A stretch of 64,000 nucleotides of DNA from a virus. Taxonomy: Duplodnaviria > Caudoviricetes. The notes beneath the pieces are model-generated. The model was not told the DNA's origin, searched no databases, and worked only from the letters and a program-made list of their open reading frames with translations. Position numbers and translations under genes: made by a program. Of the stretch, positions 1 to 64,000 are shown piece by piece. Every line of letters begins with the position of its first letter. Within the stretch, counting starts at the first letter, position 1. The stretch is from the IMG/VR virus record IMGVR_UViG_3300021387_000661, positions 192,001-256,000 of that record; one strand, written 5' to 3'.

Positions 1-322
1 GCTTGGTCCCATCAGGAAGTGATTGTTCATCTATTGGTTTATAAAAATTATCATTGTCTGCCGGGATATTGAGGACATCCCCATCTTTTATTGAAAATGG
101 ATTGAAGATATGATTTGCATACATAACCAAATCTATCATATCAAGATTTTGGGAGGTATTTCTCCAGACAAAATTATCTAACCTACCCTGTTCATCGCTG
201 TTGACACGTTCTACAAAATTACCATACATTCTACTAACATCAACAACAGGAATACACATATTTTTATATTCCTCACCATCAAATCCTATATATGTGTTCT
301 TTATATCAAAAATTTTTTCCAT
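1..322 (-). CDS. LysM-type baseplate wedge protein (T4 gp53-like), partial; runs off the window edge
   Basis: Manual translation MEKIFDIKNTY...GRLDNFVWRNTSQNLDMIDLVMYANHIFNPFSIKDGDVLNIP matches the RxD...N.I.NP.....G..L.IP LysM pattern; not in the ORF track because it is truncated. Confidence 0.6.
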   Translation of the reverse strand, partial: MEKIFDIKNTYIGFDGEEYKNMCIPVVDVSRMYGNFVERVNSDEQGRLDNFVWRNTSQNLDMIDLVMYANHIFNPFSIKDGDVLNIPADNDNFYKPIDEQSLPDGTK

Positions 323-334
323 TTTAACTTATTT

Positions 335-2125
335 TTATTTTAAGATTCCTCCCATTGTCCTTACCACAAGATTATTAACTGATGATCTTTTGTGTATGGA
401 TGGTGTGGTGGAATATTTACCATCTATTTCATATGTTTTATTTGCTTCCTGATTTTCCATATTCTTGTCTGGCTGGAAATTCTGCATGGAATCAATGGAT
501 CTATATGCATTCAATATATCACCATTTGTAAATGAATAAAATCTACCTTTTGAACCATTGAACATATTTTCAATCATTGAGTTGTCTCTTGGCATACAGT
601 GCTCCATTTCAACAATGAATTTTATTTCAGTAGGAAAATCATCATATCCCAAAGCATCACCAAACTGTACTGTGGTTTTTGTCACGGCCATATTTCCCAT
701 CATAGCAATGGGATCAAGTGGATTTCCAATGGTCACATGCCAGAAACCAGATGGATTTCCAGAAAGAAGTGCAGGAACAGCCACACCTTCACCAGCTACA
801 CCAATATTACCACCAAGAAGATTACCAACAAGACCCTGAATAAATCCAGATCCTATTGTCTTCAATCCATTTACAAGTTTACCCATAAAAGTATCAGGTG
901 TAGAACCGTCACTTGACAGGGATATCTTTCTAAATCCTTCCCTGACATCTCCGGCAAGACTCCTTAAATATGCACCATATTTACCCTGTCTTAATAAATC
1001 CGGATCACCATATTGAGGTGCAATGTTTCTGTTACCATAGAATATTGTCTCACCACCCCAGAATGAACCATAATTACCTGTAAGAATTAAGAAATTTGAC
1101 AAGATGTCCATCATAGCAATCCTTGGATTCACACATTTCAATGATTTCAATGAATATTCAAATGTTAGTGAGAAACTATTTGAGAATGTAAGACCTCTAC
1201 TTCTCAATTTTACTTTATTTACAACATTAATGTCACCATAAAGTTCTTCACCATATCTAGCATTAAAAGTATTGCCCTCATACCTATGTTGAGCAGCCAT
1301 TGCCTCTGCCATATTTTTCCCCTTTCCTGCCACCATAGCAGACATAATCCACAAACTTTTTGACTGTGCAGTTAAACTGTTACTACCACCCACCTGGGCT
1401 TCACCAGTTAATAGGTTTGTAGAGTCTCTTCTTCTCATCTGTGCTGCAAGACCACCATCCGGGTTTTGTAAGGATTCTGTTTTTCCTTCCCTTTCCTCCC
1501 AGTTTGCACCATAATCAAACTTGAGAATATCTGAAAGTTTATTACCTGTCTGTTCTCCCATATATGTAACCGCTGTTGCAAGGGCAAAATATTCATCTGG
1601 ATAATCATTCATCCTGTTTACCATTTCAGCAGGCATATCCAATCCAAACATATGATCAGAACAAGGTCGCGTATACCTTCTTAATGTAATCATATAGTTG
1701 TTTGGAATTTGATTGTAATATTTCAGATAGATAAAATCCTGCATTTTGTACCTTGCAAGACCATGCGGATCAAAATCATCAGAACTATAATAAGATATGA
1801 TATTTTTATATGTGGGATTTTTCTTATCTCTTAAATATGCTTTAAGATATTCATCCTTCATAATACATCTTTCATAGTCACTATATTCTGTGAAATTTAT
1901 ATCCTGTGAGAACATAGGATATCCATTATATATAGTTCTGTAGTTAATTGCCACATTGTCATTCATAATGGAATGAGGGAGGGCAATTACACCATTTGAT
2001 TCATCTGAAGCAACAAAGAAATCCAACCCATCATCCTTATCTGCACTTACATTTTTAACCTCGACAGGAAATGGGGTCATTCTTGCATCTACATTACAAG
2101 CATCAAAATAAAAAGTATTTGGCAT
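335..2125 (-). CDS. Putative virion structural (baseplate/tail-tube initiator-like) protein, 596 aa
   Basis: Long ORF next to the LysM wedge gene, with a CATAAATA element upstream on the minus strand; function inferred from context. Confidence 0.45.
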   Translation of the reverse strand: MPNTFYFDACNVDARMTPFPVEVKNVSADKDDGLDFFVASDESNGVIALPHSIMNDNVAINYRTIYNGYPMFSQDINFTEYSDYERCIMKDEYLKAYLRDKKNPTYKNIISYYSSDDFDPHGLARYKMQDFIYLKYYNQIPNNYMITLRRYTRPCSDHMFGLDMPAEMVNRMNDYPDEYFALATAVTYMGEQTGNKLSDILKFDYGANWEEREGKTESLQNPDGGLAAQMRRRDSTNLLTGEAQVGGSNSLTAQSKSLWIMSAMVAGKGKNMAEAMAAQHRYEGNTFNARYGEELYGDINVVNKVKLRSRGLTFSNSFSLTFEYSLKSLKCVNPRIAMMDILSNFLILTGNYGSFWGGETIFYGNRNIAPQYGDPDLLRQGKYGAYLRSLAGDVREGFRKISLSSDGSTPDTFMGKLVNGLKTIGSGFIQGLVGNLLGGNIGVAGEGVAVPALLSGNPSGFWHVTIGNPLDPIAMMGNMAVTKTTVQFGDALGYDDFPTEIKFIVEMEHCMPRDNSMIENMFNGSKGRFYSFTNGDILNAYRSIDSMQNFQPDKNMENQEANKTYEIDGKYSTTPSIHKRSSVNNLVVRTMGGILK

Positions 2126-2146
2126 ATATACATATATGATATATGA

Positions 2147-2168
2147 TATTTATGAATATCCATAAATA
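2147..2168. promoter_or_regulatory. Divergent pair of CATAAATA late-promoter-like elements
   Basis: TATTTATG (minus) and CATAAATA (plus) lie between divergent genes; resembles T4 late TATAAATA. Confidence 0.55.
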
Positions 2169-2201
2169 TTCTATATAAGGTTGTTAAGATATTTTTTACT
2201 T

Positions 2202-3551
2202 ATGTCAAATTCAACAAGATATTTTCAATTGACTCCAGATATACTTGTGGAGTATAATTATAGTAGTTTAAATACAGGAACAATTAGTATTGGACATGAT
2301 AAAGGTAAGATTATTGCAAGAACACTGACTTGGGATGATTCTGGTTTTGTTTTACCTGTGAATAAATCCGAATCAAAATTTATTGCTGCTGGATTCCCCA
2401 TCAGTAAATCTGGATTCACTCCAGAATCTATAAGTGAAGGTATATGTAATGTATTCGCTGATACATTTAAACTTCAATTTACAAGTAGAAATTATTTTGG
2501 AAATAATGGTTATGATGGGTTTATAATTACTGTAAATATATATGACAAAATAAAAAATAAAATTTGTTTGTTTTCTCATTATGTAAGAAAAACAGATGAT
2601 ATCAGTATTAATGAAAATCCTCTACTCATCAACCAAAAGTTATATACTGCAAATTTAAGTTTCAAGATTCCTAATGTATATGCAATATTATATCCGGAAA
2701 AGGTTGTAAATTCTAATGATGAAAATCTATTAAGGTCTAAATTGTTTCCTACATATGGTATATTGGATAACACACCTATAATTATGAGTATATATGGTGT
2801 AAAATCCACTGTGGTTGAGCATACACATGAATATTATACTGTAGAAAAAATTAATTCCATTTATATCCCTGTTGAAGATCATACAAAAAAATTGAACTTC
2901 ACCATTTATGAAGATAAAAAATATGACTACTTTGTAATTAAAACTGATAAAGATAGTGGATCTTTATCTTCTTATTTGAATACTATATCAGATGGTCATC
3001 CTGAATTGTATATTGTATTCCATGAATTAACTGTTACAGAAAACGTTGTGGATAGTAATAATGATCCCCATAGTGAAATCACACACCATGAACAGTTTCT
3101 CATAAATGGTGGAAAACAAACTGAAGATGGAATTATTGTAAATGGCAGTGAACTGGATAAAGAAATATATTTCAGACCTGTTATACGGTATGCAGACAAG
3201 GATGTATCTGTTAATATTGATGTAAAAACTTATATTATCAACACTCTTGACAATACAACAATAGTAAAACATATATCCCTTGATAGTAGAGATCCAGAAA
3301 GTAGATTCGACCCTAACAAATATGGTAAAAAAATAAATCAAATTGTACTTGATGGTTCTGAAAACAATAAAAAATTGACACAGGTGAAAGTATATAACAA
3401 GAGACCAGACATTGATCTTGATGGTGTTAAGATTACCAATGCCAGTTCTAATGTCAAGATTGAAAACCACCAGCATTCAGTTATTGGGTTTATTGAATGT
3501 GCAAATGTGGGGGTTTCAATAGAACAAATACCAACAGAGTTGTTACAGTAA
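2202..3551 (+). CDS. Hypothetical protein (probably late/structural)
   Basis: ORF track; ATG start chosen at 2202. Confidence 0.75.
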   Translation: MSNSTRYFQLTPDILVEYNYSSLNTGTISIGHDKGKIIARTLTWDDSGFVLPVNKSESKFIAAGFPISKSGFTPESISEGICNVFADTFKLQFTSRNYFGNNGYDGFIITVNIYDKIKNKICLFSHYVRKTDDISINENPLLINQKLYTANLSFKIPNVYAILYPEKVVNSNDENLLRSKLFPTYGILDNTPIIMSIYGVKSTVVEHTHEYYTVEKINSIYIPVEDHTKKLNFTIYEDKKYDYFVIKTDKDSGSLSSYLNTISDGHPELYIVFHELTVTENVVDSNNDPHSEITHHEQFLINGGKQTEDGIIVNGSELDKEIYFRPVIRYADKDVSVNIDVKTYIINTLDNTTIVKHISLDSRDPESRFDPNKYGKKINQIVLDGSENNKKLTQVKVYNKRPDIDLDGVKITNASSNVKIENHQHSVIGFIECANVGVSIEQIPTELLQ

Positions 3552-3580
3552 AAGAGAACTAAAAAGTTCTCTTTTTTTTT
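3551..3580 (+). terminator. Intrinsic terminator
   Basis: AAAGAGAACT/AGTTCTCTTT hairpin followed by a T run. Confidence 0.75.
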
Positions 3581-3630
3581 TGGAATTGTCAGAAATTATT
3601 ATTATCTTTGTGGTGAAAACAAGATGATAT

Positions 3631-3831
3631 ATGAAAAAGATTAAATTCAACTTTCAGGGAAAACAAAGAGTTCACACTTTTTTCTTTGGGATTAAACCTG
3701 GTGTTAATGGATTTAGTATCCGTGATGACAGGGGTATTCTTCATGACTGTTTACTTACAAATAATGTAGTGAATATCTATGGACTGGATTCAGATGTGTT
3801 GGAAGAAAAGAGTAATGTTGAAATACTTTGA
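3631..3831 (+). CDS. Hypothetical protein
   Basis: ORF downstream of a TTTG...TATCTTTG promoter. Confidence 0.55.
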   Translation: MKKIKFNFQGKQRVHTFFFGIKPGVNGFSIRDDRGILHDCLLTNNVVNIYGLDSDVLEEKSNVEIL

Positions 3832-3836
3832 ACAAT

Positions 3837-4448
3837 ATGCTTACAATAAAAGAAATTAAGGATTCTGGTGGTCTTTATACCATTCCTTCTTATGTACATT
3901 TCAACAAGGATATTTGTTTTGACTTTCGCTTGTTTGATGCACTTGTCAACCCAAATTCTGATGGGTGTGCAGACTATAAATATGACTTTAATGTCTATCT
4001 GCCAAAATATGGTGTATATCTTCAGAGACCTTATGTTTGGGAGCATTGTCAGCAGCAGGAGTTTATTCTATCTATACTCCAGGAGAAACCTATTGATTCC
4101 ATCATCCTGGTTCAGCATGATAATGACACAAACAGGATGAATAGGACAAACATAGTAAATTATGTCATTGATGGTAAACAGAGGTTGATGACCATCCAGA
4201 AGTTTGCCAATAATGAGTTCCCTATATATATCAATGGGAAGGAGTACTATTTCAGGGATTTTGATAAAGACCTTCAGAGGTTCTTCAAATCCAGGGTCAA
4301 CTATTTCATTGGTACTGTGTATTACTCTTACCCTGATGCACCGGTGACTGAAGATATGCTCATCACCCTCTTCAATTTCTACAACTTTGCCGGGACACCA
4401 CAGACAGAGGAACATAAAAATAAACTTCAAAGTTTGTTGGAAAAATAA
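3837..4448 (+). CDS. DUF262 (ParB/Srx-like, GmrS-type) domain protein
   Basis: LQRPYVW and VIDGKQRLMTI motifs. Confidence 0.8.
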   Translation: MLTIKEIKDSGGLYTIPSYVHFNKDICFDFRLFDALVNPNSDGCADYKYDFNVYLPKYGVYLQRPYVWEHCQQQEFILSILQEKPIDSIILVQHDNDTNRMNRTNIVNYVIDGKQRLMTIQKFANNEFPIYINGKEYYFRDFDKDLQRFFKSRVNYFIGTVYYSYPDAPVTEDMLITLFNFYNFAGTPQTEEHKNKLQSLLEK

Positions 4449-4537
4449 GTCTTATTTCCATTATTACAAAAAAATCGCCCTCATTTGAGTGCGATTTTTT
4501 CTTATTTCTGCACTAAACTTGGTGCGATTATTAAAAT

Positions 4538-5002
4538 TTAGTCTTTATCTTCTTTTTTCTTCTTTTTCTTATCGTCATCGTCATCATCTTTCTCCTCTTT
4601 CTTCTCGTCCTTTTCTTTTACCTCTTCCTCTTCTTCGTGCTTCTCCTCTTTTTTCTCTTTCTTTTCACCATCTTTCTTTTCTCCCTTATCACCTTCTTCT
4701 TTTTCAGATGGTTTTGCATCAGTATTTTCTGTTGGTTTTTCATCAACATCCTTACCACTGACAACATCCTTGGCAATGACAGTTTCATCTTTTTCTACAG
4801 GAACAATAACATATGATTTATTAAGTTCATCATTATGTTTCTTCAAATTCTTTGTTTCTGGACATTCTTCTTTCTCACCTTCTGCTGTTTTTTTATTCCA
4901 GTAGGTTTCATAATCATCAATTGTACCTTGATAATAACGGATTTTTTTCAAAATGAAATCTTCTTGACCTTCTACAGGTATTTTTTTATCTTCTTTACTC
5001 AT
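4538..5002 (-). CDS. Hypothetical protein with a highly charged K/E/D tail
   Basis: ORF track; low-complexity C-terminus. Confidence 0.7.
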   Translation of the reverse strand: MSKEDKKIPVEGQEDFILKKIRYYQGTIDDYETYWNKKTAEGEKEECPETKNLKKHNDELNKSYVIVPVEKDETVIAKDVVSGKDVDEKPTENTDAKPSEKEEGDKGEKKDGEKKEKKEEKHEEEEEVKEKDEKKEEKDDDDDDKKKKKKEDKD

Positions 5003-5077
5003 AATATAAATATCTATTATAAGTTATTTATGATAGTTTATTTTTGTTATATTTATTAACAGGTAAATAAGTATTTT

Positions 5078-5878
5078 ATGAGTAAGAATTATTATGATGT
5101 TCTGGGAATAAAAAAGACAGCAACCCAGGATGAAATAAAGAAAGCATATAGGGAGTTATGTAAAAAATACCATCCTGACAAGAATGGTGGTGATGATACA
5201 AAATTCAAAGAAATTAATGAGGCATATGAAACCCTTGGAGATGAAACAAAGAGAAAGCAATATGACTCACCTGGTGGATTTGGTGAATTTGGTGGATTTA
5301 ATGGGTTTAGTGGATTCAATGGGTTTAATGGATTTCATGGATTCAGACAAATGGCATCTGATATACAAATGAAGATAACTATATCCATTGAAGATGCATA
5401 TTATGGTTGTAAATATCCTGTTAATGTAAATGGAAAACTCTATTCAATAGATATACCAAAAGGCATTACAAATGGAAAGGTATTGAAAATATCAGGACTT
5501 GGTACAAAGGGGTATAATATATATGGTGAACAAACCACTGGAGATTTAATTGTACATATTTCTGTACAAAATACAGATAAGATGTATTTAACAAGTATGG
5601 TTAATGGTACAACTGTTCTTGAAGTTCTCCAGGCGGTAGACTGGATAGATGCAATACTTGGTGCAGAGATTACTGTGAAGGTGTTTGACAGGGATGTGAA
5701 GGTAAGAGTTCCTAAATTCACACAGAATGGTGGATATACTATGGTTGGTGGTCAGGGTTTCCACAAGTATAATTCAGATGAACTGGGGAGTTTGAGAGTT
5801 AACTTTATTATTAAAATGCCAAAAAATCTCACAGACAGTCAACTTGAACAACTTAAAAAAATAAAAGAGAGCATGTAA
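5078..5878 (+). CDS. dnaJ: DnaJ/CbpA-type co-chaperone
   Basis: J-domain with HPD, G/F-rich linker, C-terminal substrate-binding domain, no zinc finger. Confidence 0.92.
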
Positions 5879-5915
5879 GCTCTCTTTTGTTGTTATGTGC
5901 TATGTATGTGTTATA

Positions 5916-6470
5916 TCAGAAAACAAAATCAATTATGTTTCCTGCAACACTATTATCACAAAGGAAATCAATGTTAACTTTTGCTACATCTTTGTTTCCA
6001 GAAATCTCTCTTCCAGAAAGTCCTCTTTCCTTATAATAACTCTTGAATGCTTTTACAACAACTGTGATTGTATCAAGGTCTGTTGCTTTTGTAAGGTTTG
6101 AATAATTGGTGCGACCAATGTAAAGTTTACCAGGTTTTTCAACAATGATATTAGGAAGAACCTTCTCAACAAGGAATGTCTTCAATGTTTCTGGATCAAC
6201 ATCCTTATCACCCTCAAGGATATAACCACCAAATGATTGACCATTTATAGAAGGGTTCATAAGATATCCAAGTTTGGTTATACCTTTTACATCACTATCA
6301 ATTACACCCTGGCAATCAAACCAGAATGGTATTCTTTCTTCAATAAGTTTGCAGAGAATTACTTCAAAGGTATTTTTGAAATCATTATATGTGAGTTTCC
6401 TACCTTCTCTCTCATCTCTATACTTTGATAAAATTCCTTCATTAAGGAACTGTTTCCAAGATGGCATCAT
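5916..6470 (-). CDS. Hypothetical protein, possible internal head protein
   Basis: N-terminus MMPSWKQFLNE resembles the T4 capsid-targeting sequence; CATAAATA upstream. Confidence 0.6.
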   Translation of the reverse strand: MMPSWKQFLNEGILSKYRDEREGRKLTYNDFKNTFEVILCKLIEERIPFWFDCQGVIDSDVKGITKLGYLMNPSINGQSFGGYILEGDKDVDPETLKTFLVEKVLPNIIVEKPGKLYIGRTNYSNLTKATDLDTITVVVKAFKSYYKERGLSGREISGNKDVAKVNIDFLCDNSVAGNIIDFVF

Positions 6471-6526
6471 AATTTTTTACTATTAAAATTTACTATATTA
6501 TATTTATGAAACAACATAAATAACTT

Positions 6527-7855
6527 ATGAGAAAATTGAGTAATATAACTGAATCGGTCTGGAATGACATCAGGAAAAGAGGAAATGGAACTGAAGTAAG
6601 GAAGGAAGATGAAAGGCATAAGATTTTAGAAAGACTTCTTGCAACATATATAAAGTTGTTTGCAGAGAGTTGTTACTATCATGATGAATATACATCAGGT
6701 AGTTATCCAGATTTTAGGGCATATATAAAAGACTTCAGGGATAATCCAAGAATTGAAGAAGTGTGTCCTGATGATTCATATTTTGATGACTTACTTAATT
6801 ATGTTAATAAGGAAACCTGGAATGATCAGATTATTGATACTGTAATGGAAATGACAAACAGACTTGATAAAGGTGAACATCTGATAACTGATGATGTCAT
6901 TGAAGAATTGAAGAAACATAATATAACTGAATCAGTCTGGAATGACATCAGGAAAAGAGGAAATGGTACTGAAGTGAAGAAAGAGGATCATATAGATCTT
7001 CTTGATCCTGATGATTTTGTTTCCTATATAAGAAAAAACTACAGGATTGATAATACACCATATGATATTGAAAACCATATGAATTCTTCTAATATTTTCA
7101 TACCTATCTGTACCTGTGGTGTAAAAATGATAAAATTGATGGCAATATATTTTGAGTATGATGAAGGTGTGGTATATACACACAATTCAATCAAAAAATA
7201 TATACCTAAATTATGGACAAAGTTAGACCAGGAATTTGACTTATGGGATAATGATCCTGATTATCAAGACTATACAATTATAAATCCAAAGGACACAAGT
7301 AAAAAAATAACCAATTCATTTGTACTTGAAGTTTTGAATTTCATCATAGATAACATAGATGATGTAGATAATGATACTATTAAATCTTGCATTTCCAGAA
7401 AAATAAATGAATCAGTCTGGAATGACATCAGGAAAAGAGGAAATGGTACTGATGTCAAGAAAGAGGATGATGTTGACCTTATGGATGCTGATGCATTTCT
7501 TCAGTATTTGAAAGACCATTATGATTCTACTAACATTGAATTTAGAGAGGATATGGGACAATATTATCATTGCTTTTTAATTAATATATTGAAATTGTTC
7601 TCAAATGTAAGTTATTTTCTTTCTTATGACTTTAAAAAGAAGAATATTTCATTTAATCTTGATTTGAAAAACCATTATCCAGATTTATTTATAAAGATGA
7701 ATGATGCTTTCCGCATTATGGGTATAAACAGGACAACTTGTTATATATATGACAAAGATAGTTTAGATGTAACAAATTCATTATATATTAAGGTGTTGAA
7801 TTTTATCATTGATAATGTTGAAAATAAAGAAGATTTACTAATAAATAGAAAATGA
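6527..7855 (+). CDS. Repeat-module protein A (3 modules), putative internal head polyprotein
   Basis: Three copies of xxESVWNDIRKRGNGT(E/D)V(R/K)KED. Confidence 0.75.
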   Translation: MRKLSNITESVWNDIRKRGNGTEVRKEDERHKILERLLATYIKLFAESCYYHDEYTSGSYPDFRAYIKDFRDNPRIEEVCPDDSYFDDLLNYVNKETWNDQIIDTVMEMTNRLDKGEHLITDDVIEELKKHNITESVWNDIRKRGNGTEVKKEDHIDLLDPDDFVSYIRKNYRIDNTPYDIENHMNSSNIFIPICTCGVKMIKLMAIYFEYDEGVVYTHNSIKKYIPKLWTKLDQEFDLWDNDPDYQDYTIINPKDTSKKITNSFVLEVLNFIIDNIDDVDNDTIKSCISRKINESVWNDIRKRGNGTDVKKEDDVDLMDADAFLQYLKDHYDSTNIEFREDMGQYYHCFLINILKLFSNVSYFLSYDFKKKNISFNLDLKNHYPDLFIKMNDAFRIMGINRTTCYIYDKDSLDVTNSLYIKVLNFIIDNVENKEDLLINRK

Positions 7856-8820
7856 TACCAGATTTTAAGACATACATTAAAGAATCCATCTGGGGTGACA
7901 TCAGGAAAAGAGGAAATGGTACTGATGTCAAGAAAGAAGATGATGTTAATCATATGAATTTTGATACATTTGCTGATTACATTAAAGATAACTATTCAGA
8001 AAAAGGAGATTGGTTTTCTATTGGTGAAAGTTCAGATGAAAAATCAAGACATATAGAAATAGATATTATCTCTGGAATCGATTTAAGTTTTAATGTAGTT
8101 AATGGAAAGATATATAATATATTAATACAAAATAATGCCAACAAATATATAGATGTACCTGGACTTAAAAAGATATTTAATGTAAATATACTCGGTAGTG
8201 GTACATTTGGTGTTGTTGAAAAGGATTGGACAAGATCAAATAATACATTTGTAAAATTGATTGAATTTTTCCTGGAGAAAAAGACAAATGAATCTATCTG
8301 GAATGACATCAGAAGGCGAGGTAATGGAACTGATGTCAAGAAAGAGGATGATGTTGACTTACTTGAACCGCAAGCATTTGTTGAATATCTCAGGGAGACA
8401 TATAAAAATGTGAATACTGACTTCCATATTTTTAAGGATTTGAATGATAAAATAACTGTTCCTATCTTTGAAACAGATTTAGGTACAAAAGTAACCTGGT
8501 TCTTGGAGTATGATTGTGATAAAAATGAAGTATTTGTCTGGAAACAATTTTTAATTAAAGATGATGAACTTTTTAATAAACTCAAAAATAATTATAAAAC
8601 GGAGATTATAAAAAAAGATTTTACAGAATATGTTTTAATAGAACCAAAAATAGGTAAGTCATCAAACAAGTTCTTTATAGAAATCATTGATTATATTCTT
8701 GAAAATGCATATATCTTCTTCAAAAGAATACTTGTTAAGAATAATAAATTATCTGAATCTATATGGAATGACATACGTAGAAGAGGTAATGGTACTGATG
8801 TTAAAGAAGAGGATAATATA
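6551..8820 (+). repeat. Six dispersed ~65 bp direct repeats encoding ESxW(N/G)DIR(K/R)RGNGTxVxxED
   Basis: Copies begin near 6551, 6929, 7409, 7882, 8290 and 8755. Confidence 0.9.
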
Positions 8821-9225
8821 AACAATCTTGATTGTGAAGGATTGACAGATTATTTAAAAAAACATTATAAACCATTAAATGCATATGCTGTTATAACTTC
8901 TGTTGCAGATATAATAAGTGTACCAATAATAAGAAATCATACAAACAGTTCTATAATGTTTGCATGTAAAACAAATAAGGTTAAAATGACAAATGATATA
9001 GTGGATCGGGTACATGGTTTATTAAGAGTAATGGAAAATAACTTTTCAATAGAAACATTTGAAGGTGAAGATGGAAATGGAGAATATAAAGTTTATACAA
9101 TTTTACCAAAAGATGGAAGTGAAGTGACAAACAAGTTTTTTATTGAAGTGATTGATTTCCTTTTATATCATATACCTGGTGATTTGTATAATAAATCTAT
9201 TGTAAAAATTGATGATAAATCATAA
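7852..9225 (+). CDS. Repeat-module protein B (3 modules), putative internal head polyprotein
   Basis: Starts MIPDFKTYIKE-SIW; three copies of the same motif. Confidence 0.75.
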   Translation: MIPDFKTYIKESIWGDIRKRGNGTDVKKEDDVNHMNFDTFADYIKDNYSEKGDWFSIGESSDEKSRHIEIDIISGIDLSFNVVNGKIYNILIQNNANKYIDVPGLKKIFNVNILGSGTFGVVEKDWTRSNNTFVKLIEFFLEKKTNESIWNDIRRRGNGTDVKKEDDVDLLEPQAFVEYLRETYKNVNTDFHIFKDLNDKITVPIFETDLGTKVTWFLEYDCDKNEVFVWKQFLIKDDELFNKLKNNYKTEIIKKDFTEYVLIEPKIGKSSNKFFIEIIDYILENAYIFFKRILVKNNKLSESIWNDIRRRGNGTDVKEEDNINNLDCEGLTDYLKKHYKPLNAYAVITSVADIISVPIIRNHTNSSIMFACKTNKVKMTNDIVDRVHGLLRVMENNFSIETFEGEDGNGEYKVYTILPKDGSEVTNKFFIEVIDFLLYHIPGDLYNKSIVKIDDKS

Positions 9226-9250
9226 ATAACTATATAAAAGTTTTTGTAAT

Positions 9251-9562
9251 ATGGAGAATATTAAGAAAGTTTTGTCTGAAATTATTGAACAGGCAGGATA
9301 TGATACAAAAAAATGTCAATATTGTAAATCATATAAGAATGGTGGGTGTACATTTGGTTGTGTTAATGAAAGATTGAGAATCACATCACCTAATTATTCT
9401 TGTGATAATTTTGATGCAAACTATTCACTTAATGAAAAGACTCTTGACAATTTAAGAGACCTTTTGAAAGCAGTTGAAAGAGTTGATGAGGGTATAAAGA
9501 ACCTTACACTACTTCTTGATGGAAAGATTACTGAAGATGAATTTAATGATTTGATTGGTTAA
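9251..9562 (+). CDS. Hypothetical Cys-rich protein
   Basis: ORF track; CxxC...C...C. Confidence 0.65.
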   Translation: MENIKKVLSEIIEQAGYDTKKCQYCKSYKNGGCTFGCVNERLRITSPNYSCDNFDANYSLNEKTLDNLRDLLKAVERVDEGIKNLTLLLDGKITEDEFNDLIG

Positions 9563-9564
9563 TT

Positions 9565-10026
9565 ATGAATGAAGTTTTGAAATTTGATGATTTTCTCAAT
9601 GAAGAACTCAACATCACCAGATATGACAATGGCGTGTGCAGGTTGAGTGAGAGATGGTTCTATTATAATCTTGATGATGACATTATATATGGTTCAAATG
9701 AGAAACCAGTTTTGGATGACAATATTCTTTTTGCATTCAACCCAGTTTCTTGTACAATCTTATTGGATGGTAAAGAACAGCAATATGATGTTAATAATCC
9801 TATTTGTCTCATTCAATATATTATGGAAGATGGGAAGGTTACTGTTTATACTGATGATGTATTGGAATTTCTTAAAGGTCTTGGTTTCACAGGAACTGAA
9901 ATCACTTCACAAACATCAAGATTTAAGTTACAAGATATTTTTGAAAGTGATGATGATTACAGATATATACTTGTTTATGGAGACCAGATGATTGCATCTA
10001 CATTTGATGTCATTGAAGAAAACTAA
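9565..10026 (+). CDS. Hypothetical protein, possible internal head protein
   Basis: N-terminus VLKFDDFLNE is capsid-targeting-like. Confidence 0.65.
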   Translation: MNEVLKFDDFLNEELNITRYDNGVCRLSERWFYYNLDDDIIYGSNEKPVLDDNILFAFNPVSCTILLDGKEQQYDVNNPICLIQYIMEDGKVTVYTDDVLEFLKGLGFTGTEITSQTSRFKLQDIFESDDDYRYILVYGDQMIASTFDVIEEN

Positions 10027-10042
10027 CACATACACATAAAAG

Positions 10043-10074
10043 AAAAAAGGACTGGAACAAACCAGTCCTTTTTT
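10043..10074 (+). terminator. Intrinsic terminator
   Basis: AAAAAAGGACTGG/CCAGTCCTTTTTT. Confidence 0.8.
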
Positions 10075-10213
10075 GTTACCTGGGTGTCGATAAATTGGTG
10101 ACCACCTACTATGGTAACATATATTGTATGTGTTTTGTTATATTTATGTTAAGAAATTTTTGTAATTTTTAGATATTTTCATTATATTTGTAATAGAGAA
10201 ATAATATATAATT

Positions 10214-10624
10214 ATGAGTAAATCAAAAAGACCACAATTCTTTGCTATGTACAAGGATTTCAATGATGGTAAGATAAAACCATATGATGTCCTTGGGGTT
10301 ATTTTTAATAATATCCTTACATCAAAGGGAGGAATCAAAAAAGATTTCCACACATATGATAAAAATTGGAACAGAATTCCAGTAAGAACAAAGGAACATC
10401 TTCAAAAGTTTATTGAAGATACTTTCAGATATTGTTATTGGGGCAAGTGTGAGTGGGAATTCATTACCATTGACTGGCCATACAGAGATACCATCAATGA
10501 GTCAAGACCTGTGAAAATAGATGTATTTGACCAGCTTGAACCAAACATCCCTGTCATCACTGACCTGGTGTGGAACTATATTGAACCTAAAATCATTAAA
10601 CTCATCAAGAAAGAGAATGAATAA
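10214..10624 (+). CDS. Hypothetical protein
   Basis: ORF track. Confidence 0.7.
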   Translation: MSKSKRPQFFAMYKDFNDGKIKPYDVLGVIFNNILTSKGGIKKDFHTYDKNWNRIPVRTKEHLQKFIEDTFRYCYWGKCEWEFITIDWPYRDTINESRPVKIDVFDQLEPNIPVITDLVWNYIEPKIIKLIKKENE

Positions 10625-11105
10625 ACTTTTCATTGATGACCTTGTAGAGAGGCTTGAACTTGAGTTGGATACTGTGACTGTCAATACACAGGATGAAGTG
10701 AGAAAGGCACTTGTTGAGACAAAGGAATGTGACAGGTTTCCAATGATTTCTTATGAACATACAGGAGATTCCATTTTTGAGGTGGAAATTTCTGAAAGTA
10801 AATTCTTGAATGATCTCTCCCATAATGGTACCTGGATTATGGGTACAAATGAAGATGAACTTATCTTTATACTTAATCTGAAAAGTAAAGGAAGTGCACT
10901 TGAGATTGATGCTTTTGAAATCCGGGATGAGTTGAGAGGACAAGGGTTGGGAACTAACATTGTATCTCTGATTGAATTTGTTGTAGAACAATATTATAAT
11001 TCCATTATTGTCAGTCCATTTGATACGGATGCAATGAACTTCTGGGAGCATATGGGATATGTTGAAGATATGAGTGGAAATTGGATAAAATCATTATTAG
11101 ATTAA
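10617..11105 (+). CDS. GNAT family acetyltransferase
   Basis: LRGQGLGT acetyl-CoA motif and AMNFWEHMGY; start re-placed at 10617. Confidence 0.75.
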   Translation: MNKLFIDDLVERLELELDTVTVNTQDEVRKALVETKECDRFPMISYEHTGDSIFEVEISESKFLNDLSHNGTWIMGTNEDELIFILNLKSKGSALEIDAFEIRDELRGQGLGTNIVSLIEFVVEQYYNSIIVSPFDTDAMNFWEHMGYVEDMSGNWIKSLLD

Positions 11106-11106
11106 T

Positions 11107-11325
11107 ATGTACATTTTAGTAAATAGATACAAAATGATTCTTGGTCTTTTTACAGATAAGGATTGGTTAAACAAAGCAATTGAGACTGTCCGGAAAAATG
11201 AACCAGAATGTATCCTTTATTATAAAGAAGTTGAGGTTAACTCATTCAATACAGTCTTGCCAAACTTCTGGACAATACATCCTGAAAGATTAATTCAAAT
11301 TGATAGAAAAAAAGATTATGTGTGA
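11107..11325 (+). CDS. Hypothetical protein
   Basis: ORF track; tight operon packing. Confidence 0.6.
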   Translation: MYILVNRYKMILGLFTDKDWLNKAIETVRKNEPECILYYKEVEVNSFNTVLPNFWTIHPERLIQIDRKKDYV

Positions 11326-11693
11326 TGATTTACACGGGTTATTATTCAAAGATAAAGGAGTATACTAATGCAGGACTGAAACTCTTGAGTATATCCAGGA
11401 CCAAACCTGGATTTGTCAAGAACTGTATTGATGTACCTCCTTTGTTTCCTGATGAAAAAATTCTTTGGGGTTACAAGAAGGGAGACATTGATGAGATGGA
11501 ATATACCAGTAAATATCTTGAACAACTTGAGAATATTGGTATCGACAAGATATTGAAGACCATAGAAATATTTGGTGATGATGTGGTTCTACTATGCTGG
11601 GAATCACCTGAAAAGTTTTGTCATAGACATATATTGGCAGATTATATTAATAAACATAGTAAATTAAAAATAAAAGAATATGACAAATTTTGA
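11325..11693 (+). CDS. DUF488-like protein
   Basis: IYTGYYS start and LLCWExPxxFCHRHILA motif. Confidence 0.75.
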   Translation: MIYTGYYSKIKEYTNAGLKLLSISRTKPGFVKNCIDVPPLFPDEKILWGYKKGDIDEMEYTSKYLEQLENIGIDKILKTIEIFGDDVVLLCWESPEKFCHRHILADYINKHSKLKIKEYDKF

Positions 11694-11925
11694 AGTTGAT
11701 TTTAACTTTTTCAAACTTGGATTTTGGTCAACAGTTATACTTGGTATCGCGCAACTTGCCGGGTGGATTAATATCAGTGTGTGGTTGATATTTTTACCTT
11801 TGATAGTCACTGTTGGTTGGTATTTTATCATTATCTTCCTCATTGGACTTATAACTCTTTATTTTGTTGATAAAGAACTGAATAAGAATGATAAAGACAG
11901 TGAAAAAGAAGAAACTATTGAATAG
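11680..11925 (+). CDS. Small membrane protein
   Basis: Two hydrophobic segments. Confidence 0.65.
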   Translation: MTNFEVDFNFFKLGFWSTVILGIAQLAGWINISVWLIFLPLIVTVGWYFIIIFLIGLITLYFVDKELNKNDKDSEKEETIE

Positions 11926-11963
11926 TACCCATAAATATCTTTATACAATTAAATATAATTGAT

Positions 11964-12293
11964 ATGATTATTCGTGAATTGATAAATAAATTAGAATCTG
12001 AGAAAAATCAACTTCTTGCAGAAAACAAAGTTTTGAAGGAAGAGAATGCTGAATTGAAAAGAATCAACAAGAAACTTGTTGATGATCTAAATTCTCACAT
12101 AAAAGCAGATTCTGGCATAGTTGAAGATAAACCAAATATTGATGGTGTATTGTCAAACATAGTTGCTTCTGCAATTGAACCCGATGATGTACAGAAAAGA
12201 GGTATTCCTGTTGATGATGAGACTGAAGAACCAAAACCAAAAAAGAGCAGAAGGAAGAAGACTGATGTTGATGAAGTTATTAATTTAATATAA
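11964..12293 (+). CDS. Hypothetical coiled-coil protein
   Basis: ORF track. Confidence 0.65.
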   Translation: MIIRELINKLESEKNQLLAENKVLKEENAELKRINKKLVDDLNSHIKADSGIVEDKPNIDGVLSNIVASAIEPDDVQKRGIPVDDETEEPKPKKSRRKKTDVDEVINLI

Positions 12294-12299
12294 TAATAT

Positions 12300-13178
12300 A
12301 TGGGAAATATTTTAAATCTTGCTCTCAAAAAGGAAGTGTTTGAGAGCTTACAGAATGGAAGAACCAATGAAATCATCATAGATGGTAGCAGATGGTGGAA
12401 AAAAAGACTGATGGATCTTGACACTGGAAAGTTCAAGGATTTTTCAATTGCTTGTGTATCAAGTGGTAGTTCTGATAAAGTAGAATATGAAATTGAGAAT
12501 ATTGAGCAACGGGGAAGAGATTTTGTGGTTACAGTAAATGTAAAGCATGATGAAGATGAACAACCTTGTATTGACAATGATGATTCTGATTATGATGGTT
12601 CAGAGTTGGAAATTACTTATCAAGAGGATACTGTTCCCCCAGTTGATAATGATCAGCAATTAGAACCAGTTAATGTAAATCCTGTTACAATTGAGACTGG
12701 TGAAGATGGGGAGGTTATAGTTAAACAGACTTATGTAAAACCTATGACTTCTGTTACACAGAGTGTCGAGACACTTCCAGATCAACCTGAAGATAATTCT
12801 TCAGATGATATTAAAAGTATCAAGGATACTATCAGGAATCTTATTGATGGGTTCTGTGAGTTGAAGGATGTGTATGTGGTGAATATGGATAGTGTCACAA
12901 TCAGGAACAATGGTCAGGTCTTTGGTTGTAAAAAGAGACTCATCGCAGATCGTGATTCTGATGTGAAGTTTAATTTTGTCAAAAAAGAGTTTATCAAATA
13001 TCCTAATACTCTTAATTCCGCCTTTACTTTACAAGTATTGTATTATTTGAATAATATGTTGAAAAACAACTATGTGTTTATCAATAAAAATGCCTGTAAA
13101 TTCAGGGAAGAAGATTCTGGAAACATTATTTTGACAATAGTTGCAGTTGGAAAACGAAAATATTTCTTTGCAAAGTAA
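12300..13178 (+). CDS. Hypothetical protein, possible N-terminal ASCH/PUA-like domain
   Basis: LNLALKKEVFESLQNG...WWKKRL pattern; acidic linker. Confidence 0.6.
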   Translation: MGNILNLALKKEVFESLQNGRTNEIIIDGSRWWKKRLMDLDTGKFKDFSIACVSSGSSDKVEYEIENIEQRGRDFVVTVNVKHDEDEQPCIDNDDSDYDGSELEITYQEDTVPPVDNDQQLEPVNVNPVTIETGEDGEVIVKQTYVKPMTSVTQSVETLPDQPEDNSSDDIKSIKDTIRNLIDGFCELKDVYVVNMDSVTIRNNGQVFGCKKRLIADRDSDVKFNFVKKEFIKYPNTLNSAFTLQVLYYLNNMLKNNYVFINKNACKFREEDSGNIILTIVAVGKRKYFFAK

Positions 13179-13243
13179 AGAGAGTGATTAAGTCACTCTC
13201 TTTTTTGTTATATTTAGTATGGTAAATTCTTAAAATTAGATAT

Positions 13244-13903
13244 ATGACAGATTTTGAAAAATTCGCAAGAGAAAAGAAAGTGTCTTCTATGACACTTGGA
13301 GGTTACACATCAAAGTTCAATGCCGGATATATCAATCCGACTATTCTTGAAGAAAGAAAAATGAATGTTACACAAATGGATGTGTTTTCAAGATTGATGC
13401 AGGATAGGATTATCTTCCTTGGTACAGAGATTGATTCAGATGTGGCAAATATCATCAATGCACAGCTTCTTTGGTTGAACAGTATGGGTGATGAGGAAAT
13501 CACTATGATGATTAACTCTCCAGGTGGTGTATGTTATGATGGTCTTGCTATTGTAGATACTATGAACTATCTTTCTTCACCTGTCACCACCCAATGTGTT
13601 GGTATGGCTGCATCTATGGGTGCAGTCATCCTCTCTGCCGGTGAGAAAGGACACCGTTTTGCACTCCCACATTCAAGGGTTATGATTCATCAACCACTTG
13701 GAGGTGCAAGAGGTCAGGCTACAGATATCCTCATTGAAGCAGAACAGATTAAAATTTTGAAGGATGAACTGTGTGGTATTATTGCAGTTAATTCAGGTCA
13801 ACCTCTTGAGAAGGTTCTTGAGGACTGTGAGAGGGATCACTGGATGATTGCCCAGGAAGCAAAGGAGTATGGTATTATTGATGATATAATTACAAAGAAG
13901 TAG
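13244..13903 (+). CDS. clpP: ATP-dependent Clp protease proteolytic subunit
   Basis: DVFSRLMQDRIIFLG, INSPGG, AASMGA (catalytic Ser), MIHQPLGG. Confidence 0.97.
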   Translation: MTDFEKFAREKKVSSMTLGGYTSKFNAGYINPTILEERKMNVTQMDVFSRLMQDRIIFLGTEIDSDVANIINAQLLWLNSMGDEEITMMINSPGGVCYDGLAIVDTMNYLSSPVTTQCVGMAASMGAVILSAGEKGHRFALPHSRVMIHQPLGGARGQATDILIEAEQIKILKDELCGIIAVNSGQPLEKVLEDCERDHWMIAQEAKEYGIIDDIITKK

Positions 13904-13906
13904 AAT

Positions 13907-14188
13907 ATGAAACAAGTTTACAAAAAGAAACCAGAATATCTGGATGTTGTTTTTGTTGCAGATGACACACAGAGTATAAAGGATGTGTTTGAAGTTGCTG
14001 GTGTAACGTCTGCACCTGTTACATTTGATGAAAATGGTGAGAGGATTATAACTCTTGATGGTGATCAGAAAGTAGCAATTAACAATGTCATTTTTAAGGA
14101 TAAAAAGAGTGGTAAACTTGTGGTTATGCCACAAGAAAAACTTTTACAATTCTATGATTTATATGATGATGAAAAAATGGAGGAATAA
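13907..14188 (+). CDS. Hypothetical protein
   Basis: ORF track. Confidence 0.65.
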   Translation: MKQVYKKKPEYLDVVFVADDTQSIKDVFEVAGVTSAPVTFDENGERIITLDGDQKVAINNVIFKDKKSGKLVVMPQEKLLQFYDLYDDEKMEE

Positions 14189-14190
14189 TT

Positions 14191-14448
14191 ATGGGAAAGA
14201 ATGATTATAAAGTAAATAGAGATCAGTATACTGTATCAACCACACAAGATACCATTGAAGAAAAGAAGTGGTCTGTTGAAGATATATATTCATCAGAGTT
14301 CACTGTTGATTCTCTTGTCAAGACTCTTGAGGTGATAGATATATTCAAGAGAAAGTATCCTAATGATGAAACCATTCAGGATTTTGAAGAGATTGTCAGG
14401 GATGAGATTTGCCAGTTGTTTGGTGGAACTGTATTAGATGCTAGTTAA
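14191..14448 (+). CDS. Hypothetical protein
   Basis: ORF track. Confidence 0.6.
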   Translation: MGKNDYKVNRDQYTVSTTQDTIEEKKWSVEDIYSSEFTVDSLVKTLEVIDIFKRKYPNDETIQDFEEIVRDEICQLFGGTVLDAS

Positions 14449-14449
14449 T

Positions 14450-15004
14450 ATGAAAGTGAATGTGGTCACTGCACCTGAACACAGGTATTTCCCAAGGAAT
14501 TCATTGAAGGTCTTCCTTGCTGGTGGTATATGTAAGTGCATTCAATGGCAGAAAATGGTCATTGATGAGTTTACAAAAGATGATAATGAAATCAGTATTG
14601 ATAATTCCACATATGATGGACTTTATCTTCTCAATCCCAGAAGAACTGACTGGATTGAAGAACCTGGTGCTGCTGAAAGACAGATTGAGTGGGAGTTTGA
14701 TATGATTGAAAGGTGTGACGTATTCACAATGTATTTTGCTGGAGGTGAGTCTGATCAGCCAATCTGTATGTATGAATTGGGTAGGAATCTCTTGAGGATG
14801 CAGTATGAATATCCTACAACTTGGAAAGAAAGAATTGTCATTACTTGTGATAATAGTTATAAGAGGTTAAATGATGTACTTGTACAGACCAGACTTGCAA
14901 CAGATGGTCAGATAAAAGTTAATGTTGTAGAGGGTGCTGAACAATCAGTACAGGTACATGCAGAAGAAATTAAAAAATCATTAAGGTATATTTATAATGA
15001 GTAA
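14450..15004 (+). CDS. Nucleoside 2-deoxyribosyltransferase-like protein
   Basis: VFLAGGI...WQ, LNPRR, QIEWE, PICMYELG motifs. Confidence 0.8.
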   Translation: MKVNVVTAPEHRYFPRNSLKVFLAGGICKCIQWQKMVIDEFTKDDNEISIDNSTYDGLYLLNPRRTDWIEEPGAAERQIEWEFDMIERCDVFTMYFAGGESDQPICMYELGRNLLRMQYEYPTTWKERIVITCDNSYKRLNDVLVQTRLATDGQIKVNVVEGAEQSVQVHAEEIKKSLRYIYNE

Positions 15005-16124
15005 AGGAGTTATTTCAAGGGGTATATCTGCCCCAATGATCAAAGAAGGTGATGATTTGGTGAATATTGTTGTCAAGTCTGTCATTGATGAGGTGAAAGA
15101 TGTGAAGAGCATCAATGTTCCTTATTACATTGATGGAGTAAGGACATATAAGACTTTAGAAAATGTAACTTATGATATCAATAACAAAGATATCATTGGT
15201 ATCACAGAATCTGTCATTGCAAGGTCAATGGGACAGTATATCTCTGTTGATGATATTGCAGAATGGGTTATTAAGAAGTTTGGTCCTGCTGCTGAACTCA
15301 TTGTTGATTCTCCTATTTATTCCAGGAATAGGTTTTCAATGATTCTTAAGGGTATTGCCAGGGCGGCAAAAAAGATTTATTTCATTATGCCGCCATTTGA
15401 TGAGGTTGGTAATCCTTCTGGTGTAAATCCATTCACAGGTGTTGATATACAGAAATATTATGCAGAGATTTGTGCAGGTGAAAAATGTGAGTCTGAATTT
15501 GGTGAATCATTATATGATGTAACAAAGGACATCAGTGATTATGACATTGATAATTATGGTTGGATTTATTGTGGTCTCCATGATTACAATGAATGGAAGG
15601 AAAAACATAGAGGTAAAATTGCAACCCTTGCAGATGTATGTAAAGAATTCAGTCCAGACTGGGGAGTTCTTGGTACCAATAAATCTACAGAAGAGAGATT
15701 GAAACTCTTCCCTTCAAAGATTGTTGCACAGAAGGTATGTGATGAGGTGAAAGCACAAATTAAGAAGATTACAGGAAAGGATGTGATTGTATGTACATAT
15801 GGTGATGGTTGTTTCAAAGACCCTGTTGGTGGTATTTGGGAATTTGCAGATCCTGTTTCTATGCCGGCATATACAGACAAGGAACTCATAGAATCTACAC
15901 CAAATGAAATTAAACTTAAGGCATTTATTGATGGTGGTATGAGTGAAGAAAGTATTCAAAAACTTATTGACCAAAAAAATAAAGACCTTGTTGGTTCTAT
16001 GTCTTCTCAGGGTACAACTCCAAGATTATATAGAGATTTACTTGCTTCTTTGATGGACTTGACCTCTGGATCTGGTGACAGGGCAACACCTATTGTATTG
16101 ATACAGAATTATTTTAGAAATTAA
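14997..16124 (+). CDS. F420-0:gamma-glutamyl ligase (CofE-like) family protein
   Basis: SRGIxAPxIKEGDDL, ITESVIAR, YGDGCFKDP, DLTSGSGD..TPIVLIQNYF. Confidence 0.8.
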   Translation: MSKGVISRGISAPMIKEGDDLVNIVVKSVIDEVKDVKSINVPYYIDGVRTYKTLENVTYDINNKDIIGITESVIARSMGQYISVDDIAEWVIKKFGPAAELIVDSPIYSRNRFSMILKGIARAAKKIYFIMPPFDEVGNPSGVNPFTGVDIQKYYAEICAGEKCESEFGESLYDVTKDISDYDIDNYGWIYCGLHDYNEWKEKHRGKIATLADVCKEFSPDWGVLGTNKSTEERLKLFPSKIVAQKVCDEVKAQIKKITGKDVIVCTYGDGCFKDPVGGIWEFADPVSMPAYTDKELIESTPNEIKLKAFIDGGMSEESIQKLIDQKNKDLVGSMSSQGTTPRLYRDLLASLMDLTSGSGDRATPIVLIQNYFRN

Positions 16125-16125
16125 T

Positions 16126-16536
16126 ATGGAAGACAAACTCAATTTGAAAGAAGGTGGAATCTGGATTATGGATTCTATCGAGAATGACCTGAAAAGGATT
16201 TATGACCATTACAGGGCAGTGGTCAATGAGAATGAGTATCTCAGGAAAGAGAATGAGAGACTCAAGTCTGAAACATACAAGGATGAAGAACTCTCCAATA
16301 TGAAGGAGAAGTATGATCAGATGAGTAAGGATTATTATAGAGGATTTCCTATATCTGAAAAAGAAAACAAAAAAATCAATGAGTGGATTGAAAAACAGAT
16401 GAAGAAAGTTCCAGGTATTGGTGGCACATCTGGTGGAAGATTTACATATCAGTTCACACCTACTGGGTTGGGTACAGCAGGAATAATCATAGATGGATTT
16501 ACAGGTGATAAATTCACATTTCAAGAACTTGGATAA
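16126..16536 (+). CDS. Hypothetical protein
   Basis: ORF track; GGRFTYQFTPTGLG motif. Confidence 0.7.
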   Translation: MEDKLNLKEGGIWIMDSIENDLKRIYDHYRAVVNENEYLRKENERLKSETYKDEELSNMKEKYDQMSKDYYRGFPISEKENKKINEWIEKQMKKVPGIGGTSGGRFTYQFTPTGLGTAGIIIDGFTGDKFTFQELG

Positions 16537-16538
16537 TT

Positions 16539-17249
16539 ATGAAAAAGAAATCAACAGAAAGAGAACACTGTTCATTGTTTGAAGAGATGTTGATGTGGAC
16601 TTCCTATAGGTATTGTATAGGAAGACACACCTATGTTACTTCATTGGCGGGTGAGATTGCACAGCATTATTACAACAGATTGTCTGATGAAAGGATGGAA
16701 TTTACGGCGGCAGATATTCGCAGGGAGATTATGGACAAACTACAATTGCTTCCATTTGAGTTCAGGATTCAGAGATGGTATGAAGTAGATGCATATAATC
16801 CAATTGATGTACTAATGTCCTTCCTTGAAAAGTATGACATCAATACATATGATGAGTTCATCAAAATTAACAAGTTGGAATATGATGTAAACCATGATGT
16901 TTTCACCTTTGAGAAGAAAGAACCAACTTTCAAATCTTATTTTAATTCATCAGACATTGATGATCTCATTCCTTGGGAAACACTTGCTGCTTGTTTTGAC
17001 AAGAAGAACCATAAAATTATCACCACTGAATATGATGGAAAGATTAATACTTATGAATGTTTCAAGACCTGGGTGAGAAAATCTGTTCCTTGTGAAGACA
17101 AACCTGGTTATTATAGACAGGCAGAGTTTGGGTGGGAGCCAAGATGGATTGTTGTTGATGAGTACCTAAAAACAGGAAATATCTATAAAACCCTCAATGA
17201 AAAATTTATAACAAAAATTGAAGATATAAAAGAAAAAGAGGAGATTTAA
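16539..17249 (+). CDS. Hypothetical protein
   Basis: ORF track. Confidence 0.7.
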   Translation: MKKKSTEREHCSLFEEMLMWTSYRYCIGRHTYVTSLAGEIAQHYYNRLSDERMEFTAADIRREIMDKLQLLPFEFRIQRWYEVDAYNPIDVLMSFLEKYDINTYDEFIKINKLEYDVNHDVFTFEKKEPTFKSYFNSSDIDDLIPWETLAACFDKKNHKIITTEYDGKINTYECFKTWVRKSVPCEDKPGYYRQAEFGWEPRWIVVDEYLKTGNIYKTLNEKFITKIEDIKEKEEI

Positions 17250-17263
17250 TCTCCTCTTTTTTG

Positions 17264-18043
17264 TTACCACTGGAATAACTTTGGTGTATATGTATAACCA
17301 ATTGTTATACCCACTCCAACTGTAGGTACAAACTTCCGGTTGATAAAGTCATAACTGAAACTGAAATTAGGTCCGACTGCAATACCAATACCATTACTCT
17401 TCCTCATATCCCTTTCATATTTCTTACTTGGTTCTGCAACTATACCAAGACCTGAATTGAATGTGAGTCCGGGATAATCAGATCTTAAACGGATATATGT
17501 CTCACTTGTTTTTGTATTTCTTTCCAACCATCCCTCAACAAAGATATTTTGATTAAGTGCAAAGGTTGCATCACCTGTGAATAATTTATTTTCGTTCACA
17601 TTATATGGGATGTTCACAGAAAATGAACGGCTTGAACGTCCAAACAAATCATTTCTTTCAAATCTAATTGAACCACCTTCTACCTGTGCATCAACTTCTT
17701 TCACAATAATGGTTTCAACTGTTACTGTGTCTTTTATGTTAAGATGTGTATTGATATAAGAAACATATTCACTGTTCTTTTTCTTAAGAAGACCAATACT
17801 GTCTCTCAATTCTTGTTGTGTGAGTTGATATGCATGTTTTTCTGCATTTACCCTTCCAAGTTCATCCTTATAATTTGTAATTTGTTCTGTGAGTGCAATT
17901 CTGTTATTCTCCTGCCTACTGATTTCATCATTCCTTTTACTGATTGTAGTATGTTGTGCAGATATAATGATACCCATAATAACAATAACACCTATAAGCA
18001 GCCAAGTCTTATACTTTTTCAAAAACTCTAAAACCTTCTTCAT
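17264..18043 (-). CDS. Membrane-anchored coiled-coil protein (possible spanin-like lysis accessory)
   Basis: N-terminal TM helix, coiled coil, beta-rich C-terminus; CATAAATA upstream. Confidence 0.55.
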   Translation of the reverse strand: MKKVLEFLKKYKTWLLIGVIVIMGIIISAQHTTISKRNDEISRQENNRIALTEQITNYKDELGRVNAEKHAYQLTQQELRDSIGLLKKKNSEYVSYINTHLNIKDTVTVETIIVKEVDAQVEGGSIRFERNDLFGRSSRSFSVNIPYNVNENKLFTGDATFALNQNIFVEGWLERNTKTSETYIRLRSDYPGLTFNSGLGIVAEPSKKYERDMRKSNGIGIAVGPNFSFSYDFINRKFVPTVGVGITIGYTYTPKLFQW

Positions 18044-18085
18044 TAGTTTGTTATATTTAAGATGTATAAAATATTTATGATAAAA

Positions 18086-18117
18086 TTTGGATTTGTCATA
18101 AAAATGTATTATATTTG
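18086..18117 (+). promoter_or_regulatory. Bacteroidota sigmaA-type promoter (-33 TTTG, -7 TAnnTTTG)
   Basis: TTTG-N20-TATATTTG; the same arrangement recurs at 21292, 43577 and elsewhere. Confidence 0.75.
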
Positions 18118-18140
18118 TGACAGAAATAAAAGATAAAAGT

Positions 18141-18623
18141 ATGGAGATAATTGTACCAATTGGAATTTCAGGGTCTGGAAAGAGCAGACTTTATAATATG
18201 AGATACAGTGACCTTACACTTGTATCCCCTGACCTTATCCGCAAGGAACTCACTGGAAATATAAGTGACCAGAAGAAAAACAAAGAAGTATTTGAAGAGG
18301 TGGACAGAAGGGTGGCAAATCTGGTAAAGAAGGGTGAGTCATTCTTCTATGATGCAACCAATGTCAATCCTGAATTCAGGAAGAAGTTTGTTGAGCAGTT
18401 CAGAGGAACAGATGTGAAAGTCATCTATGTTGTCCTGCCAGCAGATATGCAAGTATCTTATATGAGAATCAAGCAGGATTTGAAAAACAAGGTTGACAGA
18501 AGTAAAGTACCTTTTGAAGTTCTTATCAGGCAGAAGGGATTCTACAACAAATCTCTCGAATCAAACTTTGAAGGAGAGAATGTACAGGAAATCATTTACA
18601 TTAAAGAAGGAGAATTGGATTAG
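18141..18623 (+). CDS. Polynucleotide kinase-like P-loop kinase (AAA_33)
   Basis: GISGSGKS Walker A, SPDLIR, DATN. Confidence 0.85.
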   Translation: MEIIVPIGISGSGKSRLYNMRYSDLTLVSPDLIRKELTGNISDQKKNKEVFEEVDRRVANLVKKGESFFYDATNVNPEFRKKFVEQFRGTDVKVIYVVLPADMQVSYMRIKQDLKNKVDRSKVPFEVLIRQKGFYNKSLESNFEGENVQEIIYIKEGELD

Positions 18624-18624
18624 T

Positions 18625-18885
18625 ATGAAAAAGATTTTGATATTTATTATTGGACTTATTCTTTTCTGTTCTTGTGATCAAAAGACACCACAACAGAAAG
18701 AAAGGGCAAGGTATGAATATATAAGTAGAGATTGTCAAGGCAGTGCTGAATTATTTGAATTGACATTTCCCAATGAATATGGTGAAAAAAGAACACATCA
18801 GTTTATTATAGTACATTTTTCAGACAATATGAATGGTATTGCTCACTGGCCTGACTGCAAGTATTGTAAAGAAAGAGGATTGTAA
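18625..18885 (+). CDS. Putative lipoprotein
   Basis: MKKILIFIIGLILFCSC signal peptide. Confidence 0.65.
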   Translation: MKKILIFIIGLILFCSCDQKTPQQKERARYEYISRDCQGSAELFELTFPNEYGEKRTHQFIIVHFSDNMNGIAHWPDCKYCKERGL

Positions 18886-18887
18886 TT

Positions 18888-19475
18888 ATGTACACATTAC
18901 AAATAGAAGATCCAGATAAGTTGTTTATGACCTCAGACAGTCACTTCAATCATTTCAACATCTGCAAATACTGTCACCGTCCATTCACATCAAGAAGTGA
19001 GATGGATCAGACACTCATCAAGAACTGGAATGAGGTTGTTCCTGAAGATGGTATTGTTGTCCACTGTGGAGACTTTATGCTTCCACATAATATGGGTACA
19101 AAAGAATATGAGAAATTCTGGAAAAAACTCAACTTCAAAACTCTATTACATTTGAGAGGAAACCATGACAGAATAGAATGTGGAGATTATGAATTTGAAG
19201 GTAAGACTATTATTGTAAGAGATGTTGCAATGATAGTTGTTGATGGTGTAAAGATTTATGCCCAACATTATCCTTGTGCAGCCTTCAATGGAGACTATCA
19301 TATATATGGTCATGTACATACCCTTTCTGATGGAATCTGTTATGGTATTGATGGTGATGTGAAGAAGGTTATGAAGAGAACCACTTATGATGTTGGTGTT
19401 GACCAGAACAATTATACACCTGTCTCATATTGGCAACTCTGTGACATTATCAGGAAGCAATTGAGTGAAAAATAA
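18888..19475 (+). CDS. Calcineurin-like metallophosphoesterase
   Basis: SDSH, GD, GNHD, GHVH, DVGVD motifs. Confidence 0.9.
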   Translation: MYTLQIEDPDKLFMTSDSHFNHFNICKYCHRPFTSRSEMDQTLIKNWNEVVPEDGIVVHCGDFMLPHNMGTKEYEKFWKKLNFKTLLHLRGNHDRIECGDYEFEGKTIIVRDVAMIVVDGVKIYAQHYPCAAFNGDYHIYGHVHTLSDGICYGIDGDVKKVMKRTTYDVGVDQNNYTPVSYWQLCDIIRKQLSEK

Positions 19476-19476
19476 T

Positions 19477-19656
19477 ATGGTAATTAAGTTTGAAGACATA
19501 ACTGATCAACAGTGTGCAGACATCATTGCTCATTTTGTTAAGAGGAAAAATGCAAATGAGATAATCATCCATACAAAGACAGAGGATATTGTGATAAAAA
19601 AGCAACCAAGGGTTGATGATTATTTTGATGTTATGCCTCCTATTGTTATAATATAG
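19477..19656 (+). CDS. Hypothetical protein
   Basis: Short ORF in operon. Confidence 0.5.
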   Translation: MVIKFEDITDQQCADIIAHFVKRKNANEIIIHTKTEDIVIKKQPRVDDYFDVMPPIVII

Positions 19657-19766
19657 TGTACCAATGAAAAAGGGTTAGTAGTAGTGTCCTGAAGTCAGTA
19701 ACCCTGAGATAATATCAAAATCAACGGTAAGACGTAGATGAGCTGTAGTCAGGACTTTGGTACACT
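19655..19766 (+). ncRNA. Candidate pseudoknotted ncRNA
   Basis: AGTGTACCAA/TTGGTACACT closing stem with interleaved AGGGTTA/TAACCCT and GTCCTGA/TCAGGAC. Confidence 0.5.
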
Positions 19767-19866
19767 TTTGTTATATTTAATATAAGTTTGTCCATTCTTT
19801 CAAAATGGACTGGTGTGGGAAAGATTTGAACTCGAAAAATTATTAACAATCAAATCCCTAAAAATT

Positions 19867-21249
19867 ATGTTTATTTCAAAAAACAAAGCATTCCGTGAGG
19901 AATATTGTGCATCCGTAGTAAGGATTGGTGAAACCTTTCCTATTGAAGGTAAGGACAGGATCGTAAAGACCATTGTCAATGGATTGTCAATTGTCATTGG
20001 AAAGGATGAATTCAAGACTGGTGACATTGCTGTCTATTGTTCAATTGAGACCTGTCTGCATGAACTGTTCCTCCACCTCAACTCAATGTATGAGGACAAG
20101 GAACTCAATGCGGACCAGGAAAAAAAGGGTTATATCAACAAGCATGGTCGCATCCGTGTCATCAGACTTGGTGGTGTTCCTTCCTATGGTCTTCTCATCC
20201 ATCCTTCATCTATTGCAACCTTCATCAATGAACCTGTTGAAGATGTTGTTAAGTTCCTTGAAGCACACATTGGTGAGGACTTTGATGAGATCAATGGTGA
20301 GAGGTTCTGCCAGGTCTTTGTACCTCCAGTAAAGTGTTCCAACCAGCCTGGTTCAAAGGCTGAAAGACTCAAGAAGAAACTTGACAGGTTCAAGATGCTT
20401 ATTGAGGGTTCATTCAGACTTCATTATGATACCAGCCCTCTTGCAAAGAATATGAGGGACATTAATCCTGATGATGAAGTGTACATCTCTGTGAAGGTGC
20501 ATGGTACGTCTGCGATTTTCGCAAACATTCTGACCAATGTTCCTACCAACTGGTTCAAGAGAATGTGGAGGAAGTATGTAAGGCATACTAATGAGTATGA
20601 CCAGAAGTACAACCTTGTCTATTCTTCAAGGACTGTCATCAAGAATGAGTATATCAACAAGAAGCAGAAGCCTGGTGGATACTATTCTGATGATGTGTGG
20701 GGATACTGGGGAAAGAAGTTGGATGGACTTATTCCACAGGACTACTGCATCTATTGTGAAATCGTTGGTTTTACACCAAATGGTTCTCCTATCCAGAAGG
20801 GTTATGACTATGGTTGTACCCATGTGGCAGAAGAGAAGTCCAAGTTGATGGTTTACCGTGCCACCAAGGCGGGTAAGGAACTTGAAATCTCTGAAGTCAT
20901 TAAGATTGGTGAAATGCTCAAGGAGAAGTTGGGTGACATCATTATGCCTTTCCCTCTTCTTTATTATGGAACACTGCATGACCTTTATCCTGATGTAGAT
21001 GTCCAGAACCACTGGCATGAGAATGTCCTTGAACTCTTGAAGACTGAAAAGAAATTCAAGATGGAAGAAATGGAACCTCTTTGTAGGACTAAAGTTCCAA
21101 GAGAGGGATTTGTTCTCCGTAAGGGTAATGACCCTGTATCAGAAGCCTGGAAGTTAAAGTGCTTCAAGTTCCTTGAAAAGGAAAGGGCTCTGATGGATGC
21201 CGGTGAGGTGGATATGGAAATGGAAGCAGGATACACAGAAGGTGCTTAA
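19867..21249 (+). CDS. RNA ligase (DRB0094/Rnl5-like) with N-terminal OB-like domain
   Basis: Motif I KVHGTS, CEIVG, REGFVLR, WKLK. Confidence 0.8.
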   Translation: MFISKNKAFREEYCASVVRIGETFPIEGKDRIVKTIVNGLSIVIGKDEFKTGDIAVYCSIETCLHELFLHLNSMYEDKELNADQEKKGYINKHGRIRVIRLGGVPSYGLLIHPSSIATFINEPVEDVVKFLEAHIGEDFDEINGERFCQVFVPPVKCSNQPGSKAERLKKKLDRFKMLIEGSFRLHYDTSPLAKNMRDINPDDEVYISVKVHGTSAIFANILTNVPTNWFKRMWRKYVRHTNEYDQKYNLVYSSRTVIKNEYINKKQKPGGYYSDDVWGYWGKKLDGLIPQDYCIYCEIVGFTPNGSPIQKGYDYGCTHVAEEKSKLMVYRATKAGKELEISEVIKIGEMLKEKLGDIIMPFPLLYYGTLHDLYPDVDVQNHWHENVLELLKTEKKFKMEEMEPLCRTKVPREGFVLRKGNDPVSEAWKLKCFKFLEKERALMDAGEVDMEMEAGYTEGA

Positions 21250-21251
21250 TT

Positions 21252-21283
21252 AAATTGGGAGATGAAAAATCTCCCAATTTTTT
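21252..21283 (+). terminator. Intrinsic terminator
   Basis: AAATTGGGAGAT/ATCTCCCAATTT plus T run. Confidence 0.8.
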
Positions 21284-21348
21284 CACTTTTATTTGGAAAT
21301 GTCAAAAATTTGTTGTATCTTTGTAGTACAAAACAAATAGATAAAGAT

Positions 21349-21609
21349 ATGGAAATTTTTAGAGCAAATTTTGACAAGTGGGTTTGGGATGATGCATATG
21401 GTAGTTGTCATGTTGAACATATAGAAATTGGTTACTATTCATCAAGAGATTTGGCGGAAAAGGAACTATATCTTTATATTTCACAGAGAATCAAAGATAT
21501 TGATAAGGAAAAAATCAAAAAGTATATATCACAGTCAAGTAAGAGTAACAAGATTATCATTAATAAGGATAACTATTATTGGATTGAATCCATAGATGTA
21601 AAAGAATAA
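21349..21609 (+). CDS. Hypothetical protein
   Basis: Start re-placed after the promoter at 21292-21323. Confidence 0.6.
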   Translation: MEIFRANFDKWVWDDAYGSCHVEHIEIGYYSSRDLAEKELYLYISQRIKDIDKEKIKKYISQSSKSNKIIINKDNYYWIESIDVKE

Positions 21610-21615
21610 AAGAAT

Positions 21616-22161
21616 ATGGAAGAAAAGAAATTCAATATCGGTGATAAGGTTATCTGTATCAACAAACAGTATTATGGTAATAGCTTCCATAATGGTTTGA
21701 GTAACAAAATAGATAATCATTTCATAAAAAGTTCAATTGTAAGTGATGTATATGAATATACTTATGGTTGGAAAGGTAAAGTGTTTTATATAAACAATTA
21801 CCATCACCAAGTTGATTCCATTGGAGATTCTTGTACTTATCAATATGGTGAGGTTTGTGAGAAAGATGGTATGCGTACATCTGATCCCAGGGATACTGAT
21901 AATATCTGGTATCATACTGAAAAAGATGTTGATGAAATTAAAAGAGTCATCAATGAATGTAAAGAAGATTTTCATAAGAAGTGTGAAGAATCAAGACAGG
22001 AGGAGATCAGCAAACTTGAAGCTGAAATCAGGTCTACTCAACACCGCATAGATGAATTGAAGAAAGGTGATAAGTTTATGTATTGTGGGTTGATGAGATC
22101 TGAAAAGGAATGGAATGATAGGATGGATGAAATCATCAATGATGCCATTGGTAAAAAATAA
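21616..22161 (+). CDS. Hypothetical protein
   Basis: ORF track. Confidence 0.7.
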   Translation: MEEKKFNIGDKVICINKQYYGNSFHNGLSNKIDNHFIKSSIVSDVYEYTYGWKGKVFYINNYHHQVDSIGDSCTYQYGEVCEKDGMRTSDPRDTDNIWYHTEKDVDEIKRVINECKEDFHKKCEESRQEEISKLEAEIRSTQHRIDELKKGDKFMYCGLMRSEKEWNDRMDEIINDAIGKK

Positions 22162-22166
22162 AGAAT

Positions 22167-22640
22167 ATGTTACAGAAAGAGAATAAGATTGAACTGAAAG
22201 TTGGAGATGTTATCCGTTTCAATAGGGCAAGGAAACATCATAAAATTGTGAATATGTTTGAATATGAAGGTAAGACATATTTCACATATACACCAATTGG
22301 AGATTATCCTTCATTCCACACCACTTCAAAAGATGCTCTTTGTGGTGTTTACACCTTTTATGGAAATGTCTATGATGGTGTTGTTGAGGTGAATGGTTAT
22401 CAGGTTCGAGGTACTGGAGGTAAAATCCTTTCAACGCCTAAACCTGTACAGGAGAAAATCAAGAAAGACACCACAAAGAAAGAACTGACTGATTTTCAGA
22501 AGTTCTTCAATGTGCAGTGCAGTGGTAGAATCAATATGACAGATATTGTCACTGGTTCAAGACTTGTTGGGATTTCTGAACAGAAATATGAGGATATCCT
22601 TTTCCACTATGATGAATACAAATCTGGTAAAAGACAATAA
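22167..22640 (+). CDS. Hypothetical protein
   Basis: ORF track. Confidence 0.7.
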   Translation: MLQKENKIELKVGDVIRFNRARKHHKIVNMFEYEGKTYFTYTPIGDYPSFHTTSKDALCGVYTFYGNVYDGVVEVNGYQVRGTGGKILSTPKPVQEKIKKDTTKKELTDFQKFFNVQCSGRINMTDIVTGSRLVGISEQKYEDILFHYDEYKSGKRQ

Positions 22641-22641
22641 T

Positions 22642-22962
22642 ATGAAAGAGATTCATTTTTACACCAACCTCACCAATGAGGAACAGACATCTGAATGGGA
22701 TCTTGACACTATGTGTGTGGATTATTTCACATCCAATGAAGCAATTGAGAACCCAGATGAGAAGATGGTGAAGACAACCCAGCTCTGTCTGTTGAGGAAT
22801 GCCTGGGATTACATTGACCGGGGTGACAGGGTGTTCATTCACAATGGTGATAAAGTGTTTGAAGTCCTTGAGGGGAAGTATGAGAACACTGGCAAGGAAA
22901 TCAGAAGAGGTATGGACATCTCCAAACTTCTTATAGGTGGTACATTTGGTAAAATCTATTGA
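22642..22962 (+). CDS. Hypothetical protein
   Basis: Start re-placed at MKEIHF. Confidence 0.65.
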   Translation: MKEIHFYTNLTNEEQTSEWDLDTMCVDYFTSNEAIENPDEKMVKTTQLCLLRNAWDYIDRGDRVFIHNGDKVFEVLEGKYENTGKEIRRGMDISKLLIGGTFGKIY

Positions 22963-22963
22963 A

Positions 22964-23272
22964 ATGACAGAACGGGAACTTCAATGTTTTGATGGTATTG
23001 GAAGGGGTCGCTGGGGTGAAGAGCACTCAAAGGTTCTTGCCTGGGCTGATTCACATCCAACCTGGAAAGTTGCAGCAGATGAACTTCCAGTTGAAGATGG
23101 AGAATATCTGATTGTTATTGAAAGCTTAAATAAACTAATCAGATATGTTGAAATCTGCAACTATGACAAAAAACATAAATCATTCACTTGTTGGGATTAT
23201 CACAATGATACAATCTGTACATACAAGAAGAAAGATGTGAAATATTGGATGAAAATTCCAGATTATAAGTAA
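22964..23272 (+). CDS. DUF551-like protein
   Basis: W...ELP.EDGEYL...VKYWMKIP. Confidence 0.6.
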   Translation: MTERELQCFDGIGRGRWGEEHSKVLAWADSHPTWKVAADELPVEDGEYLIVIESLNKLIRYVEICNYDKKHKSFTCWDYHNDTICTYKKKDVKYWMKIPDYK

Positions 23273-23333
23273 AAAAATTTGGAATTTTCATTTTTTTGTT
23301 GTATCTTTGTAGTAGAAATTAAAACAAAGTATT

Positions 23334-23888
23334 ATGAATAACAAAACACGTTTTCGCATTCTCAACAAGACTCGTGAGACTGTAACCCTCAAACTTCAGG
23401 ATAAACCTATGACCTTCTCTTGGGAGGAGTTCAACAAGAAACTTGTTGTAGTGGACAAGGTGTGGGCTGTCCTTAATGAGACAGAACAGAAAAAGCAGAA
23501 TGAAGCAGAAGAACTCATCAGTGATACTGTTGTCTCTGTAATGATCCAGAATGGAAATAGTGATGCCAGGACTAAATTGGCACATATGATGATGATCGGT
23601 AAGAATGTTGAAAGGATTACCGAACTCCTGGAATGTACCAGACTGGAAGCAATGCAGCTTATTCGTAAGAGACTGATGATGCTGAATCCATTTATGGTCA
23701 ATCCTATGTTCAGTGAAGAAGATATGAACAGGAATGGTATCCATCACAAGAAACAGCGTGGTGGTAACCCCAACAGGGATAAGGATGGTAACCGTGAAGT
23801 TGCATCCACTGTCGAGAACAAACCTACCCTTGGTGATGCCTTTGCTTGTCTGGGTGAGTTGAAAGAGAAATTGGACAAAGAGGATTAA
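23334..23888 (+). CDS. Hypothetical protein
   Basis: ORF track; follows a promoter. Confidence 0.7.
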   Translation: MNNKTRFRILNKTRETVTLKLQDKPMTFSWEEFNKKLVVVDKVWAVLNETEQKKQNEAEELISDTVVSVMIQNGNSDARTKLAHMMMIGKNVERITELLECTRLEAMQLIRKRLMMLNPFMVNPMFSEEDMNRNGIHHKKQRGGNPNRDKDGNREVASTVENKPTLGDAFACLGELKEKLDKED

Positions 23889-23890
23889 TT

Positions 23891-24226
23891 ATGAAGAAGA
23901 TTATATTTATACTTATTTCACTTTTATGTCTGTGCTCTTGTACTCATAACTATAAATGTGTTGTGAAATATGAGATATCTTATCCAGATACATCCTGGGT
24001 AAATGTTTATGAATTTGATGGTGTTAAGGAGGCATTTGCAAAGGTGTATACAGCATCAATATATAAAACCTTATTTGTGTATCCGAATGGACATACAAAT
24101 ATAGGAAGATATGAAATTGCAACTACCCCAGAAGGTAACTCAAAAATAACCATACTTGATTATAAGATGTATAAGTATGGTATAGATATTCCAAAAAAGA
24201 AAAGTAATGAAGAGAGAAGATTTTAA
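23891..24226 (+). CDS. Putative lipoprotein
   Basis: MKKIIFILISLLCLCSC. Confidence 0.6.
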   Translation: MKKIIFILISLLCLCSCTHNYKCVVKYEISYPDTSWVNVYEFDGVKEAFAKVYTASIYKTLFVYPNGHTNIGRYEIATTPEGNSKITILDYKMYKYGIDIPKKKSNEERRF

Positions 24227-25625
24227 GGAGATAACAAAATACATTGGAAGTATCATTAAGGGTACTTCCTTTGATGGTCATGTCTATACTGTAGGCGGAT
24301 CAGTTCGTGATTTTTATATGGGTAATGACATCAAGGACATTGACCTGGTTATTGACTTTCCTCACGGTGGTGTGGATTTTGCCAATTGGTGTAAGGAACA
24401 GGGATACACCAAAACTGTGGTCATATATGAAACATATGGTACTGCAATGTTCAAGTTCAAGCAGTATCCTGATGAGGAAATTGAATGTGTGATGACAAGG
24501 GGTGAGAAGTATCTTGATAAGGATTCAAGAAACCCTGTGACTGCATTTGCAGATATCAATGAAGATACAATCAGAAGAGACCTCACCATCAATGCCCTTT
24601 ATTATAACTGTTCTACTGGAGAGATTCTTGATTTAGTGGGTGGTCAGGAAGACATAAAGAATCACATCATCAGAACTACCAATACTGACCCTGATGTGGT
24701 GTTTGATGATGATCCGCTGCGAATCCTTCGTATCGTAAGATTTGCTACAAGATATGGATGGGAGATTGAGAAAAAGACATACAAGTCTATGAAGAAGTAT
24801 GTCAAGAGACTCAGGATCATCACCAAGGAAAGAATCCAGGCGGAGTTCAACAAGATTCTGATGTCTGAAAATGCAGTAATGGGTATCAATATGCTCCATG
24901 ATATTGGTGCAATGACATTTATTGTTCCTGAATTTGAGAAGTGTTATGGCCTCAAGCAGAATGCTTATCATTTTGGTGATGTTGCTGAACACACCCTTGC
25001 TGTCCTTGACTATCACTGTAAACATTTTGATGCAGATTTGACTGAAAGACTTGCTTGTTTCCTTCATGATATTGGAAAGACTGCAACCAGGACTGTAAAG
25101 GATGGAAAGGTTCATTTCTATGATCATGAGTATGTGGGTGCAGTAATGATTGATGACATTCTCAGGGCACTGAAGTATGACAATAACACTATCAAGGAAG
25201 TTCAGTTTCTCATCAGAAACCATATGAGGACTAAGCAGACTGGTGATGGTGCAAAGTATATCAAGGATAAGACTCTCAACAAACTCCTTTATGAGTGCGA
25301 GACTTTTGAGAGGTTCAAGTCTCTTATGAGAATTATAGAGTGTGACAATGAGGCACATGCAAAGGATTGCTGCATTCACAACCAGTATGAAGGACTGGTC
25401 AAGAGAGTGGAGTCTGATGAGAACCATATGAAGATGTTTAGTTACAAACTCCCTATCACTGGTGAGGACATTATGGAAGTCCTTGACATCAAACCAGGAC
25501 CGATCATTGCTGAAATCAACAAAAGACTTCTCAACCAGGCATTTATGGATCCTGGAATCACAAGGGGAAGATGTATCCAACTTCTTCCAGGTATCAAGAA
25601 ACAAGCAGAACAAGTTGTAAAATAG
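24207..25625 (+). CDS. cca: CCA tRNA nucleotidyltransferase with HD domain
   Basis: VGGSVRD, DIDL, RRDLTINA, DDPLRILR, ERI, HDIGK. Confidence 0.9.
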   Translation: MKREDFKEITKYIGSIIKGTSFDGHVYTVGGSVRDFYMGNDIKDIDLVIDFPHGGVDFANWCKEQGYTKTVVIYETYGTAMFKFKQYPDEEIECVMTRGEKYLDKDSRNPVTAFADINEDTIRRDLTINALYYNCSTGEILDLVGGQEDIKNHIIRTTNTDPDVVFDDDPLRILRIVRFATRYGWEIEKKTYKSMKKYVKRLRIITKERIQAEFNKILMSENAVMGINMLHDIGAMTFIVPEFEKCYGLKQNAYHFGDVAEHTLAVLDYHCKHFDADLTERLACFLHDIGKTATRTVKDGKVHFYDHEYVGAVMIDDILRALKYDNNTIKEVQFLIRNHMRTKQTGDGAKYIKDKTLNKLLYECETFERFKSLMRIIECDNEAHAKDCCIHNQYEGLVKRVESDENHMKMFSYKLPITGEDIMEVLDIKPGPIIAEINKRLLNQAFMDPGITRGRCIQLLPGIKKQAEQVVK

Positions 25626-25628
25626 ATT

Positions 25629-25886
25629 ATGAAATATAGAGACTTAATCAAGTTACTTGAACCTATTGCTGATGAAGAAATTAATATGACCTGTTCTTCT
25701 GAACAGGAATATCAAAGTCTTTATGATGATGATTCAGAACTTGGTGACAGGAAGAAGACAATTGATACAGTAAGGTTTTATCATTCACTTGATGATAATA
25801 ATGATTTTGTTGTTGGTGTGAAACAGGTCTATGATTCTGAATCATTTGATAACATTGGTGAAACAAAAGTTATAACAGAACTATAA
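25629..25886 (+). CDS. Hypothetical protein
   Basis: ORF track. Confidence 0.6.
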   Translation: MKYRDLIKLLEPIADEEINMTCSSEQEYQSLYDDDSELGDRKKTIDTVRFYHSLDDNNDFVVGVKQVYDSESFDNIGETKVITEL

Positions 25887-25898
25887 TATATTAAGAAT

Positions 25899-26699
25899 AT
25901 GGAATTACTTTTACATTGGATGCGCAAGCAGGAGATTGATGACAAAATGATTTATAAGGAAGCTGCCATCAAACAGGAGTGCTTTATCAGAGACCAGATT
26001 TGTATGAATCTCCTCCGCACACATGCATTTGTAGTATCTACTCACAGGTCAAAATCTATTATTCTTCCTGTGTATGCATTCACTATGGAGAATGGTATCA
26101 AGGTGATTTGCAGGGAGAATTTCTATGGGTGGAAACTGTCTGTTGTACTTCCTAAATACAGACCTTGTGAAAACATCATTCCTGAAGACTTGATTGAAGG
26201 TGGATACAATGGAAACACATCCAAGTGTTATTTTGAGGGGTTCAAGGATGAATGGGTCTTTGAAGGATACAAACCTGATGATAAATATCAGATGCATTTT
26301 TCCTTTGGTATTTACAGTGATTATGATTTCTACACTGTAATGTATATGCTCAAGCATCTCTATGGGAAAGAAGATTTTTCAGAAGATGCAAAGGAGCTGA
26401 CAAAGGAATATGTAGTCAGTACCATCAACAGGATTTATGATGAGTTTGGTTACAATGAAATGGAGATGACCAATGACTGGGGAGAACCTACTGAAAGGAG
26501 AGTGATGTCTGGATGGGAGATTTTCTGGAAGACTCATAACTATCTTGGTGATTATGATTTCAGGAAAGACAAAGGTCTTGATTATATTAGTATTGGTATT
26601 GTTGACAGACCAGAAGAGTTTGCAGATTATATCCTCAAATATCCTGAAATTGCACAGACTTTTGTGTCAGAAGTAAAATCATATAACTTTGAATTTTAA
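25899..26699 (+). CDS. Hypothetical protein
   Basis: ORF track. Confidence 0.75.
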   Translation: MELLLHWMRKQEIDDKMIYKEAAIKQECFIRDQICMNLLRTHAFVVSTHRSKSIILPVYAFTMENGIKVICRENFYGWKLSVVLPKYRPCENIIPEDLIEGGYNGNTSKCYFEGFKDEWVFEGYKPDDKYQMHFSFGIYSDYDFYTVMYMLKHLYGKEDFSEDAKELTKEYVVSTINRIYDEFGYNEMEMTNDWGEPTERRVMSGWEIFWKTHNYLGDYDFRKDKGLDYISIGIVDRPEEFADYILKYPEIAQTFVSEVKSYNFEF

Positions 26700-27034
26700 T
26701 GATGAAAAAAGTATCTGAAAAGTGGTTTAAAGACCATAATTGGAAGAAGTTTGTTGATAATCATATTGATGAAGATGGAATTGAAAGAAGACATCTCATA
26801 TATGAACTCAAACCAGATGGTTCCAAACTACATGCAAGGTATGACAGGATTATATATGTAGAAAATGGTAAGACTGTTAGTAGGTTTTATATGTTCTTTG
26901 CAAAGGGATGTACTGGGTTTGAGGTTCTGAATAGGGTTTCAAACAATAATTTCAGAGTGAACACAATCATCTCTGCATTGAATGTTGTAGGTTATGATGA
27001 GTTTGGTGATTGGATTGATGAAGACGTATTATGA
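26699..27034 (+). CDS. Hypothetical protein
   Basis: ORF track. Confidence 0.65.
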   Translation: MMKKVSEKWFKDHNWKKFVDNHIDEDGIERRHLIYELKPDGSKLHARYDRIIYVENGKTVSRFYMFFAKGCTGFEVLNRVSNNNFRVNTIISALNVVGYDEFGDWIDEDVL

Positions 27035-27330
27035 ATAAGAAGTTAAAAAACAAGGTATTTGACATCTTTTACAATAAGTATAAGATGCTTGAAAAATTCA
27101 ATTACATCAAAAAGGTAATGTCCTCCTGTACAACTCCCCAACAACTTGATGTTGCACACAAATGGGGGACATCAACATTATGGAATTGGTTTGATGTTAT
27201 GAATAATGATAATGATTTTGACCTATTTGGAACTTGGAGTTTCTGTTATAGTAGAACTCGTGATTTGTCAGATGATCTTAAGAAAACATATAAAGAGTTA
27301 TATGACAAATTGACAAAAGTTGTAGTTTAA
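27031..27330 (+). CDS. Hypothetical protein
   Basis: ORF track; followed by a terminator hairpin. Confidence 0.65.
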   Translation: MNKKLKNKVFDIFYNKYKMLEKFNYIKKVMSSCTTPQQLDVAHKWGTSTLWNWFDVMNNDNDFDLFGTWSFCYSRTRDLSDDLKKTYKELYDKLTKVVV

Positions 27331-27421
27331 TAAAAATGAGGGAAATAATTTCTCTCATTTTTTTTTTGTTTTTTCAATTTTTTTTATTATCTTTGTATCA
27401 GAAAACAAACACAAAGAGATT

Positions 27422-28039
27422 ATGAATGTTTTAGACCTTATCAAGAAAGACCTTCAGAATAAGAAGGATATGTTTGGACGCCCTATGATTGACACCATTG
27501 TTGTTCTCAAGAAGGATGACAAGGGTTACTACATTGAGTATGCTTTCAAGGAAGGTGCTCCCCATGACAACCGCTGCCTGTCCTGGTATGATTCCTATCA
27601 GCCAGAAGCATACCGCAAGAATGGGTGGTTCAAGACTAATGATGGTGTTGACCTTCCTGAAGATGAGACCAAGAAGAGACTGGATATAATCCGTGAGGAG
27701 CGGGAGAAGAAGATTGGAAAGGTGTTCCGTCTTTCTTCCTTTACCTGTGGTTATGAAGAGGCAGAAAAGAGTTGTCTTGAAGAATCAGAGAAGTCCTGGA
27801 ATGAATTTCATAAGGATGAGAATGGTAATCCTTTACCTTTCATCCCAGAAGACCACATCTGTAAGGTTGGTTGTCCTGCCAAGTGTTGTGAGTGGGTTAG
27901 AAACCGTGTATTTCCCTGGGCATATGAGAATCCTGTAAAGTGTGCCTGTTGGTTTCTCAGGGATGGGAAGACTATGGAAGATTATATCAAGGATTATAAA
28001 ATCCCTATATCTGTCACTAAACTTGCTGAACTATTATGA
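27422..28039 (+). CDS. Hypothetical protein
   Basis: ORF track. Confidence 0.7.
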   Translation: MNVLDLIKKDLQNKKDMFGRPMIDTIVVLKKDDKGYYIEYAFKEGAPHDNRCLSWYDSYQPEAYRKNGWFKTNDGVDLPEDETKKRLDIIREEREKKIGKVFRLSSFTCGYEEAEKSCLEESEKSWNEFHKDENGNPLPFIPEDHICKVGCPAKCCEWVRNRVFPWAYENPVKCACWFLRDGKTMEDYIKDYKIPISVTKLAELL

Positions 28040-28305
28040 AAGACAATCCCTGTATAAGGTTCTCTCACATTGGTACAGATGGTCAACCTGTATATAAACC
28101 TAAAAAGGTATTTGATACAGACAAGGAAGCAATAGCTTATGTCAAAGAGGTCAATATAATTAATGCCTCTCATATGATTCATAAACAGGTTGCATACAAA
28201 TGTCCAAAGTGTGGTAAATGGCATATAGGTAGAAGCACCACAATATTGAGTGAAAAGAACAGAGAAAAGTTGATTAATAATGGACAAACTCATCAACTAT
28301 ATTGA
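28036..28305 (+). CDS. Small zinc-binding protein (YxCxxCxxWHIG)
   Basis: VAYKCPKCGKWHIG; similar motif in 45268-45624. Confidence 0.65.
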   Translation: MKDNPCIRFSHIGTDGQPVYKPKKVFDTDKEAIAYVKEVNIINASHMIHKQVAYKCPKCGKWHIGRSTTILSEKNREKLINNGQTHQLY

Positions 28306-28852
28306 ATTCCGGTCCAAGAAGTATGGTGTGATTAAAGGAATTGCATCTGTCAATTCTATGTACTATCAGATTGGAATGTATACTGTAAGGGTATCAGACC
28401 ATATGAAGTACAATGAATCAGCAGTAAAAGAAAGTGATTACTTTTTCATCATCCAACCAAATGACACATATATCTTCATTACTAATCCAAAGTATAATAA
28501 GGATGGTAAATTATATATGAAGATTGTGACTTATGAGGAAGCAAAAGAGTTTATCAGGACATATGATGAACAGACTGCAATATTTCTCAAGATGACAGAC
28601 TGGTATATTCCTGAAAACTGGAATAGGAAAATCAATGACAAAGATAAACTCTCCTGGGATGAATTCAACAAGACATATATGAAGAATATGTCAAATGACC
28701 AGAAGATGGGTGTTGTGAACAGGATTGAATCTCTTGTCTTTGGTAACCCCAAGAAAGGAGATTTGAATACCAAACTTCCTGGTGCAATTGAAGCATATAA
28801 CAATATGACATCTGCCCAGTATAATGCTCTTATTAAAAAAATGGAGGGTTAA
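28280..28852 (+). CDS. Hypothetical protein
   Basis: ORF track; VRVSDH motif. Confidence 0.7.
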   Translation: MDKLINYIEFRSKKYGVIKGIASVNSMYYQIGMYTVRVSDHMKYNESAVKESDYFFIIQPNDTYIFITNPKYNKDGKLYMKIVTYEEAKEFIRTYDEQTAIFLKMTDWYIPENWNRKINDKDKLSWDEFNKTYMKNMSNDQKMGVVNRIESLVFGNPKKGDLNTKLPGAIEAYNNMTSAQYNALIKKMEG

Positions 28853-28856
28853 TAAT

Positions 28857-29030
28857 ATGTGTATTTGTGATAAACTACGATCTGGTGAAGTAAAAAGAAT
28901 TGAACTTGACTATGACAATTATACTTCCCTTTTGATGGATTATGGACAAATCTGGGCAAATGGTGAGGGTGAAGCATATGTTGATATAACATATTGCCCT
29001 TTCTGTGGAAAGAAATTTGAGAAAAAATAA
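28857..29030 (+). CDS. Small zinc-ribbon protein
   Basis: CxC...YCPFCGKK. Confidence 0.6.
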   Translation: MCICDKLRSGEVKRIELDYDNYTSLLMDYGQIWANGEGEAYVDITYCPFCGKKFEKK

Positions 29031-29187
29031 TTTTCAGATTTTTTTTGTTATATTTAGTTTGTGTAAGATATACACATAAATATAATGTAAGCTGGAAATA
29101 AAAATCCACAGGATACTATTTGGATTCATCAATGTGAGATAATAAAGACAGTTTACACAAAGTAATACAAATTTAACTTATATAGTT

Positions 29188-29733
29188 ATGAACAAAATTC
29201 TTGTTGTCGTCGACATGCAGAACGACTTTCTGACTGGCTCTCTCGCCAATGAATCTGCTGTAAATGTTATCCCTAATATCAAGAGGGAAATTGAAAGTGG
29301 TAAGTACAACCACATTATCTTCACAAGAGACACACACACTGAAAGGTATTTGGAAACCCAGGAAGGTAAACGTCTTCCTGTGACTCACTGTATTGCAGGG
29401 TCAAAGGGTTGGAATGTGTGTGATGAACTCCTCAATTCCAATTTTGGTATCATCGAACCTATGTACCTTAACAAACCTACATTTGGTTACAATGACTGGT
29501 ATGACTTTGTTACCCATAACCTTGTGGCAGATGGTGATGAATCTGAATTCACCTTCACAGGTACCTGCACTGACATCTGTGTTGTAAGTAATGCCCTTGC
29601 TGTCAAGGCTACATTCCCTGAAGCACAGGTAAGGTGTATTGCTGACTGCTGTGCTCCACTCTTTGGAGACCCTAAACGACAGGAGTCTGCACTTACTGTT
29701 ATGGAGTCTTGCCAGGTTGATGTGATCAGATAA
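29188..29733 (+). CDS. pncA: Nicotinamidase / isochorismatase family
   Basis: VVDMQNDF, DTH, HC, K, GTCTDICV catalytic motifs. Confidence 0.85.
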   Translation: MNKILVVVDMQNDFLTGSLANESAVNVIPNIKREIESGKYNHIIFTRDTHTERYLETQEGKRLPVTHCIAGSKGWNVCDELLNSNFGIIEPMYLNKPTFGYNDWYDFVTHNLVADGDESEFTFTGTCTDICVVSNALAVKATFPEAQVRCIADCCAPLFGDPKRQESALTVMESCQVDVIR

Positions 29734-29735
29734 TT

Positions 29736-30002
29736 ATGATTCTCCTTTATATCATCATTTCATTTACCAATGTGGTACTCCATATTTTTCGGAGTATCCT
29801 GGTGATTAAATCCAGTAAGTTATCCGCTTCTTTCTGGAACTGTATCTGCTATACTTTTAGTGCAGTAGTTGTAAAGTTCATTGCAGAAGTTGACCTTTGG
29901 ATTGCAATCACTGTACAGGCTGCCACCAACTTTATTGGTTGTTATGTCGGTATGTTGGTTTATGAGTGGTGGGAGAAATATACAAAGAAATCCCAAAATT
30001 GA
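29736..30002 (+). CDS. Small membrane protein
   Basis: Three hydrophobic helices. Confidence 0.65.
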   Translation: MILLYIIISFTNVVLHIFRSILVIKSSKLSASFWNCICYTFSAVVVKFIAEVDLWIAITVQAATNFIGCYVGMLVYEWWEKYTKKSQN

Positions 30003-30003
30003 T

Positions 30004-30927
30004 ATGAGAACAATTCAAAAAAATTCATTAGAAATCTTCAAAACAAATATCTATATACCAACAGACATTGGTCTGGTGTCTAATAATGCCTATCTGTCTG
30101 TGGTAGCAACTAATAAGTGTAACAGGAACTGTCCATACTGTATCAATGGTGACACTGACCATACCCTGTCCATTCCTGTCAGGAAAATGACAAAGAATGT
30201 AAGTGAACTGGTTGACAGGTATGGTGTCAAAGAAGCAATCATTCTTGGTGGTGAACCAACCTTACATCCTGATATTTGTAATATCATTCATGGTTTGAAG
30301 TATGCAGGTATTCAGATTGTAAGACTTACCACCAATGGTATTGCCCTTACTGACCAACTCTTGAAAGATATGGTAAATTATGGATTGTATGGTCTGAACC
30401 TGTCCTTTCATAATGAAGACTTCATCTCCTATGAGAGACTTTCTCAGATTTATATGCTTTGCAAAGAACTGGGAATCAAACTCAGAATCAACACCAACAT
30501 CTGGAGAGGAAACCATGACTCCCTTGATTCTTTCCTGAATTTTTATGGGACTATTGTTGACAAGTGTGATGAAGTCCGTGTATCTAATATCATTCCAAAG
30601 GATACTTTTTCTGTTAATCCAAAGAATGATGAAAAGGCTGCACAAATGATTCTTCCAGATGAAGAATATCATAAGTTCTTCCAGGATCTGTGTGACTATT
30701 ACAGTAAGGATATGACATTAATTGAGAACAAGGATACCCTTGGATTTGTCAGGTATATTCTGATTCCTACCAAATGTCCAATCATTGTGAACTGGAACAT
30801 TGGATCCAAAGTTGCTGAACAGGTCTGCGAAAATGATATTGCAAACAGGAAAATCAACACCTTCAAGTGTTTGGTCTCTGGAAATATCAGTCTTTCCTGG
30901 AATGAAGGTAACACTTTTATCAAATAA
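30004..30927 (+). CDS. Radical SAM protein
   Basis: CNRNCPYC, GGEPTL, TTNG; start re-placed at 30004. Confidence 0.9.
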   Translation: MRTIQKNSLEIFKTNIYIPTDIGLVSNNAYLSVVATNKCNRNCPYCINGDTDHTLSIPVRKMTKNVSELVDRYGVKEAIILGGEPTLHPDICNIIHGLKYAGIQIVRLTTNGIALTDQLLKDMVNYGLYGLNLSFHNEDFISYERLSQIYMLCKELGIKLRINTNIWRGNHDSLDSFLNFYGTIVDKCDEVRVSNIIPKDTFSVNPKNDEKAAQMILPDEEYHKFFQDLCDYYSKDMTLIENKDTLGFVRYILIPTKCPIIVNWNIGSKVAEQVCENDIANRKINTFKCLVSGNISLSWNEGNTFIK

Positions 30928-30968
30928 ATTTGGTATTCTTTTGAAAAAACATTATATTTGTAACAGAT

Positions 30969-31796
30969 ATGATAAAGATTAATGATATTGAAGTGAATGT
31001 TGGACACTTCCCTGATGGGACACAGTGTATCAAGTTTCCCGTAGACGCATTATGGTCAGGACTTAATGATATGCCTATTCAGATTTCTTGGTATTATGAC
31101 TCTGATGAAGAACTCTTTACTCTTGCCTGTGTGATGGACTGGGTTCATCGCAGGCGTGGTTCAAAGAGAATCATCAAACTGAATATGCCTTATGTTCCAA
31201 ATGCCAGGATGGATCGCATTAAGAATGTTAATGAAAACTTCTCTCTTAAGGTTTTTGCCAACTTTATCAACTCACTTGGGTTTGATACTGTCAAGGTCTA
31301 TAATGTTCACTCCAATGTAAGTGAGGCACTCATCAACAATGTCTACAATGAAATGCCCAACAGAGATGTGAATTACTGTATTCTTAATTATAACCCTGAT
31401 GTTATTTTCTTCCCTGATGAGGGTGCTTGTAAGAGATATGCAGACCTTGATTCAGTAAAAGAATCTGGTCTCCCTGTTACCTTTGGTATCAAGAAACGGG
31501 AATGGAATACAGGAAAGATTCTTGGTCTTGATGTTGTATCTGACACAGACCTTACAGGAAAGAAGGTTCTTATTGTTGATGACATCTGTTCTGCCGGCGG
31601 GACATTTAAGTTCTCTGCAATGAAACTCAAGGAACTTGGTGCATCTGATGTTGCTCTCTATGTCTCCCATTGTGAAGACAATATCCAGAATGGTGACCTC
31701 CTGAAGACTGACCTTGTGTCAAAGATTTACACCACTAACAGTATTCTTCACATTCATCATCCAAAAATTGAAATTATTTCTTATTTCAGAAACTAA
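30969..31796 (+). CDS. Ribose-phosphate pyrophosphokinase-like (Adps/NARP1-type candidate)
   Basis: FPDG, PYVPNARMDR, PDEGA, IVDDICSAGGTF. Confidence 0.88.
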   Translation: MIKINDIEVNVGHFPDGTQCIKFPVDALWSGLNDMPIQISWYYDSDEELFTLACVMDWVHRRRGSKRIIKLNMPYVPNARMDRIKNVNENFSLKVFANFINSLGFDTVKVYNVHSNVSEALINNVYNEMPNRDVNYCILNYNPDVIFFPDEGACKRYADLDSVKESGLPVTFGIKKREWNTGKILGLDVVSDTDLTGKKVLIVDDICSAGGTFKFSAMKLKELGASDVALYVSHCEDNIQNGDLLKTDLVSKIYTTNSILHIHHPKIEIISYFRN

Positions 31797-31829
31797 TCAT
31801 TTTATACAATTAAAAATCTTATATAGGTT

Positions 31830-33323
31830 ATGATTAATACATTAGCAATTCTTTTATGTGACACTTATAAGACTTGTCACAATCGTATGTACCCTAAAAA
31901 CCTCAAGAAACTTACTTCTTATTGGGTACCTCGTAAGTCAATGTTCGAGAAACCTGAAAACCAGAAGATGGTCTGGTTTGGTATGCAGGCATTCATCCAG
32001 GAATGGCTCATTGACTACTTCCAGAAGAACTTCTTTGACCTCCCTCTCAATAGGGTTATGAAGGAATACAAGTTCACTATGAATATCCAGATTGGTGAAG
32101 GAAATTATGATGTTGAACCAATTGAAAAACTCCACACCCTGGGTTATCTTCCTTTGGAAATCAATGCACTTCCTGAAGGTTCACTAGTGAATATGGGTGT
32201 TCCTTGTATTGAAATTACAAATACAGTTGATGGGTTTGCTTGGTTAGTTCAGTGGATTGAATGTATCCTTCAGTCTGAACTCTGGAAAACCTCCAACCAT
32301 GCTACAATTGGTCACATGTACTACAAACTGGCCAAGTACTGGTATGACAAGACTGTTGATGATGGTGTCGACCCGCGAAACGCATTCGCAGACTTTGGTA
32401 TGAGGGGTATGAGTTGTATGAATGAGGCTGTCCGCTGTTCCGCTGCCTGGTTACTCTCATCCAACAAGACCAGTACCATTGCTGCCATCCCTTATCTGGA
32501 TGAGTACTATGATGCGGACTGTTCCTTCAACCATATAGGTATTGGTGCAGTCTCCACTGAACACTCTGTAATGGGTGCCAACTTTGCTCTGGATGGAGAT
32601 GAGAGAACCTTTGTCAAAAGACTCCTCACTGAACTCTATCCTAACTCCAGTTTCTCTATGGTGTCTGATACCTATGACTACTGGAATATGGTGGAGAACA
32701 TCATCCCTTCACTCAAGAAGGAAATCCTGGAACATAAGGGTAAACTCCTTATCCGTCCTGACTCTGGTGACCAGTATGAGACCACTGTTGAAACCATTCA
32801 GAAACTCTGGGATACCTTTGGTGGAACAGTCAATACCAAGGGTTACAAAGTCCTTGATTCCCATATTGGTGTCATCCTTGGTGATGGATGTACTCTCAAT
32901 GTCCTTCGTAAGATCTGGAAGGAACTGGATAGAAGGGGATTTGCTGCCAACAATGCCATCTTTGGTGTAGGTGCTTTCTGCTTCACCGCAATCTTTGAGG
33001 GTGACAAGATGATTGTAAACACCAGGGACACATTTGGTTGTGCTTGTAAAGCAACCTATGGTGTATTTGGTGACAAGGAACTCAAAATCTATAAGGATCC
33101 AAAGACTGACACCTCCCATCTCAAGAAGTCTCATAAGGGACTGGTCTTTGTGGAGAAGGTGAATGGTGAATACATCTACAAGGATGATATGCTCCAGGCA
33201 GAATATGATGAGTATGCAAAGACTCACACATCTGCAATGAGGACTGTCTTCAAGGATGGTAAGATGCATAACCGTGAGACCTTCACCACCATCCGTGAGC
33301 GTCTTGCAAATGAAAAGGATTAA
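31830..33323 (+). CDS. Nicotinamide phosphoribosyltransferase-like (Namat/NadV family)
   Basis: DTYKTCH, DFGMRG, TEHSVM, SMVSDTYD, IRPDSGD, RDTFG..KAT, KDPKTD. Confidence 0.9.
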   Translation: MINTLAILLCDTYKTCHNRMYPKNLKKLTSYWVPRKSMFEKPENQKMVWFGMQAFIQEWLIDYFQKNFFDLPLNRVMKEYKFTMNIQIGEGNYDVEPIEKLHTLGYLPLEINALPEGSLVNMGVPCIEITNTVDGFAWLVQWIECILQSELWKTSNHATIGHMYYKLAKYWYDKTVDDGVDPRNAFADFGMRGMSCMNEAVRCSAAWLLSSNKTSTIAAIPYLDEYYDADCSFNHIGIGAVSTEHSVMGANFALDGDERTFVKRLLTELYPNSSFSMVSDTYDYWNMVENIIPSLKKEILEHKGKLLIRPDSGDQYETTVETIQKLWDTFGGTVNTKGYKVLDSHIGVILGDGCTLNVLRKIWKELDRRGFAANNAIFGVGAFCFTAIFEGDKMIVNTRDTFGCACKATYGVFGDKELKIYKDPKTDTSHLKKSHKGLVFVEKVNGEYIYKDDMLQAEYDEYAKTHTSAMRTVFKDGKMHNRETFTTIRERLANEKD

Positions 33324-33326
33324 ATT

Positions 33327-33869
33327 ATGAATGACCGGAAACAAATTGACATTTACAAGGCCATCTTAAGACTTGATGGTATTGATGAACCATTCAGTGA
33401 ATTTGGACCAAATCATCCAAAGATTGGTGACTTTGTATCCCCAAGTATATATTTCTCCAGTAACTTCACTTATAAGTTGGAGAAACCAGGTTCAAGTAAT
33501 CTCACAAGAGATGAAGTGAAATCTTCTTACTGGGAATGTGTTGGAATCAGACATACTGAATATCATATGTTTATGAAGTTCAGGTCTGTTGATAAAATCA
33601 ATGGAAGAAGGAGATTCCTCACATATAGAGACCCTTGGAAATTCACAGCAGAGATTGTTGATATGCCAGAAAAGGCAAAACTCATCATCAGGTATAAAAA
33701 TGGGGAGTTCACCCTTCTTGAACTGTTGGAAATCTTCAAGGAAAAAGGATATTCTTCAAGAATCCATTTCAAGTCTATTCTGTTTGATATTTCTGGTGAT
33801 GAATATCTTCAGGCAATGACAGAACTCCTTGAAGAAAATTGGAAAGATATGCAAAATAAAAAGTATTAG
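33327..33869 (+). CDS. Hypothetical protein
   Basis: ORF track. Confidence 0.65.
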   Translation: MNDRKQIDIYKAILRLDGIDEPFSEFGPNHPKIGDFVSPSIYFSSNFTYKLEKPGSSNLTRDEVKSSYWECVGIRHTEYHMFMKFRSVDKINGRRRFLTYRDPWKFTAEIVDMPEKAKLIIRYKNGEFTLLELLEIFKEKGYSSRIHFKSILFDISGDEYLQAMTELLEENWKDMQNKKY

Positions 33870-33872
33870 GTT

Positions 33873-34373
33873 ATGATAAAAGAAGTAGATGGAAACCTTT
33901 TGACCTACCCTGGTCTCAAGGTTATTGCACACCAGGTCAATGCACTTGCTGTAATGGGAGCAGGTATTGCTAAACAAATCAAGGCAAGATGGCCAGAGGT
34001 ATTCAAAGAGTATTATGATTACTGTAAGTCATTCAGTGATGCTCATAACCTCCTCGGAAAATGTCAGGTAGTAAAGACTGATGACGGGAAGTACATTGCC
34101 AATCTCTTTGGTGAGTATTCTTTCTGCGAAAGTATCGCACCGTATGAAGATGGTGGAAAACCCAGGCATACTGATTATGATGCATTGAAAGAATGTCTTC
34201 ACAGACTCCATACCTGGATGGTCCTGAATGACATCAAGATTGGGGGTGTACCATTTAGACTTGGATCAGGCCTGGCTGGCGGTAACTGGGATGGTGTAGT
34301 CTATCCAATGATTAAGAATGAATTTGAGGAAGATGAGGACATCACTTTATACATTGTAAAATATAATGGATAG
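33873..34373 (+). CDS. Macrodomain (ADP-ribose binding/hydrolase) protein
   Basis: GNLL, HQVN...MGAGIA, GSGLAGGNW. Confidence 0.88.
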   Translation: MIKEVDGNLLTYPGLKVIAHQVNALAVMGAGIAKQIKARWPEVFKEYYDYCKSFSDAHNLLGKCQVVKTDDGKYIANLFGEYSFCESIAPYEDGGKPRHTDYDALKECLHRLHTWMVLNDIKIGGVPFRLGSGLAGGNWDGVVYPMIKNEFEEDEDITLYIVKYNG

Positions 34374-34375
34374 TT

Positions 34376-34783
34376 ATGGAATGTAATTTGAAATCTCCAT
34401 TTAAGGAGGCATTTGAAAGTGGTGACTCTATTGACTACAAGTTGGTACCAGGTGCAAAGAAGACGGATCATGATGTAGTTAAGGAGATGGGTTATAAAAT
34501 ACAGATGAACTCTGATTGTTCATTTACTGCATCTGGTCTTCCTGGTTTTAGTCTGTCCAGTTATGGAGACTGGGGTACATTCTTTGTTGACTGGGGTACT
34601 TATACTGAAAAGAAACTTTTCCTTGATATGTGTAATGAAGGAATCATCACACCTTGGAGGGTAAGAAAGTATGTGAGAGAAGGAAAGAATATTGTACCTT
34701 ATGACTATGATGAGAGGGGATGGACAAAGCACAGTGAAGAACTTGGAAAATGGGTATCAACTGAATCCCCTTATACAAAATAA
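34376..34783 (+). CDS. Hypothetical protein
   Basis: ORF track. Confidence 0.65.
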   Translation: MECNLKSPFKEAFESGDSIDYKLVPGAKKTDHDVVKEMGYKIQMNSDCSFTASGLPGFSLSSYGDWGTFFVDWGTYTEKKLFLDMCNEGIITPWRVRKYVREGKNIVPYDYDERGWTKHSEELGKWVSTESPYTK

Positions 34784-34793
34784 GTAAACTGAT

Positions 34794-35552
34794 ATGAAAA
34801 GAGAATATACTTTTAATGTAGAACAAGTAACCAATGAATGTATCCAGTGGATCAGGAATTGGTTTGAGAAGAACGGTCCTGGATGTAATGCCATTATCGG
34901 TATTTCAGGTGGTAAGGATTCTACCATTGTGGCAAAGCTCTGTGTGGAGGCGCTTGGTGCTGACAGGGTGATTGGTGTTATGATGCCTAATGGAATTCAA
35001 AAAGACATTTCTGATTCAATCAAAGTTTGTGAATTTCTCGGTATTAAAAACTATACTATCAATATTGAGAATTCTGTAAATTCAATCCTCAAACAGATGG
35101 CTGAATCAGGTATTGAAATCACAGAACAGACAAAGACAAATCTTCCTGCAAGAATTAGGATGTCTACACTTTATGCAGTTAGTCAGTCAAATGTAGGTAG
35201 GGTTTCAAACAACTGCAACAGAAGTGAAAACTATGTTTCATATGAGACTAAATATGGTGACGGTGCGGGAGATTTCGCACCTATTGCAAACCTTACTGTA
35301 AGGGAACTTCTGAAAATTGGAGATTATCTTGGATTACCATATGAATTGGTACATAAGACCCCAATTGATGGACTCAATATAAACCCAGATGGTTCATATG
35401 TTACAGATGAGCAGGGACTTGGTTTCTCATATGCAGAACTTGATGATTATCTTCTTTATGGGATTAAACCAGAGTCAAAGAAGTTGGAAAAAATTGAGAG
35501 AATGCATCAGAGGGGGGTTGCAAAAAATCGGATGCTGAGTTTTGAATTTTAG
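34794..35552 (+). CDS. nadE: NH3-dependent NAD+ synthetase
   Basis: GISGGKDS, NLPARIRM, TKYGDGAGD, DEQGLGFSY. Confidence 0.93.
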   Translation: MKREYTFNVEQVTNECIQWIRNWFEKNGPGCNAIIGISGGKDSTIVAKLCVEALGADRVIGVMMPNGIQKDISDSIKVCEFLGIKNYTINIENSVNSILKQMAESGIEITEQTKTNLPARIRMSTLYAVSQSNVGRVSNNCNRSENYVSYETKYGDGAGDFAPIANLTVRELLKIGDYLGLPYELVHKTPIDGLNINPDGSYVTDEQGLGFSYAELDDYLLYGIKPESKKLEKIERMHQRGVAKNRMLSFEF

Positions 35553-35565
35553 AAAAGAGTGGTTG

Positions 35566-36807
35566 TTAATCAACCACTCTTTTTAATATATCATCTTTAT
35601 TTTCAATAACTTCATATGGATAATCAATTTTAAGATTTGAAAAATATATTAAAGTAACATTATGTTCATCACACAGTTTCTTTTTAAGTTTATCATTATT
35701 CCATATGTATTCAAAAGATGATTCACCACCAAAAAAATCACTATTTTCAAAATGTTGTCTGCCTTGACATTCTATTGCTATATTTTTTGATGGAATATAG
35801 AAATCCAAAGATTTAAGTCCTAACCAGTCAAACTTTTTTTGCTCTTCAAATATAATCTCATTATCTATTAAAAGTCTTTTTATTTCAAGTTCAAGATGAC
35901 TTTGGTTGCATTTGGGACACCCTCTTAAATGATGTGTAAAATTATAAAAAGTACAAGTTCTCCACTCCTGATGACATTTCAAACATTCTAATATAAGATA
36001 TGTTGATGATCCATACCATTCACATTCATTACCATTTTTATCACAATATCCTTTAAACTTATAATCTCTTTTTTCACAAAGTTCCAAAATAAGAGGTAAA
36101 CATTCTTCTTCTTTTCTTATATGGTTTTTACCATTTTGTTTGTTTGAACAATTTGGACATTTTGATTTTGAATAAACTGTATTAAGTGATTTTCTCCATA
36201 TATGTCCACAAATATTACATTTTAATAAAGCATATGTTCCCATTTCCCATTTAACATTGTGTTGATAATCATCTTGGTATTCCAAAATATCCCAGTTATT
36301 TTTTTCACACAATGACTTAAAATGATTGAACCTATTTTCTTTAAAATAACTTTTACAATTTGGACATTTTCTACCTCTTATGAAATTATCATATGAACAA
36401 GTATACCAAACATTACCACAATTATTGCATCTAATTGCAAGGTATGTATTAGCAACACCATTCCAAGTTGATGCATTATGTTCTTTATCACAAAAATATA
36501 AAAATGTGTAATTAAGTTCTGTACAAATTTTCAATATATTTTTCCTTGCAGATTCTTCACTCACCCTTTTACAATTAGGGCATTTTCCTCCTTGCATAAA
36601 ACGATTGTAAGTTGTTGATGTCCAAATTTTATTACACTTTGGGCAGTATAATTTTAAGTATGTCTGGTTATTCTTGTATTCACATTCATTACCATCCTTA
36701 TCACAGAAAGATAAGAAATCATATCCTCTCTCTTCACATAAGATTTTTACTCTTTTGATGACCTCATCATTTGTGAGATTGTAACAGGTTTCAAATTTTT
36801 GACTCAT
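35566..36807 (-). CDS. Free-standing homing-endonuclease-like protein (zinc-ribbon repeats plus Vsr/DUF559-like PD-(D/E)xK domain)
   Basis: Four CxxC...CPxC repeats; C-terminal LDFYIPSKNIAIECQGRQHF; opposite strand to its neighbours. Confidence 0.75.
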   Translation of the reverse strand: MSQKFETCYNLTNDEVIKRVKILCEERGYDFLSFCDKDGNECEYKNNQTYLKLYCPKCNKIWTSTTYNRFMQGGKCPNCKRVSEESARKNILKICTELNYTFLYFCDKEHNASTWNGVANTYLAIRCNNCGNVWYTCSYDNFIRGRKCPNCKSYFKENRFNHFKSLCEKNNWDILEYQDDYQHNVKWEMGTYALLKCNICGHIWRKSLNTVYSKSKCPNCSNKQNGKNHIRKEEECLPLILELCEKRDYKFKGYCDKNGNECEWYGSSTYLILECLKCHQEWRTCTFYNFTHHLRGCPKCNQSHLELEIKRLLIDNEIIFEEQKKFDWLGLKSLDFYIPSKNIAIECQGRQHFENSDFFGGESSFEYIWNNDKLKKKLCDEHNVTLIYFSNLKIDYPYEVIENKDDILKRVVD

Positions 36808-36948
36808 AATTTTATATCATCTCATCTACATTAAAGTAAAATAGATTAAAAGAAATTTGGTTATACTATATTTATGTAAATTTATTTTGATTTTATTTGA
36901 TTTTTTCATAAAAAATTGTTATCTTTGTATTAGGAAAATAATAGTATT

Positions 36949-37305
36949 ATGATAGTTAAGGTAAATAAAGTGCAGTACAATCCGGAGACCAATGGTTATC
37001 TGGATGATCTTCATTATGATTTAGATATCCCGGATGATAAAATCATCAAGGGTATCACAACCACGACTCCAACTTACTGGTATGCATTGATAGATGGGAA
37101 TCTCTTCAAGTCTGACCAGAGGAAAGGACTTAAAAATATCTATTTCTCTTCCAAGGATGAACTGGAAGATGCTCTCTCCCAGGCACTTTATTGGAGACAG
37201 AAGTTGGTACCTGGTATTGGGTGTGGTATAGGTTACGATTGCGAAGACTTCTATCACAAACTGAAACAGACTCATAATATTGAATTCAAAAAAGTACAGT
37301 TCTAA
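36949..37305 (+). CDS. Hypothetical protein
   Basis: ORF track. Confidence 0.65.
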   Translation: MIVKVNKVQYNPETNGYLDDLHYDLDIPDDKIIKGITTTTPTYWYALIDGNLFKSDQRKGLKNIYFSSKDELEDALSQALYWRQKLVPGIGCGIGYDCEDFYHKLKQTHNIEFKKVQF

Positions 37306-37308
37306 TAT

Positions 37309-39195
37309 ATGGATAAGAGAGAACTTTATGATAAGGCAAAGGAAGCTTATTACAATGGTGGAGAACCCATTATGACTGACCAGGAGTTTGACCAGTTGGA
37401 GGAAGAATTGGGATTAACTAACCAGGGTTATGTTGGTACTCATCACCAGAAGTCCTATACAGTGAAACATCCATTCATTATGGGTAGTCTCTCCAAGGTA
37501 CAAATCAAGGAAGATGATAACCATAATGTGAATTGGTCAGGATTTCAGGAGAAGGTGATGACCTATCTCCGTAAGTCCAATGGATATGGGAAAAATAAAT
37601 GGTTCTATGAGGTGACACCCAAATATGACGGGTGTTCCTGGGAAGCTGTCATTGACCATAAGGGAAATCTTGTGTCTGTATCCAGTAGAGGTGATGGACA
37701 GTTTGGTAAAGATATCAAGGTCTGGTTTGAGAATGAGTGGAAGACCAACTATGAACCTTATGTGATGGACTACTACAGGTCTGCACTGGATGAACAATCT
37801 TATTTCTTCCTTAAATACTTGGTAATCAGGGGAGAATGCTTGATAAAGAAGTCTGTCTTTATGGACAAATACTCACAGGAATTCACTCTTCCCAGAAGTT
37901 TTGTTTCCGGTGTCCTTGGTCAGGACTGGGAAGATTCTGACAAGCAGAAGGAGATGAGGGATGACCTGTCCTGGGTTGCATATGATTTCAGGACTGTTTA
38001 TGAAAATGGTACCATCATTGAAGAAGGATATACCAAGTTTGATGAACTCTCAAAATACACCCTGGGGAACAGACCTGACTTCATCATTACAGGTAACAGT
38101 TATAACTTCAACCTTGACCACCTTTATGGTATCTTCGAGAAGGTCAGGCAGAACAGTGAGTTTGCTCTTGATGGATTTGTGGTGAAGCCTGGCGCTCATT
38201 TCAGACTTTTGGATGGTGGAAGGACAAGACAGGAAGACTGTGTTGCCATCAAGTACCTCCCAGAGATTGTGGATGCTGAACTCATTGATGTTGAGTGGAA
38301 TGTGGGAAAGACTGGTGAGTATTATCCAACAGGTATCCTTGCTGATGTCATCCTTGGTGGAAAGAATGTGAACAGGGTCAGCCTCTCCAACTATGGAAAG
38401 ATTGTTGAGGACAAGATTGGAATTGGATCCCACCTGAAAATCTCACTTGCGGGAGACATCATACCATTCGTTTTTCAGGTTGTCTCTGGTGGTGAGCATC
38501 CAGTTCCTGTTCCTGAAGATTCTTATGTGGATGGTGTACATCTGATGAAGACTATGAGTGAGAAGGACAAGATGTACATCAGGTTCATCAACTCTGTCAA
38601 TGTCATCAAACCAGATGGAATTGGCGAGAAGGTGGCAACCAAGTTGTTTGAAATCTTCCCCACAGACAACATCCTGGACTTTATGATCAATGACAAGTGG
38701 AAGGAAAGTCTTGATGACAGTAAGTCTTCACAAAACATCATCAACTCTCTCAATGAAAGGAAAAAGACTCTTTCTATGACAAATCTCATCCAGTCAATGG
38801 GTTATGAGAACTGTGGAGAAAAGAACAGTGCCTGGTTGGCAGATAAGCTGTGTGGTCTAAACCCTGACACAAAAGGTATCCCCACAACCATCATTGAACT
38901 CTCTGAAAACTATGAGTTCAACAGCAAGGTCACCAACTATATGCTGGCAATGGATGTGAAACCTGTCAAGAAGGAAGACACATCTGGAAAGACACCTGTC
39001 ATCCTCACTGGTTCTCCAAAGGAATGTGGGTACAATACCAAAGCAGATTTCCTTGCGAAACATCCGCAGTTCGTAGAGACGACAAAATGGAATGAATGCA
39101 AGACTCTCATAACAGATGATTTAGACTCCACCAGTTCAAAAATGCAGAAGGCAAAGAAACTGGGAATTGAAATCAAAACATATTTGGATTTCTAA
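37309..39195 (+). CDS. ligA: NAD+-dependent DNA ligase
   Basis: YY...TDQEFD domain Ia, KYDG, SRGDG, RGE, DGFVVK, AIKY, C-terminal BRCT. Confidence 0.92.
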   Translation: MDKRELYDKAKEAYYNGGEPIMTDQEFDQLEEELGLTNQGYVGTHHQKSYTVKHPFIMGSLSKVQIKEDDNHNVNWSGFQEKVMTYLRKSNGYGKNKWFYEVTPKYDGCSWEAVIDHKGNLVSVSSRGDGQFGKDIKVWFENEWKTNYEPYVMDYYRSALDEQSYFFLKYLVIRGECLIKKSVFMDKYSQEFTLPRSFVSGVLGQDWEDSDKQKEMRDDLSWVAYDFRTVYENGTIIEEGYTKFDELSKYTLGNRPDFIITGNSYNFNLDHLYGIFEKVRQNSEFALDGFVVKPGAHFRLLDGGRTRQEDCVAIKYLPEIVDAELIDVEWNVGKTGEYYPTGILADVILGGKNVNRVSLSNYGKIVEDKIGIGSHLKISLAGDIIPFVFQVVSGGEHPVPVPEDSYVDGVHLMKTMSEKDKMYIRFINSVNVIKPDGIGEKVATKLFEIFPTDNILDFMINDKWKESLDDSKSSQNIINSLNERKKTLSMTNLIQSMGYENCGEKNSAWLADKLCGLNPDTKGIPTTIIELSENYEFNSKVTNYMLAMDVKPVKKEDTSGKTPVILTGSPKECGYNTKADFLAKHPQFVETTKWNECKTLITDDLDSTSSKMQKAKKLGIEIKTYLDF

Positions 39196-39228
39196 AATAA
39201 AATCACTATCTTTGTAAAAAGAAAAGAT

Positions 39229-39450
39229 ATGAATATAACACTACTCAAAAGTTATGATGACTTTATGAATCTGATTAATGAGAATACAGGTAATCTTGGA
39301 TTCTATGGTAGGACTGTTACTATGCTTGACTCAAGTGATGACACCAGACCTACAAAGTATCCTTGTGTTGCAGTATGGAATATTGAAGAGGATTCAAATG
39401 GTCCATCTTATCTTGAATCTGTATTTGTTTATCTTGATGATTTTGAATAA
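39229..39450 (+). CDS. Hypothetical protein
   Basis: ORF track. Confidence 0.55.
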   Translation: MNITLLKSYDDFMNLINENTGNLGFYGRTVTMLDSSDDTRPTKYPCVAVWNIEEDSNGPSYLESVFVYLDDFE

Positions 39451-39601
39451 TTATGTTTATTTATTTTAACAATACAAGAACTCATTCCAGTTGGAGATTC
39501 ACCATTCTTCCAACCATCTTTATAGAAAAAGATTATGATTATGAGGAACTTATAGTTTCCATTGAATGGTTGTGCTGGTCATTAAATTTTGAATTCAGTT
39601 T

Positions 39602-40039
39602 ATGGAAAAGATTAAAAAGGTAACAGCAGCAATAGTTATCATTGACAAAAATGGAAACATCCTTGGTTGTCATGCCACCGGGAAACCAGATTATACTGGA
39701 TATGATTTTCCAAAAGGTTGTGTTGAACCAGGAGAATCAGATATTACTACTGCAATCAGAGAACTAAAAGAAGAGACTGGACTATTTGTCTCTGAATCTG
39801 ATTTGATTGATGCAGGTGTTCATCCTCATAACAAAGAGAAGGACATTCACCTTTTCATTTACAGGGTCAATGTGTTACCAAATACAACAACTCTGAAATG
39901 TACATCCTATTTTGAACTCCCTGATGGTAGGAAGTTACCAGAGATGAATGGTTTCAAAATCATCTCAAAATCAGAAAGGGATATGTTCAACAAAGTATTA
40001 CAGAATAAGTTTGAAATTATAGATTCATTCAACAAGTAA
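39602..40039 (+). CDS. Nudix hydrolase
   Basis: GCVEPGESDITTAIRELKEETGL Nudix box. Confidence 0.92.
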   Translation: MEKIKKVTAAIVIIDKNGNILGCHATGKPDYTGYDFPKGCVEPGESDITTAIRELKEETGLFVSESDLIDAGVHPHNKEKDIHLFIYRVNVLPNTTTLKCTSYFELPDGRKLPEMNGFKIISKSERDMFNKVLQNKFEIIDSFNK

Positions 40040-40251
40040 TGGAAGATTTCATCAAATCATTAAGAATTTTTGAGAAGTATTGTGATGATTATCACAAGAA
40101 ATACCCATTCTGCTGTGACCATGACATCATTGTGTTCAATGGTGCCGGAAAGAATGATGTGTCACTTGAAGACATTGCTGAATTACATGAACTTGGATGG
40201 GATCCTTATGAAGATTTTGGATTCTATTCATTTAGATATGGAAGTAATTAA
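40039..40251 (+). CDS. Hypothetical protein
   Basis: ORF track. Confidence 0.6.
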   Translation: MEDFIKSLRIFEKYCDDYHKKYPFCCDHDIIVFNGAGKNDVSLEDIAELHELGWDPYEDFGFYSFRYGSN

Positions 40252-40410
40252 TATGAATATTAAAGAGATATATAATATAATCAAATTTATTAGGAAGAGT
40301 AATTCTTGCCTAATTCTCAGAAATGATTTACAGTTAGGTTCATTTGGTTATCTTGATGATACTATGATGAAATTTCATGATTATATTATGAAAACTTCAA
40401 TTAAAAAATA

Positions 40411-40848
40411 ATGAAACACACTATCACAGAATTTAAGGAATGGCCAAATGGTCTTGAACTGTGTTATCATGACTGGGTGGTGAAAGCATCCAAGAATGAA
40501 ATCACAGAGAAACTGGGTTTTGGACCGACAAAGGTCTATGAAGATAAGGACTGCACCTATCAGTGGAATTGTCTTCTGAATGGTAAATACTATTTTACCT
40601 TGTATGATATGAGTTATGATGAGACTCCTGGTGATGATGATGTGATTGAGTATCATATAGGGTTTTCAGATAAGTATGATGACATACACCATTTCTTCCC
40701 AGATTCAATTGAAGCACTTGATATGATAGAATCTCTTAGAGAAAGAGATTTTGATGTTGACCATTCAGAAACCTGGAAGAATTTCCATAATGATGGGATA
40801 TTAGACCAGATAGAGAGTTATATCAAACAGCAAATGATATTGAAGTAA
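40411..40848 (+). CDS. Hypothetical protein
   Basis: ORF track. Confidence 0.7.
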   Translation: MKHTITEFKEWPNGLELCYHDWVVKASKNEITEKLGFGPTKVYEDKDCTYQWNCLLNGKYYFTLYDMSYDETPGDDDVIEYHIGFSDKYDDIHHFFPDSIEALDMIESLRERDFDVDHSETWKNFHNDGILDQIESYIKQQMILK

Positions 40849-40849
40849 T

Positions 40850-41527
40850 ATGAACAATAGCAAGAATTTATTTGACCTGGCAATGGATTGGTACAGAAGT
40901 GGCGATTCTGGAAAGAAGGCAGCTGCTCTTGACCTGTTCCCGGAAAATATGCTCAAAAAAGAAATTGAGGTATACAGGAAAAGGGATGAGAAAAAAAGAG
41001 TCAAGTTGAGGGAAGAGAACCTACAGAAGATGCTTGAAAGATGTAAAAAACTTTTTCATATTGGTGATGTCATTCAAAGTGATGACGGTACAGATTATCT
41101 TCCCAATCTCATCATCAGTGAACCCAGGATTCAAAAAGTGGAATATCTTCCTTTCTGTGTTGAAAGCAGTTGGAGATATGAAGACTCTGAAAAGAAAACC
41201 ATTGTAGTTGATACTGTGAGACTTTATATGAATAAACCACTGGAAAGAAAAAGTAAGGTCTGTCTGGAACAACTTCTTTATTATATGGATAAGCCAAAGG
41301 ATGATGTGTTCAGGAAAAATGGATTCATTGATCTGAAAGAATATGCAAAGAAACAGATTGAAAAAAAGAATAACGAACTGAAGGACCTCAAGGCAAGGGA
41401 ACAAAGAGCGCAGAAAGATTTGAGTGATATTCAAATGGATATTGCAGTCCTTGAAGACTATGACCCCAATGAGTTGACTTCTAAAAAGATAAATGAGATT
41501 TTGAAAAATGTCACAGAGACTCATTAA
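40850..41527 (+). CDS. Hypothetical protein
   Basis: ORF track. Confidence 0.7.
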   Translation: MNNSKNLFDLAMDWYRSGDSGKKAAALDLFPENMLKKEIEVYRKRDEKKRVKLREENLQKMLERCKKLFHIGDVIQSDDGTDYLPNLIISEPRIQKVEYLPFCVESSWRYEDSEKKTIVVDTVRLYMNKPLERKSKVCLEQLLYYMDKPKDDVFRKNGFIDLKEYAKKQIEKKNNELKDLKAREQRAQKDLSDIQMDIAVLEDYDPNELTSKKINEILKNVTETH

Positions 41528-41864
41528 CATACTCCCAAAGATTCCACAATATGAAGACATTCCATATGCAGGTGATTTAGAATGTCCTAAATGTGGAAAG
41601 ACTGGATTCTTTGACTATAACTGGAATCCAAAGCATGAAAAACCCAAGCTGGTAGGATGGTGTGACACAAACATAGGAAAGATGGGTGTGTTTGAATGTA
41701 CCTGTGGTCAGAGATACAGATTTCATTGTACTATTGGGACCTGGATTGCAGATGATGATGAGTTTGATATGTATCTTTACTATAAGGCAAAGGAATGTAC
41801 CAACTGGGAAGAGATTAAAAACAACTTGGTAACTAATGGAAAGGATAATTGCAGCAGCATATAA
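41508..41864 (+). CDS. Hypothetical zinc-finger protein
   Basis: CPKC...CTC. Confidence 0.65.
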   Translation: MSQRLINILPKIPQYEDIPYAGDLECPKCGKTGFFDYNWNPKHEKPKLVGWCDTNIGKMGVFECTCGQRYRFHCTIGTWIADDDEFDMYLYYKAKECTNWEEIKNNLVTNGKDNCSSI

Positions 41865-42165
41865 ACTCAAACCAGAATATATCTGTAAGAAGGGGTCTGT
41901 CCTGAAGATAGGTACAAGAGAACTGGATGACATCTACCTATGCAGGATTGGAAGACATCATGCAGAGATACTACACATCTTTGGTGACCAGGTTGACCAC
42001 AAAACATCTGGGTTCTACACATCCTATGGTAGATATGTTGACAGGAAGGAAGCAGCCAGGATTGCAATAGAATCAGGGCAAATACAGAAGTGTCATTATT
42101 TTGGAGGCGAACAACTTGATTCCAGTGATATCTTTGATTTGGATTATGATGGGAATATGTTATGA
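41836..42165 (+). CDS. Hypothetical phage protein
   Basis: GRHH, GFYTSYGRYVDRKEA motifs. Confidence 0.7.
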   Translation: MERIIAAAYKLKPEYICKKGSVLKIGTRELDDIYLCRIGRHHAEILHIFGDQVDHKTSGFYTSYGRYVDRKEAARIAIESGQIQKCHYFGGEQLDSSDIFDLDYDGNML

Positions 42166-42611
42166 AACTGATTGAATTTGGATCAAGACATTCTTTCTAT
42201 GAGTGGTTTCGCAGGTGTGACAGAAGTGACAACTATCCTTTGATCAATTTCAACTATATACATTGCTGGGAAGAAGACACACATATTTACAGGTGTGTTG
42301 AAAAGGGAAAGGATGTTGGTGTGATATTCATCTCCTGTTGTTATCCAGGTGAGATGTGGATTGATTTGTTTGAAGTCAAGAAAGGAAAGCACAGAACTGG
42401 TATTGGAACAAAGATGTTCAGACTCTTGATGGAGAAACACACACCACTTTATGTCAAACTTGAATGTGTTGAGGAAGAAGACAAAGAAAAAGAAGCGCAT
42501 CATTTCTGGAGAAAGATGGGATTTCATAAGACATATGACAGGACAGTATTGGGTGATGCATTTGTAAAGACATATACAAAGAAATATTGGAAGAATTATG
42601 ACAAACTATAG
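42162..42611 (+). CDS. GNAT family acetyltransferase
   Basis: HRTGIGT, AHHFWRKMGF. Confidence 0.75.
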   Translation: MKLIEFGSRHSFYEWFRRCDRSDNYPLINFNYIHCWEEDTHIYRCVEKGKDVGVIFISCCYPGEMWIDLFEVKKGKHRTGIGTKMFRLLMEKHTPLYVKLECVEEEDKEKEAHHFWRKMGFHKTYDRTVLGDAFVKTYTKKYWKNYDKL

Positions 42612-43050
42612 CGAACATATATCTGAAGAACTGGCCAGGAAACTTCTTGACTGGGGTTATCCCCTATTAAGTTATGCTCCTGGTACATATGATGGCGCTC
42701 CTTGTTTTGATATTCCAGGACCTGATGAACCTGGTTGGGCAGATGGTGACAGATACCAGATTCCCACATATGGTGAGGTGTTTGACTGGTTCTCAAGGGT
42801 AAAAGGTATTGTCATCACCCTTGAACCATTCCACACTTTTGCATTAAAAGGTCAGATAGGATATACCTGGAAGATAAACTATGTAGACCCTGAATTTGGT
42901 CTTGTATTGAGGACAGAAGAAAATGAATACCAATCAGGAGATGGATTTGGTGGTTCATTTAAACTCACTGCTGACGAAGCGATAAAGTCCGCAATGACTC
43001 TTGGTAAAAAGAAAGAGGAATATATTGAAGTAAACATTGATGAATTATAG
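42598..43050 (+). CDS. Hypothetical protein
   Basis: ORF track. Confidence 0.65.
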   Translation: MTNYSEHISEELARKLLDWGYPLLSYAPGTYDGAPCFDIPGPDEPGWADGDRYQIPTYGEVFDWFSRVKGIVITLEPFHTFALKGQIGYTWKINYVDPEFGLVLRTEENEYQSGDGFGGSFKLTADEAIKSAMTLGKKKEEYIEVNIDEL

Positions 43051-43052
43051 TT

Positions 43053-43364
43053 ATGGAAATTATTAAAGACTTGAATCCAGAAACCAGGAAATACAAATTC
43101 ATTCACTGGGGGTGTTGTGAGTTTACAGCCCTTGAAAATGAATTCAAATGGACTGCTGGACAATATAATGAGACAACTGCAAGTGTAGTTTGTCCAAAGT
43201 GTGGGAAACAGTTTTATCAAGATCCAGAAGAGATTAAACCAGAAACACCATCATTTGATGATTGGCCAAAGGTAACAAACTGTCCAAAGAATTGTAAGAT
43301 ATGTCAAGCCAAATGTTTATACAGGAAGGAGAAGTATAATGATTATGTGTCTCCAAAAGATTAA
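43053..43364 (+). CDS. Hypothetical Cys-rich protein
   Basis: ORF track. Confidence 0.6.
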   Translation: MEIIKDLNPETRKYKFIHWGCCEFTALENEFKWTAGQYNETTASVVCPKCGKQFYQDPEEIKPETPSFDDWPKVTNCPKNCKICQAKCLYRKEKYNDYVSPKD

Positions 43365-43431
43365 TTTTTTTGTTATATTTAATTTACATAAATACTTTAG
43401 AAAGTCAAAAATCAATTTACATAAATATAGT

Positions 43432-43503
43432 ATGATGACATTAAATAACATATCAAATAGGAAATCCGATTTAAGAAAATTGGATTCTTTTGGTGTGGTA
43501 TAA
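43432..43503 (+). CDS. Leader peptide 1 (MMTLNNISNRKSDLRKLDSFGVV) of putative tRNA-array attenuator
   Basis: 23-codon ORF after tandem TTTACATAAATA; overlaps alternative hairpins. Confidence 0.7.
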   Translation: MMTLNNISNRKSDLRKLDSFGVV

Positions 43504-43568
43504 TGTCAATAAGATAACAAGCATATCATCTAAAACCACACCTTTGAAAAAAGATGTGGTTTTTTTTG
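43436..43568 (+). promoter_or_regulatory. Attenuator 1: protector TGACATTA/TAATGTCA, antiterminator GGTGTGGT/ACCACACC, terminator AAAACCACA...TGTGGTTTT plus T run
   Basis: Mutually exclusive pairings read directly from the sequence. Confidence 0.7.
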
Positions 43569-43576
43569 ATAAAATA

Positions 43577-43608
43577 TTTGGAAGTTTAAAAAAAAGTTGT
43601 TATATTTG
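43577..43608 (+). promoter_or_regulatory. Bacteroidota sigmaA-type promoter
   Basis: TTTG-N20-TATATTTG. Confidence 0.7.
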
Positions 43609-43757
43609 TAGTGTTGAAAGTTCATTAAAATAAAGCCAATCCGCCCAGTCGGAAAAGTAAGATTATGGAAACATCCATGTGGGATGGTTTACGAATCATC
43701 AACACCGTCGATTCGGGACTTCTGAAATAAAAAAGTGGTACTTGACTTAAATTGATT

Positions 43758-43830
43758 GCAACCTTGGCGCAGTGGCTAGCGCAACTGACTTTTAATCAGT
43801 GGGTCTCGGGTTCGAATCCCGAAGGTTGCA
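43758..43830 (+). tRNA. tRNA-Lys(TTT)
   Basis: Cloverleaf; ACTGA-CT-TTT-AA-TCAGT. Confidence 0.93.
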
Positions 43831-44028
43831 CACAAAACATAAATTTATTTTGATATTTGAAAAATTTATGTTATATTTGTAATACACGTACCCAGGTTGA
43901 GATAAATTTTGCAAGAATTTATAATATAATTACTGATTCCCTGGGTTTTAAAATCCACAATGGCAGATGCGCACAGTCCCGGAGTGGTTGAGTGAGGAGG
44001 ACTTGCAATAACCTCCAAACAAAAGGAA

Positions 44029-44102
44029 GTCTTGTAGTTTAATGGTAGAATGCCTGCCTCGAAAGCAGGAGATGGATGCAGGGTTCGAATCCCCCCAAGA
44101 CA
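44029..44102 (+). tRNA. Atypical tRNA-Ser(CGA)-like
   Basis: CCTGC-CT-CGA-AA-GCAGG arm; weak T stem and no Ser-type variable arm. Confidence 0.45.
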
Positions 44103-44127
44103 ACAAAGTTAGTTCATTGAAAATATT

Positions 44128-44293
44128 GCCCTGGTGGTGGAATGGTAGACACGAGGGACTTAATTAGCAGAGTAAACTGTCTTAAAAAATCTTGTTTGGA
44201 AAATATAGGAACTTTGACAGGTTCAAATCCTGTTTCCAGACCAATCCCTTGGCCTGCAAGGCCTTGCGGGTTCGACTCCCGCCCGGGGCACCA
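44128..44293 (+). tRNA. tRNA-Leu(TAA) with 79-nt tRNA-like insertion (44164-44242)
   Basis: AGGGA-CT-TAA|insert|AA-TCCCT; long variable arm; encoded CCA. Confidence 0.85.
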
Positions 44294-44355
44294 ACATAGT
44301 TGATTCTGACTGTTGTCAGACTTGAGGTTAATGACAGGACCTTCAACTATTAAAT

Positions 44356-44434
44356 GCGGGTGTATCGCCACTGTCTTATACACAGTCATTAACAGCGTAA
44401 TTGGTGTATGGGGGTTCAAGTCCCTCCACCCGTA
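44356..44434 (+). tRNA. D-arm-less tRNA-Ile(TAT)-like
   Basis: GCGGGTG/CACCCGT acceptor, ACTGT-CT-TAT-AC-ACAGT, long variable region, T arm. Confidence 0.6.
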
Positions 44435-44447
44435 CAAGCTTATTTGA

Positions 44448-44625
44448 AACAGCACTGGTACAAGGATCCATACCAGTAAAGATGAGATGGTAGCGCTGAA
44501 GTCTACGAACCTTAACAGGAAGTATCCGGATTCAAACTCCTGTCCTGTGTTACGGAACCAGTCTGGGTCACCAGGGTTTAATTGGGATGGAAACACCCAA
44601 GGAAGAGAAACCACCTTATGCTGTT
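44448..44625 (+). ncRNA. Candidate structured ncRNA
   Basis: AACAGCA/TGCTGTT closing stem with internal hairpins (CTGGTA/TACCAG, TTGGG/CCCAA). Confidence 0.4.
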
Positions 44626-44629
44626 ATAT

Positions 44630-44701
44630 GCTTCCATAGGTCAACGGATAGACTGACTCTCCCCTAAAGAGTAGATACATGTTCAATTCATGTTGGGAGT
44701 A
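44630..44701 (+). tRNA. tRNA-Arg(CCT)
   Basis: ACTCT-CC-CCT-AA-AGAGT. Confidence 0.85.
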
Positions 44702-44713
44702 CAAAACATAAAT

Positions 44714-44787
44714 GGCCCCTTAGCTCAGCGGATCAGAGCAACAGCCTTCTAAGCTGTGGGTCCTGCGTTCGAATCGCAGAGGGGTCA
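44714..44787 (+). tRNA. tRNA-Arg(TCT)
   Basis: ACAGC-CT-TCT-AA-GCTGT. Confidence 0.95.
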
Positions 44788-44885
44788 CAAAAAAAGTTTA
44801 AAAGATAATGAGACAGTATAAACATAAACAGTAGTTGTGTTGGTATCATCCAGAAAGATGAGACCAACCAAGTCATATATGGAAA

Positions 44886-44960
44886 GGTCTCGTGGCGCAA
44901 CTGGATGAGCGCACCTGTCTTTTAAACAGGGTGTTATGGGTTCGAGTCCCATCGGGACCA
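44886..44960 (+). tRNA. tRNA-Lys(TTT)
   Basis: CCTGT-CT-TTT-AA-ACAGG. Confidence 0.92.
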
Positions 44961-44969
44961 CAAGGTATT

Positions 44970-45042
44970 GGCCTTGTAGCTTAGATGGTAGAGCACCACC
45001 CTTTTAAGGTGGGAGTCGTGGGTTCGAGCCCCACCGGGGTCA
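44970..45042 (+). tRNA. tRNA-Lys(TTT)
   Basis: CCACC-CT-TTT-AA-GGTGG. Confidence 0.92.
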
Positions 45043-45267
45043 CAAAGATTAAAGTTTGAAATATATGGGTGGCTTGCATGCAGTTCTTGATAAGTCAGAT
45101 ATAGTACTTACTGATACTGTCTTGAACCAGAGTAAAAAGACCGGTACCTGATTGCAATAAGTTCCCACCCACCCTTTACCTGACAGGTCGAGCGTGATAT
45201 GGTCGCCTGTATTCACCAGACGTGGAGAAGAGACATTGAAACTCTGTCAGGTTTTTAATAGATTATT

Positions 45268-45624
45268 ATGGAAAAGAAACCAAAGATAAAGTGGAAGAAT
45301 TTTAAAATCTGGATCAAAGACCAGTTCAAGAGGAAGACCTGGTTCAGAAACTTTTTCATCACTGGGAATGCCTGGGGAGGGTTCAGTATCAACTCTCACA
45401 TCAACCAACATACAGGTGAACCAAAGATAACATACAATCATCTTGAATCCGCCCAGAAGGCTGCTGACAAGATGGGACAGAAACACAACACACACTTCAG
45501 TGTTTACAAGTGTCTTTACTGTGATGGTTATCATATTGGAAAGAACAGGGAGAACAAGACAGATTATGACAAGAAGGTAGTTACAAATGTTGAAGTAAAA
45601 GACAAGACTTTAATACTTAAATAA
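45268..45624 (+). CDS. Hypothetical zinc-binding protein
   Basis: VYKCLYCDGYHIG. Confidence 0.65.
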   Translation: MEKKPKIKWKNFKIWIKDQFKRKTWFRNFFITGNAWGGFSINSHINQHTGEPKITYNHLESAQKAADKMGQKHNTHFSVYKCLYCDGYHIGKNRENKTDYDKKVVTNVEVKDKTLILK

Positions 45625-45625
45625 G

Positions 45626-46078
45626 ATGAACACACTTGAAAATACAATTCAGAAGGATCTGGTTCAGGCAATGAAGAACCATCAGGAACACACTGTTGCA
45701 GCATTGAGGTCTGTTAAGACTGCCATTATGGAAGTGAAGACCGCTGCCAATGGTAAGAAGGATTTGGAAGATGGTGACATTGTGAAGATCATCCAGAAGT
45801 TAGTTAAGCAAAGGAAGGAGAGTATGGACATCTATTCCCAGGCAGGTAGGCATGAACTTGCAGACAATGAGCAGCAGGAGATGTTTGTGTTGATGAACTA
45901 TCTTCCAAAGATGCTCACTGAATCAGAGGTGGAGGAAATTGTTGTGAAGACGATCGCAGACCTTGGTGCAACCTCAATGAAAGATATGGGAAAGGTGATG
46001 GGATTCATCAATAAGACTTATGCTGGACAGGTGGATGGTTCTATGGTATCAAGAATTGTTAAATCTAAATTAGGATAA
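45626..46078 (+). CDS. GatB/YqeY domain protein
   Basis: KQRKES...Y.QAGR.ELA..E, YLPKML, DMGKVMG. Confidence 0.92.
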   Translation: MNTLENTIQKDLVQAMKNHQEHTVAALRSVKTAIMEVKTAANGKKDLEDGDIVKIIQKLVKQRKESMDIYSQAGRHELADNEQQEMFVLMNYLPKMLTESEVEEIVVKTIADLGATSMKDMGKVMGFINKTYAGQVDGSMVSRIVKSKLG

Positions 46079-46079
46079 T

Positions 46080-46271
46080 ATGGCAAAGTTTGTTGTTTAT
46101 GCTCATGACAAGACTGATGTAGAATCAAATCTCATCTATGTATGTACCTGTGACACCAAAAATATGGCAAAGAGTATTACAAGTGCTATGAGGTTCAGGG
46201 ATTCCGGTGGAAGGAATGATGGGTCGGGTTTATATGATTATTATGTTAGAAAAGAAGATTGGATAGTATGA
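46080..46271 (+). CDS. Hypothetical protein
   Basis: ORF track. Confidence 0.55.
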   Translation: MAKFVVYAHDKTDVESNLIYVCTCDTKNMAKSITSAMRFRDSGGRNDGSGLYDYYVRKEDWIV

Positions 46272-46495
46272 AAACCTGGATTATAGTTTTAGCAATTGTA
46301 TTTGTTGTTTTAAAGTTAGTTCAGCGGTTTCTTGCAAACTATATCAGAAATGACAGATTGGAAAGTGTAAAATACTACTTTCTTGATGGTGCAACAACAC
46401 TTGGGGTGATACATGGACTTGTTTCTTTATTTTGTATATTGGTTGGTTGTACAGATTTGATTTTATTGTTTATTTATTTGTTGAATTTAGTATGA
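46268..46495 (+). CDS. Small membrane protein
   Basis: Two hydrophobic segments. Confidence 0.55.
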   Translation: MKTWIIVLAIVFVVLKLVQRFLANYIRNDRLESVKYYFLDGATTLGVIHGLVSLFCILVGCTDLILLFIYLLNLV

Positions 46496-46983
46496 AGAAT
46501 ATAGCATTGGTTGCCCATGATGGAAGAAAGAAAGAATTGATGGAGTGGGTAAGGTATAATTGGGAAACTCTTTCAAAGCATAATTTATATGCAACTGGTA
46601 CAACTGGAAAATTGATTAGTGGTATTGAAGTGGATCTTGGATTTGGTGGTGGAGAAGGAGTTTATAGGAGACAGATTGAGTATCCTTTGAGGAGTAAAGT
46701 AACATGTCTCAAATCTGGTCCACTTGGTGGAGATCAACAGATTGGAGCAATGATTGCAGAAGGAAAGATAGATGTATTGATATTTTTCTGTGACAATCTC
46801 ATTACACAAGGTCACCAGACAGATGTGTCTGCACTTACCAGACTTGCATCACTTTATAATATTGCATTTGCAACAAACAGGACAACTGCTGATATGATTC
46901 TTACATCACCATTGTTCAATGATGAAAATTATAAGATGATTGTTCCTGATGTGATTGAGAAATATAAAAACAGACAAATTTAA
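46492..46983 (+). CDS. mgsA: Methylglyoxal synthase
   Basis: IALVAHD..K, LYATGTTG, SGPLGGDQQIGA, H..DV.AL.R. Confidence 0.93.
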   Translation: MKNIALVAHDGRKKELMEWVRYNWETLSKHNLYATGTTGKLISGIEVDLGFGGGEGVYRRQIEYPLRSKVTCLKSGPLGGDQQIGAMIAEGKIDVLIFFCDNLITQGHQTDVSALTRLASLYNIAFATNRTTADMILTSPLFNDENYKMIVPDVIEKYKNRQI

Positions 46984-47081
46984 TAAAAACATAAATATTT
47001 TTATCTGGGATTTGGAAAATAAAATATTTTTTGTTATATTTGTATTGTTATTCAGAAAGAGTTCTTTGAATTTAGAAATAT

Positions 47082-47400
47082 ATAGGTCTTGTTGATGCTT
47101 TCAGGAAAGACTGTAGGACAAGGGTTCGAGTCCCTTCAGGTCCACAAATAAACACACTTAAGTCATCGGAGTACGCCTCTGTAATGATTGAGGAATTCAC
47201 TAAACGGTGTGGAAAATCAGGTTGAGTAGGCTTCGTATCTCAACCAACTTTGGGCCTGCCTGGTTTTGACTGCTTTTGAGTATGGAGAGTGGAGAGGTCT
47301 ATTGCCAATAACTGGCAAAAACAACGGTTTCTCTGTAAACTTTGGCCCTGTCGCACAGACAGCTACTCCAAAGGCTATGGTTGCTTTCGCTTAATTGCAG
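47082..47400 (+). ncRNA. ssrA: Circularly permuted (two-piece) tmRNA; tag (A)GKNNGFSVNFGPVAQTATPKAMVAFA*
   Basis: T arm and CAGGTCC-A (ends 47144) precede GGGCCTG-CCTGGTTTTGAC (47252); G3-U70 pair; ATAACT-GGC resume site at 47314; stop at 47394. Confidence 0.88.
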
Positions 47401-47505
47401 GCTTGAACATAGTAGATCTTTCACCAGGTGGATGATCCAGAGGGTTTCTCATTCCATCTTTCCAAATAAGATGGATACTTTGAAAGTTCTTTATAATAAA
47501 TATTT

Positions 47506-47681
47506 GGCCAGGTAGCTCAGCTGGTTTAGAGCAGCGGACTGTATAAGGAGTGGTTTACCGAAACAAACCAATCTGGTATAGTTTAATGGCAAAATGCCTC
47601 GGGTCGTAGATGATGGTGGTTCGATTCCACCTACCAGATCTAATCCGCGGGTCGTGGGTTCGAGTCCCTCCCTGGCCGCCA
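47506..47681 (+). tRNA. tRNA-Asn(GTT) with 98-nt tRNA-like insertion (47543-47640)
   Basis: GCGGA-CT-GT|insert|T-AA-TCCGC; G73 discriminator; CCA. Confidence 0.8.
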
Positions 47682-47683
47682 AA

Positions 47684-47763
47684 GTACATAGGATGTAAGT
47701 GCACACATATGTTGGGTTCGGGTATGATTAACCCACAGAGGTTTGAGTCCTCTCTATGTACCA
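47684..47763 (+). ncRNA. tRNA-like element (acceptor plus T arm, no canonical anticodon arm)
   Basis: GTACATAG/CTATGTAC; AGAGG-TTTGAGT-CCTCT. Confidence 0.55.
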
Positions 47764-47800
47764 AATATAAGTTCTTTGAAAAATAAAAACTTCATACAAT

Positions 47801-48071
47801 GGAGGAGTGGGAGAGTGGTTTATTCCAGCGGTCTTGTTAATTCGAGTGCTTCCAGAGGAATCTGGAAAGTAGAATTCCCCTAATTCGGTGGAACCTTAAC
47901 AGGTAATGCTGATGGTAATACCGAGCCAATGTTTAAAGACAGTGTGTAGAGACTTTACAGGGAACATCCAGAACGGATGAAGATAAAGTCCAGACCACAA
48001 TATGAAAGTAATGTGTGTAAGGAAAACCGCCGCTCCGAAAGGGGCCGTCGGTTCGAATCCGGCCTCCTCCG
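47801..48071 (+). tRNA. tRNA-Ser(TGA) interrupted by a group I intron
   Basis: GCGGT-CT-T|intron|GA-AA-ACCGC; long variable arm; G73. Confidence 0.88.
47836..48021 (+). mobile_element. Group I intron (186 nt, no ORF)
   Basis: Follows U and ends in G; P AATTCGGTGGAAC, Q AATACCGAGC, R GTGTAGAGACT, S AAGATAAAGTCC. Confidence 0.88.
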
Positions 48072-48259
48072 CTAAATATACAAATTTCAAAAAAGTTTGT
48101 TATATTTATTAAGGTTTTGTTATGTGTTTGTTTGTTTAAAGATTCATACCGCAACAATTAAAAGCTCAAACTGATAATTTGATTACTTTCTTTTGAATCT
48201 TGTTTTCTTTAACAAACATAAATTTAACCAGGCTTTTATAAACAATTAATAATTAAAGT

Positions 48260-48886
48260 ATGAAGAAATTTTTAGTATTTCTTATGAGTATTATGCTCAT
48301 GATTGGTGTGAGTGCATGTACTTGCTCCCAGCAGAAGAAAACTTCTGAACTAAAGGCTGGTGAACTGGTTGTTGAGAATGTCATCTCCCTTGACCGTCAG
48401 GCAATGAACCTTGCACATGGTGGTAATTACAGGTGGTTTGAGACTGGTGTTCAGCTCAAGAACTTCCTTGATGAGGAAAATGATGGTACCATTGATTTGG
48501 TTGTCAATGTTTTCCAGGTAGTTGAGGAGTATGATTCTACAAGTTTTGATACCTTTGTTTACAAGTATCAGCACTTCTCTGATGGTTCATTTAATGAGGA
48601 AGGTGTTCATGGTTTCTGGGTTGAAGATTACCCTCTTGAGAATGAAGCAATCAAGGTAACCTTCAAGGAAGCTTTTGAAAAGGTCCAGGAAGTTAATCTC
48701 CCTAAACCTCACACCCGTCAGGTAGTATTGAGGAAGCAGGTTGGTCCTGTTGAGGCAAATCCTCAGTGGATTTTTGGTAACCTCCATTCACAGATTTATG
48801 TTGATGCTGTGACTGGTGCAGTTTCAAAGGACAATCCTGCATTCAATGGTCTCAATCTTGGTACACCTCTTGGTGAATGGCCTTAA
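48260..48886 (+). CDS. Putative lipoprotein (PepSY-like C-terminus)
   Basis: MKKFLVFLMSIMLMIGVSAC lipobox; IYVDAVTGAV. Confidence 0.7.
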   Translation: MKKFLVFLMSIMLMIGVSACTCSQQKKTSELKAGELVVENVISLDRQAMNLAHGGNYRWFETGVQLKNFLDEENDGTIDLVVNVFQVVEEYDSTSFDTFVYKYQHFSDGSFNEEGVHGFWVEDYPLENEAIKVTFKEAFEKVQEVNLPKPHTRQVVLRKQVGPVEANPQWIFGNLHSQIYVDAVTGAVSKDNPAFNGLNLGTPLGEWP

Positions 48887-48967
48887 TAGAAATCGGTGAG
48901 GTAGTTAGTTTTGCACTCTCGTCATAAATAAAATGCAGACTTGGCAATCTGGAACAGACAGATATTA

Positions 48968-49092
48968 CTATGATGTGACAAGGAAGTGGAATACTTGCGC
49001 CACGAGATAATATCAGATGGAGGAAAGAGGAAGGGTTCTTCGTAAAAGTTGCCCAATAGGGAATGGAGGTTCGAGTCCTCCCATCATAGCCA
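48968..49092 (+). ncRNA. Enlarged tRNA-like element ending in CCA
   Basis: CTATGATG/CATCATAG; GGAGG-TTCGAGT-CCTCC. Confidence 0.55.
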
Positions 49093-49097
49093 AACAT

Positions 49098-49172
49098 TGC
49101 GGGGTAGACTGGAGAGGTTCCAGCCCGGTCTCATAAGCCGGTCCACGTGGGTTCGAATCCCACCCACCGCTA
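49098..49172 (+). tRNA. Initiator-type tRNA-Met(CAT)
   Basis: CCGGT-CT-CAT-AA-GCCGG; 1:72 mismatch. Confidence 0.75.
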
Positions 49173-49177
49173 CTAAA

Positions 49178-49226
49178 TGCCAGTATAAGACAGTATATAT
49201 GTAAGTTCAACTCTTACTATTGGCGC
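49178..49226 (+). ncRNA. tRNA minihelix (acceptor plus T arm only)
   Basis: GCCAGTA/TATTGGC; GTAAG-TTCAACT-CTTAC; 15-nt linker. Confidence 0.55.
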
Positions 49227-49324
49227 AAAAAAATACAAAATATTTTCATAAATATTTGGATATTTCAAATTTTTTTGTTATATTTGTATTGTTAAGTTCT
49301 TTGATAAATATTGTAAAAATATAA

Positions 49325-50170
49325 GGGTGGGTTTCTCATCCTTCCTGTATCCTTCGGGAGAAAGGAGAAAGATAACCAGTGAATACATAAGCTGGGAAAG
49401 TCAGTGTGGCGCAATCTTGCCCCTGGCGGAGGAGTTTTCCTCTCTACAAGAAAACCAAGGCAGTCAGCATATCCTGGAATGGCAGGACACTGTGAAAGGG
49501 ATATGCGGGGGTTCTTACCAAGTCTCCTTGAGTGGTAACACTGACAAGTGCTGTTTTGCTTCCAGACAAGAAGATTACCAGTCTTATGGTTTGGATGACC
49601 AAAGTTTATTGATGTCCAAAAGGAATTACCAGATTCCTCTAACAGGTGGTGCTGAGATCAGAAATGGTTGGATGTTAGAATGAGTAGAATGAGTAACACA
49701 GCGGTGTGTGAAAATAGAAAGGCGATGTATCTAACCCTCTCAAAAGGAGGCAGGATAGCAAGGGCAACCTCGTCTTTCAAATGGTAGAGTGCTAAATGAT
49801 TCATTAAAGATTATGACCAAAATGATCAATAAAAAATTATTAAGCAAGCAAAAGTGTTGCCCACACTACAGGACAATATGGTTATGCTTCTGTGATATGA
49901 AGCCTTATGGAACTCGCAAGGTGAAGTAAGAGTATTGTAAGTAGGGACAATGCAAGAGGAGGCATCCTCTTAACTCGGCAGAGGTCTTTGGCTTGAACAC
50001 ATCTATATAATGTAGTGTAGTGACTGTGGTAGTCTTGGTGGAAACACCATAAATCCATCCATATCCTCCTTACCAGTAGCGATGCTGGTGTGTATAAACT
50101 CTGGGCGACCAGGGCTTGTCCTGAAAGGGAAGAGAACAGGAGGCGATTAGGGTCAACACTCAGCCCCAAT
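49325..50170 (+). ncRNA. Giant structured ncRNA, GOLLD-like
   Basis: About 850 nt of GC-elevated, gene-free sequence after a promoter inside the tRNA array; many hairpins; ACAGGTGGTGCTG, GCAAAAGTG and 3' CTCAGCC motifs recalled from GOLLD-like RNAs (not verified). Confidence 0.55.
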
Positions 50171-50397
50171 CAAACAAAAATTTATTCAGTGTCAGTAACC
50201 AGTCTGGTATGGAAGAGCGAGACTTCCCCGAATAACAAAAGTCATTTCATAAAGGTACAGAACCTCTGCGAAATAGAACCACAAGGAGGGTTTTCCAAGG
50301 CCAGGGACTTGACTTGAAACATACTTTCTTGGGTTCTAAAGGAAGTTGAAGAGTGAGTTTGCATTCAGTCTATGAGTGGTTTTATCTCTTCATCCAT

Positions 50398-50472
50398 AGT
50401 GCGTTAGTTCAGCCTGGTTAGAATGCCACACTGTCACTGTGGAGGTCACGGGTCCGAATCCCGTACGCACTG
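50398..50472 (+). tRNA. tRNA-Asp(GTC)
   Basis: CCACA-CT-GTC-AC-TGTGG; G73. Confidence 0.92.
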
Positions 50473-50706
50473 CAAATGGTAAAGAACCATACCGCAACAT
50501 TTGAATGAAATACATTTTTGGGTTATGTAGCAATTTTGGTTCTTGTTTTTCCTTGTTTAGCAAAACAAGGTGGTGGAGTTGGGTGGAAACACTGTCCTCT
50601 GTGAGTGGTAATCTCACATAAATAACTTACCATTTATTTTGAAATTTTAATTTACATAAATATATTAGAAAGTAATTTACATAAATACTTTAAAAGAATA
50701 AAAATT

Positions 50707-50829
50707 ATGATGACATTGCATACACATATGGTATTTGCTGCTATTGCAGGTAAGCCAGGTTGCTACCGTTTTTGGGAACAACTCGGACAGAAGGGTGTGT
50801 GTATGTCATCTGAAAATGAAAAACAATAA
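50707..50829 (+). CDS. Leader peptide 2 (MMTLHTHMVFAAIAGKPGCYRFWEQLGQKGVCMSSENEKQ) of putative tRNA-array attenuator
   Basis: 40-codon ORF after tandem TTTACATAAATA; contains 19 of 20 amino acids. Confidence 0.7.
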   Translation: MMTLHTHMVFAAIAGKPGCYRFWEQLGQKGVCMSSENEKQ

Positions 50830-50923
50830 GTGGAGACCATTATAGGAGAAAGGTTAAAACTTAAACAAATATAGAAGAACGACATCTCACACAAATCACA
50901 AAAAGGTTTATGTGAGATTTTTT
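50709..50923 (+). promoter_or_regulatory. Attenuator 2: protector GATGACAT-T-GCATACA/TGTGTGT-ATGTCATC, antiterminator with GACATCTCACACA, terminator ATCTCACA...TGTGAGAT-TTTTT
   Basis: Mutually exclusive pairings; first tRNA begins about 10 nt downstream. Confidence 0.7.
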
Positions 50924-50932
50924 AATTTATAT

Positions 50933-51008
50933 TGGGTAGTGCGGTAGTTGGTCACCGGCTGCATTTGGGATGCAGACATTCACGCAGGTTCGAGTCCTGT
51001 CTACCCAA
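50933..51008 (+). tRNA. tRNA-Pro(TGG)
   Basis: CTGCA-TT-TGG-GA-TGCAG. Confidence 0.85.
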
Positions 51009-51018
51009 CAAAGTGAAT

Positions 51019-51093
51019 GGGCTGGGTAGTGTAATCTGGAAGCACATCACTCTGGCAGAGTGAAGGATGGGGTTCAAATCCCCCCTGTGTCCA
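51019..51093 (+). tRNA. tRNA-Ala(GGC), irregular acceptor stem
   Basis: TCACT-CT-GGC-AG-AGTGA; G3-U70. Confidence 0.75.
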
Positions 51094-51115
51094 CAAAGAT
51101 AATAAAACAAAGTTT

Positions 51116-51358
51116 ATGGAGACACTCAAACAGATTGTAAAAGGTAGTGCAAAATTGGACTGCATCAAGAGTGGTGGTGTTGCTGAATACATCATTACAT
51201 CAGAAAGCAACAACAAATATATGTTGGAAATAGATTTATCTGATAAAGTTGATTGTGGAGAGAGTGCATCATTTATGCCTTTTTATGAGAAAGCTATAAT
51301 TCTTATGCGATGGATTCGTCGTGCGATGGATAAAGGTGAATTAATTGAACTTTGTTAA
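51116..51358 (+). CDS. Hypothetical protein
   Basis: ORF track. Confidence 0.65.
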   Translation: METLKQIVKGSAKLDCIKSGGVAEYIITSESNNKYMLEIDLSDKVDCGESASFMPFYEKAIILMRWIRRAMDKGELIELC

Positions 51359-51420
51359 AAAAATACTAAAAGATTTGGAAGTTTCAAATATTTTTGTTAT
51401 CTTTGCAGTAGAAAATAAAT

Positions 51421-51495
51421 GCTGGGATATCTGCTAGTGGTCCAGGCGATGTGCCTTTCAAGCATGTGACACGGGTTCGAATCCCGTTCCCAGTA
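51421..51495 (+). tRNA. tRNA-Glu(TTC)
   Basis: TGTGC-CT-TTC-AA-GCATG. Confidence 0.8.
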
Positions 51496-51654
51496 CAAAG
51501 GAGTGAAGGGAAAATCCAACCAACACTTCACATAGAGCGAAACAGAACCTGATAATGATTCCTGCTGAAGGATAAGGCAAGGTGAAGATAGGGGTTCAAT
51601 GAGGTTGAAATGATGCATGCTCAAAGTAAACAATATATAATGCTCGACAATTAT

Positions 51655-51732
51655 GGAGCTGTCGTATAGGTGGTTATTGTACAATGGACTGAAAATCCAT
51701 AGGCAGTGGTTCAACTCCACTCGGCTCCACCA
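51655..51732 (+). tRNA. tRNA-Phe(GAA)
   Basis: ATGGA-CT-GAA-AA-TCCAT; CCA. Confidence 0.9.
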
Positions 51733-51940
51733 AGGTTTGGTGTAAGGTGACTTGCATTGATGAGAGTAAATGAAGATAGGATGAATGATCAACATCCAAA
51801 AAGAAATGAAATCATCTAAAGTCAAACCAATGAAATCATTACAGATACTAGTCAATGTAGTGAGGAAATTGCAGAGGCATTTAGCACACCTGTCTATGTC
51901 ACAGGTGATTCATAAGCAAGTAAAGTGAGACCTTGACCTC

Positions 51941-52022
51941 CGGGATGTGCTGGAACTGGTAGACAGACCAGACTAAGGATCTGGTGCTGCAAGGCGTGAG
52001 GGTTCGAGTCCCTCCATCCCGA
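51941..52022 (+). tRNA. tRNA-Leu(AAG)
   Basis: CCAGA-CT-AAG-GA-TCTGG; long variable arm. Confidence 0.88.
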
Positions 52023-52182
52023 CTTGATGTAAAAAGACGTTAAACCTTGTGGGAGTTAGTCTTCTCCCTTGTGGGATAATGGTGCCGGCATCATAGTAGA
52101 TTGCCAAGGAAACTGCCCGAGTCAGCGGGGTCTGAACAGTGGGGTTCGATACCCTGGGCACCATCAAAAAAGTTCTTTGATT

Positions 52183-52255
52183 GTCTCTGTAGCTCAATTG
52201 GTAGAGCACCTGACTCTTAATCAGGGGGTTCCGAGTTCGAGCCTCGGCAGGGACA
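52183..52255 (+). tRNA. tRNA-Lys(CTT)
   Basis: CCTGA-CT-CTT-AA-TCAGG. Confidence 0.95.
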
Positions 52256-52430
52256 CAAAACAAATGCCGGTTTATCACAGTATATTGGTGACTGTGGCTG
52301 CCCTGTACAGGTGGGTTTGACTTCAAGTGAAAGTATACAGCTCGAGACAATGTATATGAGTAAAGGTCAGATATGGGTTTGGTTCGATTCCCCCGATGGC
52401 ACAAAGTTCTTTGAATTGTTATATTTAAAT

Positions 52431-52507
52431 GGGCCGGGTAGTGTAAAGGTTTAGCACGTCACACTTGCACTGTGACAGAGGGGTTCGAATCCCACCTGTG
52501 TCCACCA
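52431..52507 (+). tRNA. tRNA-Ala(TGC), irregular acceptor stem
   Basis: TCACA-CT-TGC-AC-TGTGA; CCA. Confidence 0.75.
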
Positions 52508-52608
52508 CTTATTACCATATTATCTTTCAGAGAAATGGTTGACTAAAACTCGCAGACTCATCCGGTAATTGGTTGTAAAAGTGCAGTTAAAGGTTAGATG
52601 AGTATTTT

Positions 52609-52682
52609 GGGCTTGCATGTACCAAGGTTGGCGGAACTCCCTTGCAAGGAGATCGTGGAGGGTTCGATTCCCTTCGGGTCCA
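52609..52682 (+). tRNA. tRNA-Ala(TGC), atypical D arm
   Basis: CTCC-CT-TGC-AA-GGAG; GGGCTTG/CGGGTCC. Confidence 0.7.
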
Positions 52683-52757
52683 CAAAACAGGTGAAGTTGT
52701 CATACATATAAGCCTGTTTCACAAGTTCAGAAGGTGATGCATACACACTGACTTGTC

Positions 52758-52916
52758 GGCATATGAGAGTGTCGGAGACACACAGAAGTGGAAACCACAT
52801 TCAGGATTGAATTGAAGTGCAAATAGATTCTTTCTGTTAGGATGAAGGTCTGCCGGACACAAAGCTCGCCAGGAAGATTACCCTGGAAATACTTGGTTCG
52901 ACTCCAAGATATGCTA
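52758..52916 (+). ncRNA. Enlarged tRNA-like element
   Basis: GGCATAT/ATATGCT; CTTGG-TTCGACT-CCAAG; internal GTGTCGG/CCGGACAC. Confidence 0.5.
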
Positions 52917-53037
52917 CAAAATCACAGAGTGCCCAGAGCATTGAAGCATTGAAGGTATGATGCTTTTGAACAAGTTTGAACCCTGTAATCGAAAGAGGGC
53001 AATGCAGCAAGCAATACTTTGTGAGATAACAACTTTT

Positions 53038-53111
53038 CTATGGTATCATATAGAGGTTAGTATGGCGGTCATTCAGTGCTGCAACAGAGGTTCGATTCCT
53101 CTTACCATAGC
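53038..53111 (+). tRNA. Atypical tRNA with 8-nt anticodon loop (identity unclear)
   Basis: TATGGTA/TACCATA; GCGGT-CATTCAGT-GCTGC; good D and T arms. Confidence 0.5.
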
Positions 53112-53118
53112 AACATTT

Positions 53119-53210
53119 GGGTAGGTAACGGCGCTGGACTGTAAATCCAGTCTGAACACAAATTGTCGTATTGGCCTTGCAGTAAGGGGGTTCGAGTCCC
53201 TCCCTACCCA
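53119..53210 (+). tRNA. D-arm-less tRNA-Tyr(GTA)-like
   Basis: GGGTAGG/CCTACCC; CTGGA-CT-GTA-AA-TCCAG; long variable region. Confidence 0.6.
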
Positions 53211-53217
53211 CACAAAT

Positions 53218-53291
53218 GCGGAGTTAGTTCAACGGTAGAATGTCAGCCTTCCAAGCTGAATATGAGGGTTCGATTCCCTTACTCCGCTCCA
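53218..53291 (+). tRNA. tRNA-Gly(TCC)
   Basis: TCAGC-CT-TCC-AA-GCTGA; CCA. Confidence 0.95.
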
Positions 53292-53376
53292 AACTGTGGG
53301 TGTAGTGTAATATTATAGATTCAGCACACAGGGGATACCCTGGAATGATGGTATGAAATCCATCCACTCATAACAT

Positions 53377-53451
53377 ACCGATGTAGCTCAGTTGGTGGAG
53401 AGCGACAGATTCATATCCTGTAGGTCATTGGTTCGAACCCAATCATCGGTA
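53377..53451 (+). tRNA. tRNA-Met/Ile2(CAT)
   Basis: ACAGA-TT-CAT-AT-CCTGT. Confidence 0.8.
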
Positions 53452-53464
53452 CATATAATTAAAA

Positions 53465-53635
53465 ATGATATTATGGATAACTGTGGGGCTAAAAGAGTAT
53501 CTGTTTAATGAGTGGAAATATAATGTACACAAAAGATACTTGAAATACTTTGATGAATGGTATGACAATCTTCTGGATTCCCAGAAAGAATTTTACAAGA
53601 GTTGGATGGAAGGGTATATGAGTCCATATCATTAG
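53465..53635 (+). CDS. Small hypothetical protein (56 aa)
   Basis: Manual translation MILWITVGLKEYLFNEWKYN...; below the ORF-track cutoff. Confidence 0.5.
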   Translation: MILWITVGLKEYLFNEWKYNVHKRYLKYFDEWYDNLLDSQKEFYKSWMEGYMSPYH

Positions 53636-53664
53636 GTCTTTGAAATGTTGATTATGAATTATAT

Positions 53665-53755
53665 AGGTCGGTGGCCGAGTGGTTGAAGGCGGCGGTCTCC
53701 AAAACCGTTAGGATATTTTGAAAAATCCTCGAGGGTTCGAATCCTTCCCGGCCTG
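53665..53755 (+). tRNA. tRNA-Trp(CCA) with long variable arm
   Basis: GCGGT-CT-CCA-AA-ACCGT; AGGAT/ATCCT extra arm; G73. Confidence 0.8.
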
Positions 53756-53763
53756 CTTAAGAT

Positions 53764-53835
53764 TGAGGTATGGTGTAATGGCCAGCACCTTGGATTTTGG
53801 TTCCAATAGTCCAGGTTCGAATCCTGGTACCTCAA
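53764..53835 (+). tRNA. tRNA-Gln(TTG)
   Basis: TTGGA-TT-TTG-GT-TCCAA. Confidence 0.93.
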
Positions 53836-53843
53836 CAAAAAAT

Positions 53844-53917
53844 GTCGGGTTGGCCGAGCGGTCAGGTCCTGGTCTGCAAAACCAGTTAGATTGGTTCGAC
53901 TCCAATACCCGACTCCA
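53844..53917 (+). tRNA. tRNA-Cys(GCA)
   Basis: CTGGT-CT-GCA-AA-ACCAG; U73, CCA. Confidence 0.93.
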
Positions 53918-53920
53918 TTT

Positions 53921-53992
53921 GCCCCTGTAGTGTAATGGATCGCACACAGCACTACGGATGCTTTAGAGAGGGTTCGAGTCCTTCCAGGGGTA
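53921..53992 (+). tRNA. tRNA-Arg(ACG)
   Basis: AGCA-CT-ACG-GA-TGCT. Confidence 0.88.
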
Positions 53993-54113
53993 CAAAATTA
54001 TAAATATAATAGATGGTCTTTGACGAAAGAATCGTATCGCAGTTGAGCTTTGTCCTCACTGACAGAAACGTAAGTCTGGGGTGTACTACAAGCCTGTGAT
54101 TGTAGTATTTTTT

Positions 54114-54185
54114 GCGGCATTCGTATAATGGTTATTATACCAGCTTGCCATGCTGGGGACGGGAGTTCGATTCTCCCATGCCGCT
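54114..54185 (+). tRNA. tRNA-Gly(GCC)
   Basis: CCAGC-TT-GCC-AT-GCTGG. Confidence 0.92.
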
Positions 54186-54193
54186 CTCAATAT

Positions 54194-54270
54194 GGTGACT
54201 GTGGCCGAGTGGTTTAGGCGCAACACTGTGGATGTTGTTTACGTCAGTTCGAGTCTGACCAGTCACCCCA
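54194..54270 (+). tRNA. tRNA-His(GTG)
   Basis: G-1/C73; CAACA-CT-GTG-GA-TGTTG; CCA. Confidence 0.93.
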
Positions 54271-54281
54271 AAAATAAAGTT

Positions 54282-54662
54282 ATGGAAAAGGTAGTAAGAT
54301 TTTTTAAACAAGATAATAAGTGGTATGCAGATATTCCAAACCACACTCTTGAAGAGAATGAGATGGTAATGGGTGCAGATATTGCTCTTGAGTATCTTGC
54401 AGAAGAGAGGAAAGAGTTACACATCACATTCACAGATGAGAATCCAGGATGGAATGTTCCTCTGGCACTCACTCTGAAAGATCATGATGATGAGGGTGGA
54501 TACTATGATGTATCAGGAATTCTCTTTATGGATTTTATGCTCACTTATGGTAAAGAGTTCATTGGAGTCAAACCACAGGTTTGGATTTGTAATGTTACAC
54601 ATGATGTATTTGGTGAACATCCAGAACACATTTACATCACAAAGATTGAATCAAAACATTAG
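54282..54662 (+). CDS. Hypothetical protein (DUF6717-like)
   Basis: Start re-placed at MEKVVRFF; WY.D, MVMGAD, WICNV...FG..P..IYI. Confidence 0.7.
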   Translation: MEKVVRFFKQDNKWYADIPNHTLEENEMVMGADIALEYLAEERKELHITFTDENPGWNVPLALTLKDHDDEGGYYDVSGILFMDFMLTYGKEFIGVKPQVWICNVTHDVFGEHPEHIYITKIESKH

Positions 54663-54664
54663 TT

Positions 54665-54988
54665 ATGGACAAAGATTTTAAGAAGAGGTTCTTAATGAAC
54701 CGTGATGAGACAGGTAGGTTCATTGTCAAGTCAATGAAGACTGGTAAATCCTATTATGTTGAAGCAATTGATGGTGACGAAAGGACTATCTGGGGAGATG
54801 TGGATCCAGTAACAAAAAAGTTGACAGGTAGTTATGGTGACAAGTACAAGGGAAGTATCAGACCTGAACAGTCACTTATTACCAATGAGAATGGGTTTGA
54901 CAAGATTCATACTCTTGGTCCTGGGGAATCACCATTGGATTATATTAACAGGATTGATGATGAGTACTTTGAAAAGATGAGTAAATAG
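54665..54988 (+). CDS. Hypothetical phage protein
   Basis: ORF track. Confidence 0.7.
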   Translation: MDKDFKKRFLMNRDETGRFIVKSMKTGKSYYVEAIDGDERTIWGDVDPVTKKLTGSYGDKYKGSIRPEQSLITNENGFDKIHTLGPGESPLDYINRIDDEYFEKMSK

Positions 54989-54996
54989 TTTTTTGG

Positions 54997-55078
54997 GGGA
55001 GAGTCGCATAGTGGCAATTGCAAGGGACTGTAAATCCCTCGCCTTCGGGCTTCAGAGGTTCGAGTCCTCTCTCTCCCA
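54997..55078 (+). tRNA. tRNA-Tyr(GTA)
   Basis: AGGGA-CT-GTA-AA-TCCCT; variable arm. Confidence 0.93.
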
Positions 55079-55193
55079 CAGCCTATCAACCAAGTTGTTG
55101 AAAAGGGTAACGGATGCGCAGCGATTGCGGATCTTGCAAGTTTTTCGCCAGGGTTTCCTTGGTCTCTTTGAGATGAATAAATCTTGGATTTAT

Positions 55194-55275
55194 GGGGGTG
55201 TGGTGGAATGTAGACACCCCAGACTTAGGATCTGGTGCCAGTAATGGCGTGAGGGTTCGAGTCCCTCCATCCCCA
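55194..55275 (+). tRNA. tRNA-Leu(TAG)
   Basis: CCAGA-CT-TAG-GA-TCTGG. Confidence 0.9.
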
Positions 55276-55410
55276 CACTGACACTACTCTATGAGTAGAT
55301 GTCTTGGTTGGTCACAATACTGTAATTGTGATAGTCCTCTGGGACTTAAAAGAGTTGCAGTGATGCAATCTGTCAAGGTCAGTCTGGAACCAGTTAATCC
55401 AGACATTTAT

Positions 55411-55493
55411 GCAGCAGTGGTGGAATGGTAGACACGCTACTTTGAGGGGGTAGTCTGGGCAACTGGGTGTGAGTTCGAGTCTCACCTGCCGCA
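55411..55493 (+). tRNA. tRNA-Leu(GAG)
   Basis: CTACT-TT-GAG-GG-GGTAG. Confidence 0.88.
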
Positions 55494-55501
55494 CAAAACA
55501 T

Positions 55502-55574
55502 AGCGGTATAGCGCAATTGATAGAGCATCAGATTCTGGCTCTGAAGGTTGGGAGTTTGAACCTCTCTACCGCTA
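55502..55574 (+). tRNA. tRNA-Gln(CTG)
   Basis: TCAGA-TT-CTG-GC-TCTGA. Confidence 0.8.
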
Positions 55575-55676
55575 CAAACAAAAAAGGGTGGGTCAACCAG
55601 GTAAAGGCAGGGTAAGTCTCTGGTTCTTCTCTGATGATGGCGCAAGTAGTCAGAGTTTCTTAAATTACCCATATAT

Positions 55677-55751
55677 GGGTGTGTAACTCAGTTGGTACAG
55701 AGTACCTGTCTGATACACAGGAAGTCGATGGTTCAAGTCCATCCACACCCA
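55677..55751 (+). tRNA. tRNA-Ile(GAT)
   Basis: CCTGT-CT-GAT-AC-ACAGG. Confidence 0.92.
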
Positions 55752-55760
55752 CACAAATAT

Positions 55761-55835
55761 GGTCCTGTCGTCTAGTCTGGCCAAGGACATCACCCTCTCA
55801 AGGTGGAGACCCGGGTTCAAATCCCAGTGGGACTA
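55761..55835 (+). tRNA. tRNA-Glu(CTC)
   Basis: TCACC-CT-CTC-AA-GGTGG. Confidence 0.88.
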
Positions 55836-55917
55836 CAAAAAATATTTCAAATTTATTTTGAAATTAAAAATATTTTTGTTATATTTGTATTACAAAAAAG
55901 TTCATTGACATATAATA

Positions 55918-56014
55918 AGTGATGACTACATAGACATAATCAATGCCACAATGTTGAGCTCTTGAGAATATGGCAGATAAAAGTCTTTAGACAAACTCAA
56001 CTATGGTCATCACT
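55918..56014 (+). ncRNA. Candidate pseudoknotted ncRNA
   Basis: AGTGATGAC/GTCATCACT closing stem; TGCCA/TGGCA crossed by GTTGAG/CTCAAC. Confidence 0.45.
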
Positions 56015-56021
56015 AAATTAT

Positions 56022-56394
56022 AAGAACAGCAAGATGGGGTACTGATAATCTTCACACAAGGAGTTCTAGATTGAGGGTGTGTGAAGGAAAGGTATAAATA
56101 TTGTTAAAGAGGAATACCTGACCCCTGTCCAATTGTGGCAAGTGGAGAAATATGGATTGTCTATCTGGGGTTCTCCTGTCCTCTGACAACAGTGACTACG
56201 GAAGTCTGTTGTGTTCTTTTATTATATTGAGAATCCAAGGTGGGTGCTTTTATAGAATACTCTCTTAAAATGGATAGAGAGGAAAGAAGTGTAATATAGG
56301 TGAAGTTTCTTAGTTGTTACACATCCTGGTGATGGGGAATGTCATCACGGTGAGACTTCAAGAAGGTGACTACGGAAATCCTTTTGTTCTCAAT
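56022..56394 (+). ncRNA. Two tandem related structured RNAs sharing GTGACTACGGAA
   Basis: Units 56022-56218 and 56226-56394, each closed by a terminal stem. Confidence 0.55.
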
Positions 56395-56400
56395 TTCTAT

Positions 56401-56483
56401 GCCCGAGTGGGGGAATGGTAGACCCAGCAGACTCAAAATCTGCCGTCTGCAAAGACGTGCGAGTTCGACTCTCGCCTCGGGCA
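56401..56483 (+). tRNA. tRNA-Leu(CAA)
   Basis: GCAGA-CT-CAA-AA-TCTGC. Confidence 0.93.
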
Positions 56484-56839
56484 CAACAGTCCATCCAGTA
56501 TTGAGGATAAGGTAAACTTGAAAGTACAGGAAAATTCACCTTGTTCAGCGGTTGCCGATACGCAATATATAAGGACCACACAAGTAGTACATTGCAGTTG
56601 AAACATTACCCGACATAGAGACTACATAAGAAATGTGCTTTATTGGATTTGAGACTGTAAAAGAAGGGTGAAGTACAAACCCTGTTCAGTTATGATGGAA
56701 TAACCAAAGTCCAATGGCAGGGAGGGATATAATGGTGTGAAGTTGCTATTCACCATATTTAAAATTAAAAAAAGATAAAACAAATTTGGATAATTCAAAA
56801 AAAGTTGTTATCTTTGTATTGAAAGTTCATTGATATTTG

Positions 56840-57441
56840 TTGTTTTATATTTGGAAAGTTTCTGACCTGGATTAAACCCTCATTATTGGTAGGGGAATTA
56901 AGGGACTAAACCCAACCACAAGATAATGTCCTGATGTGACAGAAGTCCTGTAGTTTTTATCTCTGTGGGTAGGTTGGCTTTGTATAATAATACCACAGCA
57001 GAAATAAGTTTCTGGTCTTAAACAATCCATACGTTTTATGATGGGGTTCGTAAACCTAACCATTCGCATCTTTTGGAAAGATGTGTTACCGTGCCGTGAA
57101 ATTCGGAGGAGTCAATTCCACAGACCAACAGAAAGAATGTACACATTGCTTACAGTTGGTCAGTGCTGTGCCCACCCAGCGAGGTTGTTATGCAGTTTAT
57201 CAACAGGGTGTGGGAAAAGTGTATGAGAGAAGACTGAATGTTCCTGGACAATGGTGTTGGAATCTGGGATAAAACAAAGAGTAGGTTGGATCAAGAAGAG
57301 AACTGGTAGGAGTTACTGTGACTTTCTGATGTTTGTCCATCAGAAAACCAGGGAAGATAATGGACACCAATATGGCAAGAGATTTTTGATAGGGATTCAC
57401 AAATCAGTGAGGTGGCCATGCACCTATGACAACACTGATTT
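56840..57441 (+). ncRNA. Candidate large (~600 nt) ncRNA
   Basis: GC-elevated, gene-free stretch after a promoter; several hairpins. Confidence 0.35.
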
Positions 57442-57447
57442 ACTTAT

Positions 57448-57519
57448 GGCGGGTTCGTCTATCGGTGAGGACACCAGATTTTCATTCTGGGAAGAGGAGT
57501 TCGATTCTCCTACCCGCTA
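57448..57519 (+). tRNA. tRNA-Glu(TTC)
   Basis: CCAGA-TT-TTC-AT-TCTGG. Confidence 0.93.
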
Positions 57520-57639
57520 CAAATAAAAGTTGAAATGGAAGAAGAGTAACATTCCATATCCACTTAATGATTGAGTTTGTAAGAAAGTACTTTGAGACTG
57601 ATGCTTCCTACTGTACAGATTTCAACTTTTTTAGAAAAT

Positions 57640-57742
57640 TGCGGGGGAGTGAAACGGATAGGAACTCCTGAAAGGGTTGTTCAAAAATCATATCAGGCCC
57701 ATAACCTGATGATACTGGCTTCGACTGCCAGACCCGCTACCA
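57640..57742 (+). tRNA. Initiator-type tRNA-Met(CAT) with expanded D loop
   Basis: TCAGG-CC-CAT-AA-CCTGA; GTGA/TCAT D stem enclosing ~35 nt; CCA. Confidence 0.7.
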
Positions 57743-57769
57743 AGTATTAATTTAAAAATAGGTTTAACA

Positions 57770-57910
57770 ATGGCAGTTATTAAGACAGGTTCAACCTCAA
57801 GGAGAGAGGTGAAACACAAGAAGCGCCCTGGTATTGTCTCCAAGTGTAAGACTTCAAGGAACAAGAATTCCAAGCACTATGTGAAACCTTACAGAGGTCA
57901 GGGCCGATAA
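57770..57910 (+). CDS. Small basic protein ending YRGQGR (46 aa)
   Basis: Manual translation MAVIKTGSTSRREVKHKKRPGIVSKCKTSRNKNSKHYVKPYRGQGR. Confidence 0.7.
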   Translation: MAVIKTGSTSRREVKHKKRPGIVSKCKTSRNKNSKHYVKPYRGQGR

Positions 57911-58052
57911 AAATACAGGTTAGAAGGCGATGGTTATTCCATAATGGTTGTGTACAGACCGGTGGAGACCTTCTGTGAAAGTCAGACGTGAAAGTAAACG
58001 AAATGAGTTCTCAGGGCAGCTGTGCCGAAGGATTATAGAAAACAGCACTTAT

Positions 58053-58128
58053 CGGGGTGTAGCTCAGTTGGTAGAGCGGGTGGTTTGGGACCATCAGGTC
58101 GCACGTTCGAGTCGTGTCACCCCGACCA
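58053..58128 (+). tRNA. tRNA-Pro(TGG)
   Basis: GGTGG-TT-TGG-GA-CCATC; CCA. Confidence 0.95.
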
Positions 58129-58134
58129 AAATAT

Positions 58135-58317
58135 GGCCTGGTGGGCAAATGGTAAAGTCACCCCTGAATGATGGGGGAGGTGTGTAATAAGGGTTACCTG
58201 ACAGTGCGGAGTAACAGTGTCGCGAACTGCCAAAGGTTGGGTACAAGAATAAGCACAGGTCTGGAGGTATTCGCGATGCCAAAGGATGAATGCGGGTTCA
58301 ACTCCCGTTCGGGGCCA
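58135..58317 (+). ncRNA. Enlarged tRNA-like element (~110-nt insert in the variable region)
   Basis: GGCC/GGCC acceptor end, D arm with GG, CCCCT/GGGGG arm, GCGGG-TTCAACT-CCCGT. Confidence 0.55.
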
Positions 58318-58325
58318 CAAATTTT

Positions 58326-58400
58326 GGGAGGTTAGCTCAGTTGGGTCAGAGCATCTGGTTTACACCCAGAGGGTCATAGGTTCGAATCCTATATCTCCCA
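58326..58400 (+). tRNA. tRNA-Val(TAC)
   Basis: TCTGG-TT-TAC-AC-CCAGA. Confidence 0.95.
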
Positions 58401-58462
58401 CAAACAACTTTGAGTATGACAGTATATGATACATGTTAAAGGCTGGAGGAAAGAAGTTGTCA

Positions 58463-58561
58463 GAACCTATAGTGGTGAAGCAAAGGTGAGATTCCTTTGT
58501 GGAGAGTGGTCAAAACAATACCAGACGGTAGAGATGGGGAGTTCGAGTCTCCTTAGGTTCG
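58463..58561 (+). ncRNA. tRNA-like element
   Basis: GAACCTA/TAGGTTC; GGGAG-TTCGAGT-CTCCT. Confidence 0.5.
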
Positions 58562-58690
58562 CAAAGAGTGCAGTGTCAATCTCCCGTTGGGGCTGGGGTG
58601 AGACCTCTTAAAATAGAGTGAAAAAATGAATTAGCTCCACCAATACAGTTATTACTAATCTGTGAAAGTAATCGTCTTGAGTTGACGGTG

Positions 58691-58737
58691 ATGGTTGAGT
58701 TTGAGGAAACGTTCCAGGTTCGAGTCCTGCAACCATA
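58691..58737 (+). ncRNA. tRNA minihelix
   Basis: ATGGTTG/CAACCAT; CAGG-TTCGAGT-CCTG. Confidence 0.5.
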
Positions 58738-58750
58738 ACAAAAAATACTT

Positions 58751-58905
58751 GCCGAGGTAGCTTTAATGGTAGAGCACCTGACTTCTACAGATTTATCCAC
58801 TGTGACGGATATTGGGTAATATGGGAGAAGAAGTCAACTTTTACGTCCGAAGCGTAAGTTATCCACGTAATCAGGGGGTTGCAGGTTCGACTCCTGTCCT
58901 CGGCT
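58751..58905 (+). tRNA. tRNA-Thr(TGT) with 82-nt tRNA-like insertion (58785-58866)
   Basis: CCTGA-CT-T|insert|GT-AA-TCAGG (a CGT reading is possible if the junction is shifted). Confidence 0.85.
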
Positions 58906-58960
58906 CAAACAAAGATTTTAGCCTGTTAGTTAAAATCTATATAAAATAACAATCAAATTT

Positions 58961-59581
58961 ATGTCAAAATTTATGAAAGAAGAAGACCGTGAGCAGCAGA
59001 TAAATGATTTGATGCTTGCAATTAGAAGGAACACACAGGGTTCCAAATGTATTGATGTTTTTGAAAATCTCTTGAGAGAGATTCCAGACAAGAATGTTGT
59101 AGATACAGTTATTGTTGATACACACCGTTTTATTACAGAGTTTTCCAGGTTGTGTAAAGATGTTGACAATATGAAAAATTTGGATTATATTGCCAGGATT
59201 CTTACATATGATTTCATTCAACCAAAAAGATATTTTTCAAAATCAAGGAAGAATGCACAATTGTATTTGATGATGAGTGATATGCTCACCACTAAATACA
59301 CACATCCAATCTTTGATGTTGAGAAAAAGATTCAACTTCCAAATGAAAATTTCATTGGGGATATTTATCATAAGGAGATTTTCTCTGCGAATGATATCGT
59401 AGAAGTATTTAAATACTTTGGAGATCTTTCTGGTTTGTCTGTTGAGAAAGTGAAGGAGAAGATGGAACTTGCAAGAAAGGTTGTCCTCCTTTACAATTAC
59501 CAACCTGCCATTGTGAAGGCACTCATCCAGACAAAGAGAAGGGGACTTAATCTGGATAAGAACTCAAAAATGTTTAAATAA
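58961..59581 (+). CDS. Hypothetical protein flanked by an inverted repeat
   Basis: ORF track; lies between the two Thr genes. Confidence 0.7.
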   Translation: MSKFMKEEDREQQINDLMLAIRRNTQGSKCIDVFENLLREIPDKNVVDTVIVDTHRFITEFSRLCKDVDNMKNLDYIARILTYDFIQPKRYFSKSRKNAQLYLMMSDMLTTKYTHPIFDVEKKIQLPNENFIGDIYHKEIFSANDIVEVFKYFGDLSGLSVEKVKEKMELARKVVLLYNYQPAIVKALIQTKRRGLNLDKNSKMFK

Positions 59582-59654
59582 TTAACAAACAATCAACTAA
59601 CAGGCAAAATTTTTGTTATATTTACATAAATAACCTAATGTTATTTGGAATAAT

Positions 59655-59727
59655 GGGGGATTAGCTTAGTTGGTAGAGCGCAGCCTTTGCACGGCTGAGG
59701 TCAGGGGTTCGAATCCCCTATCCTCCA
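59655..59727 (+). tRNA. tRNA-Ala(TGC)
   Basis: CAGCC-TT-TGC-AC-GGCTG; G3-U70. Confidence 0.95.
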
Positions 59728-59752
59728 CAAAATTGAGTTCTTTATATTCTAT

Positions 59753-59904
59753 GCCGGAGTAGCTTTAATGGTAGAGCATCTGACTTCTACAGAGTGGTTT
59801 CTGAAATAAACCTTGGGTAGAATGGGAGAATGATTATACAAACGTCCGAAGCGTTATCTACTCACGTAATCAGAGGGTTGTCGGTCCGAATCCGGCCTCC
59901 GGCT
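59753..59904 (+). tRNA. tRNA-Thr(TGT) with 79-nt tRNA-like insertion (59787-59865)
   Basis: TCTGA-CT-T|insert|GT-AA-TCAGA. Confidence 0.85.
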
Positions 59905-59955
59905 CTTAATTGGATAGAAATCTTGTTAATTTCTGTCTTTTTTTTTATAACTATT

Positions 59956-60888
59956 ATGAAGTTTTTTAAAATATTTATTATTACAGTTTGTTTATTGTTT
60001 GGTGGTTTGGTTAAAACATATTCTCAAAATATTGAAACCATATCATCAACAGATGAGATTGTTGTAAACACAAGTAATTCCATCACAAATAAAAATTATG
60101 AAAGGTATGCTGATGAGATTGTTCCTATAATCAAAGATAATTCAAATAACATCTTACTGATTGGTCCTGTATCATCAGAGGGAAATAATAAAGTAAGTAT
60201 AAGAGATACTATCAAAATCAAAGATGTCATAGAAAAGATAGACATTGTATATACTAACAAGTCAATTGAAAAATCTTGTAACAAATTAGTATTCTCTCCA
60301 TATAACAACCTTATGACTGATCTCATCAAGACACCTGGAATTGGTCTTGAATTTTATTTTCATCAGATGAGTTTCTTTGTTGAGGGAAATTTTGCAAATA
60401 CGACATTAGCAGGAAAGAAATTCACATATGACCTCTGTCATACTGGATTCAGAAAATATTTCAATGATGATTATGATAAGATATTCATAGAAATATATGG
60501 AAGAACTGGATATTTTGATATGGATATTTTTGGTGAAAAACCTGGTAGGTTTGGTGTTCCTTTTGGTATAGGTCTTGGACTTGGTTGGAAATTCAGTCTT
60601 TGCTCACATATTAAATTATATCCTTTGGTAAGATTTGGATATGACCATATTAAGTTTATAGATTATTACTATACAGAAACTGGTGTTGGAAATATTGGTG
60701 TGACATTCAATCAATATACAGATTATAAAGACAATACTCCTGAAAATACAAATAGTTCTGTTGTTGAATACAGTCCAGAGAATAGATTTATAAACAGAGA
60801 ATTTTTTGAAAAGGCAAAAACACTCCATTGGTTCGGACCATCTTATGTTGGTTTAGTTATTCAATTGGATTTACATAATAAGAAATAA
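59956..60888 (+). CDS. Secreted/outer-membrane beta-barrel protein (DUF3575-like)
   Basis: Signal peptide; NLMTDLIKTPGIGLEF; C-terminal WFGPSYVGL; start re-placed at 59956. Confidence 0.6.
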   Translation: MKFFKIFIITVCLLFGGLVKTYSQNIETISSTDEIVVNTSNSITNKNYERYADEIVPIIKDNSNNILLIGPVSSEGNNKVSIRDTIKIKDVIEKIDIVYTNKSIEKSCNKLVFSPYNNLMTDLIKTPGIGLEFYFHQMSFFVEGNFANTTLAGKKFTYDLCHTGFRKYFNDDYDKIFIEIYGRTGYFDMDIFGEKPGRFGVPFGIGLGLGWKFSLCSHIKLYPLVRFGYDHIKFIDYYYTETGVGNIGVTFNQYTDYKDNTPENTNSSVVEYSPENRFINREFFEKAKTLHWFGPSYVGLVIQLDLHNKK

Positions 60889-60911
60889 TATAAATTTAAA
60901 AAGAAAAAGTT

Positions 60912-62492
60912 ATGAAAACATTAAAAAGATTTTTTATGATTATTGTTTCAGTTTTACTTCTCTTTGTGAGTTGTGCAAAGGTAGAAAATCCTTACAATAA
61001 TCAAGTCCCTGTAAATAGCAAGGGTGAATATGCTATTACATTTACAAAGATTCCTACTACAAAGGCAAGTGTTACTGCTTGGTCAACATTTGGTGGTTAT
61101 GACAAGTTCCAGCTCTTCACTTGGAATACAGATGAGGCAATTATGAATCCTTTCAAGGTTGAGGGAGAAGGTAGTGAATATAAGTATGAGGGTGTAGGCA
61201 CTCAGGCACTTCAATATTTCAAGAAGCAGTATGATGCTTACAATTTCATTGGTATTATTCCTGAAGATGCATCTGCTACATTGACAGATACAACTGTTAC
61301 TGTTACTGGTGTTGAGTCATTTGTAGTTGATGACAAGAGAGTTGAAACTGACATTGTTGCTGATTCTCCAAAGGAATTTCTTTATGCACAGACTACTGTA
61401 GCAAAAGCAGATTATGGTAATAATGTAACTCTTCCTTTCAAGCATGGTAATGCTCTTTTGAAGTTGAGTTTCAAGTCTGACAAGAGTGATACAGAACTTT
61501 TAGATTATACTCCTTACGATCCAGGCACTCCTGGAACTCCTGGAACTCCTGCATGGGATGAAGATGTTGTTACATATACTTATAGTGTAACTGGCAAACC
61601 TTTTGCTGCACAGGGTCCTGTATTTGCAACATCAGCAATTACTCAAGAAGACATTGATTATGTTAATTCTAAATATTCAACAACAGGTACATGGGCAACA
61701 TATTATAGTTCAAGTGTTGCTGTTAATGGTCCACTTAATGAGGATATGTGGAGTTATCTAACAAGTAAATATTCAACACTCGCATCTGAAGATTTAAAGC
61801 AGTGGGCATCTCAGGTAACAAACTCTAATATGAAACTTGTTCATATGGAAGTTATTTCTGGTAGTGGTGATAGTACCCTTGATGGTTGTATTAGAGGATG
61901 GTTTGTTAATATTGTGAATATGTCTAATAATCCACAGGAAGTTCATACAACAGTTCATCATGATGCAATCCCTGGTACACCTGGAACTCCTGCAACTGGA
62001 CTTGCTGGTATCAGAGTATTTTCAGCTGATTCAACTTCTACAGGATTTGTACATATTGCACACACACTTAATACAAAGGCTGTTGTAACTCCTGTTACAT
62101 TTACTTGGGAAGACAGAGCTACTGCAACTGATTCTATTCAGTTCTCACTTCCTGCAACAACAGTACTCGCATCAGAACAGTGGTCACCTACTACATTCTA
62201 TGCAATCCCTGGTGATACTAATTTGAATTACTTTGTTGTTAAGTTCAGTTACAAGTATAATGGCACAACAGTATATGATGTGAGAGTACCTCTTAAACTC
62301 CCTGTAGGTGGTCTTGTTGCTGGTAAGTACTATCATTATATCATCAATATCACTTCAACAGGTAATGGTACAAATGACCCAACTGAAGCAGAAGGTGATA
62401 AGGATGTGATTGACATTGTAGACAATCCTATTGTTGTTACTGTAAGTACAACAGATTACACAGAAGGTACTACTACAACAGTTACCATCTAA
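60912..62492 (+). CDS. Fimbrillin/Mfa-like lipoprotein with PGT repeats
   Basis: Lipobox VSC, TKA motif, LPFKH, LVAGKYYHYIINI typical of Bacteroidota type V pilins. Confidence 0.7.
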   Translation: MKTLKRFFMIIVSVLLLFVSCAKVENPYNNQVPVNSKGEYAITFTKIPTTKASVTAWSTFGGYDKFQLFTWNTDEAIMNPFKVEGEGSEYKYEGVGTQALQYFKKQYDAYNFIGIIPEDASATLTDTTVTVTGVESFVVDDKRVETDIVADSPKEFLYAQTTVAKADYGNNVTLPFKHGNALLKLSFKSDKSDTELLDYTPYDPGTPGTPGTPAWDEDVVTYTYSVTGKPFAAQGPVFATSAITQEDIDYVNSKYSTTGTWATYYSSSVAVNGPLNEDMWSYLTSKYSTLASEDLKQWASQVTNSNMKLVHMEVISGSGDSTLDGCIRGWFVNIVNMSNNPQEVHTTVHHDAIPGTPGTPATGLAGIRVFSADSTSTGFVHIAHTLNTKAVVTPVTFTWEDRATATDSIQFSLPATTVLASEQWSPTTFYAIPGDTNLNYFVVKFSYKYNGTTVYDVRVPLKLPVGGLVAGKYYHYIINITSTGNGTNDPTEAEGDKDVIDIVDNPIVVTVSTTDYTEGTTTTVTI

Positions 62493-62516
62493 TAATTACT
62501 CAAATATGAGCAAACT

Positions 62517-62545
62517 ATGAGGGGGTTGGTTACCCCCTCATTTTT
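62517..62545 (+). terminator. Intrinsic terminator
   Basis: ATGAGGGGGT/ACCCCCTCAT-TTTT. Confidence 0.8.
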
Positions 62546-62622
62546 ATTGTCATAAATATTTTATCAAAAAGAATTTAAAAACTTTTTGTTATATTTAATT
62601 TATACAAAATAAAAGTTTTATT

Positions 62623-62958
62623 ATGACTGATCTCAATAAAAAAAATCTAAAAAATTTTGGTAAAGCTTTAGCTGTTGCTCTTCCTGTTTTTATTGCAATT
62701 ATTGCCTTTATGGGAATTCTTAATGGTGTGATTGTTAATAAGTTGGATTCTTTCTATGGTTGGATTGGTGGTATAAACTTTGTTATTGAAATTTTCTTGC
62801 TTTATAGATTGTATAAAAGTCTATTCAAGAAAGAAGATAAGGAAGTTAAACCTAATACCCCAGTTGTAAATCATCCAGTTGTGGTGAATCCAATAGAAGA
62901 ACCAATTGTATATGGTGATGATACTGAAGGTGATGAATATGACATATATAATTATTAA
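62623..62958 (+). CDS. Membrane protein
   Basis: Two TM helices. Confidence 0.65.
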   Translation: MTDLNKKNLKNFGKALAVALPVFIAIIAFMGILNGVIVNKLDSFYGWIGGINFVIEIFLLYRLYKSLFKKEDKEVKPNTPVVNHPVVVNPIEEPIVYGDDTEGDEYDIYNY

Positions 62959-63022
62959 GCATTGACACTACTTAAAGAGATGATATCTTGGTTGACCACA
63001 TTACCATAAATGTGGTATATCT

Positions 63023-63109
63023 GGAGGGTTGCCGGAGAGGCTGAACGGGACTGCCTGCTAAGCAGTTGAGCCCTTATGGGTTCCAGAGGTTCGAATCCTC
63101 TACCCTCCG
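63023..63109 (+). tRNA. tRNA-Ser(GCT)
   Basis: ACTGC-CT-GCT-AA-GCAGT; long variable arm; G73. Confidence 0.93.
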
Positions 63110-63215
63110 CAAAATATACAATGTCTTTGGTCCAGAGGATTCCGGAACCTTTTGAGTGTTAGTAAAAGACACAAATGGATTGGAGACAGTTAAATACAAA
63201 ATAATTTAATAAAGT

Positions 63216-64000
63216 ATGTCTAACTATTTAACTACAGAGGTATTAGCTAAAATTGCTATTGCCAAAAATCTAATCAAGGAATACAAAAGTTCTGAATCTG
63301 ATAGAACTGTGTACCTCAATGATGGTACTGAATTCCAAATCTATCTCAAAAATCCATATCAAAATCATCTTGGTATTAAAATCTATGTCAACAACCAAGC
63401 AATTGGAGGTAATATGCTTGTATTAAGACCTGGACAAAGTTTCTGGCTTGACAGATTCTTGAATGATAATAAAAAATTCCTGTTCTCAACATATGATGTA
63501 GAGAATACTCAAGAAATGAGATATGCAATCAACAATAATGGAAAGGTCAAAATTGAATTCTACCATGAAAAAGAGGAGACTCCATATTTTACAACAGCAC
63601 CATTAAAAACAAATTTTGATTGGACAAATTACAATATTACTTGCAGTTCTGCAATATCATCCAATGTTCCAGCAAGTACTTTTTATTGCTCAACTGGTGA
63701 TATTGGTAATGTATCTGCAAGTGCTGCAACACATTCAAAATTAAGATCCACATCATATGTCACATCTGCAAGTACAACAAAGACAGATGATTTATCATTT
63801 GAAACTGGTAGAGTTGAAAAGGGTGGAGTATCAAGACAGGAATTTGAATATTGTGATATCAATTTTGATTATTATCCATTCAAGACTGAAAATATTTTGA
63901 TTCTTCCTGTATCACGAAAACAAATTCGTGCTGAAGAAACAAGAAGGAGATATTGTAGTCAGTGTGGTAAGAAAGTAAATCCAAAAGACAAATTCTGTTC
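63216..64000 (+). CDS. Hypothetical protein with C-terminal zinc ribbon, partial
   Basis: Manual translation MSNYLTTEVLAKIAI...YCSQCGKKVNPKDKFC; open to the window end. Confidence 0.7.
   Translation, partial: MSNYLTTEVLAKIAIAKNLIKEYKSSESDRTVYLNDGTEFQIYLKNPYQNHLGIKIYVNNQAIGGNMLVLRPGQSFWLDRFLNDNKKFLFSTYDVENTQEMRYAINNNGKVKIEFYHEKEETPYFTTAPLKTNFDWTNYNITCSSAISSNVPASTFYCSTGDIGNVSASAATHSKLRSTSYVTSASTTKTDDLSFETGRVEKGGVSRQEFEYCDINFDYYPFKTENILILPVSRKQIRAEETRRRYCSQCGKKVNPKDKFC

Follow-up and report, generated by a model that had tools for sequence, protein, structure and literature searches.

The DNA analysed here, the window, is a stretch of 64,000 nucleotides corresponding to bases 192001-256000 of a 344,746-bp IMG/VR virus record with an estimated completeness of 94%, and its G+C content is about 35%. 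The carrier is an uncultured giant phage of about 345 kb. Between 43.7 and 63.1 kb, the window holds at least 35 tRNA genes and one tmRNA in two blocks, each of which is preceded by a small cassette of promoter-like boxes, a short leader open reading frame (ORF) and an intrinsic terminator. Cassette 2, the main subject of this report, separates the second tRNA array from late-type phage promoters. Its features, together with the genes and the promoter that follow it, are listed here in window coordinates:

50651..50662, plus strand, phage promoter-like box A (TTTACATAAATA), exact match
50676..50687, plus strand, phage promoter-like box B (TTTACATAAATA), exact match, 19 nt upstream of the leader ATG
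50707..50829, plus strand, leader ORF 2, 40 codons plus TAA, MMTLHTHMVFAAIAGKPGCYRFWEQLGQKGVCMSSENEKQ, open in 15 of 15 relatives
50709..50725, plus strand, region 1, 5' strand of the anti-antiterminator, from the start codons to codon 7, pairing with 50795-50810 in both the minimum free energy (MFE) and the centroid structure
50758..50783, plus strand, conserved hairpin GGUUG...CAACU in the ORF core, a possible pause hairpin, present in all folds
50795..50810, plus strand, region 2 (GUGUGUGUAUGUCAUC), codons 30-35, partner of region 1 or of region 3
50881..50892, plus strand, region 3 (GACAUCUCACAC), common to antiterminator and terminator, from folds and pairing counts
50884..50923, plus strand, intrinsic terminator, with a stem of 8 bp plus 5 bp at 50884-50918 and a U6 tract at 50918-50923
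50933..51094, plus strand, tRNA-Pro(TGG) and tRNA-Ala(GGC), the first genes predicted to be gated, from ARAGORN and Rfam
51374..51405, plus strand, next Bacteroidota-type promoter (TTTG-N20-TAnnTTTG), within block 2, from a pattern match

We collected 15 distinct leader-2 and 15 distinct leader-1 sequences from three IMG/VR giant-phage records and from metagenome contigs, mostly of rumen or other ruminant-gut origin. Pattern scans and whole-record searches uncovered two further IMG/VR giant-phage records with both cassettes, here termed G001 (153 kb) and G002 (411 kb), and a search of IMG/VR with degenerate patterns based on the peptides returned only these two, already known. A metagenome scan added about a dozen additional copies of each cassette. 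Among 50,697 GenBank phage records, blastn with the cassette found nothing beyond a single chance match to a Microviridae genome. The host is probably a rumen Bacteroidota, because the relatives come mostly from the rumen or ruminant gut and because a Bacteroidota sigma-A promoter pattern (TTTG-N19-21-TAnnTTTG) is enriched in the window, with 20 occurrences compared to 2.7 expected, almost always on the plus strand.

At no more than one mismatch, TTTACATAAATA has 9 matches versus 1.2 expected, and box B is the sole box retained in G001 and G002. The wider family TTT[AT]CATAAATA comprises about 25 copies genome-wide, typically located just after a hairpin and 17-69 nt upstream of a long ORF. 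Tail sheath and head maturation protease are encoded by two of the ORFs behind such boxes, which is why we consider the box to be probably a late promoter; it recalls the late TATAAATA of T4. When the contigs of four gut metatranscriptome runs were compared with 43300-51500 of the window, a 166-nt contig from a sheep-gut RNA library aligned over 50672-50837 at a depth of 5.5. The contig would be compatible with a leader transcript, but it carries no information on ends, strand or termination, DNA carry-over is possible, and we base nothing on it.

Leader ORF 2 starts with ATG ATG ACA TTG and specifies a 40-residue peptide containing 19 of the 20 amino acids. The ORF looks translated, because its indels among relatives are multiples of three that preserve the frame and its substitutions follow a coding pattern: variable columns number 13, 13 and 27 at the first, second and third codon positions, respectively. 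Changes in the core AGKPGCYRFWEQLG are almost exclusively synonymous and at third positions, as expected under purifying selection at the amino-acid level; this conserved core peptide could alternatively have a function of its own. The 5' leader of the ORF is A-rich, matching the expectation for initiation in Bacteroidota.

The RNA of cassette 2 is predicted to adopt two mutually exclusive helices (1:2 and 2:3), both of which were recovered by folding and by pairing counts. The full leader RNA, with its 5' helix and terminator hairpin, folds with a z score of -3.5 relative to shuffled sequences, and the terminator alone reaches -12.8 kcal/mol (z -5.1) and hardly varies among 13 relatives. Of all upstream segments, the one that pairs best with the terminator 5' arm is, in every relative, the ORF end, which in leader 2 means codon 34. 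Specifically, region 2 was the best partner in 13 of 13 relatives, with pairing energies between -13.9 and -17.8 kcal/mol and P values of 0.000-0.022 against shuffles. The stop codon lies 9-19 nt downstream of region 2 in all relatives. Pairing in leader 2 was scored by counting the named helices across the alignment instead of with RNAalifold, which reported no double-sided covariation on an alignment in which three sequences are misaligned in region 2. By this count, the 2:3 helix is paired in 95.8% of alignment cells versus 11-75% in slid controls, and the 1:2 helix in 83% (10-75% in slid controls for the named helices). In G002, a U-to-C change in region 2 goes along with A-to-G changes in its two partners, one in region 1 and one in region 3 (column 210). 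Such a triple change would be the signature expected of a segment with two alternative partners, here in one lineage only; covariation in the leader-2 helices rests on this single lineage, and 33 of 500 shuffles do equally well. In relative L183, the alignment inspected by eye shows the hairpin at 50758-50783 preserved by a pair of synonymous substitutions, in which GGT has become GGC and the opposite CAA has become CAG.

Switching was modelled by folding the RNA as it exists before the terminator 3' arm is made, with a ribosome represented by a 27-nt mask. When region 1 was masked, the 2:3 helix became the MFE structure in all four relatives folded. A single ribosome on leader 2 frees region 2 only at codons 1-11, and sensing at codons 12-27 therefore needs ribosome queues. 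In a model with ribosomes spaced every 10 codons, for which queue formation is an assumption, the antiterminator is favoured as long as the leading ribosome is at codons 1-26 and disappears once it stands anywhere between codon 27 and the stop. At equilibrium, the leader 2 of this genome shows a weak contrast (baseline 0.60) and that of G001 none (0.99). When the complete leader 2 was folded to equilibrium, masking by one ribosome hardly destabilised the terminator, so the switch would have to be kinetic, as in trp.

The architecture of cassette 2 repeats that of its paralogue upstream of tRNA block 1, as the earlier note had proposed from the letters alone: both have tandem boxes, an ATG ATG ACA TTR start and 1:2, 2:3 and 3:4 helices. 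The sequence features described in that note were all confirmed. The attenuator architecture is supported by conservation across 15 relatives, the constant pairing of the terminator 5' arm with the ORF end, the three-way change in G002 and the coding substitution pattern of the ORF. The features of the paralogue are the following:

43383..43608, plus strand, paralogous cassette 1, upstream of tRNA block 1, with boxes at 43383 and 43416
43432-43503, plus strand, leader ORF 1, 23 codons
43532-43567, plus strand, leader-1 terminator
43577-43608, plus strand, host-type promoter after the leader-1 terminator

Leader 1 lacks peptide conservation (variable columns 12, 12 and 15 by codon position), and its ORF, with the stop codon at the same structural place, is retained in 15 of 15 copies despite frame-shifting indels. 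Ten pairs in its helices P1-P3 show compensatory changes, and its antiterminator helix is paired in 96% of cells, with a closing pair that varies among G-C, U-A, G-U and U-G. The best upstream partner of its terminator 5' arm is the stop codon. With the same 27-nt mask, the leader-1 switch is near all-or-none in seven of seven relatives: the 5' arm is sequestered with a ribosome at codons 1-13 or 1-16 and free without a ribosome or with one between codon 17 and the stop. This window of codons coincides with a run of codons read by block-1 tRNAs, and the regulatory codons of leader 1 thus clearly lie where a ribosome masks region 1.

The codon content of the leaders links each of them to the tRNA genes behind it. 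Combining ARAGORN with introns allowed, Rfam, and homology to intron-less relatives, we assigned to block 1 three copies of Lys-TTT, Leu-TAA, an Ile-TAT-like gene, Arg-CCT, Arg-TCT, Asn-GTT, Ser-TGA and Asp-GTC, and to block 2 a total of 25 other tRNA species, including two intron-bearing Thr-TGT genes. Codons served only by block 1 were accordingly defined as AAA, TTA, AAY, ATA, AGR, TCN and GAY; across 248 ORFs of the phage, they account for 30.5% of all codons. Codons 1-33 of leader 2 contain none of them. The chance probability of this avoidance, a calculation suggested in the earlier note, is 1.2e-5 for 31 such codons against the 30.5% background. ARAGORN and Rfam also bear out that all of codons 1-33 can be read by tRNAs encoded downstream. 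The same stretch is free of block-1 codons in 14 of 15 relatives, the exception being G001, with AAA at codon 29. Leader 2 moreover samples 21 of the 25 block-2 species (P of about 0.006).

This pattern extends to the choice among synonymous codons. The contrast drawn earlier between the two leaders is real: leader 2 uses AAG, CGT, ATT and CTC/TTG where leader 1 uses AAA, AGA/AGG, ATA and TTA. Given the amino acids of leader 2, its synonymous choices (AAG twice, CGT, no ATA and no TTA) have a probability of about 0.013 as calculated by hand. CGT accounts for 7% of the phage arginine codons, yet it is invariant in 15 of 15 leader-2 relatives, and the AAG choice is likewise invariant. A six-frame scan of the 345-kb genome identified 17 runs of at least 30 codons without block-1 codons or stops, leader 2 included, and leader 2 ties for the highest diversity of tRNA species among them. 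In the opposite direction, leader 1 contains an unbroken series of 13 block-1 codons; no non-repetitive series in the same scan is longer, and the only other one of equal length is a simple repeat. These 13 codons cover eight of the eight block-1 species (P = 0.027). Off-block codons, meaning those of block 1 in leader 2 and vice versa, are with few exceptions confined to the tails that form region 2. The exceptions within the leader-1 core occur in three relatives and consist of ACA, GGT, or TTC and TTT. A further departure from the match is the Thr codon ACA, which opens both leaders irrespective of the block that holds Thr-TGT. Divergent relatives such as L092 repeat the codon-block pattern. 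The pattern was noticed after the fact.

A natural relocation of a tRNA gene provides the strongest evidence for the match between codons and blocks. Contig L165 has its tRNA-Phe(GAA) gene in block 1, and the place between tRNA-Pro and Leu-AAG / Lys-CTT where the gene is normally found is empty, block 2 of this contig having been read except for about 1.8 kb, where a second tRNA-Phe is possible. The relocated gene is 87% identical to the block-2 tRNA-Phe of another relative, L125. The leader 1 of L165 is unique among leader-1 copies in having Phe codons (TTC and TTT) within the sensing core, and its leader 2 is unique in having no Phe codon, both having been lost. One of these losses converts the otherwise invariant RFW into RPW, a change from TTT to CCA that takes three base changes. 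The sister contig (L135/L181) has Phe in block 2 and the usual leaders. A comparable case is relative L098, which has ACA in the leader-1 core and Thr-TGT in block 1. Conversely, the mosaic relative L141 breaks the partition: its leader 2 is followed by tRNAs of the block-1 type, namely Asn, Asp, Lys-TTT, Leu-TAA and Arg-CCT/TCT. Overall, the codon-to-block match noted previously is statistically extreme and follows the relocation of tRNA-Phe in L165.

The genes placed under the control of the leader-2 terminator are probably few. As the earlier note had it, the terminator ends about 10 nt before tRNA-Pro and the two are not separated by a promoter: from the last U of the tract (50923) to the first base of tRNA-Pro (50933) there is a gap of 9 nt in which no promoter-like site fits, and tRNA-Pro would therefore be made by read-through only. 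Across all relatives, tRNA-Pro starts 7-15 nt after the terminator. Host-type promoters occur at 43577, right after the leader-1 terminator, and inside the arrays at 43849, 47011, 49255, 51374, 55857 and 56785. Since three of these (51374, 55857 and 56785) are internal to block 2, most block-2 tRNAs can bypass the leader-2 terminator; judging from the predicted sites, only tRNA-Pro and tRNA-Ala are strictly behind it, and the attenuators would gate only transcription begun at the late-type boxes. The earlier suggestion that the two leaders together monitor almost the whole tRNA pool thus stands in part: the leaders do sample most of the tRNA species, but the extent of gating was overstated, considering the internal promoters and L141.

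Taken together, these features point to cassette 2 as a putative leader-peptide attenuator of the trp/ilv type that exerts feedback control on the phage tRNA supply, a reading to which we assign a rough probability of 0.65. Transcripts started at the TTTACATAAATA boxes would carry the ORF of 37-40 codons. If the ORF were left untranslated, region 1 would pair with region 2, the terminator would form and transcription would stop 9 nt before tRNA-Pro. Under fast translation, a ribosome at the stop codon would cover region 2 and the terminator would form again. Ribosomes slowed within the ORF would instead cover region 1, leaving region 2 free to pair with the terminator 5' arm, and RNA polymerase would then enter the tRNA genes. 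The sensing part of leader 2 would present almost one of each codon read by block 2 and avoid those read by block 1 only, leader 1 being its mirror image. Because the sensing codons are matched to the block behind them, each cassette would raise transcription of its own block when the codons of that block decode slowly. The phage would thereby probably make block-2 tRNAs on demand.

Several other explanations can be envisioned. Leader ORF 2 may be an ordinary small phage protein gene followed by a leaky terminator with a fixed level of read-through, the codon pattern being a by-product of the peptide. The purifying selection on the amino acids of the core AGKPGCYRFWEQLG is what one would expect of such a gene, most tRNAs could be supplied by host-type promoters elsewhere, and L141 shows that the partition can be broken. 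We nonetheless regard this explanation as unlikely, because it accounts neither for the complementarity between the terminator 5' arm and the ORF end with its three-way covariation, nor for the invariant choice of AAG and of the rare CGT, nor for the reciprocal gain and loss of Phe codons, including a non-conservative F-to-P replacement in the core. It also leaves unexplained the mirror-image paralogue, in which the codon class is conserved and the peptide is not. An arrest peptide represents a related option: the nascent KPGCYRFWEQLG could act as a sequence of the TnaC/SecM/Erm type, controlling the terminator in response to a ligand or state and making the codon inventory secondary. The combination of ORF and terminator fits such a design, as does a strongly conserved core with Trp, Pro and Gly placed 10-20 residues before region 2. 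The Pro that replaces the central Phe in L165 and the variable peptide within the same architecture in leader 1 argue against it, and arrest by itself does not predict the avoidance of block-1 codons, all of which makes this option quite improbable.

A non-coding structured RNA, be it a small RNA with a terminator, a riboswitch or a T-box-like leader binding tRNA or a protein, with an incidental ATG ATG, would be in line with the fact that both cassettes fold far better than shuffles and with the rich covariation in P1-P3 of leader 1 in the absence of peptide conservation. The region 43000-64000, though, has no match to a T-box or any other Rfam family at E values up to 1. The third-position excess and in-frame indels of leader 2, the retention of the leader-1 ORF and stop position in 15 of 15 copies despite frame-shifting indels, and codon classes that follow the tRNA gene content all count against such an RNA, and we judge a purely non-coding role very unlikely. 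It is extremely improbable, finally, that the codon-block match is an effect of chance or composition seen after the fact. Leader 1 is indeed A-rich, the block-1 tRNAs read A-rich codons and the pattern was found by inspection, but the six-frame scan covered all A-rich sequence of the genome and found one other equal run, a simple repeat; the recurrence of the pattern in divergent relatives such as L092 and the Phe swap are further at odds with chance. From sequence comparison, the events in L165 and L098 are hard to reconcile with either a mere small protein gene or coincidence.

Among classical attenuators, the cassette appears closest to the multivalent ilv and thr leaders. It shares with the enterobacterial leaders of ilvGMEDA and thr, and with the single-amino-acid leaders of trp, his, leu and pheA, a promoter-proximal short ORF, the alternation of 1:2, 2:3 and 3:4 helices, a stop codon beside region 2 and an intrinsic terminator that immediately precedes the genes under control. 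Regulatory codons at which a stalled ribosome frees region 2 would be codons 1-11 of leader 2 for a single ribosome and codons 1-26 for queued ones. As in ilv and thr, several amino acids are predicted to be sensed at once. Unlike enterobacterial attenuators, the targets here are tRNA genes rather than biosynthetic enzymes, about 21 tRNA species are each represented once or twice in the leader in place of single-codon runs, region 1 includes the start codons, and the carrier is a phage whose host is probably a member of the Bacteroidota. The cassette also shows no resemblance in sequence to the leader families of Rfam: cmscan of 43000-64000 at E values up to 1 matched none of them (Trp_leader, His_leader, Leu_leader, Thr_leader and others).

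Feedback of tRNA status to the decoding machinery through a choice between terminator and antiterminator is also known from pheST, with its pheM leader, and from T-boxes. In contrast to the cassette, the pheM leader responds to a single amino acid and has a synthetase as its target. T-boxes, which are found mainly in Firmicutes, contain a conserved T-box motif but no ORF and interact directly with uncharged tRNA; at E values up to 1, the T-box model (RF00230) had no match in 43000-64000, and the leader has a translated-looking ORF. The leaders of tnaC, ermC/ermB and secM likewise place a short conserved peptide upstream of the transcription or translation event that is regulated. They depend on a specific arrest sequence together with a ligand or force, whereas the peptide of the paralogue described here is variable and the conserved core of leader 2 tolerates F to P exactly when tRNA-Phe moves. 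Full-text literature searches returned no published case of attenuation or leader-peptide control of tRNA operons or phage tRNA arrays. The term 'tRNA operon' does appear in PMC3082878, but in an unrelated context.

Phage tRNA genes are usually viewed as static cargo serving codon usage or anti-defence. If cassette 2 is indeed a leader-peptide attenuator, it would represent the first described case in which decoding speed feeds back on the transcription of tRNA genes, and it would extend the trp/ilv paradigm to a new target class, to phages and to hosts of the Bacteroidota type. The splitting of giant-phage tRNA arrays into blocks would find an explanation as well. More tentatively, the two cassettes might form a distributed switch for surveillance of the tRNA pool, with codon inventories rewritten by selection when tRNA genes move; we consider this broader view possible rather than probable. 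If so, the block holding the replacements would be re-induced late in infection or upon tRNA depletion, caused by host anticodon nucleases or by codon mismatch, and this would amount to a general, so far unpublished mode of tRNA-gene regulation in giant phages. The leaders could serve as compact sensors of tRNA availability, and the Phe swap offers a ready-made, falsifiable experimental design.

Contig depth in four gut metatranscriptomes peaks by a wide margin over a GOLLD-like large RNA, where it reaches up to ~1500 with DNA carry-over possible; high depth spans 49328-50149. The match to the Rfam family scores 87.6 bits (E 8e-22), which does not reach the gathering score of 150. The RNA is preceded by a late-type box at 49243 and by a host-type promoter at 49255, each one of a wider family of such sites.

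49717-50166: GOLLD-like large RNA, full-length match to Rfam RF02032
3579, 18086, 21292, 23278, 36896, 43577, 47011, 49255, 51374, 56785: examples of Bacteroidota-type promoters
49243, 59621 and 36869 (minus strand): TTT[AT]CATAAATA
102441 (tail sheath) and 112194 (head protease), numbered on the whole phage genome: TTT[AT]CATAAATA

The host-type pattern (TTTG-N19-21-TAnnTTTG) matches the window 20 times where 2.7 would be expected, with nearly every copy on the plus strand, and a longer common version occurs in dozens of copies in this phage and the related giant phages G001 and G002. Genome-wide, TTT[AT]CATAAATA usually sits directly 3' of a hairpin and T-run and 5' of structural genes. This motif, a candidate late promoter, resembles the late promoter motif of T4, TATAAATA.

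The first tRNA array (block 1) also contains a tmRNA, two protein genes and two atypical tRNA-like genes, and five tRNA genes in the window carry insertions of 79-208 nt in the anticodon loop.

44028-44104: tRNA-like gene, 77 nt
44128-44290: Leu-TAA with insertion
44356-44434: tRNA-like gene, TAT anticodon loop (Ile, ATA)
45626-46078 and 46432-46983: two protein genes
47053-47485: phage-encoded tmRNA
47506-47681: Asn-GTT with insertion
47801-48072: Ser-TGA with insertion
58751-58905 and 59753-59904: two Thr-TGT genes with insertion

Intron-less homologues in G002 and G001 confirm the Asn-GTT and Ser-TGA genes. In the 77-nt tRNA-like gene the D arm is weak and the variable region odd; this gene has a G002 counterpart at 93.5% identity, and the 'anticodon' that ARAGORN assigns to it varies by relative (CGA, AGA or GTA with an intron). 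In the tRNA-like gene at 44356-44434 the TAT anticodon loop is clear, yet the D arm is aberrant and the variable region long; Rfam scores this gene at 31.7 bits, and ARAGORN made no call for it. The tmRNA encodes the tag peptide GKNNGFSVNFGPVAQTATPKAMVAFA, near-identical to that of the metagenomic relative L165. One of the two proteins is YqeY-like (GatB/YqeY domain, E 2e-46) and possibly tRNA-related, while the other has an MGS-like domain.

Ahead of the promoter-like boxes of the second leader ORF stands a conserved hairpin, also found in G001 and L165, whose 3' arm recurs as the 5' arm of the terminator preceding tRNA-Pro (ATCTCACA).

50601-50619: hairpin TGTGAG-TGGTAAT-CTCACA, 5' of the boxes

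The metagenome contig L141 (reverse complement, 1-5293) is a mosaic relative: its leader 2 and Pro, Ala and Glu tRNAs match this genome, and its downstream array, comprising Asn, Asp, Lys-TTT, Leu-TAA and Arg tRNAs, has partial homology to block 1.
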